A stretch of DNA of 64,000 nucleotides, from positions 47,103 to 111,102 of the IMG/VR virus record IMGVR_UViG_3300026549_000051. One strand, written 5' to 3'. Made by a program: the position numbers and the translations under genes. Numbering within the stretch: the first letter of the stretch is position 1; each line of letters opens with the position of its first letter. Positions 1 to 64,000 of the stretch are shown here, piece by piece. Under the pieces are notes generated by a model. That model made no database searches, had not been told where the DNA came from, and saw only the letters and a program-made list of their open reading frames with translations. This DNA comes from a virus (lineage: Duplodnaviria; Caudoviricetes).

Positions 1-381
1 GCGGATATGGTTCTCAAGCACCTGCTTGCCATTACCGTAGCCACCGTTAGAACGGTTAAGTGTTTCCTCGAGGTTGCGGGAGTCAATGCCAGCAGCCTGT
101 TCTACCACCTTACGCACCATCCAGTCGGTCGAGTCGATAACTAGCGTATCGAACTGACGCTCCTTCGCATGGTACAAGTCGGCGAGGTCTTCGTAGAACT
201 TCTTTAAGTCTTGGTATTGCTTGGTGCGTTTGACGCCAAGGTAATTCAAGCCTCCCTCGAAGTCCATAAACAATGGATTCTTGAGCTTCGATGCCAGCGT
301 AGATTTGCCTACGCCGCTGAGACCATAGATCATTACCTTTGGTGCGGTCAATGTGACACCTTCAATAATGTCTAAACTCAT
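1..381 (-). CDS. Sak4-like / AAA_24 ATPase (phage recombinase), copy A, truncated by the window edge
   Basis: Translated by hand: MSLDIIEGVTLTAPKVMIYGLSGVGKST (Walker A)...TLVIDS (Walker B)...NRSNGGYGNGKQVLENHIR; clearly homologous to 56337-57050. Confidence 0.85.
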   Translation of the reverse strand, partial: MSLDIIEGVTLTAPKVMIYGLSGVGKSTLASKLKNPLFMDFEGGLNYLGVKRTKQYQDLKKFYEDLADLYHAKERQFDTLVIDSTDWMVRKVVEQAAGIDSRNLEETLNRSNGGYGNGKQVLENHIR

Positions 382-668
382 CCGAGTCCTTTCCAAATTG
401 TATTGTTATTATTTATAGTTTCCCCCTACCTTCATTTTACCATACATATTCGACCATGTGTATGGAGCAGATGGGCAATGGAACCAAGAACTTTTTGACA
501 AAAAGTTTATCAACTCACGAGGTACAAATGTGAATTTTTTGATGAAAAGTCTATGCGTAAAAGTGAAGGTAATACAACAAAGATTGTAAAAATACGCTAC
601 CCATCTGCCTCTAGTTTGTGAAGAACCACCACGCTCTTTAACGCCTGACATGGCACGAAGGCATTTGT

Positions 669-1037
669 TTAGTGGAAGAAGCCTTTTGGCTTCGTATTGT
701 CCGCGATAAGCGAGACCTTCTCGAGAATCTTGTTCAAGACCTCGATGACGATTTCAGCCTGAGCTTCCGTGAAATTGATTTCAAGTGGCGTGGTTACAGA
801 CTCGCTAATTGCCTCTGCAATTCTCTCCCCCTCGGTTTTACTAGAGGTGTTCTTTTGTAGGACAAAAGTTCGATATTCATCAAGGTCTTCTGCCTTCTTA
901 ATACGCCAGAATGTTGACTGGCTAATATTCATAGCTCGCTGGATCTCTCTGCCAGATAAGCCTGTGTCAATTAGTGTTTTGACTGCATTAAAACTATGCT
1001 CGTCAATTTTGCGATATTTACGAACCTTCTTGTTCAT
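669..1037 (-). CDS. HTH DNA-binding protein
   Basis: N-terminal LIDTGLSGREIQRAMNISQSTFWRIKK fits a helix-turn-helix; SD GGAG upstream. Confidence 0.6.
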   Translation of the reverse strand: MNKKVRKYRKIDEHSFNAVKTLIDTGLSGREIQRAMNISQSTFWRIKKAEDLDEYRTFVLQKNTSSKTEGERIAEAISESVTTPLEINFTEAQAEIVIEVLNKILEKVSLIADNTKPKGFFH

Positions 1038-1101
1038 TTGTTTTCTCCAATTAAATTAATATTACATTCACTTTTGTTTGTGTTGTTTTAAACATATCAC
1101 A

Positions 1102-1761
1102 CTATTTTCCTTCAGTCAATTCCTCCTCCAATTTCTTGCACCAGTTCTTCTCCGAGAAGTCTGACTTGCCTTTTAAACAGGCGTAGATGTCATCTTCGAT
1201 AGTTCCCACCGACTTTTGTCTTTTGTAGGCGTCTCGCTTCTGCTTGAGCCTAGCATTATGGCGGCACTCATCGCTACAATATTTTGTTGTACCACTTGGG
1301 ACAAATTCTTCGCCACAGAAACTGCAACGCGGATAATCGCCAGCTTTTATACGCTTATATGTTTTGGTGTACTTATAGCCATTATTTTTAAGCGACCTCC
1401 TATTTACCTCCCTTCTCCCATTAAGTCTACACTCGCTACTGCAATATGTATTATGTTTCTCATATGGAACAAATTTTTTTCCACAGAAACAACAGTAAGC
1501 TGTTCTTTTGACATACGGTGCTCTAATAGGCTCGTTATTTGCATGCCATTTCTTATGGCACTTCACGCAAAGCCAGGAAACTTCCAGAGGTTTATTATAA
1601 TCGTTATGGTGTGCTTCCACTTTCTCAGTAGAGCCACAGCATTCACACGGCATCTTAGCCATTGTCCCAGACTTAATCGCCTTACGGACTAATGAGTGAG
1701 CCCTGTGCTCAGCCCTGAACTTCATATATTGATCATGCGTTTTCTCTTGTTCTGTCTTCAT
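1102..1761 (-). CDS. HNH endonuclease with two CxxC...YCSxxCR zinc fingers, fused to a displaced helicase C-terminus
   Basis: CECCG...EAHHNDY...WLCVKCHKKWH HNH core; last 34 aa (GTIEDDIYACLKGKSDFSEKNW...) match the helicase tails. Confidence 0.8.
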   Translation of the reverse strand: MKTEQEKTHDQYMKFRAEHRAHSLVRKAIKSGTMAKMPCECCGSTEKVEAHHNDYNKPLEVSWLCVKCHKKWHANNEPIRAPYVKRTAYCCFCGKKFVPYEKHNTYCSSECRLNGRREVNRRSLKNNGYKYTKTYKRIKAGDYPRCSFCGEEFVPSGTTKYCSDECRHNARLKQKRDAYKRQKSVGTIEDDIYACLKGKSDFSEKNWCKKLEEELTEGK

Positions 1762-2965
1762 TTTGACACCACACTTTCTCCGAAAAATCTTGCTTATTCT
1801 TTAAGCACCTCATAATATCCTTTTCTATTGTATCACAACAATAACAGTAGTAGAAGAACATCGGCTTAGTTTGCCCGATACGCTTAATGCGACCGCGTGC
1901 CTGTAATGATGTGCTATATGAGTAATTCGGCGATACCGAGCACCAGTAGTGCATGAACTGTAAGTTCAACGCTTCGCCACCACTAGCGTAGTGAGCGACC
2001 ACGATGTCATATTTGCCTATCGTATCAGGTGTAGGTATCTCATGGTGCTTACCATCAATTCGCCATATCTTCGTCCCCTTAGGCAGAGCCTTCTTGGCTA
2101 TTTCGCAAACCACCTCTTCCTCTTCAATGTAATTACAGAAGAAGACGCAGTTATCGCCCAGCCCCTCGATGAACTCCGACAGCCACTCTTGCTTCTCCTT
2201 AGTGAAGCATATCTGCCTGAGGTAATGGCACAAGCCCATCGTGGTTTCGATGAACTCGCCATCCTCTTTGGTGCGGGTCTTCATAATCTTGCGATAGTTC
2301 TTTGGGGCTTTGAACTCAACCACCTTATGTGTTTCCTTTGGCAACTCCCTGAACATCTGAGAGGCATCAGGCGTGGTAACAATGTCATCCCACATCTTCT
2401 TCAACTCATCGACCCTTACATAGTGGTCTATCTCTGGGAAGCCTCGGTATGTATGGACTATGGCATAATTATTCATAAAGTCCGTCTTGTGCTTGACCTT
2501 CCCACACACTGTAAAGTATGTAATAAAGTCTTTCCAGTCGTCCCCAGGCGTGGCTGTGTAGCCAGTCCATACTGTGCAATGGTCGCAGATACGACGGAAG
2601 CCATACCCCATACCAGTCGTATATCCCTTGCACTTCTGCACCTCATCGAACGCGAAGGCATAATTGCCGAGTCGTAATAGAGGCAACTGCAATGAATATT
2701 TATCCAGCTTGTGCCACGAGATTACCTCAAAACTTTCAAGACTGTCGAGCCATTCCTGACCGTTCCATAGCACGGCTTCCTTCTGCATATCACCTGACCT
2801 AGCCTTAGTGGCTGTTGTAACGATTACAACACGCTTCCTGCCAGTATCTCTCAGCCAGTTAAACATCACGGCAGTCTTACCTGCACCAGTTGGCAGAATG
2901 CAAATGCGACTCCCAGCGTCAAGATCGGCAACAGCCTGCTCTTGGAACTTATACAGGCTAGGCAT
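1733..2965 (-). CDS. Superfamily 2 (SNF2/DEAD-like) helicase, copy A
   Basis: Q motif LYKFQ, PTGAGKT, FDEVQ, TATP, GGEALNLQ, QARGRIKRIGQ. Confidence 0.9.
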   Translation of the reverse strand: MPSLYKFQEQAVADLDAGSRICILPTGAGKTAVMFNWLRDTGRKRVVIVTTATKARSGDMQKEAVLWNGQEWLDSLESFEVISWHKLDKYSLQLPLLRLGNYAFAFDEVQKCKGYTTGMGYGFRRICDHCTVWTGYTATPGDDWKDFITYFTVCGKVKHKTDFMNNYAIVHTYRGFPEIDHYVRVDELKKMWDDIVTTPDASQMFRELPKETHKVVEFKAPKNYRKIMKTRTKEDGEFIETTMGLCHYLRQICFTKEKQEWLSEFIEGLGDNCVFFCNYIEEEEVVCEIAKKALPKGTKIWRIDGKHHEIPTPDTIGKYDIVVAHYASGGEALNLQFMHYWCSVSPNYSYSTSLQARGRIKRIGQTKPMFFYYCYCCDTIEKDIMRCLKNKQDFSEKVWCQNEDRTRENA

Positions 2966-3284
2966 AGTATTCGCTCTTGATACGAGTTTTCTTCTCTAAG
3001 ATAGCACGGACTTCGTCTGATGTATTCGCCTGCATTACCTCAAAGATGAGTTCCTGCATGGCTTGCTCACGGCGTGCCTCGCGTCGGCGTCGGTTGCCTG
3101 ATGCATTAGAAGCAATACGCTTCTTACGAAACTCGTCATCAGTATGGTAGCGATTAGTAATGTTCTTTGTGGTCGTTTTTGTGTGTGCCTTACGGCGACA
3201 TTCTTCCGAGCAAACTTGTGGCACTCTGCCACGCTTCTTCTCCACTTCAAACTCTTTGCCACAGATTTTGCATTTAACTAACAT
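2958..3284 (-). CDS. Zinc-finger protein
   Basis: CKICGKEF...VCSEECRR, the same finger type as in the HNH ORF at 1102-1761. Confidence 0.6.
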   Translation of the reverse strand: MLVKCKICGKEFEVEKKRGRVPQVCSEECRRKAHTKTTTKNITNRYHTDDEFRKKRIASNASGNRRRREARREQAMQELIFEVMQANTSDEVRAILEKKTRIKSEYYA

Positions 3285-3739
3285 CGTCCGTTCCTTTCTG
3301 CTAGTTCATCTAGCGTATATTTTTGGTCTGATACCATATCTTGGATACACTCTTCCTCAAAGTCGGCGAGTGCATCTGCCAACCAGTCCCTCGCGTAATA
3401 TAGTATATCGCTATACTCTTCATCGGTTAGGTCAAGGTGTTGGTCTTCAATATAGTCTATGAGGTTGCCCTCACAGGCTTGCTCGCAGAGGTCTTCAAAG
3501 TTTTCAAAGTAATATTCAGTATGTCCCTCATCGTCCTCGCCAGCCCCATACTCAGCGTTGGCACGCAACCAACTGCGTAGGTTTTCCATATGTAAAGTCT
3601 TCGCATAAACCTGCTCGCCGATACGCTTGATGTCTGCTTCTTGAACAGCATTATAAAATGCTTTGTCGTACTTATGTGGCTCAGGCATGAGGTCATCAAT
3701 GCCCTCTTTAATCGCCAACAAATCTTTAATCTTGCTCAT
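3278..3739 (-). CDS. Acidic early protein (start MSKIKDL)
   Basis: N-terminus homologous to 52901-53110; SD GGAGG before ATG 3739. Confidence 0.6.
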   Translation of the reverse strand: MSKIKDLLAIKEGIDDLMPEPHKYDKAFYNAVQEADIKRIGEQVYAKTLHMENLRSWLRANAEYGAGEDDEGHTEYYFENFEDLCEQACEGNLIDYIEDQHLDLTDEEYSDILYYARDWLADALADFEEECIQDMVSDQKYTLDELAERNGRC

Positions 3740-4154
3740 CTTCGTTGTCCTCCACCTTATCAATAAACTGCTGTGCTTTGTTATAAAAATCGTCAAACAT
3801 ATCTTGGCACAACTCCAAATGTTCCTGTAAATGTTTTGGCTCGGCTGGGGCAGGGGCAGAAGATGATGATAGTGAAGCCCTAGTCATATCGAAGAGGGCT
3901 TTGTGAATATCGCCCTGTCGCTTGCCGAACTTTGCCATGTGGTTTTCAAGGCTATCGAAACTCCAATGCTCTTCGCCATCTCCCCAACCATTCTCATCTA
4001 GGGGTTCATTGCCTACCTCAATGTCGCAATGCCACTCGCCTTGCCCATCTCGGTTCTGGTCGCTCGCATAGATATAATAATGGTCATAGCGTTTAATGTC
4101 GTTTAATAGTCGGTGCAAGTCTGACACCTTCATTACAATATTCTTATCTTCCAT
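3726..4154 (-). CDS. Hypothetical early protein
   Basis: DGQGEWHCDIEVGNEP matches DGEGIWHCDVHFGNDP of 59115-59339. Confidence 0.65.
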   Translation of the reverse strand: MEDKNIVMKVSDLHRLLNDIKRYDHYYIYASDQNRDGQGEWHCDIEVGNEPLDENGWGDGEEHWSFDSLENHMAKFGKRQGDIHKALFDMTRASLSSSSAPAPAEPKHLQEHLELCQDMFDDFYNKAQQFIDKVEDNEDEQD

Positions 4155-4164
4155 GGTCTTCTCC

Positions 4165-4650
4165 TTATAGGTCAGCAGTCATCATGCAATAACCTTTTTG
4201 TTTAAGTTCGTTATAGATATTCAAGCCTAACTGAACACGGCTCGCAGCCAACTCCTTCTCGCTACTAATAGGGTACATAACTGGCTTGTCATCCCCCATG
4301 TGATAACCACATGCCTTATGCCCCATAGCGTCCTTAGTCTGTTCTTCGGTCAAGTAATACTTGGCTAAGTCTTCCCACACATAATTCCCCACATCGTCTA
4401 GTTCATACTTGCGTTCATCTTTTGGCACGCCCAGTATATCGTACTGTTTGTCTAATCGCTTCTTGATACGCTCGGCATCATAGCACTCGTAATCTACATA
4501 GCATTCGCCGTAGCCATCATCCTCTCCCTGGTCGGCATCATCTGCTGGGACTTCGTTCATCCCATAAATATCTTTGGGGTCGGTGCTTGGTTGCACGGCA
4601 AACCAAAACTTACCTTCCCTGCCTGAATTAAAATAGTAATATCTTCCCAT
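4165..4650 (-). CDS. Hypothetical early protein
   Basis: 161-aa ORF with GGAGAAAAAACTATG RBS directly after a promoter. Confidence 0.65.
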   Translation of the reverse strand: MGRYYYFNSGREGKFWFAVQPSTDPKDIYGMNEVPADDADQGEDDGYGECYVDYECYDAERIKKRLDKQYDILGVPKDERKYELDDVGNYVWEDLAKYYLTEEQTKDAMGHKACGYHMGDDKPVMYPISSEKELAASRVQLGLNIYNELKQKGYCMMTADL

Positions 4651-4692
4651 AGTTTTTTCTCCAATTAGTTTTAATAGTTCCCCTCTGATTTA

Positions 4693-4721
4693 ATACTAGC
4701 ACACTTGCTAACTATTGTCAA
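4693..4721 (-). promoter_or_regulatory. Sigma70-type early promoter
   Basis: TTGACA-17 nt-TAGTAT with TG extension. Confidence 0.75.
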
Positions 4722-4723
4722 TA

Positions 4724-4963
4724 CTATTCTTCCATCTCCTTATATAATTCATTACGCAACTCGCTCAATGCATATGGCATGTGTCCATAGTTCATGTGCA
4801 TTAGCCAAATCAACATGGCTGTTCGCATATGCTCTTCTCGTCCATCAATGATGGCTTCAATAACAGCACGCTCGCTGTGCCAGTTCTCATCGGTCAATTT
4901 ATCTAAGAATTGTTGCACGGTCATCTTATCTATTTCTGTGGCTGAGTTATTCCAGTATGCCAT
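4724..4963 (-). CDS. Hypothetical early protein
   Basis: Homologue of 60581-60826 (LTDENWHSERAVIEAIIDGRE). Confidence 0.7.
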   Translation of the reverse strand: MAYWNNSATEIDKMTVQQFLDKLTDENWHSERAVIEAIIDGREEHMRTAMLIWLMHMNYGHMPYALSELRNELYKEMEE

Positions 4964-5289
4964 TACTTATTCTCCTTTCTTAATTGCTTAACGCACTCAT
5001 AACATAAGGCACAATAATCTTCATCTTCTGCCATGATGTTATCAATTAAATCTTGGTCGTATTCAGGGTCAAGATATTCAACCCAACACAACTCTTCGCT
5101 AGGGTACAACGCCCCACACTTGTCGCAGATATTGAACTCTATCGGCATTAACACATCATCTATTGCTTCTATCGGTTCATCTCCCTCGTACTCTGCACAA
5201 CTAATCTCCAAATTGAGGTCATCAAAATAGCCTATGCTGTTGTGCCTTACTCGGCTCTGCAACTCTTCTATCTTCTCTTGTCGTGTCAT
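4963..5289 (-). CDS. Zinc-binding hypothetical protein
   Basis: CDKCG...YCALCYEC; homologue of 63240-63575. Confidence 0.7.
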   Translation of the reverse strand: MTRQEKIEELQSRVRHNSIGYFDDLNLEISCAEYEGDEPIEAIDDVLMPIEFNICDKCGALYPSEELCWVEYLDPEYDQDLIDNIMAEDEDYCALCYECVKQLRKENK

Positions 5290-5495
5290 AGTTCAATATA
5301 ATCTCCATCTTCCGTTATTACATTATGCCCTTGAAACTCCAAACGATACCACTCTTCGCCCTCTTGCCCACACTCTTTACACTTGTATGGGAAGTAGCAC
5401 ATATCGTCTGTGTATTTAATCGGTTGGTAGTCCAAACTAATCTCCCCACATCTCGGACACTCGCCTTGTCTGTTCATATAGTCTTCTTTATTCAT
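5286..5495 (-). CDS. Small zinc-ribbon protein
   Basis: CPRCG...CKECG; overlapping start/stop coupling with the downstream gene. Confidence 0.6.
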   Translation of the reverse strand: MNKEDYMNRQGECPRCGEISLDYQPIKYTDDMCYFPYKCKECGQEGEEWYRLEFQGHNVITEDGDYIEL

Positions 5496-5654
5496 CTTCT
5501 TCCTCTGCTTTCTTATTAGCGTTTAATACTATTTCCACATCTTTAATCATGTCGTTGATATCGCCATAGCGACAACTGCCACCATCATTAAAATCTTTGA
5601 TGTCATCAGCAAACCATAGCGACTGCAACTCCCAGTCAATTACTAGATATCTGC

Positions 5655-5864
5655 TCATCTTCCACTCCCATCTGTGGCTAGGTTAGCACCTGCCATCAAG
5701 TCCATCATGATATTCACATAGCGTTCTTTCTCTGCCCCCTCACTACACATAGCACAGCCATAAAAATACTTAACGGCTTCGGCTCGGTCTTCCCACTTAT
5801 CAATATGCCCATAGCATATGGTCGTGATATCTTCTTTTCCCTTGATTTCTTTTTTGCTTGACAT
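5655..5864 (-). CDS. Hypothetical early protein
   Basis: Strong SD AAGGAG, within the operon. Confidence 0.55.
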   Translation of the reverse strand: MSSKKEIKGKEDITTICYGHIDKWEDRAEAVKYFYGCAMCSEGAEKERYVNIMMDLMAGANLATDGSGR

Positions 5865-5881
5865 TTTCTTCTCCTTTCTTA

Positions 5882-6157
5882 TTAATAGTCCAGCATTACC
5901 CAGTCTAGGTCATCGTCTGTGTAGCCCCAAAAGTCCAACAACCTTTGTGCTACCTCTTCAAGTTCTAGGTCTTTGATATACTCAGATGTCATCATCTGCC
6001 CACCATCTTCTAGCACTACATCTTCCCCATCAACACCATATACTGATGTCATCATGTAGTCTTTCAAGCCTTCGGCTTCATCTTCTTTGGTCAAGTTATC
6101 GCCAGTCCCCTCAACTGCCGTAATTAACTTGTTGATATCTCTAATAAAAAGTATCAT
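5882..6157 (-). CDS. Hypothetical early protein
   Basis: EGTGDNL..EDEAEG.KDY motif; homologue of 61046-61351. Confidence 0.7.
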   Translation of the reverse strand: MILFIRDINKLITAVEGTGDNLTKEDEAEGLKDYMMTSVYGVDGEDVVLEDGGQMMTSEYIKDLELEEVAQRLLDFWGYTDDDLDWVMLDY

Positions 6158-6621
6158 TACTTTTCTCCTAACCAGTCTGCTACTGTTTTATTACCGTTGC
6201 TAATACCATCAGCATATTCTTGGGCTTTGTTCGTTCCCATCATGCCATCAAGTTCTTGTAGTTTCTTATAGGTGTTCAACTGCTCTTCGGTCATGGCTGG
6301 CTTCTCTTTCTCCTTTTCTCGTTGAATAAAGTACAAGATGTCTTCGGCGTGCATTTCACAATACGCTTCTGATAACATATACTCCTGTGCCACAGCATAC
6401 GCTTGCTTGTCGGTCAGTTTAATATCGTGGTTCTCTGCCACATACTCTACATCTTCCTTAACCCACTCCAAGTCTTCACGCTCTTTAATCTTGATATACT
6501 CTTCACGCAAATCATGGGCTAGGGCTTCAATGCTCCATGATGGGTCATCTGCTTCGCTTTCGCCAAAGTTCTTCTTAACCCACTCATACAAAAATGTCTT
6601 AAATGCTTCTTCTACATTCAT
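6157..6621 (-). CDS. Hypothetical early protein (start MNVEEAF)
   Basis: WVKKNFGESEADDPSWSI shared with 61353-61670; carries an extra C-terminal extension. Confidence 0.7.
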   Translation of the reverse strand: MNVEEAFKTFLYEWVKKNFGESEADDPSWSIEALAHDLREEYIKIKEREDLEWVKEDVEYVAENHDIKLTDKQAYAVAQEYMLSEAYCEMHAEDILYFIQREKEKEKPAMTEEQLNTYKKLQELDGMMGTNKAQEYADGISNGNKTVADWLGEK

Positions 6622-6622
6622 C

Positions 6623-6883
6623 TTAAAAGTCCTTTCCGATATATACTCGTTTAAGTAATTTACTCTTGCCGTTGCCAAACAAATTGGCTTGGCATTTTGG
6701 GCATAGCCCAGTCTTGATGAACTCACGCTCCACAGCGTTCAGTTCTCCAAACAACTCTTGAATATACCCATGCCCATGCTCATACTCATAGAGTTTTTTC
6801 ATCTGTTCTTCATCTAGTGGCAAGCCATAGTCATCACTACAACTCGGACATCGTATAATCAATTCGTCTTCGCCTACCATCAT
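6623..6883 (-). CDS. Zinc-binding hypothetical protein
   Basis: CPSC...EREFIKTGLCPKC. Confidence 0.6.
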   Translation of the reverse strand: MMVGEDELIIRCPSCSDDYGLPLDEEQMKKLYEYEHGHGYIQELFGELNAVEREFIKTGLCPKCQANLFGNGKSKLLKRVYIGKDF

Positions 6884-7098
6884 GCTTCTTCTCCAATTAA
6901 CTCAAAATCTTCATTATATAGTTCCACCCCTAATGCGTGTGCCAGCTCATTTAGCACCCACTCTTTGCCACTATTAAAATAATATTCATCTCTATACTTA
7001 CGCTTATCTCCTTTCTGCTTTTTAATCGTATCGTTCAAGGCTTCTAACTCTGCCTTGTATTTTCGGCGTATAATCTTAGCCAATTCACTCTGCTTCAT
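6880..7098 (-). CDS. Hypothetical early protein (start MKQSEL)
   Basis: Near-identical to 63035-63253. Confidence 0.75.
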   Translation of the reverse strand: MKQSELAKIIRRKYKAELEALNDTIKKQKGDKRKYRDEYYFNSGKEWVLNELAHALGVELYNEDFELIGEEA

Positions 7099-7303
7099 AA
7101 AACTCCCTTTCGCTTTTATCATTAGCCTTAATGCTTAGCACATACTCAACACCGTCAATAACTATCGCTATCTTCGGCTCACCATTATCTTGCCAGTCAT
7201 TAGCCACACACATATCTTTTGCCATGCTTGGCTCAAACTGTTCTTGCTCATCATTATCTGCTAACTTGTCGTATATCATGTCCATTAATTTATACTTGTC
7301 CAT
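7085..7303 (-). CDS. Hypothetical early protein
   Basis: First ~23 aa shared with 63568-63747. Confidence 0.65.
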   Translation of the reverse strand: MDKYKLMDMIYDKLADNDEQEQFEPSMAKDMCVANDWQDNGEPKIAIVIDGVEYVLSIKANDKSEREFYEAE

Positions 7304-7306
7304 ATC

Positions 7307-7846
7307 TTATAGCCTTTCTTCTCTTAAAATGCTTCGCAACTCATAGTGTGCCACGCCGTCCATAAGCCCATATGCTTCTTCACGCAATGCCACGATTTTG
7401 TTCGCTATCTCATCAAAATTACTCAGCACATCTTCTAACTCATTAGCAATATGCTTATAGTATTCAATACGCTTGCTAATCTCTGCTTCTATCTCATCTG
7501 GTGTCAATTCAATGCAAGGGTGTAAATACTGCCCACGATTTATTAGCCGTCCTTGCTTCTCATACTCTTTCGCTTCTTCCTTGTCAAACACAGTCTTAGT
7601 GATGTTAATGGTGTCATCAAAATAATGCCCATTGTCATCACGCTTGCACACACTAATCTCTTTTTCGCTTGCGTTGTATCTGTTATTGCGAATTGCCCCC
7701 TTAGTAAAGTTCTGTGCAAGGTTCTTGAAGTCCTTGCCGTCCTTAGTCTTATAGCGTTCAATATCTGCCCATGCTTCAATAAGCACATCACATTCATGCT
7801 TGCGTTGTTCTAGTTTTTTCTTCGCTTGTTCTGCGTAATAGTCCAT
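7307..7846 (-). CDS. Hypothetical early protein
   Basis: 179 aa, SD AAAGGA, first gene after the promoter at 7878-7906. Confidence 0.65.
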   Translation of the reverse strand: MDYYAEQAKKKLEQRKHECDVLIEAWADIERYKTKDGKDFKNLAQNFTKGAIRNNRYNASEKEISVCKRDDNGHYFDDTINITKTVFDKEEAKEYEKQGRLINRGQYLHPCIELTPDEIEAEISKRIEYYKHIANELEDVLSNFDEIANKIVALREEAYGLMDGVAHYELRSILREERL

Positions 7847-7877
7847 AATATTCCTTTCACTTTTACTTTATAATCTT

Positions 7878-7906
7878 AGTATAGCAAACTATTCTTTAAT
7901 TGTCAA
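7878..7906 (-). promoter_or_regulatory. Sigma70-type early promoter
   Basis: TTGACA-17 nt-TATACT. Confidence 0.8.
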
Positions 7907-8165
7907 TACTATTTACTCCATAAGTTATAATAAACTTTACATTTTTAATTGTGTCGGTGTCATAGCCACCACCTGCCACTAGTGCTAAATCATGCTTAAT
8001 ATAACTATCAATAGCATCCTTGCACCAAAAACTATCTGTATCTATGTGGTATATATCGCAAAACTCAAACTCGTTATTGCGTTCTGCTTCGTCAATATAT
8101 TTTAAGTCAGGGTGGTTCTTCTTTACCTTATACTTAATTACACCCTTAACATTTATAATTGCCAT
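7896..8165 (-). CDS. Hypothetical early protein
   Basis: 89-aa ORF on the early strand. Confidence 0.55.
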   Translation of the reverse strand: MAIINVKGVIKYKVKKNHPDLKYIDEAERNNEFEFCDIYHIDTDSFWCKDAIDSYIKHDLALVAGGGYDTDTIKNVKFIITYGVNSIDN

Positions 8166-8642
8166 AGTGTTTATACCCTTTTGCGATTATTAATAACATT
8201 AAAGCCGTTTATAGTTATCGCATTACCATAAACGGCTTATTGTATTATCAATTTTCACATGAAATTATTTGGCTTATGCTATACGGCGTTTCTATGTCTA
8301 TACTTTACCCATAAGCCCATTTTTCTCGTAAAATTATGGTATTAGTCGGTCATCTATTATATGCCTTAGTCTATACCCACTTAAAACGCTAGTGTTATGG
8401 CTTGCTATTGCCCACTAGTCAAATTGTCAAAATACAGGACGCATAATTCTAGTTATGCTAGCCAGCCCCTTACCCTATACACGATTACATCATTCTTTTT
8501 GATGTTGATAATAGCATCAAAAACATTGTCTGCTTACGCTATCTGTCGGGGTGCTTTGAATAATAAAATCTCAGTTGCATAATTTATAGTTGTCATGCTT
8601 AACTATGTGCGATAAATTAATTAATTAACTTATCATAATTAC

Positions 8643-8671
8643 ATTATAAGCCATATGTGCTAAAAAGTCAA
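8643..8671 (-). promoter_or_regulatory. Sigma70-type promoter in an AT-rich non-coding block
   Basis: TTGACT-17 nt-TATAAT. Confidence 0.7.
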
Positions 8672-9031
8672 GCATATTTTTAAAAAATGTTATAGTTTTT
8701 TGTTTAAGCCTTGATTAAATTACTTATGCTAATCTAAAAAACTTAATACGCTAATTTAGTTTAACGGCTTTAATGTGCTTAGATAGTTATTTATTAACTT
8801 ATCTTGATTAAATTATAGCACACTTATTCAATGTTGCATAGACTTGATTTTTAAGATTTTTGATGTTCTAATATAGACTATATGCCAAAATTAGATTAAA
8901 ACAGTAATAACACATAATATGCAATTTTGAGCCTACTTTTAAAAAAAACGGCTTTACTTACTTAATAATTTATTAATTTTGTCAAGTTTAGCATAATCAT
9001 CAATAGCAAAAGCAAAAGCATTAGCAATATA

Positions 9032-9099
9032 AACGCATGGACGCATACACACATACATGGGGAAGCCGACGCCACCTCCTCCTTTTAATCACTATCATC
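9032..9099. repeat. Dispersed ~70-bp non-coding element, copy 1
   Basis: ACGCA x2, ATACAT-purine run-AGCCG, ACCTC, then ATCACTATCATC (exact 12-mer shared with 10061-10072). Confidence 0.6.
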
Positions 9100-9255
9100 G
9101 CATTTATCCTACGGATAATTGCTTCTTAGCCTCCAGCTCTTGCTCCTCAGCCATCATAGAAGACACGAAGACGTGTTCTCTAGTTGCCTTGTGGGGTGCA
9201 GGGGGTTTTGACCATTAAAATCGCTCTGAGGGGCTCTGGTGAGCTCAGAGAGGCA

Positions 9256-9281
9256 ACAAAAAAGCCCCCTGGTTGGGGGCT
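9256..9281 (-). terminator. Intrinsic terminator
   Basis: AGCCCCC-AACCA-GGGGGCT followed by a T-tract on the minus strand. Confidence 0.75.
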
Positions 9282-9289
9282 GTTCTTGC

Positions 9290-9547
9290 TTAGATGCCGA
9301 AGCGGATGCGGGCGTACTCTCGATCGAGAGGTGCTGGTTTCATATGGTTTGGCTCGACTGCTCTCCAGGTGTAGTAAGCTTCGACTTCCCATTCGTCATC
9401 TCTGAGACCAGACTTGTTATAAGCGACATAAGAGACGGGTTCGTCTTTATACATATAACCAGTGTCGCCATATTCGCATTCAGTCAATCCGTGCTTCTCG
9501 GCGTACTCTTTAGCTTTGTAGTAGTCAGTAAAATAAATGGTTTCCAT
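9290..9547 (-). CDS. Small early protein
   Basis: 85 aa, preceded by a UUCG hairpin and GGAGAAAAAAC RBS. Confidence 0.65.
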   Translation of the reverse strand: METIYFTDYYKAKEYAEKHGLTECEYGDTGYMYKDEPVSYVAYNKSGLRDDEWEVEAYYTWRAVEPNHMKPAPLDREYARIRFGI

Positions 9548-9594
9548 TGTAGTTTTTTCTCCTGTTGCCCCTCCGAAGAGGGGCGTTATTGTTA

Positions 9595-9837
9595 TTATTT
9601 TGTGCTGTTTATAGCTTCAATTATCTGTTTTCTATCTTTATGCACGGCGTTCCAGAATTTTTCTGGAGAGTAGTTTTTGTTTTGTTTTCTTAGTTCGTTG
9701 TCTATTGCGTCGTGCAGTTCTTCGAGGAGGAGTCCGTCTTCAGCGTTGCCGTCACCAATGATGAAGCACCCGTCCTTAAGATGAAAACTTAAAATTGATA
9801 TGAGTTTTGCTATAACTTGGAAGTCTTTTCGAGTCAT
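9595..9837 (-). CDS. Small early protein (MTRKDF...FWNA type)
   Basis: 80 aa, CAGGAG RBS, downstream of the promoter at 9900-9928. Confidence 0.65.
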   Translation of the reverse strand: MTRKDFQVIAKLISILSFHLKDGCFIIGDGNAEDGLLLEELHDAIDNELRKQNKNYSPEKFWNAVHKDRKQIIEAINSTK

Positions 9838-9899
9838 AACTTTTTCTCCTGTTTAGTTGTTAACTTTCGAGATGTTTTTTCTTCACATCTCTTATTATA

Positions 9900-9928
9900 A
9901 GGATATCAAATTATTTTAAAATTGTCAA
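9900..9928 (-). promoter_or_regulatory. Sigma70-type promoter
   Basis: TTGACA-17 nt-TATCCT, with a TATAAT just downstream. Confidence 0.6.
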
Positions 9929-9998
9929 TAACTTTTTTACACTTTTTTGCACTTTTTTTATGCATAACATTCATCATCATGGCGTGCGTGTAACAAGC

Positions 9999-10072
9999 AA
10001 CGCACCAACGCACCAACTCATATATACATAGAGGCAGCCGCGGACCTCTTTTCCTCTAATATCACTATCATC
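9999..10072. repeat. Dispersed ~70-bp non-coding element, copy 2
   Basis: Aligns with 9032-9099. Confidence 0.6.
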
Positions 10073-10105
10073 AGATTCCTCTCCCCGAAGGGAGAGGATC
10101 GAGAG

Positions 10106-10279
10106 CTATTGCACTTCTGCTTCCTCCTTCACATCTTCGATGATGTGCCAATCTTCGTCGCAATGGTTGTGCTCGAAGATATCGAACTCGGTTAGAGTCA
10201 TGCCCCAGCATTCTGTATCACAGTCTGGGAGGACATTTTTCTTCATGCGGTTGATTTCGCTTCTAGTAATAAATAACAT
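10106..10279 (-). CDS. Small acidic early protein (57 aa, not in ORF track)
   Basis: MLFITRSEINRMKKNVLPDCDTECWG...; AAGGAGAAAAAACTATG RBS. Confidence 0.6.
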   Translation of the reverse strand: MLFITRSEINRMKKNVLPDCDTECWGMTLTEFDIFEHNHCDEDWHIIEDVKEEAEVQ

Positions 10280-10320
10280 AGTTTTTTCTCCTTACTGGGG
10301 CGGTTGCCCGCCCCTGTTAA

Positions 10321-10467
10321 TTAATATTCCCACCAGTGTTTATGTATGCCTCGTTTTTCGTCCTCGGCTTTTCGGGCTTTTATCTCCTTGGCGCAGGTGT
10401 AAATCGTCCAAAGGCAGAAGCCGAAGCAGATGCCGTTAATGAGGTCGATACTGTTAAGGTTTTGCAT
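10321..10467 (-). CDS. Small membrane-anchored early protein (48 aa, not in ORF track)
   Basis: MQNLNSIDLINGICFGFCLWTIYTCAKEIKARK...WWEY; AAGGAG RBS. Confidence 0.55.
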   Translation of the reverse strand: MQNLNSIDLINGICFGFCLWTIYTCAKEIKARKAEDEKRGIHKHWWEY

Positions 10468-10529
10468 TTTTCTCCTTATGCCACCCCCGTGGGGCGCTTG
10501 GGGGGTGGCTAGTTATTAAAATTTAGCAG

Positions 10530-10802
10530 TTACGCTTTGATGCCTTCGTGCATCTCCTTAGCCTTGCGTATGGCTTCTTCTTTATCGTCGGCTCGCCAGA
10601 TGTGGTAAAACTCCATACCTTGGTCGAGATAGTAACGGTCAAGGCTTCCATATGTGAGGTCATAATCTCGCATATCTGTTTTACGCCAGCCTTGTATGAG
10701 TTGCGTAATTAGCGCATGGGGTAGCTCGCAAGGGCTTGCGATATACTCCCAGTTATCTGTTACAGCCTGTTTGATGGCTACTACGATGTAAGATGTGTTC
10801 AT
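10530..10802 (-). CDS. First gene of the early operon, hypothetical
   Basis: AAGGAG RBS downstream of the promoter at 10848-10876. Confidence 0.65.
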   Translation of the reverse strand: MNTSYIVVAIKQAVTDNWEYIASPCELPHALITQLIQGWRKTDMRDYDLTYGSLDRYYLDQGMEFYHIWRADDKEEAIRKAKEMHEGIKA

Positions 10803-10847
10803 TTTAAACTCCTTGATATTAATTTACTTGGTCGCCCCACTAATTAC

Positions 10848-10876
10848 ATGGTAGCACACTTTTAAAATATTTGCAA
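10848..10876 (-). promoter_or_regulatory. Sigma70-type promoter
   Basis: TTGCAA-17 nt-TACCAT with TG extension. Confidence 0.6.
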
Positions 10877-11150
10877 GCCTAAAATAACAGGGGTGGATGC
10901 TATGATTTTTAAAAATCTTTTACGATTTTACGAGCTAAAATGCTAAAAAATTTAGCGATATTTTACGCCCATAATTTAGACGGGGCAGAGACCCCCAGGA
11001 GTATAGATATAACCCCTCGCCCCAGCGAGGGGTGGTTTGGGGTGTCATACCCCTTTCCGCCTTCTTTTCGCCTTCTTTATACCTCTTTTTATTATTAATG
11101 CCCCCCTCTATAACCTTGACAACCCCTGCCATAAATATGTTGTAATATGG

Positions 11151-11403
11151 AAAAATATATGTCTAAATTTAGCTTAAGCTCAATAAAAATGGCCGATTTT
11201 GGCAAAAATATATGTCAAAATGTGCGAAATATATGTCAAAAATGGAGCATAAGCATGATGTTTTGGCATATATATTACAAAAGCTTATTGACAAGTCTGA
11301 AATTCGGTGTTCTGGCTAAATCCAATTTAGACATATATTTTTAAATTTAGACATATATATTCCGCAAAAAAGCATATATTTTACTATATATTTGCATATA
11401 TTT
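11151..11403. repeat. Iteron-like AAATATATG(T)C array, candidate replication origin
   Basis: Three direct copies (11151, 11204, 11227) and several inverted copies; perfect 19-bp inverted repeat 11151-11169 / 11324-11342. Confidence 0.65.
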
Positions 11404-11527
11404 GTCAACCCCCTCTCGGCCGTCTAATTCCGTGCCATATTCACATTTATGTGTTGACACCACAACCATCGGCCATGGTATAGTGGAAGTATCAACAACA
11501 AATAACATGCAGCGAAAGGAGAGAGGC

Positions 11528-11791
11528 ATGAAAAGTGAACTTAGCCAACGTATCAGCACATTAGAGGAGCTGAACGCGACACCAGAGCTGAGCGCTCAGA
11601 TGGCGAACTATGAGATCAACATTCTAGCCATCACGGACAGTTATATATTATATGAGTTCTCATATATTAACGATGAGACCAAAATGAAAAAATGGGCGAA
11701 GCGGCTGGCGCCGCTGCAGGGGGGCATCACGAGTACATACGAGTATCTTATAAAGACTGTTAAACGTGAGCGCGAGGCGATGGGGCAGTAA
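11528..11791 (+). CDS. Hypothetical protein
   Basis: AAGGAGAGG RBS before MKSEL; coupled to the helicase gene. Confidence 0.6.
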   Translation: MKSELSQRISTLEELNATPELSAQMANYEINILAITDSYILYEFSYINDETKMKKWAKRLAPLQGGITSTYEYLIKTVKREREAMGQ

Positions 11792-11792
11792 T

Positions 11793-13547
11793 ATGGATGG
11801 TGCGGAGGTAGCGGCGGTCCCGATGGCCACCGTGAATGACTTACTGAATGCGGCGCCGGACTTGAAGATGAGCGCGGCGGACTGGACTCGGAAGCGGACA
11901 CTGGAGGCGGTGCGCAAACAATACGAGTTTATATATGTGGACGCGGCGAGGGCGGTGTATTATCGGCCGATGCCAGACGAGATGAACCCGGAGGAGGCGT
12001 TTAAGAGGCTGACGGACATAAGGGCGAGTCAGCTCATCGTGAGTATTTGCCGGAAGCTGTATCCACACAAGGTGATGGCGCCGAGGACCGTGACGGAGCT
12101 GAGTGATACAATTAGCCTATACACAGACCGGCACTTGGACCGGCTGAACGACAATATAATAAAGGTAGGAGCGGACATGTATTGGGACGAGGAGAAGGCC
12201 GCCTTGACCGAATTTCCGGATGGGGTGTGCATGCGTGAGCTGTTTGACGCCAGTTCTCTGGACGAGATTAAGCTGAACATACACGACATATCAACAGCGT
12301 ATATGAGAGGGGTGTATAAGAAGACCCTTGCGCACTTAGAGAAGAATAACGGGAATATTACGCCGTGGGAGCTGTTGGGCCCCAAACAGCAGACAGAGAT
12401 GGGGTGCAGTATGTTGTCGCTGGACTCGGCTGCACTAGCGCCGTTTTGGGTGTGGGCGAATGAAGACCTGGACACCTTTAATGATCTGTTGAAGGCGACT
12501 GCGTCTATTTTTATGCTCCACAAGCCGAAGGGGGCGTTTATCTTAATTGGGCGTACGCGCAATGGCAAATCGAGTTTCATTAAGATGCTCCATACCCTCC
12601 TAGGGCGGAATAATACCTCAGCGGTGAAACTGGCTGACCTCGAGGACCCCCATTTTGTATATGACCTTACTACTACTATGCTGAATGCGCCGGATGAAGA
12701 TGACGAGGGAAAAGGGGCGGAGTTGAAACGCAGCCAGAGCTATTTCAAGTCTATATCTGCGCATGAGCCGATTCCACTGAAGCTGCTCTTCTCTTCTGAG
12801 CCAGTGAAAGTCTCGACTCAGTTCATGAGCTTTTATCCGATGAATAAGTTGCCGGAGTGGACTGGCAGTGGGAAAGAGGCATGTATGCGTCGCTCGTTAA
12901 TTCTGATGTTCAACAATGACCTCAGTAAATTCGACAACAACGGTCGGAATTTCGAGAAGGAGACTTATACCGAGGCCTTCTATAGTGAGCTGTTGGGGGT
13001 TGTGCTAGCGATTGCGCATTACTATCGTGACAGACCGCTGGAGTTCTCGACTACGATGCAGGCGAATCGCGAGAGCGTATCTGAGGCGATTGACTCGGCC
13101 ACGACCTACCTCAATTTGTTTGTTAAATACTTTAGCGGCTATCAGGTCACGCCACTAGTGGATGACTATGAGCTGTGGTGCGTGGAGAACGGATATCAGT
13201 ATAACCGCAAGGAGTTGAAGCAGAAGCTCTTGACCGCCAATTCGCAGAAGAGCACGGCGTATTCTGACGGTGCTGTGCTTACCGTATACAAGTTCCCTGG
13301 CACGAAGGACAGCAAGTTGCCGAACTTTATGCCACAGTATATGGTGCCGGAGTTCAAGCGCTATGTGTCAGACATTATTAATACGGCGACTGTGGGGGTC
13401 GGGCCGAATAAGCAGCCGGCTCGCAGTGTGGTGGCTATGCTCGAGGAGTATTATGCGACCCACGATAACCCAAACGAGTTGCCTGAGCAGATGCAGTTCG
13501 AGGGGCCAGTGGTGGACGGCGACATCGAGGACTTAATCAATGAGTAG
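11793..13547 (+). CDS. SF3 (D5/P4-type) replicative helicase
   Basis: Walker A GRTRNGKSS, Walker B LNAPDE, motif C PMN, RRSLIL arginine finger. Confidence 0.8.
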   Translation: MDGAEVAAVPMATVNDLLNAAPDLKMSAADWTRKRTLEAVRKQYEFIYVDAARAVYYRPMPDEMNPEEAFKRLTDIRASQLIVSICRKLYPHKVMAPRTVTELSDTISLYTDRHLDRLNDNIIKVGADMYWDEEKAALTEFPDGVCMRELFDASSLDEIKLNIHDISTAYMRGVYKKTLAHLEKNNGNITPWELLGPKQQTEMGCSMLSLDSAALAPFWVWANEDLDTFNDLLKATASIFMLHKPKGAFILIGRTRNGKSSFIKMLHTLLGRNNTSAVKLADLEDPHFVYDLTTTMLNAPDEDDEGKGAELKRSQSYFKSISAHEPIPLKLLFSSEPVKVSTQFMSFYPMNKLPEWTGSGKEACMRRSLILMFNNDLSKFDNNGRNFEKETYTEAFYSELLGVVLAIAHYYRDRPLEFSTTMQANRESVSEAIDSATTYLNLFVKYFSGYQVTPLVDDYELWCVENGYQYNRKELKQKLLTANSQKSTAYSDGAVLTVYKFPGTKDSKLPNFMPQYMVPEFKRYVSDIINTATVGVGPNKQPARSVVAMLEEYYATHDNPNELPEQMQFEGPVVDGDIEDLINE

Positions 13548-13980
13548 TCTAGCTGATGCGATTATCCAGCAAAATGAGCGCAAGGGCGCTTCCCCTGAGG
13601 GGAATACTCCCGAGGGGTATTATCGTGACGACATGGGGTATTTAGTAGAAGAAGACCTCGTGGAGGATAAGGAGAGGTATGCGGAGTATGTGCTGCTTCG
13701 CATACTGAGGCTGCACCATAATATATATATGCGCTATGGGCGGCTGTACTGTGGGCACCACCTACTGGAGTGCAATATGCAGGAGGCGCTGGAGCTGGCG
13801 GACTCACCGAGGGTGAGGCTGAACCCTGGGCAGGTGGCGTGGATTTTTAACCGCCTGAGGGAGCTGGCGCCAGAGATAGACGAGACCAAGATCCTGATTG
13901 CTGATGGGGTATACTGGGACATGGATAAGGCCGAGCTGGTCGATTTAGATGAATCAATTAAGTTAACAACCATGAGGTAG
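13540..13980 (+). CDS. Hypothetical protein
   Basis: C-terminal KILIADGVYWDMDKAEL resembles NIIKVGADMYWDEEKAAL in the helicase N-terminal region. Confidence 0.6.
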   Translation: MSSLADAIIQQNERKGASPEGNTPEGYYRDDMGYLVEEDLVEDKERYAEYVLLRILRLHHNIYMRYGRLYCGHHLLECNMQEALELADSPRVRLNPGQVAWIFNRLRELAPEIDETKILIADGVYWDMDKAELVDLDESIKLTTMR

Positions 13981-13983
13981 GAA

Positions 13984-14277
13984 ATGTTGGAGAGAGATTT
14001 TAAGAAGAATTTTCAGAAGAGACTAAAGAAAGAAGTGAAGCCGTTGGCGATTTTACAATATAAACAGGACGCCACGACAGTTGCTGGCTTTCCTGATACC
14101 CTGGTGATACTTGAAGGTATAACGATTTTTATAGAGTACAAAAAGAGCAAGACGGCTAAATTCCGTCCCGGGCAGAAGGAGTGGAATGCGAAACTCAATG
14201 AGAATGGTCACTTTGCCTTTATCTGTTACCCGGAGAACGCAGATAAGATTATCGAGGAGATAAAGAGGATAGCATGA
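13984..14277 (+). CDS. VRR-NUC / PD-(D/E)xK nuclease (Holliday junction resolvase-like)
   Basis: E near the N-terminus, GFPD, FIEYK, QKEW. Confidence 0.8.
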   Translation: MLERDFKKNFQKRLKKEVKPLAILQYKQDATTVAGFPDTLVILEGITIFIEYKKSKTAKFRPGQKEWNAKLNENGHFAFICYPENADKIIEEIKRIA

Positions 14278-14546
14278 AATATATTATCAGATGCACATGT
14301 GGGGGCGTGAAGACTAAGATGGAGGCAGCGATGCAGCTGATTGCCCCGGGGGAGCCACTCCCCCCGGAGGTGAAAGGCGGCGACGCCATGAGAAAACTGG
14401 CGGAGAAGTGGCCAAACACTAACTTCGGTAATCATCTATTGGTGCTTGCGAAGAAACATGGGCGCTACTGCTATTATGTTGAGATAACTGATAAGGGCGA
14501 CATTAAGGATATGCGCGACCTGATGACTGGCAGGAGGATGTACTAA
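14274..14546 (+). CDS. Hypothetical protein
   Basis: CTCG near the N-terminus; translationally coupled. Confidence 0.55.
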   Translation: MKYIIRCTCGGVKTKMEAAMQLIAPGEPLPPEVKGGDAMRKLAEKWPNTNFGNHLLVLAKKHGRYCYYVEITDKGDIKDMRDLMTGRRMY

Positions 14547-14854
14547 TGTTGAAGGCGGTGTCATGCCAGTGTGGCAGTAGCGACAATCTGATACGGGGGA
14601 AGCTGGCGAAGTTCCACTGTAGCCAGGCGCTGACCATTCCGATCATCAAGGGGAAAGAGAAATCTCTCTCGGCATTAAATACGCTTCCGCAATTCCCAGA
14701 AGTCTCAGGCTTACGGCTACATATCGAGGCTCACTCGAAGTGGGCTATTATTATTGGCTATGACGATGAGCGTCTGAAGTGGGTGGATTTAGCGAACGGG
14801 TCTTATCTTAAAAATGACGTGGACGCTGAACTCCTGCTAACACATTTTGCATAA
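14546..14854 (+). CDS. Hypothetical protein
   Basis: CQCG near the N-terminus; translationally coupled. Confidence 0.55.
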   Translation: MLKAVSCQCGSSDNLIRGKLAKFHCSQALTIPIIKGKEKSLSALNTLPQFPEVSGLRLHIEAHSKWAIIIGYDDERLKWVDLANGSYLKNDVDAELLLTHFA

Positions 14855-14901
14855 AAAATTTAATTATTATACTATGTAATTAGCAATAAGGAGGGAAATC
14901 C

Positions 14902-15336
14902 ATGCAACCAACTTTACCAAATGGCTTCATTACAATAGAAGAAGCAGTGAAGCTCATTCAGTCCGATACGCGCTCGGACGCAAAAGTAGATACCAGCTGG
15001 CTAGTCAGACATATTGACTGGGTGGAAGAGGCACATAATTTCCGTATTCCACTCATGAAAACTACTAGCGATAAGAAGGTCGTAGGCATCGGTTCTAAGT
15101 ATGTCGCCGTCATGACTTCTTATGATAAAGAGGTCTTAAAGAAGGCTATTCGTGACCATTACCGTGATATGGTCGGTCATGAATATGACGCGCCTGTAAC
15201 GAAGGCTGTCTCAACCGTCGCTGATGAAGAGCAGACAGGTGGCAACGTTCGCCCACGCAAGAGCAAATCGATTGCGAAAGAGGGTGCCGTTATCGGTACT
15301 GGTGAGACTATTAAGACTAATGGTGCTGACTTATAA
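14902..15336 (+). CDS. Hypothetical protein
   Basis: Strong AAGGAGG RBS. Confidence 0.65.
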   Translation: MQPTLPNGFITIEEAVKLIQSDTRSDAKVDTSWLVRHIDWVEEAHNFRIPLMKTTSDKKVVGIGSKYVAVMTSYDKEVLKKAIRDHYRDMVGHEYDAPVTKAVSTVADEEQTGGNVRPRKSKSIAKEGAVIGTGETIKTNGADL

Positions 15337-15548
15337 TGGAAAACCTAGAGTATCTAAAGGGGCTGATTAAGCGCATAGAGGACTCGGTTAAAATTGTTAA
15401 AAAGGCAGAATCGCCAGACCAGATATCCGAGCAGGAGCGCTTAACCCACCCTGTATTAAAAGAAATGCAGATGGTCACGCCTAGGGTGTGGGATGACTAT
15501 ATCCGTGTAACCCGTGACCGACGCAGAGAAATTGCGGAAGGTAAATAA
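15336..15548 (+). CDS. Hypothetical protein
   Basis: TAATG coupling at both ends. Confidence 0.55.
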   Translation: MENLEYLKGLIKRIEDSVKIVKKAESPDQISEQERLTHPVLKEMQMVTPRVWDDYIRVTRDRRREIAEGK

Positions 15549-15811
15549 TGGACGGAGAGGTGATTGAGGCCAAGGTCAGAGACCATGCCACTATAGAGGA
15601 TGTTAACGTCCATCTCCTAGACAAGCTCGATGAGTTGATTGACGATATCAATCCGAAGGATGCTGATATGGTGCGCGCTTTAACTGAGAGCGTCGCGAAG
15701 CTCAACGCCTCTCTCAAGGGGAATAATATCTTTACCCCTCAAGAAACCGAAGAAGAGAGAAGGGAGCGTGAGGCTCAAGAGGCGATTCTCGGTGCAATGA
15801 AAGGAGAATAG
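15548..15811 (+). CDS. Possible terminase small subunit
   Basis: Small helical protein overlapping the large terminase start; call is positional only. Confidence 0.4.
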   Translation: MDGEVIEAKVRDHATIEDVNVHLLDKLDELIDDINPKDADMVRALTESVAKLNASLKGNNIFTPQETEEERREREAQEAILGAMKGE

Positions 15812-17523
15812 TGGGAAAGCTCCTACTTAATGACTATCAAGACGATAATATCTTAACTAATGACCAGATAAAGAAGGCTTTGTCTGGTGATTTTGATGGG
15901 TTTAAGTATTTCTTCGAGAACTGTATTCTCATCCAAGACCGCGATACCCGTCAGTTTATCCACCCGAAGATGAATAAGGGGCAGGAGATGATTGCCCGTA
16001 CGATTCTGGGGTATGTGGATAAAAACAGTCGAGCTACTGTGCACAAGGAGTGCGTAATCTTGGGGCCCCGTCAGTTCGGTAAATCTACTCTGCTGACAGC
16101 GATCGCTAACTATATTGTGGCTTATGTGGCTGGGATGGAGAACCTTAACGTCGTGCATACGATGCACCAGGCGACTGCGGCAGCCAAATACTTCAAGCAG
16201 AAGATTGCCCCGATTGTGACGAGTGTTCATCCGTCTATTTTCCCGACAATCGAGCGCGATACTCTCGGCACCTCTACTCTATTGAAATATAAAGACGTCA
16301 AAGGGATTCGTCGTGGCGGATATTACGAGGTTACGTCGGCGGGCTCTAACTCTGTCCGTTCCGGCACTGTATCAGTCTGGCTTTGTGACGAGCCGTCTGA
16401 ATACCGTAATCCGGGGGCAGTTGAGGACTCTGTGTCTGGTGCTATCTCTAGCTATGGCTGGTCGTTCACTGCATATATCGGTACTTTCTCTGACCGCTTG
16501 ACGGAGTATTTCTTGAATAAAATCCAGACCGCACTTGATAACCCAGAAGAGATGGAGCTCGTGTTTATTCCGTGGTTTTTGGTGTATGGGCGCAAGGGAG
16601 ATGGAGCTGGCCTAACAGAGGCTAGCTACACTGACTATGACAAAGAGGTCGTCATCCCAGAGATGCAGAAGTACGGGATACCGAGAGAAGAGTGGCACGA
16701 CAAGATTGGCTGGTACCATCGTCGTGCGCTTCGTACCTCGAAGATGAAGTTTGAGTTCCCGACGTCGATCGAGGATATCTTAGCTTTAACCGCCGATCGG
16801 TCGGTGTTCAATAAGGACTCTCTTGATAAACAGGAGAAGAACATCATCGCAGGTGGGACTTATAGAATCGTTACAGACAATCAGACTGGAAAGGTTGAGG
16901 CTCAGCTTACGGATGTCTCGCCGTTCATCATCTACAAGCCTCCAATTTATGGGCACAAATATCGTATTGCGATTGACCCGATTACAGCTCGTTCAGAAGA
17001 GAGCGATAATTTCGCGATGCACGTTATGGACCTAGCGACACATGAGCAGGTGGCAACCTTTACGGAGAGAGGTCTCCCCGATGAGGACTATGCTGACTGG
17101 GCGGTGAGTATCGGGACTATATACAACAAGGCCGACTTATGCCCAGAGATTAACGTGGCCAATGGGTTCATCGTGGCGGTAAATGCTAGGAAATATTACC
17201 ACTGGTATTACGAGGACAAGAAGGCGAGAGCCGAGCGTATTCCGGGGCTTCGTACCTCTGTGGCTACGAAGGAGAGGATGATTGATGCTCTTTCCTCCCT
17301 CTTAGACCGTGAGGCGATTATTATTCATGACGAGAATACCCTGAGTGAGCTTCGCACGATGGTGAAGCATGTCAAAACTCGTGCCGACGGGACGAAGTCT
17401 CTTCGTATGGCGGCCAAGGGCAAGTGCCACGACGATAGGGTGATGGCCTTGGTTATTTACGCCGGTAGCTTAAACCAGCGTGAGCTCGAGCGTGGCAAGC
17501 GCAGCGGTTGGGCAATTTTGTAG
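15811..17523 (+). CDS. terL: Terminase large subunit
   Basis: Walker A GPRQFGKST, Walker B WLCDE, RNase H-like IAIDP...HDDRVMA. Confidence 0.92.
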   Translation: MGKLLLNDYQDDNILTNDQIKKALSGDFDGFKYFFENCILIQDRDTRQFIHPKMNKGQEMIARTILGYVDKNSRATVHKECVILGPRQFGKSTLLTAIANYIVAYVAGMENLNVVHTMHQATAAAKYFKQKIAPIVTSVHPSIFPTIERDTLGTSTLLKYKDVKGIRRGGYYEVTSAGSNSVRSGTVSVWLCDEPSEYRNPGAVEDSVSGAISSYGWSFTAYIGTFSDRLTEYFLNKIQTALDNPEEMELVFIPWFLVYGRKGDGAGLTEASYTDYDKEVVIPEMQKYGIPREEWHDKIGWYHRRALRTSKMKFEFPTSIEDILALTADRSVFNKDSLDKQEKNIIAGGTYRIVTDNQTGKVEAQLTDVSPFIIYKPPIYGHKYRIAIDPITARSEESDNFAMHVMDLATHEQVATFTERGLPDEDYADWAVSIGTIYNKADLCPEINVANGFIVAVNARKYYHWYYEDKKARAERIPGLRTSVATKERMIDALSSLLDREAIIIHDENTLSELRTMVKHVKTRADGTKSLRMAAKGKCHDDRVMALVIYAGSLNQRELERGKRSGWAIL

Positions 17524-17550
17524 ACATTATTTTTTCCGTTTTATCAACAG

Positions 17551-17716
17551 TAGTATGTTTTACTGAAATTAAGTCTGGCACCTTTAATAGACCAAGTTGT
17601 GCTGTGCCCGGTGAGCTGCAAACTCACAGAGCCAACGGTGCGAGGAGGCCGATTAACTGGAGCAACTAAGGATTAGACGGTTTGCACCCGCCGAATTGTA
17701 GTAGACGTAAACATAT
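17551..17716 (+). ncRNA. Structured leader RNA upstream of the major capsid gene
   Basis: Nested complementary segments TACTGAAATT/AATTGTAGTA, GTCTGG/TTAGAC, CCTT/AAGG, AGTTGT/GCAACT; hairpin GTGAG-CTGCAAA-CTCAC. Confidence 0.5.
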
Positions 17717-17743
17717 TAATTTTAATAAAAAAGGATTTTTTCT

Positions 17744-28100: not shown

Positions 28101-31100
28101 AATGCAATTCTGTCAGGGGCGTCATTAGGAGCAGCAGAAACCAAGCCACTGCGCAAGATTACTAGTAGAGAGAGGACGGCTTTTGTAAAGCAGCTTTATC
28201 CTGAGACCGGGCTAGATGAGCTTGTCCTGCTTAATCAGGCCTCCCCGTTCTCAATAGCAGTCACCGACGATAAGAGTTTTTCTTCGTTCATGGAAGCCCT
28301 AGACTCTAGGACGCGACGATACCTTGAACGGAGCATGGACGAGCAGGCAGGGTACTTATATGAAGCTAGGAAGAAAACGACAATACCGGAAGTTAAGGCA
28401 TCGCCATCAGTCGTCGACGGCCAGGCTGCGGCGTTGCCGTCTTCAGGCAAGGCTAACTACACGTTCAGCAATTTAGAACTGCTCATGGCGAACGATCCAG
28501 ATTTCTCCACGAAATTGAAACAGCAATATGTCTTAAATAATAAGGAGCTAGCTGAAAGTGCCAGCTTGGAGCGTGCCATCGAGTCCCAGAAGCGCGGCAA
28601 GGCGATGTTTGATGCAAACACTAAATATCAATCTGATATGTTGCGGTTGAACAAGCTTCGCGCGAAATACAACCTTGAAGCTCTCGACGATAAATACATC
28701 GAATCAATGGACAGTATTATAGATGATATTATTGATGCGAATATTGAGGACAAAAACGTCAACCAGGCATTTTGGGCTTTAGGGGACGCTACGGCTGGCG
28801 GTGATGACCTAATTGAGTATGCGACGTTGCGTTCGCTGAATGCACAGAAGAGAAAAGTAGTAGGGGCGTATCAGGAAGCGGCTGAAAAGACTATGAACTC
28901 TGCGATTACTGGTGACGTCTTAAAGAAATATGCCAACGACAAAGAAGCTTTAGCGAAGGCGAAACTCAGAATCAAGAAACACGCAAGAGAATACGCAAAA
29001 AATGCCGCGGAGCTTTTTGAAACACGGCTCGTGGACAGATACGGCGAGGTGGCCAGTCGGTTGGCGGCCCAGGGGAGCGACGTAGTTAATCGAAAAGACT
29101 ATTGGAGCATAGTAGACGAGTTAAATAAAGAAATTGCCGGAGCTTCAAAGACGTCTAACGTAATAAAAACTTATGGGGCACACGGGTATGAAGAGTATGT
29201 CGAGCTTTCTCCTACAATTGCAAGTATGTTCACTATGCGTCCTCGGCCAATCCGTCGCGGTCCATTCGGGGCTATACAACAGGCATTCGTGCGTACTTTT
29301 CGCGCCGGTACAACAGGTGGTTTTATTCCCGGATCTCTCGTTAACCAGGGGTTCCGAGATTTTGGCAATGCAATAGTTGCGGGAAATGCGTGGCACACCA
29401 GCAGCACAGTCAAAAGAGTATTAACTGAGAACTTTGGCGAAGACTTAGCGGAAAGACTGCAAAATGAATTGCCAGACGTTTTCGAGAGCCTATTAAAAAA
29501 GTCGGATGAAACTGGCAAAAGCGTCGGCGAGCTAGCCGTGCAGATGGAACTGGATAGAGGCGCGGCGAATGTTAGCTCCGAGCTTGAAACACAGATATAT
29601 CAGTTTGGGCGCGAGGCTAGGATTGCTCGCAATAGCCGAGGCGTATATGACCAAACCGCGTTGGAGAAGATCACGGATGCCGTAGATAACGTGCAAAGAA
29701 AAAGAGAGGCACTTAATACTATGCGCGAGACCTACCTGCGTAACCGAGTGTACAACAATAACCTGCTCGAAGCCCTTAATAGTGGCATGGCGTTAGACGA
29801 TGCTCGCGAAGTAGCGAAGTTCATGCAGGCGGAGGCCACCACGAACTTCGCACGTCGTTCGTATCATTTAGCTAATCTGTCTGAAACAGTCCCATATCTC
29901 GGTGCAGCTATCAATGGCCAAAAATCATTTTGGCGGCTCTTCTCGATTGACCCGGTTGGGATGTCGACCAGAATTGTCGGCGGGTTCGTAGTACCAATCA
30001 TCGCACTCACAGCACATTCTTTATCTACAGAAGAGAACAGAAGAATTTACAAGCAAATTCCAGAATATGCCAAATCGGATTCTTTGACATTCGTGACTGA
30101 GGGACAGGTTTTCTCTATTCCTATCCCGCAGGAGTTAGGCGCCTTTGTGTCGGCGACGCAGCACATGGTTGAGAGTATGGCGGACGCCAGTGACTCTTCG
30201 TTTGCCGAACTGATGGCTAACGACCTTCTTGGGGCATTTCCTATTGACCTAAGTGGTTTTATGGGGCTAGATAGCGATAAAATTACTGAGGGCAATCTTG
30301 CGACAGACCATCTTGTCCCAGGGTTTGTGAAGATGTCTTCGCAATTAATGCCGCCATTAGTCAAATCCGGTTTTATGCTTGCTACTGGCATAGACCCGTT
30401 CACGATGAAGCAGATTGATACTGCACACACGACAACAGACCCGGAGACTGGGGAAAGAGTTGTGATGGATTATACTTCTGGATACGCGGCCAAGGCCATA
30501 AGCAAGATTTTAGGAGATAAAATATCAGCACAGATGGCGCAGAAGATTTTGTCAAATATCTTTGGCACGGGCGGAATGCTTTATGTCGACGGGTTGGCTG
30601 ACTTAGCCACAGCTGCATTTGATAATGAAAAAAGTTTCCTCGAAGATGGAGTTGGCGGTTTCGCGCAGGACTTGCTCGAGAACGGCTTGAACCGGTTAAC
30701 GGTCCCACGCTACGGAGAAGAGAGCAATCTTGCATGGAATCGCGCAGTAGCCCAGCTTTACAAAGAGAAAGCCGCGTTGCTGTCTGACCCTGAATACCAG
30801 GATGACCTGAAGGCGCTCAGTGATAAGACTATCTCTGATAGTGCAAGGAAGAAGATTGAAAGTCGGCTGAAAACTCGCCAACACGAGTACATGCAAAAAG
30901 TGCTCGACGCGGCGAATAATCTCGTCGACAACTATGGCGGAACCTTTGACCGCTACAAGTTTGGAGCTGTCCTTTCGCTAATGAACCTTGATACTGATTC
31001 CGTTAATGAGAACCCGTATGATGCGTATGCGACCTATCTTACGAAGCAAGAATGGAATCTGAATAAAGCCGCGGCTATTGAGACTATGCAAGAAATGGGC

Positions 31101-31625
31101 TTCCCGTCTACCAATGACCAGTCCCTCTTCGGCTATTACAGTGAGGACCAGGATGGAAATGTCTCGATCCAATATAACTCTCCATTAGCGATTCTGAACT
31201 ATCAGCAGACCGAGCGGCAACAAGATAAGATTATGCTGGCGCTAGTGCAGGGTGTTGGGACAGATAAGAACTTCTATGAACGGCATCAGAGCGTACAGGA
31301 GCAGGTCAACAAAATCCGTGAAGGCAAGACGAAACTCACGAACGACGATTACAACGCAATTGACGCAATTTACGTTAACTGGAACGCTGAAGTCGCGGCT
31401 GATCTTGCGGACATCGTAAGCACTTATGGGGCTGAAGCCGCCATAAATAATAAAGCGGTTCGCGATTATCTTTATTCTTACATTGAAGTCCCTAACTACT
31501 GGGAGAGGAATAATAAGAACAGATATGTAAGCTTAGGCGACAGAGGCGTAAAGAAGGCAGCATATTATACAAGCTGGCTAAGGTCGATGTTCAAAGTAAA
31601 TGACCGGTATAAAGGTCAGTATTAG
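25119..31625 (+). CDS. Giant internal virion / DNA-ejection protein with an LPD38-like region
   Basis: 2168 aa, Ala-rich hydrophobic segment at aa ~390-510; YKQIPEYAK...FSIPIPQELG resembles LPD38. Confidence 0.65.
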   Translation: MALVNSRSTLEGPTLGTNIGEDVRRQNEDRKNTALVNEGLVKSGASFDPTTQVVDKAGYAEAVSEYNAWEASRGDLMKAATTVRLNPDTGDVEVSAPKKALKSPLLKQNYDEALKAISLNYKLNPDYKYALMKDSSETKTSEEWAADIERQLKEDVPRFIAREEQKDALKEQTGLDFSDEDLTKMATVALEYNNENGETVLVKDDTRQSVPKQIVEMEAFEPIRESYDEESGTFEWKDLKEVWDRDKTSDEAILDVYKIVDEYFSKGEFTDPTEYAQMSAFYQFAEGKDPSIKWYRGAVLTAGEVLMGAWEGTANFTQSILSAADTVGTLAGNAIEAASYAMSSGESIGEAWQAAKATDTKSFVEQCNEDLDRFIADRQKEQRVLSDQAAAANAISSTLTAVGAQIVASIVVGNVAADVAKGAVGGAVARAASGFGKTANSLATITASNIASGALTAEELTSTVYSGTAVLLTLADAATAAKAFATAASAVRGITIASKIVVSAADVMGQAIVDVTLSDKKLFRQLMLSGDQEAKEYAIQQLSQNVIGEVSGVALGRAVKGLAKTEVGRVVNAKASTRIAALKASIGQTADNLKISWFHKGNEEWLLEKAKRLGDEAKKSEGQWYGIWASNRAARAERQLRAYGANLISRQANRKVGELAGTITADSWDDLVVTADDVLSKSKITLARANNLIDSIYKGDIAATEAAIMMDNPKLEAARKAVVDEITNVVKAEQAAGIASKAKKIKIADSGNVVTVMSEETNRYANAMVRARYAEAYIGLASDGNEIAKAKKELESLRPIIEKFETEQPQELIDAVNSYERSVARAYEEIGNTRKSLGLISEDELTAMRESGFFAEGYIRQQRIKGWEEYRSLGGRLHIHEVRGTQHWKWGSTDTDWQDMSLVLFDDIEEIARQYQRKKNIETLKYLGIEIKTVVGEDGVRIVDEVNPVRKKAAATLSRSTKNAVRDFGDKVETAVSDSFVAQKTHTVVNQAETNAILSGASLGAAETKPLRKITSRERTAFVKQLYPETGLDELVLLNQASPFSIAVTDDKSFSSFMEALDSRTRRYLERSMDEQAGYLYEARKKTTIPEVKASPSVVDGQAAALPSSGKANYTFSNLELLMANDPDFSTKLKQQYVLNNKELAESASLERAIESQKRGKAMFDANTKYQSDMLRLNKLRAKYNLEALDDKYIESMDSIIDDIIDANIEDKNVNQAFWALGDATAGGDDLIEYATLRSLNAQKRKVVGAYQEAAEKTMNSAITGDVLKKYANDKEALAKAKLRIKKHAREYAKNAAELFETRLVDRYGEVASRLAAQGSDVVNRKDYWSIVDELNKEIAGASKTSNVIKTYGAHGYEEYVELSPTIASMFTMRPRPIRRGPFGAIQQAFVRTFRAGTTGGFIPGSLVNQGFRDFGNAIVAGNAWHTSSTVKRVLTENFGEDLAERLQNELPDVFESLLKKSDETGKSVGELAVQMELDRGAANVSSELETQIYQFGREARIARNSRGVYDQTALEKITDAVDNVQRKREALNTMRETYLRNRVYNNNLLEALNSGMALDDAREVAKFMQAEATTNFARRSYHLANLSETVPYLGAAINGQKSFWRLFSIDPVGMSTRIVGGFVVPIIALTAHSLSTEENRRIYKQIPEYAKSDSLTFVTEGQVFSIPIPQELGAFVSATQHMVESMADASDSSFAELMANDLLGAFPIDLSGFMGLDSDKITEGNLATDHLVPGFVKMSSQLMPPLVKSGFMLATGIDPFTMKQIDTAHTTTDPETGERVVMDYTSGYAAKAISKILGDKISAQMAQKILSNIFGTGGMLYVDGLADLATAAFDNEKSFLEDGVGGFAQDLLENGLNRLTVPRYGEESNLAWNRAVAQLYKEKAALLSDPEYQDDLKALSDKTISDSARKKIESRLKTRQHEYMQKVLDAANNLVDNYGGTFDRYKFGAVLSLMNLDTDSVNENPYDAYATYLTKQEWNLNKAAAIETMQEMGFPSTNDQSLFGYYSEDQDGNVSIQYNSPLAILNYQQTERQQDKIMLALVQGVGTDKNFYERHQSVQEQVNKIREGKTKLTNDDYNAIDAIYVNWNAEVAADLADIVSTYGAEAAINNKAVRDYLYSYIEVPNYWERNNKNRYVSLGDRGVKKAAYYTSWLRSMFKVNDRYKGQY

Positions 31626-31632
31626 GAGCAAC

Positions 31633-32343
31633 ATGGATAGAGAGTCTATTTTGGAGAATATCGAAAAAGCTAAGAACGCTTCACTCGAAGAGGGGGCGGC
31701 ATACTACGACAGTCTGCCGCCTGAATTGGCGACTCCGGGTGAGCCGACTGATATTTATAAAAACAACCAATCTATTAGGCGCGAAGAATCGAGAAAGACG
31801 CGGCCAAATGGCAGCTCTGCGCTCGTCATGGCCGCCACGCAGGCCGTGGTGGACGGCGACGGGGCCGAGGGCCTAGCCCACGCCCACAAGAGAGCAGAAG
31901 ATGATAGTGAACTCTACAGAAAGAGAGGCGAGCACGATAGGGCGGAAATCGCTAAGCATCAATATATGGAAGAGCATTTCCTCCCCGCAGTTGAGACAGT
32001 CATTAACTATACGAGCCCAGATGAACTGCTTAACTGCAAAGATGCTCTCTCGAAGCTAGACAAATATGTGTTCGGCTCCGGCAACTCAACTGGTTACACC
32101 GCGGCCTATATCCGCTCGGCCTATGGCGATTTACTCGGACAAGACATAAACCACAGATTTGGCGAGAGCGACCCGACCGTGGTGGAAGTTGTACGCCGTA
32201 TCAAGTTTTTGGCAGATAGTGACGACATCAGAACAGCTGTAGGGTTGGCAAAACAGCTCAAGCGACAGATAGACGATGGCCAGCACTTAGCCTCTGATGA
32301 CGACTATGCCCTTATCGGTAGAGTGGCTGCCTATGCGAGTTAA
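31633..32343 (+). CDS. Hypothetical virion-associated protein
   Basis: AGGAG RBS before MDRES. Confidence 0.6.
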   Translation: MDRESILENIEKAKNASLEEGAAYYDSLPPELATPGEPTDIYKNNQSIRREESRKTRPNGSSALVMAATQAVVDGDGAEGLAHAHKRAEDDSELYRKRGEHDRAEIAKHQYMEEHFLPAVETVINYTSPDELLNCKDALSKLDKYVFGSGNSTGYTAAYIRSAYGDLLGQDINHRFGESDPTVVEVVRRIKFLADSDDIRTAVGLAKQLKRQIDDGQHLASDDDYALIGRVAAYAS

Positions 32344-32382
32344 TTTTAAGATGTATATATTAAGGTCTATTATAATTGAGTT

Positions 32383-33078
32383 ATGAGTTTATGTAATACC
32401 TGTGGCGGCCCATTAGGCACATGTGGACATTGCGGACAATGCCAGCCTAAATGCGGCTGCGAGAAAAAATGTCCTACGCCTTGCGGTTGCCCAGAGTCGA
32501 TTCTTTCTATCGAGGCGGATAGCACGAACCCTACGAATCTCCGCTTCAATCTCGGCGGTCGTTCGGTATGGTACGATTTCGATTCTACTATAAAAGCTGG
32601 CGAGACCTGCACTACGCTTTACGCGGATTTGACCGCCCGTAATCTTGTCTATAACGCTGAGTGTCAGACCATCACTATTTCGGCGGCAAGCCTAGGTGGT
32701 ATTTTGCACCTAGCAGACATCGGAGACGTGGATGCTACAACAATCAAAGATAACGCTATTCTTGTTTACAAGAAAGATGCTGACTGCGGTGAGAACTGCG
32801 ACGGCGGGAACGGATGGATTGGTGTAGACCCGAGTGAAGCTGGCGACAGCTCACTTGACTACATTATGGGGTCAGATGCGGACGGCGAAGTAAAAAGCTT
32901 GATGCCACCAGCCAACGCTAGCCAATTCTATTACCTGTCGTGGGCGGCTCAGGATAAGGCTTCATGGAAGCAACCGACTATTGCGACTTCCGCACCGCAA
33001 GACAGCGATGGCAAGGTTTGGCGCGTGTATATGGATCCGACGACCAAGGAGCTTATTGTGGTTAAGGAGGACGCATAA
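32383..33078 (+). CDS. Cys-rich structural (fibre/collar) protein, paralogue 1
   Basis: Cys-dense N-terminus; ETCTTL...LADIGDVD module. Confidence 0.6.
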   Translation: MSLCNTCGGPLGTCGHCGQCQPKCGCEKKCPTPCGCPESILSIEADSTNPTNLRFNLGGRSVWYDFDSTIKAGETCTTLYADLTARNLVYNAECQTITISAASLGGILHLADIGDVDATTIKDNAILVYKKDADCGENCDGGNGWIGVDPSEAGDSSLDYIMGSDADGEVKSLMPPANASQFYYLSWAAQDKASWKQPTIATSAPQDSDGKVWRVYMDPTTKELIVVKEDA

Positions 33079-33716
33079 TGACTAACATTGATGAATTTAA
33101 CCGCCGTGAGTGTGGCAAAATCGACAGTAATTGCGTGAATGCCTACACGGAATTTAAGCTAGACCCAGATAGCGCGACAGGGCTATGCCTAGATACTTCT
33201 TGGGGCGGAGATTGCTTAGACCTTACGAGCATCGTTAAAGCGGCCGAAACCGTGACGACGCTTTATCTCTCTCCAGAGGACAACCCAAATTGCTTGGTGT
33301 TCGAGCGCGAAGATGGACAATCTGACTGCATTAACGGCGACGACCTGTCACGCATTATCTCAATGACTAAGCTGAAGGACGTCGACCAAAAGACGGCGCC
33401 TGTGAACGGCGACGTTTATATGTACAATAACGGCAAGTTCTATACGTTTAACTTGCAACAATATATGGACGATACAGCCCAAACAATCGCCAACATGCAG
33501 GCGGCCATCCGTCAGCTACAAGTGCTATTGAATTACTGGCAGGTTCCAGAAGATTTGCCAGCGAACGCTAAGATTATGCTCGGCAATATCAACCTGTATT
33601 CGGATACGAATGCCGTTATTAATAGCGATGGCACAGTCCAGTCGCTTGATAAGACCAGTGGCATTTACGGGCATGACCTAGACGTAGATAGAACGGAAGA
33701 TGAGATTTTCGGGTAA
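33078..33716 (+). CDS. Structural (fibre/collar) protein, paralogue 2
   Basis: ETVTTL...KLKDVD module followed by a coiled coil. Confidence 0.6.
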   Translation: MTNIDEFNRRECGKIDSNCVNAYTEFKLDPDSATGLCLDTSWGGDCLDLTSIVKAAETVTTLYLSPEDNPNCLVFEREDGQSDCINGDDLSRIISMTKLKDVDQKTAPVNGDVYMYNNGKFYTFNLQQYMDDTAQTIANMQAAIRQLQVLLNYWQVPEDLPANAKIMLGNINLYSDTNAVINSDGTVQSLDKTSGIYGHDLDVDRTEDEIFG

Positions 33717-33734
33717 TAATAAAAGGAGAACAAA

Positions 33735-34244
33735 ATGAGTTGCGACAATAAAGTAGAGACCGTGAATATCGCAGATGTAGCGATTGACACGCTTGCGAGC
33801 CTGCCAGATTACATCTTGGCTGAGCGCGACATCACGGATGAATCAACGGGAAACATCAAGCGTACCCCAGTGCGTGTGCCGAGTGCAGCGCTTTTCCCAA
33901 ATGCCAACAATGATAACGTGATTGGTCTAGCTGTTAATAACACCGCCATTGCAGTGCCAGAGAACCAAGTACGCGCAGGATATATTGCGAATGAGCCAGG
34001 TGCTCTCGTAATGAATTATGCAGACGCTTCACATCCAGCAATGTTCCTAATGCTCGGTCTGCACGTAGACAATGTTATGCGCATCCAGAATACTGGCTTT
34101 GTGAATATTCCTGAGGGACACTCTTATATCCCAGGCGCACAATACTATGTAGGCGAAAATGGCGAGCCTGTCACGGATGCCTCGATTACTGGCCAAAAGT
34201 TGTTTATCCCGATTAGTAGCACAAAATTAGCAGTCAACATGTAA
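33735..34244 (+). CDS. Probable structural/decoration protein
   Basis: PGAQYYVGENGEP beta motif; AAGGAG RBS. Confidence 0.5.
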   Translation: MSCDNKVETVNIADVAIDTLASLPDYILAERDITDESTGNIKRTPVRVPSAALFPNANNDNVIGLAVNNTAIAVPENQVRAGYIANEPGALVMNYADASHPAMFLMLGLHVDNVMRIQNTGFVNIPEGHSYIPGAQYYVGENGEPVTDASITGQKLFIPISSTKLAVNM

Positions 34245-34245
34245 T

Positions 34246-34836
34246 ATGGCTATTCAAGATAACTTTATCGGGAATTTGAGGGGAAGTAGGAATGTCGCTA
34301 GTGGCTTGTCATTGAACACCGACCAGAAGATCACGACACAAGATGGTGCGAAAAATGAGGCAGGCAGTGTGCGATCTCTTGGTCCGATATATACTGATGC
34401 GCCCCGCGGTGGAGAGCCGTCTGCGCCCCCTCGTGCGCAGCGGAGAATATTGTCCGCTGATGGAGCGGCGCTCGATGCGGCGAACCGTGGAACGGTAAGA
34501 CCCATCAAGTTTGGCCCAATTTCGGCCATACAATACGAGGACTTCATGGCCAAGAAGGGACCATTTGCGGAAATGATGGGCAAGTGGACCATGGAAGATA
34601 CCCCAGAAAAACGAATTAATATCGTCAACCAGTATTCGCGAAAATTTAAGTTCAATGACAACCCGATTCTCTCCGATATGCTTCGGTCGTTGAGTAAGTA
34701 TGACGACGGGAACATTAATGACCCCAATGCTCCGGAAGATGCCTTCACTATAGTGCGCAGGCAAGACTGGTATGATGCGTTCATTGAGAACCTAAAAGCC
34801 GCTCAGGATATATTCAACCCATCCCGTAGAGCTTAA
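34246..34836 (+). CDS. Hypothetical protein
   Basis: 196 aa in the operon, followed by a terminator. Confidence 0.55.
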   Translation: MAIQDNFIGNLRGSRNVASGLSLNTDQKITTQDGAKNEAGSVRSLGPIYTDAPRGGEPSAPPRAQRRILSADGAALDAANRGTVRPIKFGPISAIQYEDFMAKKGPFAEMMGKWTMEDTPEKRINIVNQYSRKFKFNDNPILSDMLRSLSKYDDGNINDPNAPEDAFTIVRRQDWYDAFIENLKAAQDIFNPSRRA

Positions 34837-34872
34837 AAAATATCCCCAAGAGGTACAGAGGGGATATTTTTT
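34835..34872. terminator. Bidirectional terminator
   Basis: AAAAAATATCCCC...GGGGATATTTTTT between convergent genes. Confidence 0.75.
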
Positions 34873-34913
34873 ATGGTGTTTCCACACTCACCACATAGAA
34901 CTACGGGAGGCTA

Positions 34914-35327
34914 CTACCCCTCCTGTTCTAATTCTAACTCACCACGGTCGTCCCGGCAAGCCTCGCATTCGCTGAGGTCTTTGTTTGTAGCCTTCCCCCA
35001 AATATCATCGACCAGGTTGTCGATTTCTTTTAGCTGTTCAGCTTTCTCTCCCCAGATTTCGTAGGCTACTTGCCTGAGGCATGCCGCGCTTTTGCATAGA
35101 CACCAAAGCTTACTGTCTATGTCTGGGTAGTGCTCTTGCATATACTCTCGGCGAATCTCTTTAGCCCGTTGAGCGGTGACAAGGTAAAACATCTCGTCAT
35201 CTGTGCCTTCGGCTACGACAGCCGAGCGTAGCGCATGCGCCCTAATATGCTCGAGCTCCGAGATGAGACGGATGCTATCAGATACGGCGGCAGTATCATG
35301 GTTGAATATTGGCTTTTCTTCGTTCAT
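34914..35327 (-). CDS. Hypothetical protein, possibly metal-binding
   Basis: EHxxxH, WCLCK and CEAC motifs; antisense to the late operon. Confidence 0.6.
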   Translation of the reverse strand: MNEEKPIFNHDTAAVSDSIRLISELEHIRAHALRSAVVAEGTDDEMFYLVTAQRAKEIRREYMQEHYPDIDSKLWCLCKSAACLRQVAYEIWGEKAEQLKEIDNLVDDIWGKATNKDLSECEACRDDRGELELEQEG

Positions 35328-35362
35328 ACTTAGTATAATAATAACATAACGAAGGAGGATAA

Positions 35363-35446
35363 ATGGGCGTACGAGAAGAGAAGAAGTCCTTTATTGAAAA
35401 CGAACTTGCCGACATGGGGCCAGGAGAAGGCTATGAGCAACAGTAG
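35363..35446 (+). CDS. 27-aa acidic upstream ORF overlapping the lysin start
   Basis: AAGGAGG RBS; MGVREEKKSFIENELADMGPGEGYEQQ. Confidence 0.45.
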   Translation: MGVREEKKSFIENELADMGPGEGYEQQ

Positions 35447-36584
35447 TTTAGTTAATGTAGTAGTAAAAGCGCACAGCGGTAACTATACGGCTGGGCGTGG
35501 CGGATATAAAATTAATCACATCACAGTTCACCACATGGCTGGCGTTTTGACGGCGGCGCAATGTGGTTCTATTTTTGCCAAGGCTGGTCGGAATGGCTCC
35601 GCCCATTACGGTGTCGGCTCTGATGGAAAGATTGGCCTATATGTTAACGAGAGTGACCGTGCATGGTCTGACAGCAACTGGCAATCTAACTGCACCACCG
35701 TTTCGATTGAAACGTCTAATAGTTCCACTGGCGGTAACTGGCCAGTATCAGACCTTACCTTTAATAAACTAGTAGAATTAGTAGCAGACATCGCTAAGCG
35801 TAACGGGTTAGGAACATTGGCCCCAGGCAAGAACTTGACTTGGCACTCGATGTACGCCGCTACGACCTGTCCGGGCGATTACTTAAGGGGAAAGATGCAA
35901 GAGCTCGCTAATAGAGCAAACGCTATCAATAATGGCGAACAATTCAACCCATCATATTGCGACGGTTTCCTGCCATACCCTAACGGGTATTGGACGAAGG
36001 GCGACCAGAATGAGCGCATTGCGGTGCTCGCCAACTGGATGCGAGCGAAGTATCCTGACTTTACCCCTGAGGCAGCCTTGGGTGACTACTACGGCGACAA
36101 TATCGCTGGTGCAGTCAAGCGCTATCAAGAACTTAATGGCCTCGAAGCCGACGGCAACGTAGGTCCGATAACCTATAGCAGCCTTAAGGCGAATGGTTTT
36201 ACTTATCCGAACCCAATTTACCCACCGACCAAGCCTACCTGGACAGACATCAGCCCATTAGTGCTTGAAACGGCTGGAGCTGTGGACTTGTATGACGTCA
36301 CCAGCGGAGCAGTAGTATCGTCATACAGAGAGGGCGTAGAGGTCACAGTAGTGCAGGAGACGACCTGGAATGGTGTAAAATATTATCGCACTCAATGGTC
36401 GAAGGATAAGAACCTGGACAATGGTTTTAAGGCGACTGACTTGCGTGAGCCAGCCGAACCTGAGCCAGGACCAGAGCCAGAGCCAACCCCGGAACCAGAA
36501 GACCCGACTGTCGGTATTCTGGAGAAGATTATTGCGTTTATCAAACATATCATCGAACTAATAACAAAAAAGAAAGAGGACTAA
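35433..36584 (+). CDS. Endolysin: N-acetylmuramoyl-L-alanine amidase (Amidase_2) with peptidoglycan-binding domain
   Basis: ITVHH, SAHYGVG, SIE, WH...TTCPG; PG_binding_1-like AVKRYQELNGLEADGNVGP; PE linker and amphipathic tail. Confidence 0.9.
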   Translation: MSNSSLVNVVVKAHSGNYTAGRGGYKINHITVHHMAGVLTAAQCGSIFAKAGRNGSAHYGVGSDGKIGLYVNESDRAWSDSNWQSNCTTVSIETSNSSTGGNWPVSDLTFNKLVELVADIAKRNGLGTLAPGKNLTWHSMYAATTCPGDYLRGKMQELANRANAINNGEQFNPSYCDGFLPYPNGYWTKGDQNERIAVLANWMRAKYPDFTPEAALGDYYGDNIAGAVKRYQELNGLEADGNVGPITYSSLKANGFTYPNPIYPPTKPTWTDISPLVLETAGAVDLYDVTSGAVVSSYREGVEVTVVQETTWNGVKYYRTQWSKDKNLDNGFKATDLREPAEPEPGPEPEPTPEPEDPTVGILEKIIAFIKHIIELITKKKED

Positions 36585-36824
36585 ATGGAAATCCTAGGTC
36601 TATCAACATTAGCAACAGTAGTGCTCACCGGCCTCGTAGCGGGCGGCACAGAGCTGATTAAGCGTTTATTCGACAAAGACTGGCGAGCAGCCGTAACCAT
36701 CGTTGTGGCGGCCATTATTGGCGGTTTAGGCGGGCTTGTGTTCGGTGCTAACTTCTTAGTCGGCATGGTCTTTGGATTAGCCGCTTCAGGCTACGTCACG
36801 ATTGCTCAGAACATCGGCAAATAG
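36585..36824 (+). CDS. Holin
   Basis: 79 aa with about three TM helices, directly after the lysin. Confidence 0.75.
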   Translation: MEILGLSTLATVVLTGLVAGGTELIKRLFDKDWRAAVTIVVAAIIGGLGGLVFGANFLVGMVFGLAASGYVTIAQNIGK

Positions 36825-36830
36825 CATATT

Positions 36831-36991
36831 AGCAACTAGGTTACAGGTGGGGCGCGCTATATTACTCTTTTTCTCCGGTAGAAAAAAACACACTCCCATC
36901 GCTTGATAATTCCTCGCTAAGATTTCTCAAGCAAACAAAAACAAAAAGCTTCTTCGGTAGCGCACCCCATCCGTAATCTAGTTGCTTTTTT
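36831..36991. repeat. 29-bp imperfect inverted repeat enclosing 98 nt, followed by a T-tract
   Basis: 36831-36859 versus 36958-36986, 25 of 29 positions complementary. Confidence 0.75.
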
Positions 36992-37026
36992 GATAGTTGC
37001 GAGTGGGGATGGGTATAATTATAAGT

Positions 37027-37956
37027 ATGAACGATAAAGAAACCTACTATAAAACATGCGAATCCTGTGGCAGACCGATGGCTTACTGCAAAGGTCAATG
37101 CTGTGGCCAGCCTAAGGGCTGCAGTTGCCAAGAATATGGCCCGATGAAGGCCGGTTGCCTTCGTGAGATTGAGCCAAGCTGCCCATATCAGGCGGTCATT
37201 CCTACGCTTACAGTTGAAGATAAAAGCAATCTTAAGGACTTGGCTGACTGCTTTGTCCACGTCTCCAACATTAATACCACCTTTTATATCGACGACAAGC
37301 ATCGCACGATTGTTACCTGGGCAGGCCCGGTTGAGTACGATAACTATGACCTAGACGCAAACACGCTTGGTCTGCGCAGCCAGTTCTTAATCGACAAAAC
37401 TGGTGGCTATGTTGCTTACTATGACAAGACTGGAACGTATGAAAAGTTCGTTTCCGCAGAAGGTGTGAATGAGCCAGTCGTGTTAACTATGTCGTATTCG
37501 GAGAGTGGCTCTGATTGGACTGAGGCAGAGATAAATGGTGCAGCCATGAGCGGAGCATACGCTAGCGGAATTAAAGTGAGCGTCGCTACCTTTAGTCCCA
37601 CATCAGCCAGCTCTATCAGCTTCACGAATGAAACAACGCACGAGCAATTTTCCATAAGCGATGTTTATGGGATGCTCGAAAGCGGGACGAAGATTATTGT
37701 CAATAATGCACCTATCGGCATTGTCATCGAAAACGGCGGAGAAGTGCCAGCGCTTACGAACACAGCGGATGGGGTTGAGCTGAAAAAACAGCGAGCGCGA
37801 GTATCGGCAGAAGAAAGCGTCGATATATATACCGGGACAGCCTTCCTAATGGTTGATGGAGATGGTTTTGGCGGCAATGCGACTATGTTAGGTATGGCCA
37901 TCGGGCCTAATTCTGAGTTGTTCGTCCAGGGAATCCGCAAGAATATGTTAGCTTAG
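37027..37956 (+). CDS. Cys-rich structural / receptor-binding candidate
   Basis: Cys-dense N-terminus; C-terminal domain homologous to that of 42832-43779. Confidence 0.6.
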   Translation: MNDKETYYKTCESCGRPMAYCKGQCCGQPKGCSCQEYGPMKAGCLREIEPSCPYQAVIPTLTVEDKSNLKDLADCFVHVSNINTTFYIDDKHRTIVTWAGPVEYDNYDLDANTLGLRSQFLIDKTGGYVAYYDKTGTYEKFVSAEGVNEPVVLTMSYSESGSDWTEAEINGAAMSGAYASGIKVSVATFSPTSASSISFTNETTHEQFSISDVYGMLESGTKIIVNNAPIGIVIENGGEVPALTNTADGVELKKQRARVSAEESVDIYTGTAFLMVDGDGFGGNATMLGMAIGPNSELFVQGIRKNMLA

Positions 37957-37966
37957 GAGACGTTAG

Positions 37967-40900
37967 ATGCCTAAATGTCCAAAAGATTGTCATAAACCGA
38001 ACCCTCTGATTTTCCGCAGGGTGATTATTCCGTCGGCTCTGGGGGACGATAAAGAGAATCCACCAGAGAACGGAGCATATTGCAATGCTCTTGTGATTTA
38101 CGAGGCTAATAATGCAATGTACCTCTATTCATCTGACGGTATTCCGACGAAAATCCCAACCTCAATTACTAGCTACAATGACTTGACTCATAAGCCTTCC
38201 ATCAACGGGGTAGAGCTGGAAGGCGACATCAGCCTTGAAGAGTTGGGTATCAGCGACCTAATCGAAGAGAGCGTTGCTTCCGAGGCGACAGCGAGAGCGG
38301 AGGCGGACGAATCCCTACAAGACGCTATCGACGCAGAAGAGGCCGCCCGCATCGCTGCTGACCGGGATATTATTAACTCAATTCCAACCGTCAACGACGC
38401 TACACTTACTATCCAAAGGAATGGTACCAGTGTAGGCACGTTCACCGCTAACTCCGCCTCTGATACCACCATAAACGTAGATGTGCCCATTTATACTTCT
38501 GGGCTCATCAACGATAGCGGATATGTTACCGAGGCGGCACTGTCTGGATATGCGACAGACCAGGACATAGAAGATGCCGTGTCGGCAGAAGCGTCTATTC
38601 GCGCGAATGCTGACCAAGACCTACAGTCTCAGATAGACGCTATCTCATCAGCGTCTGACGTCGTAGATGTTGTGGGCACTTATGCTGAGCTTCAAAATTA
38701 TGACACCTCAAAGTTAGGCGACAACGACATTGTCAAAGTTTTGACAGACTCCACTCACGACAATGCTATCTCGTACTACCGCTGGGATGATGCCAACGAT
38801 ACTTTTGTGTACATTGGTAGCCAGGGTCCGTTCTACACTAAGAGCGAGACTGACGCAACGTTCGTCCCGCAGACCAGAACCGTTAACGGTAAGGCCCTGT
38901 CTATGGATATTGTCCTTACGGCTTCAGACGTAAGCGCTCTCCCTGCTTCCACGGTTATCCCTACGGTTAATAATGCCACCCTTACAATAAAGAGAAACGG
39001 CAACAATATTGCGTCCTTCACAGCGAACTCTGCATCTGATGTGTCCGCTGACATAGCGGTTCCTACCAAGACCTCAGACATTACCAACGATAGCGACTTT
39101 GTGTCCGATGCGAATTATGTGCATACAGATAACAATTTCACCACGACTCTTAAGGATAAGTTGGATGGTATCGCCGCTGGAGCCGAAGTCAATGTCCAGA
39201 GCGACTGGAGCCAGACAAATGCCTCGGCGGACGACTACATAAAAAATAAACCCACTATTCCTACCAAGACTTCTGACCTCACTAATGATTCTGGATATAT
39301 CTCTACGCTTCCTATTGCTGGCTCCAATACACTAGGCGCAATTAAGGTGGGTACTAACCTATCTATCGCCGCTGATGGCACGCTTTCTGCAGACGCTCAG
39401 AGCATTACCGTAGATTCGGCGCTCAGTTCGACAAGCACGAATCCGGTCGAGAACCGCGTTATTAATACGGCATTAGGCGCTAAAGCAAACACGGCCGACC
39501 TTGCTGATGTGGCTACTTCAGGTGATTATGACGACTTACTCAACAAACCGACAATCCCTACCGTTAATAATGCAACCCTGACTATCCAGCGAAACGGCAC
39601 AACTGTGGATACCTTTACGGCGAATGCCTCTCAGGACAAGTCCGTCAACATTGTAGTGCCTACGGCCACCAGCGATCTAACAAACGATTCAGGTTTTCTT
39701 ACTTCCATTCCGACAGCCTCGGCTAACACGCTAGGCGGCATCAAGGTGGGCGTAGGTCTCTCAATCACTGATGGGGTGCTATCGACCACTGGTGGTGGCG
39801 TAGCAGATGCGGTAGAGTGGACGAACGTCTTGAACAGACCTACGAATGTATCTTACTGGACAAACGATGCTGGCTATATCACAAGCGCGGCATTGCCCAC
39901 TAAAACATCTGACCTTACGAATGACGGCTCAGACGGTACGAGCACCTATGTAGAGGCAGATGACCTCGCAACAGTAGCTACGAGCGGAAGCTACAACGAC
40001 TTGTCTAATAAACCTACTATCCCAACGGTAAACGATGCCACAATCACCATCCAGCGCAACTCGACCAACGTTGATTCATTTACTGTGAACGCCTCGCAGA
40101 ATAAGTCAATTAATATAGTAGTTCCAACTAAGACCTCTGACCTTACTAATGACAGCAACTTCGCTACCACGTCTCAGATCCCGACTAAGACCTCCGACCT
40201 CACCAACGATGGTTCGGACGGCACGTCTACCTATGTAGAATCAGACGACCTGGCAACCGTGGCCACATCGGGAAGCTATAACGACCTTTCTGACAAGCCA
40301 GATATTATGACCGGGCTAGTTGAGATGTCTTATGGCGAGAGCAATGCCTGGGCAAAGTTCCTCGACGCCTACCAGAACAAGAAGATAGTTTATTGCCGCG
40401 CGTCCTCGAACGCCAACCCAGCTACAGGTACGCAGGGCCGCAAAGCCTTCATGGCCTACGTGAATAACGCCGAAAACCCAACCGAGGTAGAGTTCCAGTA
40501 TGTCCGTTCGGTCGGCAATAAGACCGCCTCTCAGCCAGTAGACCAGGTGTTTGTCTACAAGCTTACCAGCGCTAACGGTGGCACCTGGACTGTAACGACA
40601 AGAGATATGGGGCCAAAGCTCGCGCAGGGCACGAACACGACTGTGAGCTACTCTAATGGCACATACACAATCAGCGCGACACAATCTACGGTCCCTACAA
40701 AAACTTCAGACTTAACTAATGACGGCTCAGACGGGGCATCCACTTACGTGGAGGCAGACGAGTTAGCGACTGTCGCCACGACAGGCTCATATGCCGACCT
40801 TACGAACAAACCGACGATTCCGACTGTGAATAATGCTACCCTCACGATTCAGCGCAACAGCACCAGCGTAGGCACATTCACGGCCAATGCCTCATCGAAT

Positions 40901-41728
40901 AAGACAATCAACATTACTGTCCCTACCACGGCCGCAGATGTTTCCGCCCTACCGGCCTCCACGAAATATGGTGCAAGCATCACGGTCTCTCTTAACACGA
41001 CAGACTACAAGATGACCACTACCTTGAAGGACCAGGACGGCAACACCCTTGGCACGGCCCAGACCATTGACCTTCCACTTGAATCAGTAGTCGTAAACGG
41101 TAGCTATGACAGCACGAATAAGAAGATTGTCCTCACCCTCCAGAGTGGTTCTACGATTGATATTCCTGTCGGGGATTTGATTGCCGGACTCCAAACAGAG
41201 ATTACCAGTACGAACAAACTAAGTTCTGACCTCGTAGACGACACGAACCATACGCACAAGTTCGTCACGGCCGCCCAAATCACCAAGCTCAACGGTATCG
41301 CTACTGGTGCAGAGGTAAACGTTCAGTCTGACTGGAACGTCTCTGACAATACGTCCGATGCGTTCATCAAGAATAAGCCTACTATTCCAACAGTGAACAA
41401 TGGTACCCTTACTATCCAGAAGAACGGCACAACGGTCCAGACCTTTACCGCTAACTCAAGCTCAAATAAAACTGCGAATATCACTGTTCCGACTCAAACC
41501 TCTGAGCTCACCAACAACTCAGGCTTTCTTACTAGCTCAACTGGCGTGACAAGCGTCAACGGTGCTCACGGTGCAGTCACTGGCATTCAGACGACTAGTA
41601 ATCTTGTTACGAGCGTGTCATCTAGCTCGACGAATTCGCAATATCCAAGCGCCAAGCTATTTTATGATACTGTCGGCAACGTTGAGAGTGTATTACAAAC
41701 ATTAAATAGTGGGAGCGGAGCATCATGA
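37967..41728 (+). CDS. Long repetitive tail fibre
   Basis: Repeats TVNNATLTIQRNG..FTAN, PTKTSDLTND, ATSGSYNDLSNKP, KLDGIAAGAEVNVQSDW. Confidence 0.8.
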   Translation: MPKCPKDCHKPNPLIFRRVIIPSALGDDKENPPENGAYCNALVIYEANNAMYLYSSDGIPTKIPTSITSYNDLTHKPSINGVELEGDISLEELGISDLIEESVASEATARAEADESLQDAIDAEEAARIAADRDIINSIPTVNDATLTIQRNGTSVGTFTANSASDTTINVDVPIYTSGLINDSGYVTEAALSGYATDQDIEDAVSAEASIRANADQDLQSQIDAISSASDVVDVVGTYAELQNYDTSKLGDNDIVKVLTDSTHDNAISYYRWDDANDTFVYIGSQGPFYTKSETDATFVPQTRTVNGKALSMDIVLTASDVSALPASTVIPTVNNATLTIKRNGNNIASFTANSASDVSADIAVPTKTSDITNDSDFVSDANYVHTDNNFTTTLKDKLDGIAAGAEVNVQSDWSQTNASADDYIKNKPTIPTKTSDLTNDSGYISTLPIAGSNTLGAIKVGTNLSIAADGTLSADAQSITVDSALSSTSTNPVENRVINTALGAKANTADLADVATSGDYDDLLNKPTIPTVNNATLTIQRNGTTVDTFTANASQDKSVNIVVPTATSDLTNDSGFLTSIPTASANTLGGIKVGVGLSITDGVLSTTGGGVADAVEWTNVLNRPTNVSYWTNDAGYITSAALPTKTSDLTNDGSDGTSTYVEADDLATVATSGSYNDLSNKPTIPTVNDATITIQRNSTNVDSFTVNASQNKSINIVVPTKTSDLTNDSNFATTSQIPTKTSDLTNDGSDGTSTYVESDDLATVATSGSYNDLSDKPDIMTGLVEMSYGESNAWAKFLDAYQNKKIVYCRASSNANPATGTQGRKAFMAYVNNAENPTEVEFQYVRSVGNKTASQPVDQVFVYKLTSANGGTWTVTTRDMGPKLAQGTNTTVSYSNGTYTISATQSTVPTKTSDLTNDGSDGASTYVEADELATVATTGSYADLTNKPTIPTVNNATLTIQRNSTSVGTFTANASSNKTINITVPTTAADVSALPASTKYGASITVSLNTTDYKMTTTLKDQDGNTLGTAQTIDLPLESVVVNGSYDSTNKKIVLTLQSGSTIDIPVGDLIAGLQTEITSTNKLSSDLVDDTNHTHKFVTAAQITKLNGIATGAEVNVQSDWNVSDNTSDAFIKNKPTIPTVNNGTLTIQKNGTTVQTFTANSSSNKTANITVPTQTSELTNNSGFLTSSTGVTSVNGAHGAVTGIQTTSNLVTSVSSSSTNSQYPSAKLFYDTVGNVESVLQTLNSGSGAS

Positions 41729-42708
41729 GCATAGCAAGCGAACTATCAGCCCTGAATGGCTACATTCTCGGCGCATATGACGAAATCAACACTAAAGGCG
41801 GCACAGTGCCAGCCAATAAGAATATGGCAAATCTAGCTCCTGCGATCAGCACCATTAGTTCTGGCAGCAGTGTTACCGTCAGCCCTTTGTCTGTCACGGC
41901 AAATGGCACATATACAGCACCAGCTGGCACAGCATACAGCCCAGTGACGGTCAATGTAAGTGGTGGCGGAAGTGTTGGTATACCTAGAGAAGTGTCGAGT
42001 GAGGGCAAATATCAAATGCCGACGAATAACTTTACCCTCAGTCTGCCAGCCAACGCGACGAGTATAGGCCCATATGCTTTGGCCTATGCTTTTTACAATT
42101 GTGCCAGTCTTACCTCAGTTGACCTAAGCTCTTTAACGACGTTGACCGGCCCAAGTGCTTTGTACTATGCTTTCCAGTCTTGTCGAGCTCTTACCTCAGT
42201 TGACCTAAGCTCTTTAACGACGTTGACCGGCTCATATGCTTTGGCCTACGCTTTCCAGTCTTGCTCCAGTCTTTCCTCAGTTGACTTAAGCTCTTTAACG
42301 ACGTTGACCGGCTCAAATGGTTTGTCCTATGCTTTTTACGGCTGTACCAGTCTTACCTCAGTTGACTTAAGCTCTTTAACGACGGTGACCGACTCAAATG
42401 GTTTGGCCTACGCTTTCCAGTCTTGCTCCAGTCTTTCCTCAGTTGACTTAAGCTCTTTAACGACGTTGACCGGCTCAAGTGCTTTGGCCAATGCTTTTCG
42501 CTATTGTGGCAGTCTTACGAGCCTCTCATTCCCAGCTCTTACGACCTCCAGCTTTGGGTCTAAGACAAACCAATTCAACAATATGCTTTATGGTGTCAGG
42601 GGGTGTACTGTCCATTTTCCGGCCGCCATCCAGTCAACTATTGGAGGATGGTCGAGTGTTAAGAGCGGCTTCGGCGGCACAAATACGACGGTGTTATTTG
42701 ACTTGTAG
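41725..42708 (+). CDS. BspA-like leucine-rich-repeat protein, probable fibre-tip adhesin
   Basis: Adaptor-type N-terminus (KGGTVP, VTANGTY...PVTVNV) plus 27-aa LRRs AFxxCxSLTSVDLSSLTT. Confidence 0.8.
   Translation: MSIASELSALNGYILGAYDEINTKGGTVPANKNMANLAPAISTISSGSSVTVSPLSVTANGTYTAPAGTAYSPVTVNVSGGGSVGIPREVSSEGKYQMPTNNFTLSLPANATSIGPYALAYAFYNCASLTSVDLSSLTTLTGPSALYYAFQSCRALTSVDLSSLTTLTGSYALAYAFQSCSSLSSVDLSSLTTLTGSNGLSYAFYGCTSLTSVDLSSLTTVTDSNGLAYAFQSCSSLSSVDLSSLTTLTGSSALANAFRYCGSLTSLSFPALTTSSFGSKTNQFNNMLYGVRGCTVHFPAAIQSTIGGWSSVKSGFGGTNTTVLFDL
42070..42519 (+). repeat. Tandem 81-bp LRR repeat array (5 full units plus 1 partial)
   Basis: Units start at 42070, 42151, 42232, 42313, 42394 and 42475. 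Confidence 0.9.
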
Positions 42709-42831
42709 CATAATGTAGCCACAGTTATCTTTATTATGCCAATTGAAACACAGAGATGGCCAATAAAACCCCCATTAGCAGCTACGATGCTATAATTCTA
42801 AGTATGAACATCTATTACTTAGGAGACAACT

Positions 42832-43779
42832 ATGGCTTGTAAAGAATGCGGTGGCAACGGCGGCCACCATAAACCAGGCTGCGGCATGAGCCCGGCTGTG
42901 CTTCAGATAAATAACAAGGACTGCACGCTGTTCCATAGCGTGACTATCCCGGCTATCATGGGCGACGAGACTGAGAACCCTCCGGCAAACGGTTTGTACA
43001 AGAACGTATTGCTCTACTATGAAGCAAGCGGAAATGCGTATTTTTACTCATCTGACGGCATCCCAACAAAGCTGACCTATGCGACGACTGATTATAATGC
43101 GCTAACGAATAAGCCGACGATTAATGGCGTGACACTCGAAGGTGCCCTCACCCCAGCGAATCTTGGTATCAACATTAACGATGCTACGCTCACGATTAAG
43201 CAAGGCGACACAACTCTCGGCACATTCTCGGCCAATGCTAGCGAAAATGTAGAAATCAATATCTCAAATGACGAAGCCGTCAGGCTGCGCGTAGGGTGGA
43301 CCGGTGGTTCCACTCCGTCGGGCTGGGAATTGCAAGATGAAGATGGAGTAATGTATCGTTATCGCCCAGATACGGCGACGTCCGGGCATGCTAGTATCGT
43401 TGAGTTCGAAATAATGGATGTGTCATTCACTAACGAAGAAACTGAAGAAAGTTTAACCGCGGATCAGGTTTTTAGCCTGTTAGAGGCCGGCAACAAAGTC
43501 ATTTTCGACAACGTTCCGCTAGGGGCCTATTATCCGTATGCCTCTAGTGACACCATTTTCTTGCCTACTACGATAGACAATATTGAGTTGTCCGCAAAGG
43601 AGACCGATCGGTTCCAGGACGGTGATGCTCCAGATATAAGCTACACCGGCGGTGTTTATGTTAATGGTATAGACTCTGGGGTAGCGACATACCTTGGCGC
43701 TCGACTGATGTCAGACGGGGACAACACACACTTCTATGTACAAGGACGTGGGCATTATCACAACGATACTCCCGCCTAA
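42832..43779 (+). CDS. Short fibre / receptor-binding candidate (chimeric)
   Basis: N-terminus matches 37967 (GDE.ENPP.NG.Y.N...YSSDGIPTK); C-terminus matches 37027. Confidence 0.65.
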   Translation: MACKECGGNGGHHKPGCGMSPAVLQINNKDCTLFHSVTIPAIMGDETENPPANGLYKNVLLYYEASGNAYFYSSDGIPTKLTYATTDYNALTNKPTINGVTLEGALTPANLGININDATLTIKQGDTTLGTFSANASENVEINISNDEAVRLRVGWTGGSTPSGWELQDEDGVMYRYRPDTATSGHASIVEFEIMDVSFTNEETEESLTADQVFSLLEAGNKVIFDNVPLGAYYPYASSDTIFLPTTIDNIELSAKETDRFQDGDAPDISYTGGVYVNGIDSGVATYLGARLMSDGDNTHFYVQGRGHYHNDTPA

Positions 43780-43797
43780 AAAATTCTTTGGTGATTG

Positions 43798-43831
43798 AGC
43801 CGCTGCTTCTTGGAAGGGTCGGCGGCTTTTT
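43798..43831 (+). terminator. Intrinsic terminator
   Basis: AGCCGCTG...CGGCGGCT plus T-tract. Confidence 0.65.
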
Positions 43832-43865
43832 CTTGGGTCGATAAGTCCCGTCGTATAATAGAGGT

Positions 43866-44032
43866 ATGATTTAAATACGTCGAGGATAGCCAAATACGAC
43901 ATAAGGGCACGCTCCGGTAGCTCCGTGATGAAAGCGAACAAAGCTGGGCTTCACCCCAGCCCTCGGCATGAACTAACCACCATGTGTGGTAAAGATTATA
44001 AACGGCCCCGTATCCTACCGGGGCGGTTTTTT
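43866..44032 (+). ncRNA. Candidate stand-alone structured ncRNA
   Basis: TATAAT at 43854-43859, several nested helices, then a CCCCG/CGGGG hairpin with T-tract. Confidence 0.55.
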
Positions 44033-44069
44033 GATAGCGCCATTTAATCATTGGTATAATAGACGTATA

Positions 44070-44753
44070 ATGATTTACAAGGCTTCTGACATAGCGGATA
44101 AGTTTCAAACCCATATCGGAGATGGTACGCTGGACATCCCGAATAAGTTTGTGATTGACGCGTTAAACTGGGCGCTTAATGAGTTGCCACGCGTCCCAAA
44201 ACTCGCTAAGATTTTCTCAAAACATTTCACTCTCCAGCTCGACGCAAAAGGCCATTATCGCTGGAACCTTAACGGCAAAGTTTTTCGCCGTTTGCTCGAC
44301 ATTCCTATCATGAACTTCTATACCACGACTGGCGGCAAGCCATGTAAACTGGAGCTCTGCAACCGTGATAATGTTGAATTTTACAAGACTAACGGCATTA
44401 TTGAACTAAAAGAGGCTGGGCGCCCATGCGAATACACGATAGAGCAAGAAGGCGACAATATCTGGCTCGTGTTAGACCGCCCGTCCGATGTGCCAATTAT
44501 GCTTGATTATATAGCTTACGGTATTCCTAACCAAGTCAAAGATATTGATGATACTATCAGCGTCGACATTTCGGCAATCGCTGAGAACCTCATCCTCGAC
44601 GTCATGCGCGTTGTCTACTTCCACGAAGCCGATGACTTTGCGTTCGCCGCTGACATCAGCGCGTACCTCGATAATAAGAAGGTGGTCGAGGCTATCCAGA
44701 TTCTCAATCGCCGATGGGGGAACGAAGAAAGCATAATCTTAGGAGAGCAATAG
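44070..44753 (+). CDS. Probable tail adaptor (tail tubular protein A-like)
   Basis: Size, N-terminal helix ALNWALNEL, GRPCEYT motif and position before a nozzle-sized gene. Confidence 0.55.
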   Translation: MIYKASDIADKFQTHIGDGTLDIPNKFVIDALNWALNELPRVPKLAKIFSKHFTLQLDAKGHYRWNLNGKVFRRLLDIPIMNFYTTTGGKPCKLELCNRDNVEFYKTNGIIELKEAGRPCEYTIEQEGDNIWLVLDRPSDVPIMLDYIAYGIPNQVKDIDDTISVDISAIAENLILDVMRVVYFHEADDFAFAADISAYLDNKKVVEAIQILNRRWGNEESIILGEQ

Positions 44754-44754
44754 T

Positions 44755-47226
44755 ATGTCCACTCGATGGCAAAACAACCCTCATCCGCATGGAAGAGTGC
44801 CGATTTATTATGCGAATAACCGCCTCTATAACGGGTCCTACGCCCCGACAGAGGCTCCAACGCGTACCAGTCGTCGCATCCACGATGGTTTCGTCCTGAG
44901 TAACAATTACGGCCTCGACACGACATCTGACGACATTAATTCGTCGCTCTATTCCAGCCCATACTACATTAACGGGCGTTATAACTCGGACAATCTTACT
45001 ACTCAGCGAGCCAACTCAGCCTCTGTCCAGGGAACAGAGTTCCTGCTGTCACCACTTGAAACCACGGCAGACTTCACCGATGATGACATTCAGACCACTA
45101 TTGAGATGTGGCAAGGAAAGCAACTTAAGTTCGTTATCCCATATGACGGCAAGGTGGTAGGCAACACTATTACTCTTAAGAACACCGACGAATGCACTGG
45201 CATTCTCTCTATCTACTTCTCGACTAAAGAGGGCGGTGAGCCAGTTTACGAGACAGCAATCGACTTATGCAAGGTGTCGCCTGACCGTTTTGAACACTTT
45301 ATTCTCCATTCAATGACTGTCGTGCCACAGCAGGCCAACCCAAAGAAGAAACTCTATGTGCGCATGGAGATTTGGGACGAGGTAGACCAGAAACGCTCTG
45401 CTAACCCATTCAACACTGGGCGAAAAATAGAGATAGCGGCTACCGGCTTAGGCAATCATCAGGCGTGCGTCTATAAGCTCCAAGATAAGAACGTCATGGT
45501 AGATGAGCATTATGACTACAAGGACTATCCTAGCCGACCGCTCATTGGTTTAATTTATAGTGACTACGAGTCTGTTCCGACTGACCGCATCGACAATATG
45601 AAGACCGGCGCCACGGTATCACTCAATGGTTATCGCTACGACATCTTCTGCGTCAAGAATGGCAGTGGGGCGCAGGTGCTTATCTATGATAAAGAGATGA
45701 ACAAGCTCGTCGAGGGCACCGATATTAGCGTGGACGGACGCATCAAACAGCTCAACATTGCTCAGGCCACTGACACTAATAAAAACACTTGGGTTTATTA
45801 TGTCGATGGTTATTCGCCACTTCAACGTTTCAAGATTGGCGAGTGGCGCAGCGAGGCGTTCCCTACGGGCTCCGCCGACTCCGTGAAAGCAGAGATAGAT
45901 GATAGTGTTTTCTTCGATTCCGATTTAGGGGGAGCATCTGGCACCTATGTGTTCACTTATACGGGTGGACACTGGGAATATAACGAGACAGAGGTCTCAC
46001 TCAGTACCTATGGCATATCATTGATTGGCGGTGGTCCAAGCGAAGGCTCGACTATCACGGTCGTTTATACTGTCACCGACGGTGGCACTAAGACTATCGA
46101 GAGTATCGAGTTCGTGGATGCTCGCCCGGTCGTGGGAGCTAGCCTGATTGTCCACCATAATAACCGCCTGTATTTAGCAGGTTTTCGCAACGATCCAAAC
46201 CTTGTCCAGATTTCATCCATCGAAAAAGACGGTCCGAATTACACGCTGTTCCCATACCGCATCTATGTTCCTAACCGTAGCCCTTACGACACGTCACTTA
46301 ACCCAATTACGGCTATCGTAGAGTATTCGACCGATGAGATTATGATTCTCGGCAAGAGTTTCTATGCTCGCTTCCAGTCTAATGTGAATATTGAAGACGG
46401 CACACCTAGCCAGGTTTCTTCATATATGGATTCTGCGGGCGTACAGGGCCAAGGGGATGTAGTCAACTACAAGGGGGTATTGTACTCATTTGACCAGAAA
46501 GAAGGCATTAGGCGCTATTCTGGGGCCGTCTGGAGCAAATTACCGACGACCGTCGACAGTCATTATGACCGTGTGGATATGACGAAACCACGCAAGATTT
46601 GGGGCTATGCCAACAAGCTTTACTTCAATTACACTGACAGCATTGATGGCAAAGCGAAATGTCTTATCTGGGATATGCAGATGAACTACCAGCAATACCC
46701 GTGGTTCCAAGATGTGGACATTCCATTCTGCGACGCTCGCTTTGACGAAACAGAAGACCTGATTGGCATCCATCCTGACTACCCGTGCATTATGCGCCTA
46801 TACGCAGAGGACATCTGGGCTCGCCTAGACACACCTATCGTGTTCCGCCGAGATACTAAGTACCTCTCCCTTCCAGGCAATGCCGCGGATATTATTGTCA
46901 AGCGCGTCCACGCCAAGATTATTAACAACGCCAACCGATGGTGGTATCTATCAATCAACGGCGATAAACAAAATATGACCCAGTTTAGGGGTCATGATAA
47001 ATATTATCGTCAGCCAGTCTGGGACACCATTACGGTCCAGGAGCCTGCCGAGACGCCATTCCCATTTGAGGATGTGTTCGAGGAAAATGCTATTTACCAG
47101 ATGTCACTCACGAACATTCGCTTGCAATGTTCGGCCGTTCAGGTAAGAGCAAAAACAAAGACCTTCCGCAACCAAGCTAACCTGGTTAGCATTGCACTAG
47201 AAGTTCAACCGCATCAGTTCTTATGA
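44755..47226 (+). CDS. Probable tail nozzle (tail tubular protein B / P22 gp10-like)
   Basis: 823 aa, beta-rich, HNNRLYLAG and ITAI propeller-type motifs. Confidence 0.65.
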   Translation: MSTRWQNNPHPHGRVPIYYANNRLYNGSYAPTEAPTRTSRRIHDGFVLSNNYGLDTTSDDINSSLYSSPYYINGRYNSDNLTTQRANSASVQGTEFLLSPLETTADFTDDDIQTTIEMWQGKQLKFVIPYDGKVVGNTITLKNTDECTGILSIYFSTKEGGEPVYETAIDLCKVSPDRFEHFILHSMTVVPQQANPKKKLYVRMEIWDEVDQKRSANPFNTGRKIEIAATGLGNHQACVYKLQDKNVMVDEHYDYKDYPSRPLIGLIYSDYESVPTDRIDNMKTGATVSLNGYRYDIFCVKNGSGAQVLIYDKEMNKLVEGTDISVDGRIKQLNIAQATDTNKNTWVYYVDGYSPLQRFKIGEWRSEAFPTGSADSVKAEIDDSVFFDSDLGGASGTYVFTYTGGHWEYNETEVSLSTYGISLIGGGPSEGSTITVVYTVTDGGTKTIESIEFVDARPVVGASLIVHHNNRLYLAGFRNDPNLVQISSIEKDGPNYTLFPYRIYVPNRSPYDTSLNPITAIVEYSTDEIMILGKSFYARFQSNVNIEDGTPSQVSSYMDSAGVQGQGDVVNYKGVLYSFDQKEGIRRYSGAVWSKLPTTVDSHYDRVDMTKPRKIWGYANKLYFNYTDSIDGKAKCLIWDMQMNYQQYPWFQDVDIPFCDARFDETEDLIGIHPDYPCIMRLYAEDIWARLDTPIVFRRDTKYLSLPGNAADIIVKRVHAKIINNANRWWYLSINGDKQNMTQFRGHDKYYRQPVWDTITVQEPAETPFPFEDVFEENAIYQMSLTNIRLQCSAVQVRAKTKTFRNQANLVSIALEVQPHQFL

Positions 47227-47574
47227 TTTAGGTATTTCTACATGCAGCTCGTTGGCAAATATTCTTATTTGCCTTCTGAGCCGTATAAGGTCTAGTTGGC
47301 TAAAATAAAACTCGCCTAGCTTCTTAAGGTAGGCGTTTTTTTGACGCAGATGGTCGTTAGAGATAACCTCTTGGTCGATGCAATCTAAGAAGGCGCCACT
47401 AATGTCCATTTGTTTAGCCTCTTTGACGATGATACTCTTAACGAAACTGCTGTTCGTGAGTATTCTAGCGAGCGTCTTAGGTGGGTATACCGATACCAGA
47501 TGCGCCGCTAAAACACGATACGGGTCGTCGTAGGCCCGATTGAAGACGATTCTTTTCCCATCCATTTTATACAC
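47221..47574 (-). CDS. Hypothetical protein
   Basis: Last gene of a minus-strand island within the late region. Confidence 0.55.
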   Translation of the reverse strand: MYKMDGKRIVFNRAYDDPYRVLAAHLVSVYPPKTLARILTNSSFVKSIIVKEAKQMDISGAFLDCIDQEVISNDHLRQKNAYLKKLGEFYFSQLDLIRLRRQIRIFANELHVEIPKS

Positions 47575-47884
47575 CCCATGAACTTTTATTTCGACGACTG
47601 CCCCGGCGACGAGAGTTCTCTTTCTTGCTACGGTTAGTGGTACGGGAAACCACTCTCAGATTGCTAGCTGAGTTATCTCTCGGGTTGCTGTTCTTGTGGT
47701 CAATCTCTCTGCCATCGCCAACCTTAGCTCGCCCGGAGCGAATAGCCGAGCGACGCGCGTTGTTGCGTGCCGCCCGGTCTTTCTTTGCCTTATCAGAACT
47801 CTGGAACTTACTGTACTCATGGGCAATACCAGCAGCTGTACGCTTCTGTTTGCCGTTTGAGTCAGTATACCAAAATCTCCCCAT
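47567..47884 (-). CDS. Small basic HNH endonuclease
   Basis: GDGREIDHKNSNPRDNSASNLRVVSRTTNR. Confidence 0.75.
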   Translation of the reverse strand: MGRFWYTDSNGKQKRTAAGIAHEYSKFQSSDKAKKDRAARNNARRSAIRSGRAKVGDGREIDHKNSNPRDNSASNLRVVSRTTNRSKKENSRRRGSRRNKSSWGV

Positions 47885-48345
47885 TAGGCTCCTGCTGCCT
47901 GTGCCAATCTCTGTTGGTATTCTTTATATTGGCGTTCGGCATCTTCCTTCGAGGTGCCATTTAAGACAGCCTTGAAGATGTCTAGTTCATGTTGCTTGTT
48001 CATATATGCACGACGGCGTTCTTCAAGCTCGTCGGCTTCTTTCTTATCTTCTGCGATAAGCGCGTTATATGCTCCGGCTAGTTCATCAGTAGTCGGAAGG
48101 GCACGCCATTCAGCTTCGATGTCGGCATGCTCAATACCACGGCGCCACAACAAAAACACGGCGTTAGTGGCCTCTGACGCAATCCAGGTTTTCAACAATG
48201 CTTCGTTGATTGGATTACCATTAACCATACCTGCGGCGTCATTAAAAATAGTTGGGATATTAGAGAAACGGGCAATGTCGTTCTCGTCCGTCAAACGCTC
48301 TAATACCTTCTTAACGATTTGGTTTGCTTGCTTAGCTTCTTCCAC
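47884..48345 (-). CDS. Hypothetical helical protein
   Basis: AAGGAGG RBS, GTG start. Confidence 0.6.
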   Translation of the reverse strand: MEEAKQANQIVKKVLERLTDENDIARFSNIPTIFNDAAGMVNGNPINEALLKTWIASEATNAVFLLWRRGIEHADIEAEWRALPTTDELAGAYNALIAEDKKEADELEERRRAYMNKQHELDIFKAVLNGTSKEDAERQYKEYQQRLAQAAGA

Positions 48346-48389
48346 AGCTTTGCCTCCTTTATGTTACTAATATAAATATAACACAAAGC

Positions 48390-48716
48390 CTAGGCGGCGT
48401 TCAATTCGGCGATAGCCTCGTTGATAGTCTTTAGCTGGTTGGCTGTGCTAATAATGTTGCTGCGCAGTTTGTCGAGACCAGTCTGGTAAGATTGCTGAAT
48501 CTTTATCTGGTTTGGTTGATAAGTCTGGGTATCGTACTTAATCTTATCCCGTTGTGGAAAGTTCGAGTAGAGTGCCCCGGCCGTGTTCGCATTCGACATG
48601 ATAGACGCATAGTCATTGCGACGCGTGTTATCAAGATTCTGCATAGCCAAGTCCCGTTGCTGTTGCAGACTATCCCTATACGCATTAATGAAGGGATCTA
48701 TTGTGTCATTAATCAT
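48390..48716 (-). CDS. Possible internal virion protein
   Basis: Gln/Asn-rich coiled coil with a GALYS motif; leaderless-type start. Confidence 0.5.
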   Translation of the reverse strand: MINDTIDPFINAYRDSLQQQRDLAMQNLDNTRRNDYASIMSNANTAGALYSNFPQRDKIKYDTQTYQPNQIKIQQSYQTGLDKLRSNIISTANQLKTINEAIAELNAA

Positions 48717-48738
48717 ACCCTTATTTTATAATATAAAT

Positions 48739-48852
48739 ATGACAAAGCAATTAATTCCACGCGTCACACCTGATATGCTGAAAAATCAGCCGGATCAATT
48801 TTGCGACATCCTAAATAAGGTGATTGACGCAATCAATAAGCAGAGCTCCTAG
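48739..48852 (+). CDS. Small protein (37 aa)
   Basis: TATAAT-6 nt-ATG; MTKQLIPRVTPDMLKNQPDQFCDILNKVIDAINKQSS. Confidence 0.5.
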   Translation: MTKQLIPRVTPDMLKNQPDQFCDILNKVIDAINKQSS

Positions 48853-48892
48853 TTTTTCCTAGTTCACCTCGGTGAGTAGGTATAATCATAGT

Positions 48893-50035
48893 ATGAGCAA
48901 TTGCAATAAATGTGGGCAGGACCCGTGTGGCTGCAACCGATGCGAACCGGCACGATATTCGTGCAATTTCAGCATCCAGGCAGACCCATATGATGCTTCT
49001 ACTTGGCTAGTCAACAACTGCGGTGGCTTGCACCGTGTTAAGATTCCAAAGATTAGCGAAACCTGCACGAACTTATCTACTGATTTTTCAACAGCTAACT
49101 TAATTTACAATGGCGAATGCGGCCAGTCCGTTTTGTCGGGGCGCCAATTAGGCGAACTCATCGAGCTAGATGACTTGCGCGACGTCGAAGCCCCAGACGC
49201 AGACTCCTGCGACCTATTAGTATTCGACCCAGGATGTGCAGACTGTGGCGATGGTTGTAAGCCAAAGCCAGCCATGTGGCGCAACTACCACATCCCTGAT
49301 GCGGGCGAGTGCGAGATTGAGCCTGACAGCAATGGCTATTACCATGTGCTTATCAAGGACGATTGTGGCTGTATCAAAGAATGCCGCTTACCAGTAGTGC
49401 CAGAAGGTAGCGCAATTATTAACTACGTGCGCGATTCTGTGCCTGATGACCCAGATTTCCCGTGGTATTATGGCAACTACAATGACACCATCAATCTTTA
49501 CCTAGCACAGAACTTTGCTCAGTGGTTCGGTAAGTATGACCTTGAAGTAACTATCAATTACGGTATCCAATGCGTCCGCCCAACCGCAGGTAAGAACGTG
49601 AACTTCCGTTCGCTCATCGTTCCTGTGGTAGAAGGCACGACCCCTAATGTTGAGATGATGTCATCAATCTTGCAAGATGACTGTTCGACCCGTAACTTAG
49701 CGAATGAGCGTGTTATCCCGTGGGGCACGAAGTCCATGCGTGGCTCGTTCACCTTCATTGTCCCTAAGGGCAAAGAAGCCTACCTCCACCACGAGTTCCG
49801 CCTTCGCACAGTTGACTCTGGCTCGAACTATTGGATCAGCGCAGAGTATGACGGCAAGATTGTCCCAGAGGAAATCGCTGGCCAAATCAACAAAATGCCT
49901 CATAATGCTTCTCGCTTACACGCCTTACAGGTAATCGTTAAGCCGGCTAGCGGCGTCACGAGCTTTGACCCAGTTAAGGACGCTGACCGCACACAACTTG
50001 ATGCGCCAGTTGATTTATACCCTAACATCGGATAG
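48893..50035 (+). CDS. Cys-rich structural (fibre/collar) protein, paralogue 3
   Basis: CNKCGQDPCGCNRC; ETCTNL...LDDLRDVE module. Confidence 0.65.
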   Translation: MSNCNKCGQDPCGCNRCEPARYSCNFSIQADPYDASTWLVNNCGGLHRVKIPKISETCTNLSTDFSTANLIYNGECGQSVLSGRQLGELIELDDLRDVEAPDADSCDLLVFDPGCADCGDGCKPKPAMWRNYHIPDAGECEIEPDSNGYYHVLIKDDCGCIKECRLPVVPEGSAIINYVRDSVPDDPDFPWYYGNYNDTINLYLAQNFAQWFGKYDLEVTINYGIQCVRPTAGKNVNFRSLIVPVVEGTTPNVEMMSSILQDDCSTRNLANERVIPWGTKSMRGSFTFIVPKGKEAYLHHEFRLRTVDSGSNYWISAEYDGKIVPEEIAGQINKMPHNASRLHALQVIVKPASGVTSFDPVKDADRTQLDAPVDLYPNIG

Positions 50036-50043
50036 GAGAGTAG

Positions 50044-50814
50044 ATGGCAGTAAATGTTAACCAGACAGTAGAGTGGAGAGCAGGCGCTGGTACGCCAGTC
50101 AAATATTCTTTCTCCATAAACGCGCAGGCTGAGGTGGTAGGCTCTACGAGCACTACTATATCTGTGCGCTTGTGGGGAAACCTCTCCGTCACTAATCATC
50201 CAACGAACAGTCGGAACTCTTGGCCAGCATCAGACTTCGCCGTGCTGACCTTAGGTGGATATGACCCTGCGGACTACCAATTTACGCAGGGCACTTCGTA
50301 TTACGAGGCAGCATTACCAACTCTGCCGAATGCGCCCCAGTCATATCTTGACGCTATGCTTGTCGAGTTCCGTGGCGATACCTACATCTCAGATGGCGCT
50401 AACCGTTCATCGTTGTGGATAAAGAATAGCGGGGTGGTATTGAATAGTTATAGCGCAGAAGGTACGCAAACGTTCCCTATCGACCTCACTTTCACGGTCA
50501 CGCTAACGGGCGACCGTGAGCAACCGATCCTTATCTGGAACTCATCAGGAGCTAGTAGCTCCACCTCATATGGGTGGCTTACTCATCAAGTCTGGCTCTC
50601 ATTGGTTGACCTAGATTATCGTCCTGGCGCGATACTCAATAGCAGTAGCGTCTGGCTCTCGCATAACCGTTCGGGCGGCACTGCCCATGTGCTCAACAGC
50701 AGCGGTAAGTGGGTGGAAATGCGGACGATTAACGGGCTCTCATCCTCAGATAATCCGCCTAGCATAAGGCTGAACAACAAATGGTTTAACCAACGAAAAA
50801 TTGGTAAAGAATAA
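50044..50814 (+). CDS. Probable structural protein
   Basis: Ser/Thr-rich beta protein, last gene of the late operon. Confidence 0.55.
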   Translation: MAVNVNQTVEWRAGAGTPVKYSFSINAQAEVVGSTSTTISVRLWGNLSVTNHPTNSRNSWPASDFAVLTLGGYDPADYQFTQGTSYYEAALPTLPNAPQSYLDAMLVEFRGDTYISDGANRSSLWIKNSGVVLNSYSAEGTQTFPIDLTFTVTLTGDREQPILIWNSSGASSSTSYGWLTHQVWLSLVDLDYRPGAILNSSSVWLSHNRSGGTAHVLNSSGKWVEMRTINGLSSSDNPPSIRLNNKWFNQRKIGKE

Positions 50815-50844
50815 AAAAAGACCCCTAGCAGAAGGGGTCTTTTT
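50813..50844. terminator. Bidirectional terminator at the late/early convergence
   Basis: AAAAAAAGACCCCT-AGCAGA-AGGGGTCTTTTT. Confidence 0.85.
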
Positions 50845-51183
50845 CTTGCCCGGCGTGTAGAAAAACTAAAGTTTGGGTCAATAATTATCTAATGTAAGTT
50901 TTGCCGGGCACCTGCTCGCAAAAAGCTCTATGTAAGAAAACTCGAAAAGTGAAGGATTCCAATTTCCTAACGAGCAGGATGTATATAAATGAGAGGTACT
51001 TCCGGTGCTCTTTAACGTCTGCCGGACTAGAAGACTATTCTTCCTCCTTTCGTTCGTAATCATTGACATAGACTTCGCAGTCGCCCAATATGGACGCCAG
51101 TCTGTCGTGAAGTTCCGTCAAGTCTCTAAGAACTTTCTTCAGCTCCCAAGCATTCTCTTCGCCGATTGCATATGACAACTTCT

Positions 51184-51678
51184 TCATTCTTCCTCCTCTC
51201 CGCAGAGTTTGGCAAGGGTATAAGAATTTTCAGTTTGTAAATCATAAATAAAGAAGCTAATAAACTCAATATCATAGTGTCCTACACTAAACCTTGTCCC
51301 TGCTGGCAATGTTTTAATATTAAATTCGTAATAATCGGCATTAAAGCCGTTTGCCTCTGCCCACGCTCTAACTGCTTTGCGGATTTTCTCGTCTTTGATG
51401 AGTGGCTCGGCTGGTTTCTCGTCCTCCCGTTCCTTGTGGGACTGGCAGTATTCTTCCCAGCCCTCTTTGAACGCTTCAAACGCGGCATCCCAATCCTTTT
51501 GGGCGAACGCCGACGCCATCCAGCCGCCGATGACATATGCGTCCCCGTTATATGATGCGAACGGGATTGAGTCGCGCCATTCTCTGATTGCTTTTACGAA
51601 CAGAATGCCAGCCTCTTGCGCCGCGTTGTAGCATCGCCTCTGGTAGTCTGTTAGCTTCTCGAGTTCATCTCGTGTCAT
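51184..51678 (-). CDS. Hypothetical protein with EPLIKDEKIRKAVRAWA module
   Basis: C-terminal module shared with 54027-54410. Confidence 0.65.
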   Translation of the reverse strand: MTRDELEKLTDYQRRCYNAAQEAGILFVKAIREWRDSIPFASYNGDAYVIGGWMASAFAQKDWDAAFEAFKEGWEEYCQSHKEREDEKPAEPLIKDEKIRKAVRAWAEANGFNADYYEFNIKTLPAGTRFSVGHYDIEFISFFIYDLQTENSYTLAKLCGEEEE

Positions 51679-51935
51679 TTGTCGCCCTCCTGTTGGCCAA
51701 TGAAGAAGCCATATTCATTCTTGAGATGCCTGTATTCTCGTCGCCATCTATATGGCCCCTGCTTCCTTTGCCACTTTCTGCTGTTTATCCCTCGAGGTTT
51801 GCGTGGTCTGATTTTTCTTCGGAACTCCACGAACTCATCCTCCGTGATGGGCTTATTGTGGTATGCTTTGAGCCACTCTTGGACGATAGGTCGATGTTTT
51901 CTAAAGTTTGGGTGTGTAAAATCAAATTGTTTCAT
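51675..51935 (-). CDS. Basic hypothetical protein
   Basis: ATGA coupling at both ends. Confidence 0.55.
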   Translation of the reverse strand: MKQFDFTHPNFRKHRPIVQEWLKAYHNKPITEDEFVEFRRKIRPRKPRGINSRKWQRKQGPYRWRREYRHLKNEYGFFIGQQEGDK

Positions 51936-52060
51936 TTCTTGCCCTCCGATTCGCTTCGCTCATCCTCAACGCGTGGCGTTTCGGTCAAACCAATCAATGG
52001 CTTCGGCTGGACGGGTTCGACCTCGACTATCTCGCCTGTCTTTTTATTTCTGAGCCTCAT
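51932..52060 (-). CDS. Small protein MRLRNKKTGEIV (42 aa, not in ORF track)
   Basis: N-terminus matches 54410 MYLRNKKTGEVV; ATGA coupling. Confidence 0.5.
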   Translation of the reverse strand: MRLRNKKTGEIVEVEPVQPKPLIGLTETPRVEDERSESEGKK

Positions 52061-52287
52061 TGTTCTTTGAACTCCGTGATTTCTTTTTCTATCTTAGATA
52101 CGTCCGCGAACTCTTTATCCTCGGTCGTCTGCACCTGGCGAATCTTATTGTAGCCTTCCCAGGTCAGTTGAATGCCGTCCATCAGGCGCTTGAACTCGCG
52201 CTTGTCTAGGTCTTTGAATAGGTCGACGGCCTGCTGAAATCTTGCTTCCACCTTATCCTTTACTTTGTGTTTCTTCCAAATGGCCAT
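52057..52287 (-). CDS. Hypothetical protein
   Basis: 76 aa in the operon. Confidence 0.55.
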   Translation of the reverse strand: MAIWKKHKVKDKVEARFQQAVDLFKDLDKREFKRLMDGIQLTWEGYNKIRQVQTTEDKEFADVSKIEKEITEFKEQ

Positions 52288-52589
52288 AGGCTAAACTTCC
52301 TTACTGGTTTTTCTTCGACCTTTGTGCGTGGTCCACGTGTCACGCCTTTATCTTTACGCGTCTTACCACCGGTGCCACGCCTGCTAATCTGACCGCCTTT
52401 ACGTCCGGCCGCCTTAGCTCGTTCTAGGCCCGTCATACCGTCCTTGCCGACGACATTGCTGGCAAATCCTCGTGGATTCTTCGGCACTTGACTGCCGCCT
52501 TTTTTGCCGATGCGAGCATAAAAGTCTGCTCCGTGCCTCTCTTTGTTAGTTTTGGCTGCTTTTAATCCCCCTTCGCGGCTCCCCGCCAT
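52260..52589 (-). CDS. KGG-repeat stress-protein-like (Con-10/YciG-type)
   Basis: HGADFYARIGKKGG...GFAS...AKAAGRKGG. Confidence 0.7.
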   Translation of the reverse strand: MAGSREGGLKAAKTNKERHGADFYARIGKKGGSQVPKNPRGFASNVVGKDGMTGLERAKAAGRKGGQISRRGTGGKTRKDKGVTRGPRTKVEEKPVRKFSLWPFGRNTK

Positions 52590-52600
52590 ATATACCTCCT

Positions 52601-52900
52601 TTATTTAATTGCTTCTTCTTTTGCTTCGCGCCATTCTTTAGCGGATTCGACCCTCTCCGCAATAGCTTGGTCGATAGCGTCACAAAAGACATCTTTAATT
52701 TTTTCGTCGAGAGCAGTCGACAGGATAGCGTATTCAGCGTCTGACAATTCAAAGTTATGTGACGTCTGCTCAAGTTCTTCAACGATCATTTCGCCTAATG
52801 CGATATGGTTCCAGTCATCTACATGGTCAGTATCAATAATGAAGTCGACGATGTAGTCGGTGAGCGTGGGTTTCTTGTAGTTCACAGGATAGTCTACCAT
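52601..52900 (-). CDS. Acidic hypothetical protein
   Basis: AGGTGAGG RBS. Confidence 0.6.
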   Translation of the reverse strand: MVDYPVNYKKPTLTDYIVDFIIDTDHVDDWNHIALGEMIVEELEQTSHNFELSDAEYAILSTALDEKIKDVFCDAIDQAIAERVESAKEWREAKEEAIK

Positions 52901-53110
52901 TTATACCTCACCTTCTTTGATGAAGTCGGCGACTTCTTTTAGCGTGTCTTTATAGACTTGATATTCAGTATCCTGAATAAGCATCTCTAGCTTGTTCAAG
53001 ATGGTTTCTTTTTTGATGAGCCATGCCTGGTGGGCGACTTCGATGCCGTCTACCGGTTTGAGGTCGTCAATATTGTTAACCTCGGCATATAAATCTTTTA
53101 TCTTGCTCAT
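52901..53110 (-). CDS. Hypothetical protein (MSKIKDL)
   Basis: Homologous to the N-terminus of 3278-3739. Confidence 0.6.
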   Translation of the reverse strand: MSKIKDLYAEVNNIDDLKPVDGIEVAHQAWLIKKETILNKLEMLIQDTEYQVYKDTLKEVADFIKEGEV

Positions 53111-53154
53111 AAAACTTCTCCTTTCGTTTATGATTATGGTTCCCCTCTACTTCG

Positions 53155-53183
53155 ACAATAGCAAAAGGGTTTTAATTTGTCAA
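53155..53183 (-). promoter_or_regulatory. Sigma70-type promoter
   Basis: TTGACA-17 nt-TATTGT with TG extension. Confidence 0.65.
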
Positions 53184-53923
53184 CTTTTCTGCTTAAGTAT
53201 CTCGTCAATCAGGTCGAATGCTTCGCCAGTGAATGGGTTTCCGGCCGCCCTCGCCGTGTCATGTTTGCCGGCTTCTTCCATAGCCTTCTCCCAATCTTCA
53301 TGGTTGGCATATGGGGTAGGGTACTCTTTAGTGCCGAAGACTAGGCGCCATTCTCCCCACTTAGCAATGCGCTTAGGCTCGCTATAGAACTTCATGTCGT
53401 ATTTATCTATAAGCTTTTCAACCTCATCCTTAAGCTCTGGCACCTTCAAGTATTCCAAGAATGTAGCGTAAGCTCTTAATGGCTCTTGGTCTTTATGCGA
53501 CTCGTTATAATCGTGGATGAGCTTAAAACCTTTCTCGACTACGCCTAGCACATAGCTTTTGGGGTAGAGCACGTTGCCACTCTTAAACATTGTCACCAGG
53601 CGACCACTATGGATGAAGTCGTGGTCTTTTTTGCATATAGCAATACACCTCTCAAACTTTCCAGTACCCTCTAGCCAGTCATAAGAATATAGCTCGTGGC
53701 TATGGAGCTGACCCTTCGGCGGATCAACTCCACAAATTTCGCATTTATATCCTGCGTTGAAGTAGCAACGCTTACGCACCCTGTTCCACGCCGTGGCCCC
53801 CATAATCTTTCTAGGCGGCAGGCCATGTAGTGGACGTGGCACATTGGGCATCGTCAATAGCGGTACTCCAGTCTCAGCAGGGCAGTTCCATTTCGTTACT
53901 TTTTTTACATCATATTCTGTCAC
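53180..53923 (-). CDS. HNH-family nuclease
   Basis: WNRVRK...CEICG...LHSHE...ICKKDHDFIH. Confidence 0.7.
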   Translation of the reverse strand: MTEYDVKKVTKWNCPAETGVPLLTMPNVPRPLHGLPPRKIMGATAWNRVRKRCYFNAGYKCEICGVDPPKGQLHSHELYSYDWLEGTGKFERCIAICKKDHDFIHSGRLVTMFKSGNVLYPKSYVLGVVEKGFKLIHDYNESHKDQEPLRAYATFLEYLKVPELKDEVEKLIDKYDMKFYSEPKRIAKWGEWRLVFGTKEYPTPYANHEDWEKAMEEAGKHDTARAAGNPFTGEAFDLIDEILKQKS

Positions 53924-54026
53924 TCTTCTTCGTCCTCCTCCTCACACATTTCGCGCATGACCGCCTCTCCTTGGCTCCACCATGCGTCTCGAGTTTCTAA
54001 CTCTATCATCTCATCTTCTGGGCTAC

Positions 54027-54410
54027 TCATTCTTCTTCCTCTCCACAGAGTTCGGCGATAGTATGTACCTCGCCATCCTTAAGTGTCGGTATCCAACCGA
54101 CGAACTCGATGCTGAAGTCCTTGTCGCCCATGTCCGTTAGAATGCATAAGCTTCTGTTCGCTCTCTCACAATATTGGACTTCCTTAATCGAGTTGACCTC
54201 CGCCCAAGCCCTGACCGCCTTGCGAATCTTCTCGTCTTTGATAAGTGGCTCGGCTGGTGTGTAGTCCTCCCATTCACTAATGAATTCCTCTATGGATTCA
54301 TACCTCTCCCTCTCGAGCAAGACGTCTTCGCCTTCATATTCTTTAATTGCAGTTGGCCCAACAAAACTCCAGTCAACCACCTCGCCGGTCTTCTTGTTAC
54401 GGAGATACAT
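54027..54410 (-). CDS. Hypothetical two-module protein
   Basis: LRNKKTGE N-module plus EPLIKDEKIRKAVRAWA C-module. Confidence 0.65.
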   Translation of the reverse strand: MYLRNKKTGEVVDWSFVGPTAIKEYEGEDVLLERERYESIEEFISEWEDYTPAEPLIKDEKIRKAVRAWAEVNSIKEVQYCERANRSLCILTDMGDKDFSIEFVGWIPTLKDGEVHTIAELCGEEEE

Positions 54411-54823
54411 TATTTTGCCTCCTTCAATGTCTTACGCAATATATAGCCAGTGGACTCCACGCCGTCGGGCAGGCGTCCGTTGAGCTCAATGTATGACTTA
54501 ACTTTACGATTATTAATTGTTTTCTTAATGTCGCACAATGTATCGTCCACCTTATCAATGTCCTCGGCTTTGTATTTGCCACTTGGTGTCAGCTTGAGCT
54601 TAATATAATCATTCTCGTGCTCGGACATCTTATGCTCAATCATATATTCTTTGACCATCATCCACAAAGCATCGAGAGCTTCGTCGTTATGTTTCTTCTC
54701 GGCAAGATAGTCAGCGAACTGTTTACTCTGTAGCGCTAACTCGTCAGCGCGAATCGCCAAGCTTTTCTCTTTATCTACTGCCTCGTCAATTAACTGATCG
54801 AGGGCCTCCAAATCATCGTTCAT
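54410..54823 (-). CDS. Gp157-like protein
   Basis: Coiled coil then KKTINNRKVK...LPDGVE; lies near the Sak4/SSB genes. Confidence 0.5.
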   Translation of the reverse strand: MNDDLEALDQLIDEAVDKEKSLAIRADELALQSKQFADYLAEKKHNDEALDALWMMVKEYMIEHKMSEHENDYIKLKLTPSGKYKAEDIDKVDDTLCDIKKTINNRKVKSYIELNGRLPDGVESTGYILRKTLKEAK

Positions 54824-54834
54824 TGCTTTTCCCC

Positions 54835-55053
54835 CTATACGCTCAGCGCAATCATCATTACGAGCACGAATATTATGCCTAATACGATTTCAAATACGCC
54901 TAGCACCTTAGCCCAAGCGCTCCCCTTGAGCGCTAGCGCACCGAGTACGATGGATGCAATGCCCATGATTCCGCCCAGCGCAAAGATGCCAATAATAATA
55001 GTTACGATTCCTGCAATAGCGAAGCCGTTGCTTGTTTGTTCTTGATTGTTCAT
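54835..55053 (-). CDS. Small membrane protein (DUF4190-like)
   Basis: SNGFAIAGIV...IVLGALAL hydrophobic hairpins. Confidence 0.6.
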   Translation of the reverse strand: MNNQEQTSNGFAIAGIVTIIIGIFALGGIMGIASIVLGALALKGSAWAKVLGVFEIVLGIIFVLVMMIALSV

Positions 55054-55123
55054 TTCTTTTTCTCCTTTCGTATTATAGTGCCCCGGTCAGAGCCGGGGCG
55101 TTGGTTGTTATCTTAAAATGGGA

Positions 55124-55756
55124 TCACTCAACATATTTTAGCGAATACCCATTGACTAATCTTGGCATTCCATTTTTTCTCTTCCCCTGTCTGAGGGCCC
55201 TTCCGACATTAGCTTGAGGTGCGCCTATAGCGTCAGCTGCCGACTGCTGAGTTGGGAATACTCCTATTGTCTCGCCGTCTTTGCTCACTGCTATCCTTCT
55301 CGCCTTCTCTTTACGATATTTATTACCATTATCAGCCATTGTCAGCCATTGAATATTATCGACAGTGTATCCTCCGTCATTATCTATTCTGTCTATTGAC
55401 GGAGACAGCCATCTGTCGTATCCGCTATCTTGCCATCTTTTATACAATATCATAAATTGGCTGTGAGTCTTTTCGCAAAAAGCCTCCCATTCATCCATTG
55501 TCAAAAAGGCTCGACCGGTATAGCTTTTGTTAGGCCCCCTACCTTCGCACCTTGTTTTTATCCCATAATATTTGTGTTTCAGATACCTCTTTGGATTGTG
55601 CCTATATCTATCTATGTCGGTAGCCTTACTATCTTTCCCCCTGGCATACTCTCTGCAACACTCTTTGCATTTGTTAAGGTGCCCGTCCTTCATCTGAGGG
55701 TGGGCGTAGAAATCTGATAACTGTTTTTCTTTTAGACAAATTATACATCTTTTCAT
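55124..55756 (-). CDS. HNH homing endonuclease with NUMOD1-like C-terminus
   Basis: CIIC..CKEC, SPSIDRIDNDGGYTVDNIQW, FPTQQSAADAIG; own promoter TTGATT-17 nt-TAAAAT. Confidence 0.8.
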   Translation of the reverse strand: MKRCIICLKEKQLSDFYAHPQMKDGHLNKCKECCREYARGKDSKATDIDRYRHNPKRYLKHKYYGIKTRCEGRGPNKSYTGRAFLTMDEWEAFCEKTHSQFMILYKRWQDSGYDRWLSPSIDRIDNDGGYTVDNIQWLTMADNGNKYRKEKARRIAVSKDGETIGVFPTQQSAADAIGAPQANVGRALRQGKRKNGMPRLVNGYSLKYVE

Positions 55757-55798
55757 ACGCCCATTTTACAATGGCTTTTGATATAAATCAATACCTTT

Positions 55799-56335
55799 TT
55801 AGAAGGGTATCTCTGAGAGGTCGATTTCGCCGTCGTCGATGTCTTCCGGGACTTCCTCGTCAGCCTTCGCGGCAGGCTTAGCGTCATCGTGTGGCATAGC
55901 TACCGTGTCATCGGTAAACTCAGCTCGGGTATATTTACCGTCAGGGAATACCTCAATCTCTACTTCCGGCTTCTTCTTATTCAAGAGAGCCTTGTATGCG
56001 GTCTCATAGCCCTTAATGATTTTCTCTTTGTCACCGAGAGCCTCAATCTTGTCGATGGCTTTCTCAGCCGTGTCTTCACTAGAGCCGAACATAATCATCA
56101 AGCAACGGTTGTGCCACTGACGCCAGCTGTCGTTCTTAAATGACAGCCAGTGGGTTGCCTTTGGATACTGGTAGTTGTCGTCTTCCTCGAAGATGAACTC
56201 TTGGACTACTGATCCATTTGTGCCAACCTCATGGATGTCAACATCCACACACTTAACTTTATATACATCAGGCTTCGCATAGTTCTTATACTGACTGCCT
56301 GCATTCTTTTCTACTTCTTCCCAGTTAATACTCAT
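55799..56335 (-). CDS. Single-stranded DNA-binding protein (DUF669-like)
   Basis: Acidic tail ending EIDLSEIPF; directly downstream of the Sak4-like ATPase. Confidence 0.75.
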   Translation of the reverse strand: MSINWEEVEKNAGSQYKNYAKPDVYKVKCVDVDIHEVGTNGSVVQEFIFEEDDNYQYPKATHWLSFKNDSWRQWHNRCLMIMFGSSEDTAEKAIDKIEALGDKEKIIKGYETAYKALLNKKKPEVEIEVFPDGKYTRAEFTDDTVAMPHDDAKPAAKADEEVPEDIDDGEIDLSEIPF

Positions 56336-56336
56336 T

Positions 56337-57050
56337 TTATTTCTCCTTGCCTTGTGGCATTAATAGTTTGTTAATATCAGTCTCACTTAACTTGACCTCG
56401 CCTGTTAAGCCGAGCCTGTTCTTTGCGAGTGCTACATCATCACTCTCAAGCACGAGGATACGCTCACCAGCAATATCCTTCTTGAGATAGAAGACGTTAT
56501 CGCACCATTCTACAAAGACATTCATAGTATTCACGTCGATTTTAGGCGTGATTTGCTCTACGTCATTACCCTCAGAACTCATCAGAGTTTTGCGGTCTGC
56601 GTGAGCGATTAAGCAGATGCCGTAGCCCTGCTTATTGAGCAGTACCAACATTGGCAACAGCTTGGTGCGGATATGGTTTTCAAGCACCTGCTTGCCGTTG
56701 CCATAACCACCATTAGAGCGGTTAAGTGTTTCATCTAGCTTAGTCTTGTCAATTCCGGCTGCTTTCTCTACAACCTTGCGGACTAGCCAGTCAGCTGAAT
56801 CGACAACAATCGTGTCATATTCTCGCTTACCATCTTTAGCCGTGTTGTACAGTTCCGCTAAGACGGTATAAAAATCATCTACCTTCGTGAGAGTAGGAGT
56901 GCGATCGACGTCCATATAGTTCAAACCGCCTTCCATATCTATGAAGATAGGGTTCTTTAGTTTGCTCGCAAGCGTACTCTTACCTACGCCAGATAGCCCA
57001 TAAATCATGAGCTTTGGGGCAGTAGGGGTAGCCTGCTTGATAACTTTCAT
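56337..57050 (-). CDS. Sak4-like / AAA_24 ATPase, copy B
   Basis: YGLSGVGKST, IVVDS, LIAH, AKNR. Confidence 0.88.
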   Translation of the reverse strand: MKVIKQATPTAPKLMIYGLSGVGKSTLASKLKNPIFIDMEGGLNYMDVDRTPTLTKVDDFYTVLAELYNTAKDGKREYDTIVVDSADWLVRKVVEKAAGIDKTKLDETLNRSNGGYGNGKQVLENHIRTKLLPMLVLLNKQGYGICLIAHADRKTLMSSEGNDVEQITPKIDVNTMNVFVEWCDNVFYLKKDIAGERILVLESDDVALAKNRLGLTGEVKLSETDINKLLMPQGKEK

Positions 57051-57102
57051 TATCATTTCTCCCTTCAAATTGTGTTAAATTTTATAGTTTCCCCCTACCT
57101 CA

Positions 57103-57131
57103 ATAGTAGGGTATTGTTAATTTTTTGTCAA
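57103..57131 (-). promoter_or_regulatory. Sigma70-type promoter
   Basis: TTGACA-17 nt-TACTAT. Confidence 0.75.
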
Positions 57132-57343
57132 TCTTCCTCCTTTCGATCTTTATTGCGCTGATAGCTGCGGGCATATTCACGCAGCTTTTCCCTGTTATTT
57201 TCCCTATACTTGTCGAAGTATTTGTGGGTCGCCTTATACATTTGTCTAGCTCCTTCACAAAGTCCGTCATAATATGGTTTTTCTTCCGGGGCAGCTTCCG
57301 TAGCCAGTGTTTCGAACATATCTAATAGTTGCTTTGGTCTCAT
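57128..57343 (-). CDS. Hypothetical protein
   Basis: AAGGAAAGGA RBS after the helicase. Confidence 0.55.
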   Translation of the reverse strand: MRPKQLLDMFETLATEAAPEEKPYYDGLCEGARQMYKATHKYFDKYRENNREKLREYARSYQRNKDRKEED

Positions 57344-57344
57344 G

Positions 57345-58589
57345 TTATTTCCTTTCCTTTAACTCTGCAGTCCAGACTTCTTCAGAGAACTCCGACTTGT
57401 TTTTCAGACATTTTAATATTGCTTGTTCTATAGTTCCGTCCGTCAGTAGGTAATAATACCTCATCGGATGTTTTTGCCCAATACGCTTGATACGACCACG
57501 AGCCTGTACGGCGGTGCTATAAGAGTAGCAGAGTTCAATTGCCACCCAGTAATGCAAGAACTGAAGGTTCAATGCCTCAGAACCAGACTGCCACTGGCAC
57601 AACACCACATCATATTTACCAATCGTATCGGCAGTTGGGATGTCGTGATGTTTGCCGTCAATCCTCCAGATCTTCGCCCCTTTAGGTAGCACCTTAGACA
57701 CTGTTGCCTCAAGCTCATCGCCTGTCTTAATGAAGTTATAGAACATCACAACGCCATCGCCCAAGTTCTCTACAAAGTCTGACACCCATTGTTTCTTATC
57801 TTTCGTAAAACATTGTCGCCTTAACTCTGCACATAATGCGCCTGGCGTATCAAGCATCTCCCCCTCAGGGCTTATATTGGTCTTCAACGTTTTCAGATAT
57901 GTACTTGGCTTCTTAAACTCCAGCACCCTATGTGCTTCTTTTGGCAACTCAGCCATCATTGCACTCGTATCTGGAGCAGTAGAGATGTCTGTCCAAAACC
58001 GTTTCAGCTCTTTTTCGCATTTATATTCGGTGATTTCCGGGAACCCCTTGAATGTTTGGATTACGCAATATTTGTTTAAGAATTGCGTTTTGTTGCGTAC
58101 CAGACCGCACGCTTGGAAATACGGATAAAATTTTAGCCACACATCGCCTGGCGTAGCAGTAAAGCCTGCCCAGTCTTTATTTTGGGCGGTAATTTTTAAG
58201 AATGCTTTGCCCATTCCAGAGCTCACGCCTGCGCCAGCTTTTGCAATCTCATCAAACACGAACACGCATTCCCGTATGTCGCCTGGATTTTTTTCTGCCC
58301 AAGCCTTGAGCTTGTGCCACGAGATGACAGAGAATGATGATAGTGTTTTTTTCCACGCCTCTCCATTCCACTTGTCGGCATCAAGTTCAAAATCATTAGG
58401 CTTCATGTTTGCCTTACTCGCAGTCGTCACGACTAGCACCTTTCTTTTTCCTGTGCGTCGGCACAATTCCTTAGCCCATACGACAGCCATTGCTCCTTTG
58501 CCAGAGCCAGTCCCTGCGATTACTATATGCTTGCCATCGAGCAGGGCAGTAATAGCTTCTTTTTGGTAGTTATATAGTTTATCCGCCAT
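57345..58589 (-). CDS. Superfamily 2 (SNF2/DEAD-like) helicase, copy B
   Basis: LYNYQ, GTGSGKG, FDE, TATP, SEALNLQ, QARGRIKRIGQ. Confidence 0.9.
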   Translation of the reverse strand: MADKLYNYQKEAITALLDGKHIVIAGTGSGKGAMAVVWAKELCRRTGKRKVLVVTTASKANMKPNDFELDADKWNGEAWKKTLSSFSVISWHKLKAWAEKNPGDIRECVFVFDEIAKAGAGVSSGMGKAFLKITAQNKDWAGFTATPGDVWLKFYPYFQACGLVRNKTQFLNKYCVIQTFKGFPEITEYKCEKELKRFWTDISTAPDTSAMMAELPKEAHRVLEFKKPSTYLKTLKTNISPEGEMLDTPGALCAELRRQCFTKDKKQWVSDFVENLGDGVVMFYNFIKTGDELEATVSKVLPKGAKIWRIDGKHHDIPTADTIGKYDVVLCQWQSGSEALNLQFLHYWVAIELCYSYSTAVQARGRIKRIGQKHPMRYYYLLTDGTIEQAILKCLKNKSEFSEEVWTAELKERK

Positions 58590-58843
58590 CTTCCCCTCGC
58601 TCGTATATGGTTGGCTCGCCGTATAAGTTATCCACGCTATCCTTCATAGCCTTTTCATCTTCTTCACTCATTGCGACACCCTTCGCAAGATTAAATCTCC
58701 GCTGTTGTCATGTGTAATATAAAATTCGTCGCCTTCTTTATGGACGGCATCGGCGATAACTTTTACCTGCACCAATGTCATATCTTTAGGCGGCTTCATA
58801 TCCCATATCTGCTTAACTTTAATTTTCATTTCAATTCTCCTTT

Positions 58844-59113
58844 CTATTCGCTAGATACAATTCCTGCTATATACCGCTCAACTACTCCATAGATTACCTT
58901 CTTGTCATAGTCTGGTAAGTTGCTACCTATAATCAGTGCTATTTTCTCCGTCTGCACCATCGTAATGAGTTCGATTATGTCAATTGATGTTGCGCCTTCT
59001 GTCTCACGTAGCAAAGCATCATGCAATTCTTTATATGTCCTGTCTGTATATTTAGCAAATTCTTTAAGATTTTTGTCTGGAAGCAGCTCTTCCGGTATTT
59101 CTATTTTTCCCAT
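58844..59113 (-). CDS. Hypothetical protein
   Basis: AGGAG RBS. Confidence 0.55.
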   Translation of the reverse strand: MGKIEIPEELLPDKNLKEFAKYTDRTYKELHDALLRETEGATSIDIIELITMVQTEKIALIIGSNLPDYDKKVIYGVVERYIAGIVSSE

Positions 59114-59114
59114 T

Positions 59115-59339
59115 TTAATTCTCCTGATATTTATTTACGTTATAAAGACTATTGAAACTGTACACTTCATCTCCGTTGCCATCTTTCAACGCTTCGGGAT
59201 CATTGCCGAAATGTACATCACAATGCCAAATACCTTCGCCATCTGTATTGTCTCCGCTGTCAAACACTTGGCAGTAATCATACTCCTTACGAAACTTCAG
59301 CATTGCTCGCAAGTCTTTTGTGTCCATTACAATCTTCAT
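59115..59339 (-). CDS. Hypothetical protein
   Basis: Homologue of the N-terminal half of 3726-4154. Confidence 0.65.
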   Translation of the reverse strand: MKIVMDTKDLRAMLKFRKEYDYCQVFDSGDNTDGEGIWHCDVHFGNDPEALKDGNGDEVYSFNSLYNVNKYQEN

Positions 59340-59478
59340 GAGTTCTCCTTTATATAATCATATATCTTTTCTACTTTCTTCGCCGCTTCCTTATCGTCGT
59401 CGTCCCCATCACGCAAGTAATCTATATACATGATGAGAGCCTGTTCGATATGGAATAGTTGGTCGGCATCTATCTTCA

Positions 59479-59817
59479 TCATTTGTATTGCTCCTTTTCA
59501 TAATTCGATTGTCCGATTAGTTCGTCCAGATAAGCCTTAAGCCCCTCACAAAAGCCTATTGTTTCATCTGGCGTAGCCTTGAATGTCTCGTCCTCGATTA
59601 ACTTTTTATACTTATCCACCACCGTGCCAATTTTCTTTCTCTCGATATACGCACGAGCTTCCTCTAGTGTATCGAAGTCCATCTCGAGCCATGTGGTTGG
59701 TGGTTGGTCTTCCCACGTCTCTATTGAATATACCTTGTAGTATGGTGGCAGGAAGTCCTCGCCACTATCTATGTCGGTTGTTTTGCACACCCCAATTCTG
59801 TATTCCTTAGTTGTCAT
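59479..59817 (-). CDS. Hypothetical protein
   Basis: FDTLEEARAYI motif; GAGG RBS. Confidence 0.55.
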   Translation of the reverse strand: MTTKEYRIGVCKTTDIDSGEDFLPPYYKVYSIETWEDQPPTTWLEMDFDTLEEARAYIERKKIGTVVDKYKKLIEDETFKATPDETIGFCEGLKAYLDELIGQSNYEKEQYK

Positions 59818-60055
59818 TTTTAATAACCTCCTCTCCGATTAAGAAAAAGAACTCGTCGGTATCTATATACCCCCTGTTTCCCAAGTCATCTTCCCAGTTG
59901 AAATAATAGTGAATATCGTCGTCGTTAAGCCCGAATGGTTTTAGTCGAGCGTCTAACTCATCCGTGTCTAATCCGCCATCCGCCATGGCTATATATGTTT
60001 CATAACTTCTGTTCTTATCGCATTTGTCATATGCTGTTGCTCTATATACTTCCAT
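59807..60055 (-). CDS. Hypothetical acidic protein
   Basis: TAATG-coupled. Confidence 0.55.
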   Translation of the reverse strand: MEVYRATAYDKCDKNRSYETYIAMADGGLDTDELDARLKPFGLNDDDIHYYFNWEDDLGNRGYIDTDEFFFLIGEEVIKNDN

Positions 60056-60579
60056 TATCTATCCTCCTCTGGGTCGCAGCCCCATACTTCGCAAGCGAAA
60101 TCATAATCGCCTACTTCGTCTAATACTTTCTCGCCATCTTTATATTCGTACTCGCCACAGTTATTTCCCAAGTCTTCGTCAGCATAGCACACGCTAACAG
60201 TCGTGTGATACTTCTCACTCAAAGCCTTGATGAGTGACTCTGGTGTTGCCCATGCTGTATCAAACTCTACTACTTGTGGCGACACCTTACGCACACTACT
60301 TGTATTCCATTTAGTCCCCCAGTTCTTGACCGACCAGTCATACCAGTTGTCTGCCCCATACTTTGCAACTAATTCCTTATCTTGTTTTTCTTTGGCTTCC
60401 CAACTTGGATAACTCCTAGTCTTATCCTTTAACTCTTCTGGCATTGGTATAATTTCGTTGAAGTCAAAGAACTCTACGTCCTCTTCCCAACCATTACCCT
60501 GTCGGTGTTCAGTCTTAACGCAATCTTTTATTGCTTGCCTATCCATGATAAGCACATGATTTTTTACCCAGTTCGGCAT
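60055..60579 (-). CDS. DUF1281 / YubB ferredoxin-like family protein
   Basis: MPNWVKN, FDFNEIIPMP, WYDW...NWGTKWN, FDTAW. Confidence 0.75.
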   Translation of the reverse strand: MPNWVKNHVLIMDRQAIKDCVKTEHRQGNGWEEDVEFFDFNEIIPMPEELKDKTRSYPSWEAKEKQDKELVAKYGADNWYDWSVKNWGTKWNTSSVRKVSPQVVEFDTAWATPESLIKALSEKYHTTVSVCYADEDLGNNCGEYEYKDGEKVLDEVGDYDFACEVWGCDPEEDR

Positions 60580-60580
60580 A

Positions 60581-60826
60581 TTATTCTCTCTCCATTTCTT
60601 GATAAAGTTTATTTCTTAGTTCGCATAGCTCATGAGGCATATGCCCATAGTTCATGTGCATCATCCAAAGTAGCATAGCAGTTCTAATATTATCCTCACG
60701 CCCATCAATGATGGCTTCCACCACAAGCCGTTCGCTATGCCAGTTCTCATTTGTTAGCATATTTAACCATTGCTTAATGGTCGTGTCATATATGCTTTTG
60801 TTCTCATCATCAGCCCAATATCTCAT
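60581..60826 (-). CDS. Hypothetical protein
   Basis: Homologue of 4724-4963. Confidence 0.7.
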   Translation of the reverse strand: MRYWADDENKSIYDTTIKQWLNMLTNENWHSERLVVEAIIDGREDNIRTAMLLWMMHMNYGHMPHELCELRNKLYQEMERE

Positions 60827-60838
60827 TTCTTATTCTCC

Positions 60839-61036
60839 TTATGGTTCATACGGCTCTGCCGTAATGTTCATTGCTTTAATTGGTACAATTTGCCAACTAT
60901 CTTCGTCTGTCGTATTGTATTCCTCTTGGTCATTCAGCCAATTCCAACGCTTTAACGCTCGGTCATAGCTTTTATAAATGCCCCCTACTTGCAACCCACT
61001 ACCATAGTTGGTTACATTTAATACTGCGTATAACAT
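60839..61036 (-). CDS. Hypothetical protein
   Basis: AAGGAG RBS. Confidence 0.55.
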   Translation of the reverse strand: MLYAVLNVTNYGSGLQVGGIYKSYDRALKRWNWLNDQEEYNTTDEDSWQIVPIKAMNITAEPYEP

Positions 61037-61045
61037 ATTTTCTCC

Positions 61046-61351
61046 TTATAGTTTGACCACAATGCTATCTTTACTGAGGTCGTAGTACGCTCGTACCTCG
61101 TCTGCGTACTCATCATCTGTCATGTCTGCGATTAGTTTAGTTGTCATCATCTGCCCACTATCCACTAGCGCAAGCTCATCTCCGTCTATCGAATAGAGAG
61201 ACACCATAGCATAGTCTTTATATCCTTGTGCCTCGTCATCTTCCCATAGGTTATCGCCTGCCCCCTCGGCGGCGACCGCCATTGTCTTCTGTTCCTTATC
61301 TATAATGACTACGTCTTTTACGTCCGTCATATATCTCATACGTTGTTCCAT
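61046..61351 (-). CDS. Hypothetical protein (start MEQRM)
   Basis: Homologue of 5882-6157. Confidence 0.7.
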   Translation of the reverse strand: MEQRMRYMTDVKDVVIIDKEQKTMAVAAEGAGDNLWEDDEAQGYKDYAMVSLYSIDGDELALVDSGQMMTTKLIADMTDDEYADEVRAYYDLSKDSIVVKL

Positions 61352-61352
61352 A

Positions 61353-61670
61353 TTATTCGCCCTTCCTCTTTTCAATAAAGTACATAATACTATCTTCGTC
61401 CATCGCACAGTATGCCTCTGAGTATCGGTAGTCGTCAGCAATGTCTGCCAACTCCTGCTCGGTTAGTTCGATGTCGCTATTCCCTGCTACATACTTGATG
61501 TCCTCCTTGATATTCTCTCGTTCTACCCTTTCTTGTATCTTCCAATACTCGTCGGCTAAGTCATGAGCCAATGCCTTGATACTCCATGATGGGTCATCAG
61601 CCTCACTCTGTCCGAAGTTCTTCTTAACCCACCTGTATAAAAACTTGTTAAACTCTTTCTCGATATTCAT
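61353..61670 (-). CDS. Hypothetical protein
   Basis: Homologue of 6157-6621. Confidence 0.7.
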   Translation of the reverse strand: MNIEKEFNKFLYRWVKKNFGQSEADDPSWSIKALAHDLADEYWKIQERVERENIKEDIKYVAGNSDIELTEQELADIADDYRYSEAYCAMDEDSIMYFIEKRKGE

Positions 61671-61683
61671 ACCATCTCCTTTC

Positions 61684-61914
61684 TTATAGATATGCTATTC
61701 CTTTATCGTAAAGTCCAATGGCTAAGTCCAAGCACTCGCCATCACTCATATATGCTTCGTCCATGTAATCGTCCGTGGTGTCCTGCATATAACTTTCAAG
61801 TGTTGCATATTCTTTTACCACCTGCATGCCCTCCGTTTGTTTCTTAAAATACCAGTCCGACACCACAGCGTCATATCCGTTGTCGGTCTTCACTAATCTA
61901 ATCTTTGCGTTCAT
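61684..61914 (-). CDS. Hypothetical protein
   Basis: 76 aa in the operon. Confidence 0.55.
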   Translation of the reverse strand: MNAKIRLVKTDNGYDAVVSDWYFKKQTEGMQVVKEYATLESYMQDTTDDYMDEAYMSDGECLDLAIGLYDKGIAYL

Positions 61915-61917
61915 CTC

Positions 61918-62130
61918 TTATTCTCCTAGCTCGTTCTTTAATACTCTGTATAGATAGCCTAGCTTTACCCCATAATATTTGTCATCGAAATCAGCAAGCC
62001 TATTAGCCATGCTAATCGCCTCTGATAAGTAATCTTCTCGCTTATCTTCGTCTTCCGTTTCTTTATAGTAGTTGTCAATGCACTCCACAATATAGCGTTT
62101 ATAATCTTCTAGTTTCGTCTCTACATTCAT
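61918..62130 (-). CDS. Hypothetical protein
   Basis: AAGGAG RBS. Confidence 0.55.
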   Translation of the reverse strand: MNVETKLEDYKRYIVECIDNYYKETEDEDKREDYLSEAISMANRLADFDDKYYGVKLGYLYRVLKNELGE

Positions 62131-62319
62131 AACTTTCTCCTTTAGTCCATCTCCACCACTTTAATGTGATATGCTAATAGATTTTTAGTTAGCAATTCAA
62201 TTTCATCTCCGTCTGTTCTTAGTACTGCACTAAACAAATCGCCTTCATCAGTTCCTTCAACTGGCTTCAAGCAATAATATTCTGCTCCACCGTCTGTTTT
62301 GTGATAATACAATTTCATG

Positions 62320-62598
62320 TTATTCTCCTTTCTCTACCATTTCCTTAATCATTATTCCGCTCGCACTCGGTGCGCACTCGCTGAACTTAACCCACTCCCA
62401 ATCTTTATCGACTATAATCTGCGCCATAACTACCACGTCTTCAAAGAACGCCCCTGCGCTTTCGCTATCAATACCATATGCGCCTTTCTGTATCGCCTGC
62501 TCGAACTCCTGCTCGACTAGATATTTTAGGTATCGCAAACTTGCGCCCTGCGACAGCACAAACCCCTCTGTTAAATCGCAATTATCAAACTCTTTCAT
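62320..62598 (-). CDS. Hypothetical protein
   Basis: GAGG RBS, 92 aa. Confidence 0.55.
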   Translation of the reverse strand: MKEFDNCDLTEGFVLSQGASLRYLKYLVEQEFEQAIQKGAYGIDSESAGAFFEDVVVMAQIIVDKDWEWVKFSECAPSASGIMIKEMVEKGE

Positions 62599-63034
62599 AG
62601 TTCCTCACTTCCCTCGGCGATTGTCGCCCTTAAATTTTCTTTAATCTTATATACCTCTGATGTTTCAGGTATGCTCGCAAGCATATCTAAGATGTCATAA
62701 CACGCTTCGGCATAGCCGTCTTGCCACCCTGAGTTATAACACTCCATATCTGTTTTACTGCTCATGCTCCAACTCCTTGCTTACATTACTAACAATATCT
62801 TGTTCAACATTTGTTAATGGCTTGTCGGCTTTTACCACCATTTTGCCATCACTACCTATCTCAATAATCATGCTTTCTTCTCCTTAAAAAACTCTTTGAA
62901 CTCTTCTAAGTGTTCTTCGATAAAGTCCATAGCATTGCTAAAAGTTGTGATGTCGTCTTCGCTATAATCTACTCTATCCCAAAACTTTTTCTCCAATGCC
63001 ACAAGGTCATTAAAAATCTGTGTGCCTACATCTT

Positions 63035-63253
63035 TCATGCTTCTTCTCCTATCAATTCAAAATCTTCATTCATCAGTTCCACCCCTAGCGACATAGCGAC
63101 ATCATGCCATGCCCACTCTTTGCCACTATTAAAATAATATTCATCTCTAAACTTACGCTTATCTCCTTTCTGCTTTTTAATCGTGTCGTTCAGGGCTTCT
63201 AACTCTGCCTTATATTTTCTGCGTATAATCTTAGCCAATTCACTCTGCTTCAT
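63035..63253 (-). CDS. Hypothetical protein (MKQSEL)
   Basis: Near-identical to 6880-7098. Confidence 0.75.
   Translation of the reverse strand: MKQSELAKIIRRKYKAELEALNDTIKKQKGDKRKFRDEYYFNSGKEWAWHDVAMSLGVELMNEDFELIGEEA

Positions 63254-64000: not shown

Follow-up and report, generated by a model that had tools for sequence, protein, structure and literature searches.

The closest described counterparts of the RNA considered here are RNAC and RNAD of phage T4, the stable 'species 1 and 2' of the tRNA gene cluster, which are late and non-decoding and whose function is still unknown (PMC3014915; PMC9697503). In E. coli, 3'ETS-leuZ is mentioned as a tRNA-trailer sponge RNA (PMC6191717; bioRxiv 10.1101/2021.04.25.441314). 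Phage tRNA regions also harbour free-standing homing-endonuclease cassettes, of which SegB of T4 and T6 is an example (PMC13096335).

The locus analysed here lies in a 64,000-nt window (the whole stretch of DNA under study), in the gap between a fibre-like gene and a tail-module gene. An earlier note on this DNA had seen in the gap a structured non-coding RNA that stands on its own, belongs to no recognised family and could be part of an undescribed regulatory or anti-defence system. A separately bounded, structured non-coding unit, probably transcribed, is indeed what we find. The locus is probably an accessory RNA cassette, real and itself probably transcribed, and a stripped-down variant of phage tRNA-like RNAs.

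Layout of the locus and its duplicated ends

All coordinates are positions in the window, on the plus strand unless stated otherwise, and the features are collected in Table 1. The window corresponds to G000:47103-111102. This 111-kb record holds two related genomes of ~55-60 kb placed end to end, which blastn aligns collinearly in blocks of 64-96% identity, for the most part close to 70%, with an offset of ~56 kb; the relatives have lengths of 48-60 kb, one of them with terminal repeats. G000 is probably a chimeric assembly of two phages and not one 111-kb genome.

The fibre-like gene (42832-43779) is separated by a gap of 292 nt from the tail-module gene, which encodes 227 aa. The tail-module gene matches no Pfam or PHROG family, and its ATG lies ~3 nt from the 5' end of its transcript, with no Shine-Dalgarno sequence. 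The boundaries listed in the earlier note (an upstream terminator, a TATAAT, an ATG-ATT-TAA and a terminator of the unit's own) are every one present at 43800-44032. The upstream terminator, T1, and the promoter that follows it, P1, are kept in the relative L011 at 95% identity over 83 nt, and a similar stretch occurs in L014 and L003 at 84-87% (both by blastn). The -35 element of P1 is poor, and the ATG-ATT-TAA (43866-43874) begins six bases 3' of its TATAAT. The second terminator, T2, is built from a stem at 44005-44024 followed by GGTTTTTT, and its T-run overlaps the -35 element of a second promoter, P2, which a promoter scan scores at 11/12 as a strong sigma-70-type promoter.

Two direct repeats of 21-24 nt are present, at 43853-43873 and 44054-44077, each made up of a -10 element, a spacer and ATGATTTA. 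L011, a 59.9-kb metagenome contig, is the closest relative reached, with a tail gene 95.8% identical to that of the window in nucleotides and 99% in amino acids. There, T1 and the left repeat, at 95% identity, join the tail gene directly and no cassette is present. Since L011 has T1 and P1 fused to the gene, what sets the window apart from it is a stretch of 201 bp that follows base 8 of the tail gene. From left to right the cassette comprises a 6-nt spacer, the 90-nt tRNA-shaped RNA, a 36-nt trailer with a small hairpin, T2, and a second promoter with ATGATTTA (P2), the last of which keeps the tail gene whole. Judged from this alignment, the unit's 'own' TATAAT and AUG-AUU-UAA are the tail gene's original promoter P1 and first codons, now pointing into the cassette. 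Displacement of P1 explains why the RNA unit seems to possess them; the unit is no orphan. The 201-bp difference may represent either a gain in the window or a loss from L011 by recombination between the repeats. P1 is presumably active in the window, because it is the sole tail-gene promoter of L011, and the absence of the cassette from a phage whose tail gene is 96% identical in nucleotides marks it as accessory.

A mobile element of the MITE or IS-derived kind was considered for the cassette and rejected: the 111-kb record contains no second copy of the element, its long inverted repeats are only weak, and the flanking repeat is a promoter plus gene start.

Table 1. Features of the locus and of its RNA, with related sites in the window and in other phages.
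Feature	Position	Strand	Details and basis
T1, terminator of the fibre gene 42832-43779	43800-43832	+	hairpin and T-run
Left direct repeat: P1 -10 TATAAT (43854-43859), 6-nt spacer, ATGATTTA	43853-43873	+	repeat comparison
5' leader, 13 nt: AUG AUU UAA, then AAAUAC	43866-43878	+	AAATAC spacer common to L016
tRNA-shaped RNA body	43879-43968	+	fold; pair probabilities; model of relatives' RNA; stem comparison
Acceptor-like stem	43879-43885 / 43961-43967	+	7 bp
D-like arm, 14-nt loop	43889-43891 / 43906-43908	+	
Irregular central arm, 5-nt loop UAGCU	43910-43936	+	
T-like arm, 6-nt loop CTTCAC	43943-43948 / 43955-43960	+	
Discriminator A	43968	+	
41-nt block identical to L016/L012: end of acceptor stem, trailer hairpin ACCAC-CATGT-GTGGT (43976-43990), A/U-rich tail	43963-44003	+	
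T2, intrinsic terminator of the RNA unit	44005-44032	+	6 G-C pairs, 8-nt loop, GGTTTTTT; pair p 0.92-1.0
P2, replacement promoter: TTGATA, 18 nt, TG-TATAAT (44055-44060), with right direct repeat 44054-44077	44031-44077	+	repeat ends in tail-gene ATGATTTA
Tail-module gene, 227 aa, near-leaderless, with the cassette at its 5' end	44070-44753	+	669 homologues
TATAAT-N6-ATG sites	24352, 24448, 32371, 43854, 48727, 48881 (+); 8648 (-)	+ and -	
T-run/-35 fusion, then TATAAT and leaderless start	24421-24453, 36986-37019, 44027-44060		
100-nt tRNA-like RNA in relatives	L003:2956-3055, L014:2695-2794, L016:2794-2893		

Both promoter designs are found at other sites in the genome. TATAAT-N6-ATG occurs at seven sites, against 0.82 expected, and none of the shuffles (0/100) reaches seven; variants with spacers of 5, 7 and 9 nt lie at 53506, 37014, 42791 and 44055. 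Many late genes appear to be leaderless, beside genes with strong AAGGAGG sites. The fusion of a terminator T-run to a TTGAT(A/G) -35 element, TTTTTTGAT-N18-24-TATAAT, is found at three sites, against 0.01 expected, and would guarantee that the AUG stands at the 5' end of its own transcript. The tail gene has this design before it in L002, L005 and L016 as well, and in the first half of G000.

The tail-gene slot in relatives and the fold of the window RNA

The slot just upstream of the tail gene is hypervariable among related rumen phages. It holds five tRNAs in L005, a tRNA-Cys with or without other tRNAs in L003, L004, L014 and L015, and a small basic ORF in L002 and L020. An HNH endonuclease gene (L003:3282-4004; PHROG 3377, E 7e-42) is situated between the tRNA-like array and the tail gene of L003, which identifies the head of the tail gene as an insertion hotspot. 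This gene reads through a relic promoter and ATGAAGCATAAATAT (3940-4003), and its TGA overlaps a new GTG start with a AAGGAGGA site.

A 100-nt tRNA-like RNA is carried by L016/L012, L014 and L003/L015, in three versions that are 98% identical, their few differences being wobble-compatible. It displays a 7-bp acceptor stem (GCCGAAG/CTTCGGC), a canonical T arm (GCAGG-TTCGATT-CCTGY) and a D-like hairpin with GG, and has no recognisable anticodon arm: none emerged consistently when it was read as a tRNA with an intron, with an 8-nt loop or of the Sec-like type. It is not called by ARAGORN and has no entry in Rfam, the L016 copy scoring 17 bits against the Rfam tRNA model (family threshold 29 bits). 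Within the arrays of L014 and L003 it is positioned between an anticodon-less tRNA-like RNA and tRNA-Cys. The tail gene of L016 is only ~74% identical to that of the window in nucleotides.

Other RNA units were observed in these phages. In L013 the tail-gene slot contains a 110-nt diverged relative of the 100-nt RNA (L013:2216-2324; 20 bits, E 0.05) with its own terminator, and from the promoter of this unit (TATAAT, ACGAGT) transcripts would begin on the acceptor stem's first base or next to it. The slot accommodates additional promoter-RNA-terminator units at L016:2690-2793 and L014:2425-2520; the former opens with TATAAT-N6-ATG GCC TAG, a two-codon frame like the ATG ATT TAA of the window, and the two units have CTAGGGGTGC ... 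CCCCGAC.ACCGCC in common. The genome in the first half of G000 has in this slot a different unit of ~130 nt (G000:C1:31839-32014), with its own TATAAT and a long terminator hairpin bearing a T-loop-like GTTCGAAT at the apex. The earlier note had counted several structured-RNA candidates in late-region gaps, and this phage group does pack small promoter-RNA-terminator units there.

The RNA body in the window is a G+C-rich stretch, and its minimum-energy fold is a four-arm cloverleaf of -30.8 kcal/mol (z -2.0; equalled by 5 of 200 shuffles). The helices of this fold are GTCGAGG/CCTCGGC, a 3-bp GCC/GGC, an irregular CGCTCCGG.../...GCG and GCTGGG-CTTCAC-CCCAGC, with pair probabilities of 0.9-1.0 in the full transcript, and the trailer hairpin ACCAC-CATGT-GTGGT also forms with p 0.9-1.0. 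The first and last of these helices and the trailer hairpin had been listed in the earlier note and are thus predicted to form as it described. The closing helix that it gave as well, ATGATTT/AGATTAT (43866-43872 with 43993-43999), is there in the sequence but is marginal (p ~0.46), missing from the centroid and impossible in L016. The 7-bp acceptor-like stem abuts the T-like stem, as a tRNA requires of its 7-bp/5-bp pair.

We do not regard the window element as a tRNA, because it lacks the 7-nt T-loop UUCRANY, the D-loop GG, the 7-nt anticodon loop and an encoded CCA, and because its scores stay below the thresholds that define tRNAs. ARAGORN with default settings finds no tRNA, and its intron and low-threshold modes produce one spurious minus-strand call; Rfam, a search suggested in the earlier note, yields nothing relevant to the element at gathering thresholds or at E up to 10, including no tRNA match, in a 451-nt search. 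Among GenBank phages, blastn returns no match for the element of the window or for that of L016. Pattern scans of IMG/VR (T arm plus acceptor, trailer, body pattern) turned up nothing new, an alignment-based IMG/VR search gave no loci beyond the relatives already compared, and a species-genome scan for the trailer found nothing. A looser pattern retrieved 101 ordinary bacterial tRNAs, mostly tRNA-Arg(CCG), and is uninformative on the family.

Two candidate activities of the trailer region were tried and rejected. In pairing with the tail mRNA at its 5' end, the trailer is equalled by 31-53% of shuffles, and a recurring operator is excluded by the ACCAC-N5-GTGGT inverted repeat being unique in the window. 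Elsewhere in the genome, complementarity to the trailer is confined to a 13-nt promoter-like match at 62096. This site is one copy of a motif, TATAATCTT, that recurs on the plus strand inside minus-strand early regions (62096-62108, 7867, 7069 and 63224), and its 13 nt are those held in common with the minus strand of the trailer (CGTTTATAATCTT).

The window RNA and the 100-nt RNA of L016 occupy the same slot between the same flanks, in exact register. In L016, AAATAC precedes the 100-nt RNA, and then come 44 nt matching window positions 43963-44006, with 43/44 identical and a 41-nt identical run (blastn); past this block, L016/L012 have a different terminator, followed by a promoter and ATGATTTAC of the same tail gene. 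Compared by block, the two loci are identical at 18/26 positions in the 5' part, at 51% in the middle and at 44/46 in the 3' part. The longest identical run within the 74%-identical tail gene is 18 nt, against 41 nt in the trailer.

Relative to L003, 12/12 acceptor and T pairs are kept in the window RNA, with 5 substitutions. The acceptor stem retains 7/7 pairs, with a change from C-G to U-G and a double change from A-U to G-C, and the T stem retains 5/5, with a double change from A-U to U-A, and has gained a sixth. The T-loop, TTCGATT in the relatives, is CTTCAC in the window, the D-loop GG is lost and a short irregular arm replaces the long one. In a simple simulation of neutral drift from the L016 stems, the share of runs that kept all 12 pairs was 1.1%, 0.2% and 0.02% at 25%, 35% and 49% divergence, respectively. 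We read this comparison of two lineages as suggesting selection on the acceptor/T minihelix through most of the divergence; the covariation itself carries little statistical weight, because only two independent lineages can be compared.

A covariance model from syntenic relatives, likewise suggested in the earlier note, was built from three intact members (L003/L014/L016 type) with the window left out. It aligns over its full length to 43879-43968 at 13 bits (E 0.005) when 451 nt are searched with the filters off, whereas a 188-kb search with default filters does not report the element; real tRNAs score 17-20 bits against this model. Position and flanks support, and the model weakly favours, the identification of the window RNA as a diverged counterpart of the relatives' 100-nt tRNA-like RNA. 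The description of the family as unrecognised holds as far as Rfam is concerned, but the RNA appears to be a diverged syntenic counterpart of a tRNA-like RNA in a tRNA slot.

A proposed tRNA-precursor-like transcript and competing readings

We propose, with a probability of roughly 0.55, that the 201-bp cassette yields a late tRNA-precursor-like transcript, giving a non-decoding tRNA mimic and a conserved trailer RNA, and that it is an optional accessory. P1 would fire late, like the other TATAAT-N6-ATG promoters, and T2 would end the transcript at ~165 nt. In Bacillus-type tRNA maturation, CCA-less precursors are cut on the 5' side by RNase P and after the discriminator by RNase Z. The window RNA has an acceptor/T minihelix, lacks an encoded CCA and carries a U next to the discriminator, features that may make it a tRNA-precursor-like substrate of host RNase P and RNase Z. 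Cleavage would leave two products, a non-decoding tRNA mimic (~89 nt) and a trailer RNA that includes the terminator (~65 nt). One of the two would then act in trans, either as a small RNA or by serving a tRNA-binding factor as mimic or decoy.

Recognition by RNase P and RNase Z, as well as tRNA mimicry, is made uncertain by the loss of the elbow (the T-loop and the D-loop GG) and by a middle that is only 51% identical; a decoy role for the body is possible, though weakened by the lost elbow motifs. Because the trailer is the best conserved part, it, and not the body, may be what matters. A stronger form of this idea, which we consider unlikely, makes the cassette a small-RNA biogenesis module: the body would serve RNase P and RNase Z only as a handle, accounting for the conservation of just the acceptor and T helices, the 41-nt trailer and terminator would be the active trans-acting RNA, a counterpart of 3'ETS-leuZ, and the module would spread between phages into the head of a leaderless gene with a replacement promoter and start.

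The principal competitor, less probable than the proposed transcript although we take it seriously, is that the locus is a decaying remnant, a once-functional tRNA-like gene that was truncated and carried along when recombination rebuilt the tail-gene head. P1 may still transcribe such a remnant, which would do nothing and whose fold would be inherited and not selected. The intact copies are 98% identical to one another, whereas the window copy is ~50-70% identical to them and is without the T-loop, the GG of the D-loop and half of the long arm. It is also a singleton, with no second copy in the genome, in GenBank phages or in the IMG/VR pattern scans, and the cassette is absent from L011. A dead locus would decay evenly, however, and here perfect conservation of the 41-nt trailer contrasts with a body and a terminator that differ; moreover, the 12/12 acceptor and T pairs have outlasted five substitutions, two of them double compensatory changes, as would happen in 0.02-1.1% of cases under neutral drift. 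The conserved part could alternatively act as DNA, with the 41-nt block serving as a protein-binding, recombination or homing site or as a minus-strand promoter (TTTATAAT) and the cloverleaf being incidental. A 41-nt identical run flanked by 50-74% identical sequence would suit such a site, as would the palindromic ACCAC-N5-GTGGT arms, a trailer minus strand that reads CGTTTATAATCTT as at the promoter-like site 62096, and the insertion hotspot at the head of the tail gene, with its HNH gene in L003. This is nonetheless more doubtful still than the biogenesis module, given that the inverted repeat is found nowhere else in the window, that the minus-strand -10 has no -35, that L011 expresses its tail gene without the block, and that the conserved helices of the body are left unexplained.

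The succession of promoter, multi-branch fold, terminator and gene resembles a riboswitch layout, and 43910-43920 can pair with 44015-44025 over 11 bp, as might be expected of a cis-acting tail-gene leader (a riboswitch, an attenuator or a 'bistable' switch) in which alternative pairing opens T2. That the cassette works in this manner is highly improbable: the alternative fold is less favourable by 5.9 kcal/mol and its probability in the ensemble is zero, such complementarity arises in 6.5% of shuffles, and the tail gene has its own strong promoter 3' of T2 (11/12). RNA reading through T2 would be poorly translated, because the gene is one that starts ~3 nt from a transcript 5' end without a Shine-Dalgarno sequence; in addition, L011 does without the element, and Rfam yields no aptamer even at E up to 10. 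Least credible of all is a small protein gene on the minus strand, namely the 112-aa ORF at 44114-43776. Its frame is open across the whole gap, and L016 is also open on the minus strand over the shared block, but the two products agree only in the 15 residues that stem from the identical 44 nt and are elsewhere unrelated. The ORF furthermore matches no Pfam or PHROG family, overlaps both neighbouring genes, has no ribosome-binding site or promoter and is absent from L011.

Comparison with known systems

On present evidence the cassette, for which no target or partner was found, does not reveal a new regulatory or anti-defence system, and we do not follow the earlier suggestion that it is an undescribed one: it is an accessory cassette, absent from a phage with a tail gene 96% identical in nucleotides, and tRNA look-alikes have long been known in phages. 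Such look-alikes have been known since T4, and to them the locus adds a natural series in one slot, which may be empty or hold true tRNAs, an intact tRNA-like RNA or a stripped version composed of acceptor and T helices and a conserved trailer, and which points to the parts under selection. The locus also illustrates how a leaderless gene can survive the arrival of an RNA cassette at its very beginning, the cassette bringing a spare promoter and start codon with it. Its interest lies mainly in this insertion architecture and in the conserved trailer.

The likeness to RNAC and RNAD of T4, drawn from their description, is that of a small non-decoding RNA, probably made late, among phage tRNA genes, the relatives' 100-nt RNA lying inside a tRNA array. 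Unlike these RNAs, the window copy is a solitary unit, has a promoter and a terminator to itself and lacks a T-loop; ARAGORN calls no tRNA in the whole record, so the window copy adjoins none. A canonical tRNA (RF00005) is resembled in the 7-bp acceptor stem abutting a 5-6-bp T-like stem and in the four-arm cloverleaf of ~90 nt, and the 100-nt RNA of the relatives is tRNA-like also in its canonical GGTTCGATTCC T arm and in the GG of its D-loop. The window RNA departs from a canonical tRNA in having no Rfam or ARAGORN call, no 7-nt anticodon loop, a T-loop CTTCAC, a D-loop without GG and no encoded CCA, and from the 100-nt RNA in that the canonical T arm, the ACGGA D-loop and the long central arm all differ.

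As in 3'ETS-leuZ, attention falls on a 3' trailer, here the most conserved part and ending in a terminator, although processing is a proposal in the present case; unlike 3'ETS-leuZ, the trailer of the window has no target found for it, and its pairing to the start of the tail mRNA does not exceed what shuffles achieve. From the homing-endonuclease cassettes the locus differs in that its cargo is an RNA, with no endonuclease gene, and in that its mobility can be read only from presence and absence among relatives and from the duplicated ends. It resembles them in its insertion within the end of a gene and in supplying a substitute for the displaced piece, here the promoter and the first 8 nt.
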